A stretch of DNA of 27,098 bases from Chiloscyllium plagiosum (Eukaryota): contig NC_057718.1 of NCBI RefSeq assembly GCF_004010195.1, positions 92,949,404 to 92,976,501 of the forward strand, read 5' to 3'. Every line of letters starts with the position of its first letter. The stretch's first letter is position 1. The notes beneath the pieces were generated by a model that was given only the letters and a program-made list of their open reading frames with translations, had not been told where the DNA came from and made no database searches. Below are positions 1 through 27,098 of this stretch, piece by piece. The position numbers were made by a program, and so were the translations under genes.

Positions 1-254
1 TGGACAGATTGTCTGATGAGGACAGGTTTCACAGGTTGGGCCTGTACTCACTGGAATTTAGAAAAAAAATGAAACATACAAGATTCTTCGGGGACTTGTT
101 AGGGTAGATGCAGAGAGGTTGTTTCCTCGTGTGGAACAGTCTCACTCCAGAGGGCATAATCTCAGAACAACAGGTTGCAAATTTAAGACAGGGATGAAGG
201 GGATCTTCTTCTCTCAGAATGCTGTGAATCTTTGGAATTCTTCACTACAGAGGG
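1..254 (+). mobile_element. CR1-clade LINE fragment (ORF2 C-terminal region), runs off window start
   Basis: Decayed translation LSDEDRFHRLGLYSLEF..TYKILRGL.RVDAERLFP..RGHNLR..FFSQNAVNLWNS matches the CR1 ORF2 C-terminus; it stops before the 3' UTR. Confidence 0.85.
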
Positions 255-258
255 TAAA

Positions 259-495
259 TCATAGGACAACTCCCTCATTGTGGGGACAAATCTCATCAGC
301 ATTTGCCGTACCACCTCCAAGTACATCTTGCTTCAGTATCGAGATCAAAACTTAAAACACTATTCAGGTGTGGCCTGCACCATTGTAGGACAAGTTCTTT
401 AATCCTGAACTTCAAACACCTTGCAATAATGGCTAATATATCATTTGGCTTCTGAATTGTTTGCTGTTTCTGCAAACTAACTTGTATACTGACAT
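259..495 (-). mobile_element. Old CR1 LINE fragment (ORF2 downstream of RT)
   Basis: The minus strand resembles the CR1 ORF2 segment around 'RPHLEY' (+ strand acactattcaggtgtggcct); highly decayed. Confidence 0.65.
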
Positions 496-499
496 GAAC

Positions 500-650
500 G
501 TGGAACAGAATTAGGCCATTTTGCCTTTCAAACTTGCTCCGCCATTTAATAAGATCATGGCTGATCTGATAGTAACCCCAAATCCATGATTTGGCCTATC
601 CCTGACAACTTTTTACCCTTTTGCTTACCAAAAATCTATCCCTTTCTGCC
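500..650 (-). mobile_element. CR1 LINE 3' end fragment lying between the two pieces of the older CR1
   Basis: ttaggccatt..cttgctccgccatttaataagatcatggctgatctgat is the antisense of a typical elasmobranch CR1 3' UTR. Confidence 0.7.
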
Positions 651-721
651 ACTTTGACTATCAATATTAATAAACATAATGCCTTTTGAAAAGTATTCTG
701 CTTGTCTCTCCTGATGAGAAA

Positions 722-918
722 ATGAATAACCTCTCACTTCCCCATGTTATACTCCATCTGTCATCTTAGTACCTATTCACTTAACTCATCTGTCGTTCTA
801 TGCAACCTTTCTGAGTCTTCCTTACAGCTTATATTTCCATCTAGCTTTGTGCTATCAGCAAATTTATATGCATTCTGTCTCTTCAACTGAGTCATTAATA
901 CAGATTGTAAGTAACTGA
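722..918 (-). mobile_element. Old CR1 LINE fragment (RT catalytic region); probable continuation of 259-495
   Basis: The minus strand reads ..KFADSTKLDG.. (decayed FADDTKLGG) and TICIND (IYIND). Confidence 0.65.
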
Positions 919-1026
919 CTTGTAATGTTTTTACTACTTTTTTTTAATGACTATTGCCTGCATAGACATTCCTCACTGATGCACAATTGTTCTTATACCT
1001 TCTGTCCCTTCCTGACCCACTTCTGT

Positions 1027-1327
1027 GGGCGGCATGGTGGCACAGTGGTTAGCACTGTTGCCTCACAGGGCCAGAGACCCGGGTTCAATTCCCACCTCAA
1101 GCGACTGACTGTGTGGAGTTTGCATGTTCTCCCTGTGTCTGCGTGCTCCGGTTTCCTCCCACAGTCCAAAGATGTGCAGGTCAGGTGAATTGGCCATGCT
1201 AAATTGCCTGTAGTGTTAGGTATAGGGGTAAATGTAGGGGTATGGGTGGGTTGCGCTTCGGCGGGTCGGTGTGGACTTGTTGGGCCGAAGGGTCTGTTTC
1301 CACACTGTAATGTAATCTAATCTAATC
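1027..1327 (+). mobile_element. HE1-type V-SINE, (AATCT)n tail
   Basis: tRNA head with A box TGGCACAGTGG and B box GGTTCAATTCC; V-domain TGTGTGGAGTTTGCATGTTCTCCC..GGTTTCCTCCCACAGTCCAAAGATGTGCAGG; 3' end similar to the HER1 LINE end at 1856-2061. Confidence 0.93.
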
Positions 1328-1715
1328 ACTCTGTCTTTTTCTACAATGACCTGTTGTCTTTAACTTACAGTCCTATCCACAGCCCTAGCTATACTCCTCA
1401 AACCTTGTTTCCAATGCAATTAGTAGCTCAGATTTTCAGGACCCGAATTACACTCGAACAGAGATGGACATTTCGAGAGAAAACAACAGCAAAATCATGC
1501 ATGTGGAAGTCCTGTCTCTATTTTCTCCATCATGCATTTCTCTGAAATGTGTGGAGTTGCACTCCTGAACAGGTCAATTATCCTCATAAAGGCTTCATCA
1601 GTTAAGACTCCCAGCCTGTCCCTCCAAAAAGTTTGAACTCAAAGTAGTTTCCTGGTGGAGGCTGGTCTCTGACAACAGAAAGCACCCTGTTTTCCATCTG
1701 CATGGTGAATATCGA

Positions 1716-2150
1716 TTTTTTTATTTCAAAAACATATTTTATTCAATAAAAAAAGCCTTTGTACAGATACATTGTCACAAATGCAGTTTGGTTCTGTGCA
1801 GTTGCATACCAAGTAAACAAACAGACCATTGGACTTTGACTCTATCCAAGAAGAGTGAAGAGCTGCCACAGGGTGTGGTGGAGGCTGGTACAATTGCAAC
1901 ATTTAAGAGGCATTTGGATGGGTATGTGAATAGGAAGGGTTTGGAGGGATGTGGGCCAGGTGCTGGCAGGTGGGACTAGGTTGGGTTGGGATATCTGGTC
2001 GGCATGGACAGGTTGGACCAAAGGGTCTGTTTCCATGCTGTACATCTCTATGACTCTATGACCTCTCTTATACATACAATTATTTACATATATTTGAGGC
2101 ACCAGGAGGATCTGATAACTGAATAGATCTCCATTTACCTTCTCCATGGT
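1716..2150 (-). mobile_element. Probable L1/Tx1-type LINE 3' UTR with poly(A), interrupted by the HER1 fragment at 1856-2061
   Basis: The minus strand ends TTTATTGAATAAAATATGTTTTTGAAATAAAAAAA (polyA signal plus A tail typical of L1/Tx1 ends); the right boundary is uncertain. Confidence 0.45.
1856..2061 (+). mobile_element. HER1/CR1 LINE 3' end, 5'-truncated
   Basis: Encodes ELPQGVVEAGTIATFKRHLDGYVNRKGLEG..GRWD* (CR1 ORF2 end), then the 3' UTR and a (CTCTATGA)n tail. Confidence 0.92.
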
Positions 2151-2473
2151 GACAATCCACCCTCCAGAGACTGTTCTGGCTGGCACCTCCAGCATTAAGT
2201 GAACATTAAAGGGTAAGCATCCCTTTAAGTAGTGAACTTCCCTTAAAGTAATGCTTGAAATCAATGTCAACACTTACCCCAATAAGACCGTTTACTGTGA
2301 ATCAAAATCACTAAACCTTTGCTTGCCTCACTGATGAACACTTACAGGCACATTTAATGATAACTGTTATTTAACAAGATTTTGGGTGACCATTTGAACA
2401 GCCGGTTTCAATTCCTTTACCAAAACGAAGACAGTGCTATTTTCTGCATCTGCAGATTGGAAGAAGTAAAAAT

Positions 2474-2985
2474 TGCCCTTAGTAGAGTGATATGCTCTTC
2501 TTGTCGGAGGTGGGAGTTTAGGGACGTTTCTGTGGCCAGCAGCGAAAAAGCAGAATGGTGTGTTGCCTCCCTGGTGCCAGGATCAAGGATGTCTCAGGAA
2601 GGGTGCGGAATGTTCTCAAGGGGGAGAGGGCCAGCAGGAGGTTATTGTACATGATGGAACCAATGACATAGGAAGGGAAAAGAATGAGATTCTGAAGGGA
2701 GAATATAGAGTGGTAGGAATTTAAAAAGGAGGTTCTCGAGAGAAGTAATATCTGGATTACTCCCAGTGCTACAAGCTAGTGAGGACTGGAATAAGAAGGA
2801 TAGAGTAGATGAATGCATGGCTGAAGAGCTAGTGTATGGGAGAAGGATTCACATTTTTGGATCATTAGAATCTCTTCTGTGATAGAAATGACCTGTACAA
2901 GAAGGATGGATTGCACCTGAATTGGAAGTGGACTAATATACTGGCAAGGAGATTTGCTAGAGCTGCTTAGGAAGATTTAAGCTAG
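2474..2985 (+). pseudogene. CR1 ORF1 remnant (CxxC N-terminus fused by deletion to SGNH/GDSL esterase-like domain)
   Basis: LSRVICSSCRRWEFR, then RMVCCLPGARIKDVS..VIVHDGTNDIGR..DLYKKDGLHLN (GxND and DxxH blocks of CR1 ORF1 esterases). Confidence 0.85.
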
Positions 2986-3118
2986 TAAAGTGGGGGGATG
3001 GGACCCAGGGAGATAGTGAGGAAAGAGATCAATCTGAGACTGATACAGTTGAGAAAAGACGCAAGTCAAACAGCCAGGGCAGGCAGGGACAAAGCAGAGA
3101 ACAAGGTAGGACTGACAA

Positions 3119-3743
3119 ATTAAACTGCATTTATTTCAATGCAAGAGGCCGAACAGGGAAGGCAGATGAACTCAGGGCATGCTTAGGAACATGGGACTGG
3201 GATATCATAGTAATTACGGAAACATGGCTTAGGGATGGACAGGACTGGCAGCTGAATGTTCCAGGATGCAAACACTACAGAAAGAATAGAATGGGAGGCA
3301 AGAGAGGAGAGGGAGTGGTGTTTTCGATAAGGGAGAACATTACAGTTGCGCTGAGGGAGGATATTCCCGGAAATCCATCCAAGGAAGTTATTTGGATGGA
3401 ACTGAGGAATAAGAAAGGGATGATCACCTTATTAAGACTATATTATAGACCCTCAATAGTCAGTGTGAAATTGAGAAACATCTTTGTTAGGAGATCTCAG
3501 TTATCTATAAGAAAAATAGGGTAGTTATGGTAGGGGATTTTATCTTGCCAAACATAGACTGGGACTATCATAGTATGGAGGGTTTAGATGGGGAGGAATT
3601 TGTTAAGTGTGTACAAGAAATTTTCCTGATTCAGTATGTGGATGTACCTACTAGAGAAGGTGCAAAACTTGACCTATTTTTGGGAAGTAAGGCAGGGCAG
3701 GTGACTGAGGTGTCAGTGGGGGGCCAGTGACCATAATTCTATT
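3119..3743 (+). pseudogene. CR1 ORF2 APE endonuclease remnant
   Basis: LNCIYFNARG..DIIVITETWL..LYYRP..MVGDF.LPNIDW..PTREGAKLDL..SDHNSI. Confidence 0.9.
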
Positions 3744-3890
3744 AGAGTCATAGAGTCATACAGATGTACAGCATGGAAGCAGACCCTCCAGTCCAAATCG
3801 TCCATGCTGACTAGATATCCCAATCCAATCTAGTCCCACCTGCCAGCACCCAGCCCATATCCCTCCAAGCCTTTCCGATCCACATACCCA
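3743..3890 (-). mobile_element. HER1/CR1 3' end fragment, antisense, inside the large CR1
   Basis: Reverse complement closely matches about 1919-2061 of this window, including the (CTCTATGA)n tail (+ strand TAGAGTCATAGAGTCATA). Confidence 0.92.
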
Positions 3891-4901
3891 GAGAAAGTGA
3901 GGACTGCAGATGTTGGAGATCATAATTGAGAGTGTGGTGCTGCAAAAGCACAGCAGGTCATGCAGAATCTGAGGAGCAGGAGAATCGACGTTTCAGGCAT
4001 AAGCCCTTTATCAGGAATGAGGTTTGTGGGCCAGGGGGCTGAGAGATAAATGGGAGGGGGATTGCGTTGGGGGAGAGGTAGCTGAGAATGCGATAGGTAG
4101 ATGTAAGTGAGGGAGAAAGTGATAAGTCAGAGATGAGAGTGGAACGGATAGATGGGAAATGTGATGGATAGGTCAGGAAAGTGGTGCCGAGTTGGAGGCT
4201 TGGGACTGAGATAGTGGAATTTGTTATTCTGGGAACAGATGCGGCAGAGGTGGAAGAATTGGGAATGAGGGGTGGCATTTTTACAGGAGGTAGGATGGGA
4301 GGACGTGTAGTCGAGGTATCTGTGGTAGTCAGTAGGCTTGTAATAGATGTCCGTGTTGAGTTGATCGCCGGAGATGGAGATGGTGAGGTCCAGGAAGGGG
4401 AAGGAGGTGTCTGAGATGGTCCAGGTGCATTTGAGGTCTGGGTGAAAGGTGTTAGTGAAGTTGATGAACTGCTCAACCTCCTCGTGGGAGCACAAGGTAG
4501 CGCCGATACAGTCATTGATGCAGCAGAAGAACAGATGGGGTTGGCGCTGGTGGATGGACTGTTCAACGTACCCGACAAAAAGGCAGGCATAGCTGGGTTC
4601 CATGCAGGTGCCCAAGGCTACCCCTTTGGTTTGGAGGAAGTGGAAGGATTGGAAGGAGAAGGTGTTAAGGGTGAGGACCAGTTCAGCCAGGCACAGCCAG
4701 CCAAGTGGAACTCCCCACCTACATTCGGAACACCACCCACGCACTTCACCTCCTCCAAGATTTTTGTTTCACTGGCCCCCATCTTCATCGCGGACATCCA
4801 GTCCCTGTACACATCTACCCGCCACGATGTAGGCTTCCAAGCACTCTGTTTCTTACTCTCATGCCGTCCCAACCAATAACCTTCCACGGCCACTCTCATC
4901 C
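3891..4901 (-). mobile_element. Penelope-like element (RT remnant plus terminal repeat), internal deletion near 4212, 5' part (4707-4901) inverted
   Basis: Minus ORF LAELVLTLNTFSF..QTKGVALGTCMEPSYA..INDCIG..FLDLTI..YYKPTD..YLDYTSSHP (PLE RT); plus-strand piece ELPTYIR.TT..IFIADIQSLYTS (RT motif A); terminus homologous to 23753-23880; flanked by ACCCA at 3886-3890 and 4902-4906. Confidence 0.9.
3983..4018 (-). ncRNA. Degenerate minimal hammerhead ribozyme in Penelope terminal repeat (G8 to A)
   Basis: Minus strand ATTC-CTGATAA-A-GGGC-TTAT-GCCT-GAAAC-GTC-GATT; the core differs from CUGANGA at G8. Confidence 0.65.
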
Positions 4902-4951
4902 ACCCAACTTTGAGATCTGGTCTATCCCTTTCCATCACTATTTTAAAACTA

Positions 4952-6160
4952 GGATGACTAAAGAAATTGAGGGTTTAGTAAAAAGAAGGAAGCAAATGTC
5001 AGGTATAGACAGGATAGATCAAATGAATCCTTAGAAGAGTATAAAGGCAGTAGGAGTAGACTTAAGAGGGAAATCAGGAGGGCAAAAAGGGGACAGGAGA
5101 TAGCTTTGGTAAATAGAGTTAAGGACAATGCAAAGGTTTTTACAAATACATTAAGGACAAAAGAGTTACTAGGGAGAGAATAGGGCCTCTCAAAGATCAG
5201 TAGGGCTGCTTTTGTGTGGAGCCGCAGGAGATGGGGGGAAATGCTAAACAAATATTTTGCATTAATCTTTATTGTGTAAAAAAATATGGAAGGTATAGAA
5301 TGTGAGAAGATAGATGGAGACATTTTCAAAAATGTCCATAGTACAGAGGAGGAAGTGCTGGATGTCTTGAAAGGCATAAAAGTAGATAAATCCCTAGGAC
5401 CGGATCAGGTGTATCCTAGAACTCTGTGGGAAGCTAGGGAAGTGATTGCTGGGCCTCTTGCTGAGATATTTGTATCATTGATAGTCACAGGTGAGGTGCC
5501 AGAAGACTGGAGGTTGGCTAACATGGTGCCACTATTTAAAAAAGGTGGTAAGGACAAGCCAGGGAATTATAGACCAGGGAGTCTGACATCGGTGGTGGGC
5601 AAGTTGTTGGAGAGAATCCTGAGGGACAGGATGTGCATGTACTTGGAAAGGCAAGGACTTATTAGGGATAGTCAACATGTCTTTGTGTGTGGGAAATCAT
5701 GTCTCGCGAACTTGATTGAGTTTTTTGAAGAAGTTACAAAGAGGATTGATGAGGGCAGAGTGATAGGCATGATCTATATGGACTTCAGTAAGGCATTCGA
5801 CAAGGATCGCCATGGGAGACTGGTTAGCAAGGTTAGATCTCATGGAGTACAGGGAGGACTAGCCATTTGGATACAGAACTGGCTCAAAGTTGGAAGACAG
5901 AGGGTGGTGGTGGAGGGTTGTTTTTCAGATTAGAGGCCTGTAACCAGTGGTGTGCCACTAAGATCAGTGTTGGGTCCAATACTTTTCATCATTTATATAA
6001 AAGATTTGGATGTGAGCTTAAGAGGAATAGTTAGTAAGTTTGCAGATGACAACAAAATTGGAGGTGTAGTGGACAGTGAAGAAGGTTGCCTTGGATTACA
6101 ACGGGATCTTGATCAGATGAGCCAATGGGCTGAGGAGTTTAATTTAGATAAATGCAAGGT
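4952..6160 (+). pseudogene. CR1 ORF2 reverse transcriptase remnant
   Basis: KSLGPDQVYPR..VPEDWRLANMVPLFKKG..NYRPGSLTSVVGKLLE..YMDFSKAFDK..GVPLRSVLGPILF.IYI.DL..KFADDNKIGG; in-frame stops. Confidence 0.93.
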
Positions 6161-6957
6161 CCTCCTTTGTCCATCGAGTAATCAGGCCAAAATCTATACT
6201 TTGGCTTTAGAAAGTCTGTAGTCCAGTGGATTTCTGATGATGACATCAAGTTATTATAGAATCAACATTAACAATGCAAATTAGGGATACTGCGTTAAGA
6301 ATTGGTTTTAACAGATTACTTTAAAGCTAATTATAAAAGCAAGTTTGTTTTTAACAGGGCTCCACCATGGAATTATTTTATAAGTTGAATGTCGTTCAGA
6401 ACATTCCTTTCCCAATTTCGTAATACTTTGAATATGGAGGCATGCATATTCAATGTTACTTTGTTTTAAATGTATTGTATAAACGCTTCCAAGTGAAAAA
6501 TTATTGACATTTGAAATACCAGAGAGAATAAAAGTATGTGCATTATATTACTTTTTCCTGTCTGCTATTAATCATGGGGAACAGTAAGTATCTGGGACAA
6601 GATTACAAGGGCCCAGTGGAGTTAATGTTTGTAATGGCCCTTCAAACTATAAAAAAAGAACAAGACAAAGGTCCAAGGCCTATATTGCATGATCAAGATT
6701 GAAAAGAGTGTGACCTAGGGAAGTTGAGAAAAGTGAACAATAAAAACTTGTGTTTAGAAATATGTGTTGAATACTGAGATTATGTGATAGTTATCATTCG
6801 TTGTCACTTTGTCTCTTTGTCACTTTTTGGAACTTAGCTAAATGTGTTATTGCATTACTGCTACATCTTTTGCTGGAAATTTAAGATGATATTTAGGGTC
6901 AAACAAGTATTTGGACACCTGTTATAATGCCTTCTCCTTTGACATTAGAGGCAATGC

Positions 6958-7088
6958 TTGAACAAAAAAGTCATTGACCTGAGACGTTAACTCTTCATTT
7001 CTCTCCATAGATGCTGCCTGAACTGTTGGCTACTTCCAACACTTCCTGTTTTTCTTTCAGATTTACATTTGCTGTATTTTCCTTTTGT
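6958..7088 (+). mobile_element. Solo decayed Penelope-type terminal repeat with hammerhead vestige
   Basis: GTCATTGACC-TGAGACGTTAACTC..CTCTCCATAGATGCTGCCTGAACTGTTG..TTCCAACA resembles the arms of 23241-23698. Confidence 0.65.
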
Positions 7089-7159
7089 GTTAGACCTGCA
7101 CTCCAAGCATTTCTGGTCCCATGATAACTTGTTTTATTCATTCTACAATCTGACATAAA

Positions 7160-8030
7160 AGTCCTCCCACATTCCATCAGGGAACTGGGGTGGAGGGTAT
7201 TGCAGGCATCAATCCTGCATAAGAGCAGATTGTGATGGTACACGGACTTCTAGCCTAGCTGTTTATACTGCGGCGCTGTGGAGTCCATGGACTAAGTGTA
7301 TTTGCACTCCCTTTTTTGGTTATGTGAAGAACCTCAAGTTGTGTTTTGGTTGCACTTCAGCCCTATGCTTCTAATCTTTGGTGACTTGATATGGAGGGGT
7401 ATGGGCAGATCTCCTCATGTGTCTGCCCCTGGGCTTGGCCAAGCTGGCTATAAACAAGTCCAGGCATTGGGCTGTGGAAGTGGAATGGGGGTGATGGGAG
7501 GGGTCATTGCTGCCCACTGCCTGGCTATTCTCTGTAGTTCTGATTAGGCTGGGGCAGCACGGAGGCTCAGTGGTTAGCACTGCTTCCTCACAGTGTCAGA
7601 GACCCGGGTTCAAATCCCACCTCGGGTGACTATCTGTGTGGAGTTTGCACATTCTCCCTGTGTCTGTGTGAGTTCCCTCTGGGTGCTCCGGTTTCCTCCC
7701 ACAATCCAAAGATGTGCAGGTCAGGTGAATTGGCCATGCTAAATTGCCCATTGGGTTCAGGGATGTGTTAATGAGGGGTAAATGTAGAATAGGTTTGGGT
7801 GGAATACTCTTCTAAAGATTGGTGTGGACTTGTTGTGCTGAAGAGCCTGTTTCCACACTGTAGGGATTCTATGAAAACTTCTATGCATCATTGGAGAGGG
7901 AACATGCTGTGTCCAGCAATGCTCTTGATGCCTTTAGAGTGAGATGGGGCACCATGGGGTATGTTTTGCTTTATTTTCCCTCCAGTTCAGTTCCTGCACT
8001 CTCTCCCTAACCCGCTCAATTTTTGATGTT
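7160..8030 (+). mobile_element. Old Tx1/L1-clade LINE, ORF2 C-terminus, interrupted by HE1 at 7551-7873
   Basis: Decayed frames ELGWRVL..CLYCGAVESMD*VY (CxxC..ES..H zinc motif)..LHFSPMLLIFG..LGLAKLAINKSR, resuming after the SINE as SLEREHAVSSNALDAFRVRW. Confidence 0.75.
7551..7873 (+). mobile_element. HE1-type V-SINE
   Basis: A/B boxes (GGCTCAGTGG, GGTTCAAATCC), V-domain, CR1-like tail ..CCACACTGTAGGGATTCTATGA. Confidence 0.92.
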
Positions 8031-8142
8031 AGCATTGCCCTTAAGACGTTTTGCTTGTAAACATTCAATTGGTCAGGCAGGTCTTTCCCTGGCAGTGGAA
8101 TATTTTGGCTGGTAGGGTGATCCTTTGATAGAAATGTATGTA

Positions 8143-8486
8143 TTTATTTGTTCATTGGATGTGGGCAGTGGTGGCTCAGTCTGCATTTATTGTCCATCCC
8201 TAATTACCCAGAGGGTAGTTAAGAGTCAACCACGTTTTCACAGATCTGCAGTTGCATGTTGGCCAGGCTAGGTAAGGATAGCAGATTTCTTTCCTTAAAG
8301 GGCATTCATGAATCAATCTTTTTTTGTACCAATAGTAGTTGCATTAGTCTAGCTTTTTATCGCACTGAATTCAATTCAAGTTTTACCATTTGCCATAGTG
8401 GGATTTGAACCAGTGTCCTCAGAACATTGAACTGGGAGTTCTGGATTACCAGTCCAGCAATACTACCATGGCTCCATCGCTTCCCC
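8143..8486 (-). mobile_element. tRNA-derived SINE (non-HE1) with a 3' end shared with the LINE family at 18325-19284
   Basis: Minus strand has a tRNA-like head with B box GGTTCAAATCC; its tail GGGTAATTAGGGATGGACAATAAATGC..CCCACATCC matches LINE ends near 16885, 19216, 21220 and 26245. Confidence 0.75.
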
Positions 8487-8496
8487 AAAAGAAAGT

Positions 8497-8628
8497 TTGA
8501 TAATATTTAAAAAGGAAAGGTTTGCAGGAATTATGGAAAAAGGGCAGGGGAGTGGAACTAGCTGGATAAAAGAGTCCACACAAATACAGTGGACCAATTG
8601 GTCTCCATCTGTTTTGTCAGATTCATGT
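8497..8628 (+). mobile_element. Old CR1 3' end fragment
   Basis: TTTGCAGGAATTATGGAAAAAGGGCAGGGGAGTGGAACTAG..GGACCAATTGGTCTCCATCTGT resembles the CR1 ORF2 end and 3' UTR. Confidence 0.6.
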
Positions 8629-11600
8629 TATGGCTGCAAGATGATGAATTTTCTACTTTTTAATCAAAGGATGCCACCTTGCCTGATGTTCTAAGTTTAA
8701 TTATAATTCAATCAAAATCACAGTTTATATCTACCTAAATAAGCTCTGTAATTAGAGGATAGGAAATTTTAAAATATAAATCCAGCAGCAGAAAAATAGA
8801 ATTAAGAACCATTGAGAAAACTGGCATTTTCTTGACTAGGATTTTTAGAAACAATTGATGTTGCAAATTAACTGAACATAAAACTTAATGCTCGGCAAAC
8901 AGTTAATAAAAGTCTTAACAACCTTTGCACTAATTTGGCAGTTCATAATAATTTACTAAAATTAAATCTTAAAAAGAGAATGGTGAGGCTGAGAAATGTT
9001 TCATTCACGTAAACGTTCATTCAGTAATTGTTTCCAGCAACTGAAGTGACTCCATTTTGCGGGTGAGGTGATTAATATATCCATTCAGAAGTTTATGGTT
9101 GGCACAGAGTATTATTCTACAACATTGACACTGGTTATTTCCTAATGTCAACACTTGCTGGAGAAAAACGCTGTTCCGACAGCGAATTAATTGCAGTAGT
9201 TACGATTCCAGTCTGTGAAGAATATTACAAAGATTGTGTACACTGATTTCTGTTCAATTCACCAAACTTTACTACTGTATATAGAAGTGAAACTGATCAT
9301 GTATGAATGATGCTAGAACTTAAGACCATCTGTTCTTAACAATTGCTGTTCTAACAATCCAATAGTTTATTTCTTAAATTTGTGATCTTTTTTTAAAAAC
9401 AAGGTAATCATGGAACTATTTTGTGAACACATTGAAGCATTCATATATATATTCTGTGAATGTATGTGAAATAGGTATCTTTAATAGCTATAACACACAT
9501 CAATATTTGCAAAGCTAACTATCAGCTTTTCAGATGTCTAATAGCAACTACAAAATGGGGTTCTATGATAATATAATTGAACCAGCAAGTAAAATAATTT
9601 CATAAAGGAAATGCACAAATGCATCAAAAAGAGGATTCTTACTCTGCACTACATTCACAGAGAATCCATTGTAAGGAGATTTTTTTCTGTTTTAGGCTTT
9701 AGTGCTCCATATTTTCTGAGAACACATAATTGATTTTAATGAAATTTTAATAAGTTTAATTAAATTATTTTACCAATATTCATAATAGATTGGCTTAATT
9801 TCAGATTACTCCCATAAACTTTTGCCATCAACTTCTGTTGCAAAGCAAACCTCTTGCCATTATAGCAATATTTAAGCAAAGCTAATAAAAAAATTGCAAA
9901 GTCACATTTGGTATTTCAAATTGACTTTGTCTGACATAGAACACCTTCTCTGTTATATGCAATTTCTGTAGTAGCAATGTTAAAATTTTCAGACTGAATT
10001 TTGTTTAGTTTATGTAAATCAACAGGGAATGACAAAAAAGAAATTTGCAAGGGGCAACTTATTTTAAGAACAGATTTTAGACTTTCAGTAAATATAATTA
10101 TCTGCATCCTCTTGCTTGAAGTTTTGATGTGTCCTTTTTCATTACAGTGTACCTTTCATTTTGTGTATGTTTGCATAAAAACTGAACATGTAAATTTAGA
10201 ATTTTTCCGTTGTTGCTAATTAAAACAGTGAAGCATGCCCTTCTGTCTGACAGCACAGCTTATCTTAATTTTCAGCTTATGTGAAATGAATTACTGAAAG
10301 TTCAACAGATCTTACAGGTTTACTAACAGAACAATTTGAAATGCATGATAAGGTTTCAGTGTTCAGATGCCAGTGCAATTTCAGAATCTCCATTCTCATA
10401 TGAATAGGAATGCAGAGTTGACAATGAATATTTTTAGGTGTCAAATCATGCTGTGGTCTTCTTACATTAATTGTTTAAAAACTCGCAGTGCAAATGCTGC
10501 ATTTAAAAAAAATTAACTGTATACTTTTTTTCCTGAAGTATTTCCCTAATTCTCCTCTACTTTATGAATATGCACATCCCACAATTACACATATTTTACA
10601 AAGCCATGCTATCGTTTAATTTGGTGGCACAGTTTTCTTGGGAGCAATACATTGATAAAACTTTCTTTCAAGGCTTGACTGGGAGAATGTAACAAATTCT
10701 CAATGAGCACATAGTAAAACTTCAGTTGCATACAGACTGATCGCACTGCAATTTGCTACATGTTTTTTCATTGGTTTTCTCATTAACACATCAGTTGTGA
10801 CACAATTAACTGGTCATCAAAAAAATAATCAAAGACATACACTCTGGACTGGCACCTTATCTGTCTAATGAAGGAATTGATTTAATTTGGTTCGAATCAG
10901 TTCCAAAATTTCAACTGAGTTCAATTAATTAATAAAGTCTATTCAAAATCTTGCAGATGCCACTGTCACCCTCCCCTTCATGGGTAAGGAGCCACTTCTC
11001 TCTCCACATTTTGATCCTGCAGTGTTAAAGTGGTGAGCATATAAACTTTGTTAAATGCATCTCTCACATACTGGTCAAGTAAATAAAGTCATTTATTGTC
11101 ATGGGGCTTGCCTTCTCTTTTTATTAGAATTCCATTGGCAAGCTAAGAGAGAAATTGCAAGGCAAGATAGTTAAGTGCAGTACATAGTCTTAAAGCCAAT
11201 TGCAATAAAGTTAGAATCCCTGCTGTTACCCTTAGTAATTTAAACTCTAGAATTGGAGTCGAGGTTTTCTCTCTCTTTCTCAGTTTTAATGCCCAAGGCT
11301 CTGAGGGAGGTTTAACACATTTGTTATAATTTGGTTGAATTTATTAAGAAGTGTTAAATTGCAGCACATCGAATCAGACGTGGTATAAATGTGTTTATTT
11401 AAAAACAAAAAGGCCAGATATGTCTTGAAACATTTCAGAGGATGACGAGCAAAGCTGAAAGAGCCGTGTAATCAACCCAGTACTTCGGAAGCAAGGGACA
11501 CTTAACTGTTTGCAGATCGGAGTGAATTATTCCATTTCTGAAAAATGCGTTTCTTTACTGCACGAATTCATTTTGTTTTTAGATCTCAAATTGTCTGAGT

Positions 11601-11900
11601 CTAATTCTGAAGGGCTATTTCGTATTATTTTTAACTTTGCACCAATTCAGTGTGAAGGTGGATTTACATAAAATAAAATGCCAGCTTTTGCTCTACCGCG
11701 TCTCCTTGATGACACGATAAACTGATGCTGTCCATTTTCCCAACACTTAAAGAGTAACCGCTGGGAACTTAAAGCTATGCTCACGAACGTGACAATGATG
11801 CAGAGTAACATAGGTTAGATCTCCGACGATTGAAAAATATTGAATACACTGTGCAGAAGTGAAATTGTCACAGAAATTTGAGGGTGCATACATGAGGACC

Positions 11901-11964
11901 AATGGTCGGCACAACATCGTGGGCTGAAGGGCTTGTTCTGTGCTGTACTGTTCTATGTTCTATG
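11901..11964 (+). mobile_element. Very short CR1 3' terminus with (TTCTATG)n tail
   Basis: GGTCGGCACAACATCGTGGGCTGAAGGGCTTGTTCTGTGCTGTACTGTTCTATGTTCTATG. Confidence 0.8.
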
Positions 11965-12561
11965 AATGCTGTCTTTCCACTGCACTGTTAAATCTATCTA
12001 ATTTAAACAATACCTTGATCATTTTAAGACGAGCAATTATTGTACAAAACATTTTGACTGTGTGGTTCTAAATAGGTTTTCTGTTTCTTAACATTTTTGA
12101 AAAATAAAAAATGATCGCATTTGTTTTAAGCAAATATGTGCTTCATCATGTCAAAATCAAATAGGCTATCCATAGTTAGATACTGTTAGGGTTGCCAGCA
12201 GATGTTTGGAACAAATAAATGCAATCCTAAAGTAAATGCTGAAATGTCTACAATTATCATAATCAGTGTAAAGCATCATTGACTATGTAGTGGCAGTACC
12301 CCTTCAGTCATGGGATTTCATTCAGCTGCCTCTATGTAATCCTGGAAGTCGCCTTGATGCTATCCATCAGAATGTGGGAATGAGAAAGTAGTCTTTGTGT
12401 TAAAGCTGAAAAATGGCTGTGAACATGACATCAAAATTGTAGCATGATCATGTTGGCATTCCCAAATTTTATCTGGTTTAACCATAAATAATTTAGTTTT
12501 TCACCTTTCAGTGGACAAGCAACAAATTTAGTTGTATATAAGCCTGTTAGGATATATATAA

Positions 12562-12595
12562 GCATATAACAAAATTATATTATTTTGTTATATGC
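12562..12595. repeat. Perfect 14-bp inverted repeat with 6-nt spacer
   Basis: GCATATAACAAAAT-TATATT-ATTTTGTTATATGC. Confidence 0.9.
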
Positions 12596-12996
12596 AGATT
12601 GTGGGCATTAATGCAACTGCCCTCTGAGTCTTCTATAACTCAACCCAGACTAAAAGTCCATGGTTAGATTAGAAGGTGTATACCTGTAATGTGTGTTGCT
12701 ATCAGTAAATATAACAGAGTACAAAGATTGGTTTAAGTTCTATCCTTCACTAGTTTTCTGGAATAAAACCATCACTATAAAAAATTAGCATAATTGTCAT
12801 GTAAATTCCATATCTAAGAATAGTTGAACATCATAACTTGATCAATATTATCAATTGACACCTACATCATGAACTACAATTATTGACCACATGATTACAA
12901 CTGAAAATCATGAGCTTAAAGGAACTTCTTAGAAAAAAATCACAAATGTTGTTGTGGATGGATTAATTTTTAAAACATTATTTCTATTTTTTGAAA

Positions 12997-13126
12997 GTCA
13001 TAGAATCATATAGAATGAGAGAAGGCCATTCACCCACCATGTTTATACTGGTTATTTGAAAGGTCTAACCAATTAATCACCTTTTTTTTGTACAAAGCCC
13101 CAGAGTATTTGATTTTTCAAATATAC
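12997..13126 (-). mobile_element. Old CR1 3' end fragment
   Basis: TCATAGAATCATATAGAATGAGAGAAGGCCATTCACCC is an antisense CR1 tail and 3' UTR. Confidence 0.6.
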
Positions 13127-13501
13127 AGGGTGGAAATTTATATTTTATTTGTTGCAACTCTCCTCAGTGGATTCCATTTCTGGATATGAATCCAGTAATA
13201 TTTGAAGGATGACCTTTTATCGCTTATCTTCAAGCTTCTATAAAATTACAGCTATGTCTCCTAAAGATCTAAGCTTTGTTGTGTTCTATTTCGCATCTAT
13301 GTGATGCCTCCCAACAATATTATCCAAAAATATAATGCCTAAGTTCCTTGTATATGTCAATGACATTCAGCAGTACCTCACCATCTCCTTCCTAGATCCC
13401 AAATTTGCTGTTTTGCTAGTCTTGGCATCCTTTTTTGGATGACGAGTATAGTCCTCCAATGAAACACTATGAAGACTGGATCTTGGTCTTCACAAACAGA
13501 T

Positions 13502-14068
13502 GCACTGAATAAAAAAAACAAAGAAATTATGTTGAACCATAAAGTTCTATGGTTGGAGAGTGCAAATGGTGATTTACGTCGAGTTCTGGTTACCATTCTT
13601 TTGGAAAGACATGACGGACCTTAAGAGGATATAGAGGATGTAGATGAGATCAGAATTGTTTCAGGGATTTTAGTTACAACACTAGATTGGATTTGTTCTT
13701 TTTGGAACAAGAGATTGAGGTTGATCTGACAGAGTAATCAAGATTGTGAAAGGTCAGATGGTAAAGGCACTGTAAAGCTAATTCTATTAGTTGATGACAT
13801 AAGGACCAGGAGACACAGATTTAAGGTTTTTTTTGGCAAGAGAAACAGGAGGGATAGGGGATCTTTTTTAACATAGTGAGTGGTAATGACCTGAAATCTG
13901 TTGCCTATGAGGGTAGTGGAAGTGGGCAATCAACTGTTCAAAATTGGAGAGACATGAGGTAAACAGGCATATATAAAAATATGGGGCATACAGTGGGGGA
14001 ACAAGACTGATTAGATTTCTCTGTAGACAGGCGGCATGAACTTAATGATGTGAATGGCTTCTTTCTCA
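13502..14068 (+). mobile_element. Old CR1 LINE 3' portion
   Basis: Decayed ORF2 C-terminus (..KEIMLN..FWLP..RLR.DL..RTRRHRFKV..FLT.*VVMT*NLLP.RVVE), followed by 3' UTR-like GGCATGAAC..GAATGGCTTCTTTC. Confidence 0.7.
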
Positions 14069-14109
14069 ATGTCTCTGGTTCCCACTTGTTTGGTCAACAC
14101 AAATTCCCT

Positions 14110-14690
14110 CCTTCATCCTTGTTACTATCTCAACCTGAACCAGATTTGCACCACTTTGGGTCTAATCTGAGCCTGAGATAAGCTTCCAATCCCATTTCCT
14201 CTGTATCAACAAAATGCTATTTTCCACCTCCATAATGTAGACTATCTCCACCTGGGTCTTGGCTATTTTCTACTGAAACCCTCAGCCATTTGTTTGGTAC
14301 CTCTGGACTATCCTTTATCTTTAGGAGACTTAAGTTTATCTAACACACTGCAGTCTATAACTCACACCAAGTCTGATTCACCCAGCACTACTTTGCTCAT
14401 TGATTTTCCACCCAGCGACACATTGATTTCAGCACTCTATTCAGATTCTTCCATGGCCTTGTCCCTCTTTCTCTCTAGCCGTACACCCTCTAAGGTATGT
14501 TCGTGCCTCTAAACCTGGCCTCTTGTGTGTCCATGATTTCCATCATTTTCAGTATGGCCATGCCTACAGCTGTTTAGGGTTGAATCCAGAATGTTCTCTC
14601 TAAATGTCTCCATCTGTTTCCCCTCCTTGGCCTTTTTTGGTCAAGCTCTTGGTTACTTGTCCTGATACCTCCTGTCATGGCTCAGTATCT
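14110..14690 (+). mobile_element. Old L2-clade LINE 3' portion
   Basis: Decayed ..KCYFHLHNV..ETLSHLFGTSGL..THTKSDSPST.. resembles the L2 'YFHLRNI..ETLIHAFVTSRLDY..LTRTK.RS.ITP' segment. Confidence 0.6.
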
Positions 14691-14699
14691 TGTCTTCAG

Positions 14700-15025
14700 A
14701 TTCTCTGAACTTTTGCAGTGCAGAAGGAAGCCATTTGGGCCCAACATGCCTGCACCAGTGCTCTGGGCATTTTAACTTCTGGCAATCTCATATCTTTACC
14801 TCATAGTTTCGCTCATTCTCTGCATTCAAATAATCATCTAGTGTTTTCCTGAGTGCTTCAGTTGAATGTTGGGCACCATGTTTGTACTCTAAAACACTCG
14901 CTGGGTGATTTCATTTTTCTTCAAAACTGTGCTTTCTGGTTCATGATCCATTTAGGAGTGGGAACATTTTTTCCAATCCACACTTCCTACATTCCCCATG
15001 ATTTTGAAAACCTCAAACATATCTG
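14700..15025 (-). mobile_element. Old CR1 3' portion
   Basis: GCAGTGCAGAAGGAAGCCATTTGGGCCCAACATGCCTGCACC (antisense 3' UTR) through CCCCATGATTTTGAAAACCTC (minus strand EVFKIMG). Confidence 0.6.
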
Positions 15026-16877
15026 ATAAACTATTTGGGATATTTCGCAATGTTAATCCATTTGTATAAACTTGAATTGTTGCAGTTATGTATCCATTTT
15101 CCTTTTGAAAGGTACAGTTAAATTACTTTTCCACCACCCATTTAGTGCATTCCAATTAATACTAAATTTTTGTGTCGTGAAAATTCTCAGCAACTCTCCT
15201 CCAATTCTTCTGGTCAGTTTTCTCTATATTGTATGCTTGGTGTATATGGCTATAGATAAAGGTTCCTCTGTTAGACAGGATACTGTGTAAGTTGGAACCA
15301 TAATCATTTGACTGTTGTGAGACATTCAAATGTAAAGCAACAAAATTTGGATTTCGGAAAAGGAGGTGGGAGGGGATGGTCTGTCTTGCTTTGCAGACTA
15401 CAGGAAATGAGGAGAGGTCAAGTTTGCAGATCAGCAGAGAACTTTAACTGTGATCTCTCAATATAGAAGGAACTGGGTCACAGTGCAACACCTTTATAAC
15501 CAACACTTGGAAATATTTCTGTTGATTTTCTTTTAACAAAGCAACATGTTTAGATTCTGCTGTTTGTTTGAATCTGTAAATACAAAAATGGTAACTCGTG
15601 GCTTTTTCACTACAATGCAACACTGTCTACGTAAAGTGAATTTATTTATAATACTTTAAATTTATGACAGGATTGAGATATTAAAAAACTGAATTGCTTT
15701 TTTGTTTAATAAATCTATTTAAATCCTCCAATGACAAAAATACTGTGCCAGTATAAAGCAATAGTGCTTAGAATACTCTCAGACTTCTCAGAAATTTAAA
15801 GTCTAAAGGTAACATCACAGGCATTTAGATACATGAGCAGCTAAACATTTATTTAGAAGCAAAACATCTACAGAAATATGACATTAAATGAACAATATTA
15901 GTTTCTTTTTTACAAAGCTAATAATCATTAAATGTCTAAACATGGTTGGCAGTGAAAAATCAGACAATTCTCTGACTTGGAAAGATCAAAACTTCATCTT
16001 CACAATCTTGAGAAGGCTGAATAAAATGCGTGGGAGTAGATCATTTAACTTTTAGTGTGTGTACAGAGCAAGAAGGTTAAGTAAAAAAACAGACAAGCAG
16101 AAAGAACTTAGAAGAAGTAAGAGGTAAGGATTTGTACTTTTCACTGTTAGTGGCAATATGGCATAATCAAGCACAAAAGGCATGCTAATGCTGTACCAAT
16201 TAAGATCATCTTTGAAAAGCCAGCAAAGTATCTATTTATAAATGGGCTGATAACTACAAAATACTGACAGACATTATTAATACTACATAGAACATGACAG
16301 TGGCTAATCGGGAATCAAAATGCAATAACTGATATTCTGATATTGTGCTTAGTTTAGCTCTTAGGAACACATTTGCGGACATTTTCCACCAGGGATTAAA
16401 TGGGTCGGATCAGCAAATTGAGCAAGTTTACATAATTTGAGGGAGATGTGAAGGAATTCCTTCATGTGAAGAGGTAGGTTGTTATGCCGAATGATTTTTT
16501 TTCCTGTTCCGTGATTTGTGAAATGTTTAGAATAAATCAACTGGTTTAAGAATGGACAGAAAATCAAACAGCAGGTCTTAGTCATATTAAACCAAACCAG
16601 TCTGGCTGGTTTAGGAGTAAGCTGGGTATTACAAAAACAGCATTAGCAAGAAAATTAGCAGTGTAAGCAAGGATTGTTGCACGCAGTCATATGTTAATAT
16701 GAGCACATGACTGGCAATCAGAAGTACTTTTCATTATTAATGCAGAATTTTGAAAACATTATGTGCAATTGATATTTGCATGATCTTAGTCACAAAAAAA
16801 TCTGCGATATCAGTTTTCAAATGTGACTGTAGTTTATTATAAACCTAGTCCTTTCTAGCCAAGCTGATATGAAATGT

Positions 16878-16953
16878 TTCTCAAGGGAAATTAGGGAAAG
16901 GCAACAAATGCTGGTCCTGCCAGCAACACCCACATCCCCCAAACATTAATAAA
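16878..16953 (+). mobile_element. Short LINE/SINE 3' end (family of 18325-19284)
   Basis: TTCTCAAGGGAAATTAGGGAAAGGCAACAAATGCTGG matches 19209-19284. Confidence 0.7.
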
Positions 16954-17070
16954 ATAGATATAATCATCTGACCTCAGCATTTTAAAAAAATATGATGACT
17001 GATTATTCAAGAGATCAGGAATATTTTTTAACACACTGAGTTGGCATTATCAAAAAACTTATTTTCATGC

Positions 17071-17389
17071 ATCATAGGATCCCTACAGTGTGGAAGCAGG
17101 CCATTTGGTCCATTGAGTCTGCATTGACTCTCACCCAGACTCACCCCTTACCTTACCCTGCATTCCCTATATCTAATCCACCTAACCTAAACATCACTGG
17201 ACACTACAGATAATTTAGCACAGCCCATCTACTTAACCTGCACATCTTTGGACTGTGAGAAGATGCTGGCGCACCTGAAGGAAACCCACTCAGACACAAG
17301 GAGAAGACAATCGCCCAATGGGTGGAATTGAATCTGGGTCCCTGCACTGTGAGGTTACAGTGCTCACCACTGAGCTACCATGCCACCCC
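17071..17389 (-). mobile_element. HE1-type V-SINE with probable TTCATG target-site duplication
   Basis: Antisense HE1 head, V-domain and tail; TTCATG at 17064-17069 and 17391-17396. Confidence 0.88.
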
Positions 17390-17483
17390 ATTCATGTCTT
17401 GAATTTCAGATTATTCTAAAACATTTGTTCAACACAAGCTGAGGAGGAATGAAATGTTATTGATGTTGAAATGGTAGTGGTCT

Positions 17484-17780
17484 TTTTAGATTTAGATTTT
17501 AGATTTTATTGTCACATGTACTCAAGTACAGGAATATAGTGATAAGTGTATAATGTCACCATACATGGCATCATCTTAGGTGCCAAGGTGCCTAGCTACA
17601 AAAAAATGCTTAAGTACAAAGTAGTAAGAGAACCGAGAGTTGAAAAGTTAAGCAGTACTTCATAGAAAAGAAGAAAAATTAGGAAATAGGTAATAGTTTA
17701 CATTAAAGCCTTTCGTAGTTCAGACTGGGAAAATAAAGGATTAAGTTAAAAGTTCAATAATCTTTGATGAGTCCTCCACT
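17484..17780 (-). mobile_element. Non-LTR retroelement 3' end (Rex1/Babar-like tail), family uncertain
   Basis: Minus strand ends TGTACTTGAGTACATGTGACAATAAAATCTAAAATCTAAATCTAAAA (AATAAA plus tandem tail); right boundary uncertain. Confidence 0.5.
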
Positions 17781-18009
17781 TATTTCTCTCTCTGAAGCGA
17801 CCTCAGCTATGTGTTCTTGTCCGTTCTATAGTCAGTGTTCCATCTGCTCTGATAACTTTTAATTAGTTGAAATTTAAAAGTTTTGAGATAAATCAAATTG
17901 GACATGTACTTTTTGATTCCACAGAATAAAGATGAGATGCTATCAAAGCACCATGCTCACAGTTCCCTCTTTGGACAGCTTCACCTTTTTATTTCTCCTC
18001 CCTGCAACC

Positions 18010-19323
18010 TTCAGTTAAGAGAGCATGGATTTAAGCCCCAGTCTAGGAGCTAAACCCATAATCTAGGACAATGGTTCAATGTGAGAGGATATTGCATTAT
18101 GGTAACGTGCAGTCATTCAAACAAGAAATGAAATCCCAAAGTGTTACTTTCCCTTTCAGTTCAGAGAAAGAAAATGTCTCATGGCATTACTTAAAGAGCA
18201 GAGAATTGTAAAGAGTGTCCTGGCCTTTGCAACATCCCAAAACATTGGTTATTTAGTCATTAATCTCACTGTTGCCTATGGGATTTCCTGTGTCAAAACT
18301 GTTTGCTGCCATTACCTAGAAAATACCAGCTGTTGTTTGTTGGAAGTCAGTTATCTCAACTCCAGGACATCTCTGCAGGAGTTCCTCAGGGTCATGTCCT
18401 GGGCTCAACCATCTTCATCAATGAAATTTCCCTCCATCAAATATGGGGACATTCACTGATGATTACAGCATGCTCAGGACCATTTGCAAATCCTCAGTTA
18501 CTGAAGTAGTCAATGTTCAAATGCAACAAGATCCAGATAGTATCTAGGCTTGGACTGAGAATTGACAAGTAACATCCACACCACACAAATGCCAGACAAT
18601 GATCATCTCTAATAAGACAATGTAACCACCACCCTTGACATTCAATGCTGTTATCATACTAAATACCCCACTGACCAGAAATTCAACTAGACTCATCACA
18701 TAAACATTGGCTGCAAGAGCATTTCAGAGACTGGGAATACTGCTGTGAGTAACTCACCTCCTGACTCTCCAGAGTTCACTACTGACGTATAAGGCAAAGT
18801 CAGGAGTGTGATGAAATATTTCCCACTTGTCTGGATGAGTGCAGCTCCAACAACACTCAAGAAGCTCAACACTATCCAGGACAAAGCAACCCGCTTGATT
18901 GGCACCATATCCATAAGGATCCACTCCCTCCCCCACTGATGCTCAGTAGCAGCACTGTGTACTATTTACAAAATGCACTGCAGAAATTCCTTAGCTAGCA
19001 CCTTCCAAACACATGACCAATTCCACCTAGAAGAACAAGGGAGCAAGTACCTGGGAGCACCACTACCTGCAAGTTCCCCTCCAAGCCATTTACCATCCTG
19101 ACTTGGAAATATATCACTCTCCTTCAAAATCACTGGGTCCCTCTGTAAGAATATTGCAGGTCAACCTACAGTAGATGGACTGCACTGGTTCAAGAAGGCA
19201 GCCAACCCTTCTCAAGGGCAACTAGGAAAGGGCAACAAATGTTGGTGAGTCAGCAATGCCCATGTCCCATGAGTGAATAAAAAATGCAGAGATGATCAAA
19301 AATAATTCATTGGCTGTGAAGGG
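18010..19323 (+). mobile_element. Ancient Deu-domain SINE (SacSINE1/AmnSINE1-like), split by the LINE at 18325-19284
   Basis: CATGGCATTACTTAAAGAGCAG..GTGTCCTGGCC..GTCATTAATCTCACTGTTG..GGGA..TGTG before the LINE and TTCATTGGCTGTGAAG after it match recalled DeuSINE blocks. Confidence 0.65.
18325..19284 (+). mobile_element. CR1/L2-group LINE (distinct from HER1), 5'-truncated, RT to 3' end
   Basis: VGSQLSQLQDISAGVPQGHVLGSTIF..FTDD..QMQQD..TPHKCQTMIISNK..KAKSGV..WMSAAPTTLKKLNTIQDKA.RLIG; ends TGAATAAAAAA. Confidence 0.88.
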
Positions 19324-19325
19324 CA

Positions 19326-19590
19326 CATAACACAGAAGGAGGCCAAAACATCTATCTTTGTAATTTAGGCATGTAATTCAACTATTTCCACATAACCTTG
19401 CAACCAAGTGCTCCTATAGCATATATCCAATTGACTTTAAAAAGTTGCTATGAAATTTGCTTCCTTTCAGGCTGAACATTACAAATATCAACAACATTCA
19501 GTGTGAGAAAACTTTCCTTATTTTCTCTCCAGTGCTTACGTTAATTATTTTAAATGTATGACATCTGGCTATAGAATGTGTTGTCAGAGC
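19326..19590 (-). mobile_element. Old CR1 3' end fragment
   Basis: CACAGAAGGAGGCCA..TATATCCAATT..TTTAAAAAGTT..GTGTGAGAAAA..ATTTTAAATGTATG is antisense CR1 3'-region-like. Confidence 0.55.
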
Positions 19591-20497
19591 TGAGATTCGT
19601 CTTCTACAAAAAAAGATTTTGCAAAAGCCATGTGGACATGATTTGGCCATATCATTCCAGATCTCAACTCAAAAATTAGCTTCTAGATGGTATGTAACTG
19701 CACACGATAGTTGTTGTAAGTTTAAACTGGATTAACTCGGGCAAAAAAAGAGTTTAAAATATAACATGAAGAATAAGAAAGATGATCAAATGAAACAGGA
19801 AATAAAAATATGAGCACAATTAAAATTTCAATCTAAATGGTGTTCGATGTTAACTTGGGTTGTATAGAGTTAACAATACATTAATGAAACCACTTATAGT
19901 GTCTCAGTCCCTTTTACTCATAATTTTCAGTGTCACAGCATATAACTGACTGGCCCAAGATTAGGGAAGTTTTGCTGAACTTGAAAGCAAACAAAATAGA
20001 ATCCAAACAGTGAGATAAAGAGCACTGCTATAAGGATCTTTCTGATCTCGCAAATCTTAAAATGCAGCTGCAAGTCCTTAACATATGAACTATGGTGCTG
20101 CAGGTTTAACTTTTATTTACTAAATATTCATTCAGACTAATTGATAACACAAGTCATAATATACGCAGAAAAAAGTTTACATTAATTTTACCATCATGCG
20201 TTTAGCCTGTATTAACTATGAATTTTCTCTATCATAAATTGAACATAATATACACCTCCTCAACCTATTAACTCACTCACATCTTCCTGGAACTACATGC
20301 ATAATTACACCTTTACAGCTGTGGAGCTGCCATATTTTGACAATGTTGCCAGCCCCAGACCCAAATTGTTATTAGTTTTAAACAATGAGAAGAGTAAAAC
20401 ATCCAACCCCAAGCTGTGGAAGATATTATTGCTTTCGTTTTGCTCTGATCCAAGAGTGATTCATATCCTCAATTTTTCTTGTCCATTAATCTACTTT

Positions 20498-20840
20498 CAT
20501 AGAATCCCTACAGTGTGGAAACAGGCCATCTGTCCCAACAAGTCCACACCAAGTCTCCCAGGCAGACCCATTCTCCTACCCTATTGCTCTGCATTTCCCC
20601 TGACTAATGTATCTAACCTACACATCCCTGAACACTATGGGCAATTTAGCAGGGCCAATTCACCTAACCTGCATATCTTTTCTGGACTGTGGGAGGGAAT
20701 TGGAGCAACTGGAGTAAACCCATGCAGACATGGGGAGAACATGCAAACTCCATGCAGACAGTAGCCCAAGGCTGGAATTGAACCCGGGTCTCTGGCACTG
20801 TGAGGCAGCAGTGTTAACCACTGAGCCACCATACCGCCCA
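20498..20840 (-). mobile_element. HE1-type V-SINE with TACTTT target-site duplication
   Basis: Full antisense HE1; TACTTT at 20492-20497 and 20841-20846. Confidence 0.92.
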
Positions 20841-21149
20841 TACTTTAGATACACATTGTCACATTCTCTTTAATACTGTGTATTTTAATTTTAGCAACTG
20901 GATAGCTTTGCAGGGTCTTATGATGTTCCTCTTGAAAACCCACATACTCAAACTCTACTGTTCTCCACTTTTTCCTGAAAGAACTCCATTTAATTAGTCA
21001 GAAATGTCTGACTTTCACAGATCTGTCCCAGGTGTCCTTACTAAACCCGCAAACTTTTTTTTCTAATTGAGCATTAATTTTCATTATTTTCTAGAGCTTA
21101 TAAACCACTCATTAGCTGAATTGTCTCTCTCTATAAATATTTACCTTGT

Positions 21150-21600
21150 TGTGTTTGTTCATGAAATGCCGGAATTTTTGGCTAAGACAACATTCTAGAT
21201 AAACATTTATTGCCCATCCCTCAACACCCTGAGAATGTGATATTAAGTTTCATTCTTGAACTGATGCAATTATTGTGGGGGTTGGTGCACTCACAGTGCT
21301 GTTTGGAAGCAAATTCCAAGATTTTGACCCAGAAATGACAGTAATGTGATTATATAGTTCTGACTGAAGGTAGTATGGGGCTTAGAGGGGTATTTGCTGA
21401 CAGTGGTGCATTGTTGACCTTATTCTTTATATGGTAGAGGTCAAGGGTTTGGAAGGTGCTTTCAGACTAACCTGGGTGAGTTGCTACAATGTATTTTGTA
21501 GATGCTAATCACAATGGGTCAGTGGTGGAAATGTGAATGTTGAAAGTGGTGGATGGGGTGTCATTCAACTGGCCTGCTTTGTTCTTGATAAATTCTGAGC
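21150..21600 (-). mobile_element. Old copy of the CR1/L2-group LINE 3' portion (family of 18325-19284)
   Basis: Reverse complement aligns by eye to about 18870-19284 (CATTTATTGCCCATCCCT; GTTTGGAAGGTGCT; TTTTGTAGATG). Confidence 0.7.
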
Positions 21601-21661
21601 TGATGGATTACATTAACAAACCTGCACTGCTACAGCACATCTTCCATATCCAAAACATTTT

Positions 21662-21971
21662 GCAAGATGGCTCAGTGGTTAGTACTGTTGCTTTACAGTG
21701 CCGGGGACCTGGGTCTACTTCCAGTCCCAGGTTACTGTCTGTATGGTGTTTGCACAGTATGTGAGAGTTTCCTTTGGGTGTTCTGGTTTCCTCCCACAGT
21801 CCAAAGATGTGTAGGTTAGGTGGATTGACCATGCTAAATATTGCTCTGTAGTATCCAGATTAGTTGGGTTGGCCATGGTAAAACCCTGCATGAAGTTACA
21901 GGCATGGGTGGGGAACTGGGTCAGTGCAGACTCAGTGGGACGCATGGCCTCTTTCTGCATTGTAGAGATTC
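21662..21971 (+). mobile_element. HE1-type V-SINE (older, diverged)
   Basis: TGGCTCAGTGGTTAG head, GGTTTCCTCCCACAGTCCAAAGATGTG V-domain, CR1-like tail. Confidence 0.85.
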
Positions 21972-22057
21972 CAAGACTGCGATCAGCAGTGCTTTTGTTA
22001 TTCTCCCAGTGTCATTGTAGGATGAATGAAAGAACAAATGTGCACTTTTCACACACT

Positions 22058-22396
22058 TCATAGAATCCTTCATAGGTGTGGAAACAGGCCATTCAACCCA
22101 ACAAGTCCACACCGTCCCTCCGGACAGCATTCTGCCCAGACCTATTGCCCTGCATTTCTCCTGACTAATGCACCTAACTAATGCATCACCGAACACTATC
22201 ACAACTTAGTGTGGCCAATTCACCTCACCTGCACATCTTTGAACTGTGGGAGGAAACTGGAGCACCCTAAGAAAACCCACGCAGACACAGGGAGAATGTA
22301 CAAACTCCACACAGGTAGACACCCAAGGCAGGAATTGAAGCCGGGTCTCTGACACTGTGAGGCTGCAGTGCTAACCACCGAGCCACCCTGCCACCC
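22058..22396 (-). mobile_element. HE1-type V-SINE
   Basis: Full antisense HE1, from tail TCATAGAATCC to head GAGCCACCCTGCCACCC. Confidence 0.92.
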
Positions 22397-23240
22397 ACGT
22401 GCTATCTCATTTAAATACACCACCAATTCCTACTTTGCAACCATTCATTCCAACACTCTCATGTGAAAACCTGAAGATAATACTAATTTAGTACATTTGT
22501 TGCTCCTTTGTCTTCCATGTAATAGTTTACTGAATCATCCCCAGTCAGCCCTACCCTTTTTTAGTACATTGGTTCAATTTTGTGTCTTACTAAAATCCTT
22601 TATTATTTACATTATTTCACCTGCCAGTCTTTCTTCACATCCTCCCTTTGGCTTTCTAATCTGTCTCTGTTTCTCTCTCTATAATTTCTGGGCTTTGTTC
22701 AAAAGCACCAAAAACAAACCTGTAATATTTTCAGGATGGGCTGACGGGCATATTCTCACATCTTATATTTGTTGTGGCTGTAATTTAGCTGTTTGAATCC
22801 ATACTGCTTTGCACCAACACAAAGCGAGTTCAAAGTAATGCCCCAATAAAATTTGGCAATAGCTTGCCTCTGATGGAATTCTGTCACAGATTATCAAGAA
22901 TAAAGCAGCAGAGCAACATGTGACATTTCAGCCTGGGTGCTTCTGTTATCCACATAAGCACCTTCACTCCAACTCCAGTTGCTTTATAACTTGTACAAGC
23001 ATGTCATTGCTGTTTCACGATTCATTTAAAATGCAAAGGATAAGACAGAGAACTGTGCTCTCCATAGCAACAACTGACACTCCACTTCACAAGTAGTGTC
23101 GGTCAGATGTAGCCTGCTGGATTCAGGCACTCAAGTTCATGAGCAAAGGGCCATGCATGACAGAGAGATATCATTATGCCGTATATAAGTTAAAGGGAAC
23201 AGAGTGCATTCACTAATGTTTGGAATAGACCCAAGATTAT

Positions 23241-23698
23241 GATGGGAATAAATTACTGCAGATGCTGGAATTTGTACTGAAAACAACTGATGATGGCGAT
23301 CACAGCAGGTCAGACAGCATCCATGGAGAGAGAGCAAACTGACGTTTCGAGTCTAAATGACTCTTCATCAGAGCTGAAGTGAAGTGTGGAGGGAATAGCA
23401 TTGAAGTGGGAGGCGGAGGGCAGGTGTAGGGGTAGTGAGTGAGGATGCTGGTGGAGAAAAATGTTGAAAGTTCAGATTAGGTGATTCTCATCTGATCACT
23501 TTATCTGAACTATCAACACCTTTTCTCCACCAGCACTCTGCACCCACTACCCCCACACACCCCCAACCCCAAACCACAGCATAAATGCTATCCCCTCCAC
23601 ATATCACTTCAGCACTGCTGAAGAGCCATCTAGCCTTGAAATGTTAGCTTGCACTGTCTCTCCATAAATGCTAAGATCTCCAGCTTTTGTTGCTTTCA
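23241..23698. mobile_element. Non-coding fold-back element of two inverted Penelope-type terminal repeats, 10-bp TSD
   Basis: Arms about 23278-23485 and 23495-23698 are imperfect reverse complements around a 9-nt loop; CCAAGATTAT at 23231-23240 and 23699-23708; the left end ACTGCAGATGCTGGA matches Penelope termini at 3903 (one mismatch) and 23766. Confidence 0.85.
23337..23375 (-). ncRNA. Minimal type I hammerhead ribozyme, core intact
   Basis: Minus strand AGCT-CTGATGA-A-GAGTC-ATTTA-GACTC-GAAAC-GTC-AGTT: CUGAUGA and GAAA boxes, perfect 5-bp stem II, GUC cleavage triplet, 4-bp stem I (one G-U), loopless palindromic stem III (ACGU). Confidence 0.8.
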
Positions 23699-23752
23699 CC
23701 AAGATTATTGTTTTAAGACCAGGCAAAGGCCAGCAGAACACTATTCTATCAG

Positions 23753-24975
23753 AGAGAAAGTGAGGACTGCAGATGCTGGAGATCAGAGTCAAAGTGGATG
23801 CTGGAAAAGCATATCCAGTCAGGCAGCATTGAAGGAGCAGGAGAGTTGACATTTTGGGCAAAAGCCCTTCGTTAGGAATGTGGGTGGGAAGGTCCTTATG
23901 AATAAAAGGGTGGGGGTGGAGGTGGGGGGAAGGTAGCTGGGAAGGCGATAGGTGGATGCAGGTGGTGGGTGATAGTGATAGTTCGGATGGGCAGGTGAAT
24001 TGGATAGGGGGGATGGAAGATGGATAGGTAGGACAGTTCAAGAGGGCAGTGCCGGGTTGGAGGGTTTGAAAGAGGATGAGGTGGGGTGAGGAAAGGTAAG
24101 GAAACTGGTAAAGTCGACATTAATGCCGTGTGTTTGGAGGGTCCTATGGTGGAAGATGAGATGTTCTTCCCCAGTCATCAGGTGGCTTGGATTTAGTGGT
24201 GGAATTGAAGTGGTCGGCCACAAGGTGGTGGGGTTGTTTGGTGAGTGTATCCCAGAGATGTTCTCTGAAACGTTTCAAGAATTGGCATTCTATCTACCCA
24301 ATGTAGAGGAGACCACATCAAGAGCAACGGACACAGTAGGTAAGGTGTTTGGATGTGCAGGAAAATCTCTGCCATATGTAGAAGGATTCTTTGGGGCCTT
24401 GTATAGAGATGAGGGGGGAGTTGTGGGTACAAGTTTTACACTTTTTGTTGCAGCAAGGGAAGGTGCCAGGAGTGGAGGATGGGTTGTTGGAGGGTGTGGA
24501 CCTAACAAGGGTGTCTTGGAGGGAATGGTCTCTGCGGAATGCCAATAGGGGTGGGGCGGTAAACATATCTCTAGTAGTGGGGTCTGTTTGTAAGTGATGG
24601 AAATGGCTGATGATAATGTGCTGTTTCCAGAGATTTGTAGGGTGTAAGGTGATGGCCACAGGAATTGTATTCTTGTTGCAATTGGAGAGGTGGGAATCAA
24701 GGGCAGAGGTGCTGGAAATGGATGGGATGTGCTGGAGGGCATTGTTGATCATATGGGAAGGGAAAATGTGGTCATCTTGGATGTCCTGGATTGGAATTGC
24801 TCCTCCTTGAGCAGATACAGCTGAGGCAGAAGAATTGGGAGTAAGGGATAGTGTTTTTATAGGAGGGAGGATGGGAGAAGGTATAATGGGTTTGGTAGCG
24901 GTGGGAGTCAGTGGGTTTGTAGTCGATGTCTGTCTTGAGTTGGTCATTGGAAATGGAGATGGAGAGGTCCAGGAA
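23753..24975 (-). mobile_element. Penelope-like element 3' portion (RT thumb, GIY-YIG endonuclease remnant, terminal repeat)
   Basis: Minus frames FLDLSISI..DIDYKPTD..SSHP..IPYSQF; PLLAFRRDHSLQDTLVRS..GTFPC..KCKTC..FSCTSKHLTYCVRCS*CGLLYIG..RFREHL (PLE GIY-YIG); decayed hammerhead CTAACGA-A-GGGC-TTTT-GCCC-AAAAT-GTC at about 23845-23878. Confidence 0.92.
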
Positions 24976-25030
24976 GTGGTGGTAGTGGTGTTGGTGTGTG
25001 TGTGTGTGTATGGGGGGGGGGGGGGGGGGG
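24976..25030 (+). repeat. GGT/GT microsatellite followed by a G19 run
   Basis: GTGGTGGTAGTGGTGTTGG(TG)n, then 19 G at 25012-25030. Confidence 0.9.
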
Positions 25031-25639
25031 TCGTAGTGGAAGATGTATTAAGGTGTCCTGTGCAGATATCCTAAATTATGTCAAAGATCATTTAATCAAG
25101 GGCACAAAATACTCAGATCTAGAATCTCTGCATGGGATTATTCACTTGTATAACTAAATATAGTTTGATGTTCAACAGGTCTTCTGGTTATGAAGTTAAT
25201 GCATAATGATTCGATTCCTTCGTTATGTGGAACAGAGCAGAATAAAACAGGCCTTGCCTTAAACTTCATATTTCAGACTTTACGATGTTTTTAGATAAAC
25301 TTCAGCATCAGTTTTGTACCTAGTTGGCTCGAATTTTATATTTAAAAATCAAATCCAAAGCAACACTGAACTTGTAGATAGTAGACCATTTGGCAAAGAG
25401 TAATTTGCTTTATTCATTCATAAATAATAAATAAAAATTGAGCATTTAGCACGATAAGCTAATCAACCTGCTCAATTTGTGTTCATAAAAACAAAATTCA
25501 ATGAACAACTTAACGTTTCCATTAACCTGAGCCATTAAGGTTTGCACTATGTAAGAAGATGTAAAACAAAGACTTACAAGCTTTCTGCAGGTAATGATGC
25601 ACGAGGCAGACAAAACACATATGTAAGTCTGTTTTAGAT

Positions 25640-25901
25640 ATACTTCTTGGAATAGGTTATCAACCTGTTACCAGAGGCTACAGCCTGAGGGACACTACTC
25701 TGCATCAAGTATGGTTGACCAGGAGACTCTCCCATTCTTATTGCATGTCACTGATACATTGGAAGGTTTTACATGTCAATAATTAATGTGCTTGACCACT
25801 TTATGAACACACCTTCCATCACTGGCAAGTCTTGCGATGGGACTCAAATCTGGACCTTCTGTCTCAGAGGCAAGGATGTTATCTAATGTGCCACTTGACC
25901 T
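25640..25901 (-). mobile_element. Old tRNA-headed SINE, family uncertain
   Basis: Minus strand AGGTCAAGTGGCACATTAGATAACATCCTTGCCTCTGAGACAGAAGGTCCAGATTTGAGTCCC resembles decayed A/B boxes; left boundary uncertain. Confidence 0.5.
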
Positions 25902-26084
25902 TCCTTGACTGAAATTGCAAGAAATGCATTTAATTTAGTTACACAATTGTAGTCTGTGAAAATGCTCAATGTTTTCTTTCAAAGCCTTTTGGATTGAGAA
26001 GCCAGACTTTGTGTTCTTGTTACACCTCTAAACGTATGACCTCCACAAGGGCATAACAGGACAACAAACGTATGTGAGTGACGC

Positions 26085-26310
26085 CACTTGTTCCATCCAA
26101 ACCACATACCATTCTGATTTGGAACTATGTCACTGTTCCTTCATTGTTTCTGGGTCTTAATCCTGGAAAGGCCCCCCCCACAACAGCACTGTGGCTCTAC
26201 CGTCAAAACATGGATTTTAGAGTTCAGCGAGGTGACTCACTCAAGGGCAATTAGGGATGAGGGAAATAGTCTTGCCACGATGTACAAGTCCTGTGAAAGA
26301 ATGAACAAAA
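26085..26310 (+). mobile_element. CR1/L2-group LINE 3' end (family of 18325-19284)
   Basis: ACCATTCTGATTTGGAACTATGTCACTGTTCCTTCA..CTCAAGGGCAATTAGGGATG..GAATGAACAAAA aligns to about 19070-19284. Confidence 0.75.
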
Positions 26311-26429
26311 GTTCCTGGAGATGTGTCCCTGCCCCTTAAAGAGGGATGAGAGAAGACAATTTACAGAGACATTTTTGAATGAGAGCTACACTGGACAGAC
26401 CATGTCAGGATTTGCTTCCTGGTGGAAGG

Positions 26430-26528
26430 TGCATGTTGGCACAATGATTAACATTGCTGCCTCATGGTGCCAGGGCCCTGGCTTCAATTCCAGTCTGTGT
26501 GCAGTTTCCAAGTTCTCCTTGTGTCTGA
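26430..26528 (+). mobile_element. HE1 5' fragment cut by the following CR1
   Basis: TGGCACAATGATTAACATTGCTGCCTCA..GGCTTCAATTCC..TGTGTGCAGTTT..GTTCTCCTTGTGTCTG. Confidence 0.7.
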
Positions 26529-27098
26529 CGGGCAGAGGAGGTGGGGTGGCCATGTTGGTAAGGCATGATACTCAGTCCCTTGCACGAGGGGACCTAGAAT
26601 CAGGGGATGTGGAGTCAGTATGGATAGAGCTGAGAAATTCTAAGGATAAAAAGACCCTCTTTGGAGTTATCTACAGGCCCCCAAACAGTAGTCTGGATGT
26701 CGGATGTAAGTTGAATCAGGAGCTGAAATTGGCCTGTCGCAAAGATGTTACTACAGTTGTTATGGTGGATTTCAACATGCAGGTAGACTGGGATAATCAG
26801 GATGGTATTGGACCTTAAGAAAGAGACTTTGTGGAGTGCCTCTGAGATGGAATCTTAGAACAGCTGGTGCTGGAGCCTACCAGGGAGAAGGCAATTCTGG
26901 ATCTGGTACTGTGCAACAAACCAGATTTGATCAGGGACCTCGAAGTGAAGGAGCCATTGGGAAGTAGTGACCATAATACAATAAGCTTCAATCTGCAATT
27001 TGAGAGGGAGAGGGTACAAACGGAAGTGACAATATTTCAGTTGAATAAAGGGAACTATGGAGCTATGAGGGAGGAGCTGGCCAAAGTTCAATGGTGCA
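26529..27098 (+). mobile_element. CR1 LINE (second subfamily), ORF2 APE endonuclease, 5'-truncated, runs off window end
   Basis: GRGGGVAMLV..ESVWIELRN..GVIYRPPN..VDFN..DW..(stops)..EPTREKAILDLVL..LGSSDHNTISFNLQ. Confidence 0.92.

Follow-up and report, generated by a model that had tools for sequence, protein, structure and literature searches.

How did a non-coding 458-bp unit, built of two inverted arms with a hammerhead motif in each, come to stand between two copies of a 10-bp sequence in a shark genome, and does it belong to a family that moves as such? The unit and its flanking copies occupy positions 23231-23708 of the 27,098-nt stretch of Chiloscyllium plagiosum DNA analysed here, referred to as the window. 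The original prediction suggested a short, ribozyme-processed parasite family. We consider it very probable that the unit consists of two 5′-truncated, hammerhead-bearing 3′ ends of Penelope-like elements placed head to head, likely the product of one old insertion and likely immobile since then.

Architecture of the unit

Two inverted arms lie head to head between the copies of an exact 10-bp duplication, with the following features in window coordinates.

23231-23240, plus strand: left copy of the target-site duplication; exact, with two copies only in the window
23241-23485, minus strand: left arm, read from alignment as the 5′-truncated 3′ end (pseudo-LTR region) of a Penelope-like family, with tail
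23241-23277, minus strand: 37-nt tail, present in the left arm only; no partner in the arm alignment
23337-23375, minus strand: minimal type I hammerhead with intact core and 5-bp stem II, from a pattern scan
23486-23494, no strand: junction, the 9-nt unpaired centre, from the sequence
23491-23698, plus strand: right arm, read as the 5′-truncated 3′ end of the left arm's family, without tail; about 80% identical to the left arm
23615-23645, plus strand: decayed minimal hammerhead motif, one core letter altered and stem II disrupted
23699-23708, plus strand: right copy of the target-site duplication, directly adjoining the right arm
23753-24975, minus strand: neighbouring broken RT/GIY-YIG-coding Penelope-like element of another family, from tblastn

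The duplicated 10-mer, CCAAGATTAT, is found exactly twice in the 27-kb window, at the two positions listed, and not at all on the minus strand. When random position pairs were drawn from the same window, a 10-mer common to both boundaries was encountered for 19, 43 and 140 of 39,808 pairs (within 5, 10 and 20 nt, respectively), and the chance of such a boundary 10-mer is about 0.0005-0.001. Family contigs start to align at 23245-23253, on the inner side of the left duplication copy. At 20% pairwise divergence, an exact 10-bp duplication is expected to remain intact only about one time in ten. It should be mentioned that five letters of the right copy (23699-23706) resemble the family sequence expected there, one base out of register, so that the right boundary is slightly ambiguous; this likeness may reflect chance or target-RNA microhomology at priming. 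The duplication bounds both arms, and the unit was probably inserted in a single event, as had been proposed.

Aligned as reverse complements, the arms share 159 of 200 aligned letters, with transitions making up 20 of the 41 mismatches. A tighter alignment gives 157/196 identities and 20 gap columns, and the blastn comparison of arm with arm returns an E value of 7e-62. For the 37-nt tail of the left arm, homology was found at the very 3′ termini of the neighbouring Penelope-like elements, and the right arm has a deletion of about 10 nt near 23673. The inner ends of the two arms lie within 4-9 nt of a single point. At the centre, family records align from 23491 and from 23494, and four of the nine spacer letters (23491-23494) probably belong to the right arm since other family copies align from 23491. 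A 6-bp palindrome lies beside the centre at 23493-23498. The original prediction thus described the unit correctly in its exact bounding duplication, its reverse-complementary halves and the roughly 37 nt by which the left arm keeps more of the terminus.

A strong RNA hairpin, also anticipated, is predicted for the unit, with fold z scores of -15.4 for the plus and -19.4 for the minus strand and none of 100 shuffles equal. In the Rfam search of the window, all six matches were below threshold. Two microRNA models on the hairpin scored far below their cut-offs and were taken as matches to the hairpin shape.

Homology of the arms to Penelope-like elements

Two RT-coding elements, both broken, are present in the window at 3890-4900 and 23753-24975, together with a stub near 6955-7085. 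With the RT and GIY-YIG protein P0022 as query, tblastn placed residues 279-592 at 24975-24107 (E 9e-40), the ORF ending near 24107. A 140-residue piece of the 3890-4900 element yielded 38 homologues from 108 candidates, the best of them in cartilaginous fishes at 76% identity, and one homologue with RT and GIY-YIG domains aligns to the 23753-24975 element up to the end of its ORF. These homologues identify the RT-coding elements of the window as Penelope-like. Of the five ORF pieces in the window, four had no Pfam match and one is an unrelated RT.

Alignment of the left arm with the 3′ ends of both RT-coding elements gives 150/246 and 129/204 identities and z scores of 9.2 and 8.6, values reached by none of 300 dinucleotide shuffles. 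The hammerhead and the portion 3′ of it account for this signal. The inner halves of the arms alone gave no significance against these neighbours (17-204 of 300 shuffles equal or better), and the whole right arm aligned weakly, with 9 and 164 of 300 shuffles as good. From the left-arm alignment, we infer that the arms derive from the 3′ termini of a separate, though related, Penelope family. Should the alignment hold over the whole arm, its inner end would fall near 23998 in the neighbour, about 110 nt downstream of the ORF end near 24107. A Penelope origin of the unit had been proposed and is supported by these alignments. The accompanying claim that the unit differs from the RT-coding Penelopes of the window stands at the level of the family; at the same time, the left arm is clearly homologous to their 3′ ends.

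The arms were matched by none of the 38 homologous proteins in any frame, and a search with 58 residues translated from the left arm gave no longer protein, a weak test; the non-coding character of the unit is supported. Around the two RT-coding neighbours and the stub, no convincing duplication was found, the best being 6-7 bp and away from the ends.

Several observations concern these neighbours themselves. The 3890-4900 element is internally inverted: its minus strand encodes residues 386-551 of the homologue P0001 (4696-4211) and its plus strand residues 320-386 (4708-4900), and these parts are contiguous and not duplicated. This is the shape of an L1-type twin-priming inversion, not of a mirror copy. 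The same element passes from the RT thumb region directly to its 3′ end. The stub at 6955-7085 is about 130 bp of a related Penelope 3′ end on the plus strand, with a decayed hammerhead region, and matches the left arm at 79/119 positions. Another Penelope-like element, among the most abundant sequences in the aligned runs, has its 3′ end only 44 bp away from the unit (23709-23752).

Hammerhead motifs

The pattern scan, with a check of core and stem II, agrees with the original prediction of an intact hammerhead on the minus strand of the left arm (23375-23337) and a decayed one on the plus strand of the right arm (23615-23645). By the established hammerhead numbering, the predicted cut in the left motif falls between 23341 and 23340 on the minus strand. 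At the deviating positions of the right motif, most family contigs read the canonical letter (in run X5, 754/805 depth units at 23618 and 4681/5047 at 23626), and the decay is therefore most simply placed after insertion. Rfam reported no hammerhead family at the unit at E<=5, and minimal hammerhead motifs presumably escape its models. A degenerate hammerhead pattern had no matches in metagenome contigs and none in viral contigs.

The predicted folding of the left stem II depends on its context, the pairing probability falling from 0.995 for the isolated arm to 0.0 within the complete unit. In an excerpt of PMC4209133, in vitro cleavage by a single minimal hammerhead is described as undetectable. 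The unit was originally thought to have been self-cleaving whichever strand was transcribed. With one minimal motif per strand, stem II predicted to be unpaired in the whole unit and no detectable in vitro cleavage by a single minimal motif, such action is unlikely. As passengers of the terminal repeat, the hammerheads are predicted to be buried in the hairpin.

It is noted that family depth falls sharply just upstream of the hammerhead, from 47,189 to 10,748 to 1.4 across 23351-23431 in run X5. Together with the strand switches that gather at 23371-23375, this suggests that many family copies terminate at the upstream border of the motif, and divergence of the G-rich stretch of the unit may add to the drop.

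Family abundance and the centre of the unit

Contigs of three public runs (X5 from organism A, X10 from organism B and X14 from organism C) were placed on 23000-23800 at 80% likeness. Organism A is the best match, and the runs used, including the RNA run X21, were 4 of 24. For X5, X10 and X14, respectively, unique flank depth is 9, 9 and 32, and depth over the left hammerhead is 47,189, 80,752 and 187,148. The arm family is very abundant, the summed contig depth not being a copy number.

Right of the centre (23486-23512), depth is 3231, 8602 and 21,388 in the three runs, and left of it (23459-23485) 37, 34 and 304, which corresponds to ratios of 87, 256 and 70. Copies of a fixed palindrome would be expected to align through the centre and to fill both bins. 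The fall in depth indicates that almost no other copy has the centre of this unit. The bin left of the centre still has 4-10 times the depth of the unique flank, and given this residue a few such copies, a handful at most, are possible.

Among the 15 joints listed of 479, none switches strand at the centre (23480-23500). Five lie at 23371-23375, the upstream edge of the hammerhead, and may represent further fold-back copies centred elsewhere. Another three cross from one arm to the other (23393-23402 and 23538-23557); our reading is that these are single copies nearer to one arm on the outside and to the other on the inside. Switches with unequal ends, from 23337 to 23373-23375, are also present among the joints listed. 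Two long records start to align at 23491 and extend for 205 and 117 further letters beyond the aligned part. The individual pieces viewed were 24 of >106,000.

A mobile family with a fixed centre, as first envisaged, would be a short, non-autonomous palindrome that is transcribed, cut by its hammerheads and inserted again as a whole. The residual depth left of the centre would fit such a family, as would the failure of a translated left-arm frame, in a weak test, to find a coding parent, and the joints listed are 15 of the 479. Against these points stand the fall in depth across the centre in all three contig runs and the lack of centre joints among those listed. In addition, stem II is not predicted in the whole unit, and cleavage would presumably remove the 3′ end with the priming region. 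According to excerpted text of PMC11167929, hammerhead activity is dispensable for insertion in vitro. We regard a fixed-centre mobile family as highly unlikely. Among the few open-access titles listed for a fixed-centre palindromic non-autonomous Penelope family and for twin priming with Penelope, none dealt with the point, and neither did any of the 20 of 44 titles listed for sharks and Penelope.

Alternatively, two members of the family could have inserted independently, back to back, with the 10-bp repeat arising by chance. The great abundance of the family, the 20% difference between the arms and the five family-like letters in the right duplication copy would suit two insertions. The low chance of the boundary 10-mer does not, and copies that reach so far inward are a minority, the hammerhead bin being 6-11 times deeper than the inner bin; that two of these minority copies should end together without a gap is thus unlikely. 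This explanation is very improbable, and a single insertion of both arms is preferred.

Age of the insertion and transcription

The original prediction called for a search in related sharks for an unoccupied orthologous site carrying the 10-mer once. In organisms B and C the site proved to be occupied, and no empty site was seen in either. Contigs run from the left flank into the element over 23000-23271 with 9 differences in organism B and over 23000-23278 with 12 differences in organism C. In organism B, a contig also spans the right duplication, connecting the right arm with the flank. The insertion is old, as judged from its presence at the same site in two related organisms. The arms differ by a corrected divergence of 0.23, against 0.044 for the flank compared with organism C, a ratio of about five that, if equal rates are assumed, places the insertion long before the split from organism C.

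None of the runs listed as holding the sequence is an RNA run. In RNA run X21, of which 2 in 100 raw polyA reads were examined, no reads fell on the unique flanks or on 23405-23485, the reads on the arms bear family-type letters, and no pile-up of read starts or ends was found; this library is unsuited to circles and says little on other tissues.

A strong predicted hairpin at a site that is filled in two related organisms could suggest a locus kept for the host, its hairpin transcript yielding, for instance, small RNAs directed against the family. Presence in close relatives, however, needs only age, and the arms, now 80% identical, have accumulated many changes that leave letters unpaired. 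The X21 reads also lean, weakly, against host use. This explanation is considered very improbable.

A putative route of insertion

On each strand, the duplication is directly followed by the antisense of the 3′ end of the element. This is the geometry of cDNA primed from a nick in the target. In such a route, the Penelope RT/GIY-YIG protein would nick the two target strands 10 bp apart, and each free 3′ end would prime cDNA synthesis on family RNA. One cDNA would begin at the outer start site and include the 37-nt tail, and the other would begin at the inner start site and lack it. Both would stop after about 210-245 nt, and their truncated ends would be joined head to head. The arms would have been identical at the start and have decayed separately.

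Excerpts of PMC11167929 describe a purified Penelope-like protein that cuts and extends both target strands and begins reverse transcription at two internal sites, the 30-40 nt tail being the stretch between them. Extension on both strands and the two start sites favour a route with two cDNAs, and we infer a twin-priming step on this ground. The same excerpts give ATT as a nick preference, and an ATT motif is present at only one of the two inferred nicks of the unit. Inverted products are not reported in the excerpted in vitro work.

A variant of the joining step is snap-back, in which a single cDNA folds at the centre, copies itself outwards and stops 37 nt short, again as a single dead-end event. 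That both arms end within 4-9 nt of one place is what self-copying predicts, and the palindrome at 23493-23498 also speaks for it; self-priming is also proposed for palindromic junctions in part of PMC3846280. Self-priming as outlined there would, however, need an antisense template for head-to-head arms. Snap-back by itself does not explain why the short arm ends one tail from the terminus, which two RT start sites do (PMC11167929, in excerpt), and the strand switches with unequal ends lean against it. Taken against twin priming as the way in which the arms were joined, snap-back is a serious but less likely rival, and twin priming is retained as the preferred route.

It is also conceivable, though unlikely, that the arms represent an ORF-less, Penelope-derived family with a natural 5′ end near 23491 that is mobilised in trans, its fold-backs arising when an RT dimer primes both nicks from two start sites. 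If this were true, an abundant shark family would let the unsolved last steps of Penelope insertion be read from genomes.

As a single decayed copy, the unit matters little, being one more example of an insertion shape already described. It is a clean case in that each outer end is arranged as expected of target-primed cDNA, the two differing by one tail exactly, and this fits the extension of both strands by a Penelope-like protein in vitro. The choice between twin priming and snap-back is an open point in Penelope biology, and young copies of an abundant family could separate the two.

Comparison with known insertion units

We have compared the unit with insertion units described in excerpts of the following papers. 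Typical Penelope-like insertions have an adjacent inverted, 5′-truncated copy at the 5′ end and a tail of 30-40 bp, often at one end only (PMC8557442). Inverted pseudo-LTRs and short extensions are treated as known Penelope peculiarities (PMC8969392). Examples from Adineta have duplications of 8-10 bp and an inverted copy that is 37 bp shorter, and in Pen2a this copy accompanies a 218-bp pseudo-LTR (PMC3846280). The head-to-head arms, one-sided 37-nt tail, 10-bp duplication and arm of about 210 bp seen here resemble the endonuclease-positive Penelope-like units so described (Penelope/Poseidon, Neptune). In contrast to such units, the present one has no ORF and no direct pair of pseudo-LTRs, only two truncated ends.

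The motifs share with the pseudo-LTR hammerheads in the excerpt of PMC4209133 a minimal core, an extra nucleotide before stem II and a palindromic stub of stem III. That excerpt also lists pairs of minimal hammerheads on opposite strands, 100-700 bp apart and probably from truncated elements, and the two motifs of the unit, about 250 bp apart on opposite strands, form such a pair. Stem II of the unit has 5 bp, and the opposite-strand examples given in the excerpt are from Schistosoma, no shark being named there.

Non-LTR retrozymes, reported from one chondrichthyan in the excerpted preprint bioRxiv 10.64898/2026.07.22.740005, are non-coding, carry a type I hammerhead and are related to Penelope pseudo-LTRs, as is the unit. 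They are tandem and head-to-tail with a hammerhead in each repeat, whereas the unit is inverted with one hammerhead per strand, and an assignment to the retrozymes was rejected for this reason.

Five features of a Penelope insertion unit are found here, namely 3′-end homology, a minimal hammerhead, an inverted truncated copy, a one-sided tail and a short duplication. By these five of the six features tested, the unit is a truncated Penelope insertion unit. On the sixth, an RT and GIY-YIG ORF in longer copies of its own family, the observations are the long records that extend beyond 23491 and the weak left-arm search that gave no longer protein. The original prediction had itself set out, as the case that would count against it, arms that are the ordinary terminal repeat of a catalogued autonomous Penelope; in structure, this is how the arms appear.

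MITEs and Foldback DNA transposons are also non-coding, with long inverted arms and a flanking duplication. Compared with them, the ends of the unit are unequal by 37 nt, its arms are 3′ ends of a retroelement and the whole unit does not recur.

Other features of the window

Seven copies of a dispersed repeat, up to about 350 bp long and 69-80% alike, are present in the window; we take it to be a shark SINE, probably.

1025-1309: dispersed repeat copy
7552-7876: dispersed repeat copy
17062-17390: dispersed repeat copy
20495-20840: dispersed repeat copy
21662-21858: dispersed repeat copy
22046-22398: dispersed repeat copy
26431-26527: dispersed repeat copy

Broken ORF pieces of a non-LTR retrotransposon lie at 5280-6221 and 2961-3524, with 5280-5930 matching Pfam RVT_1. 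A 34-bp near-perfect palindrome (94%) is located at 12562-12595.
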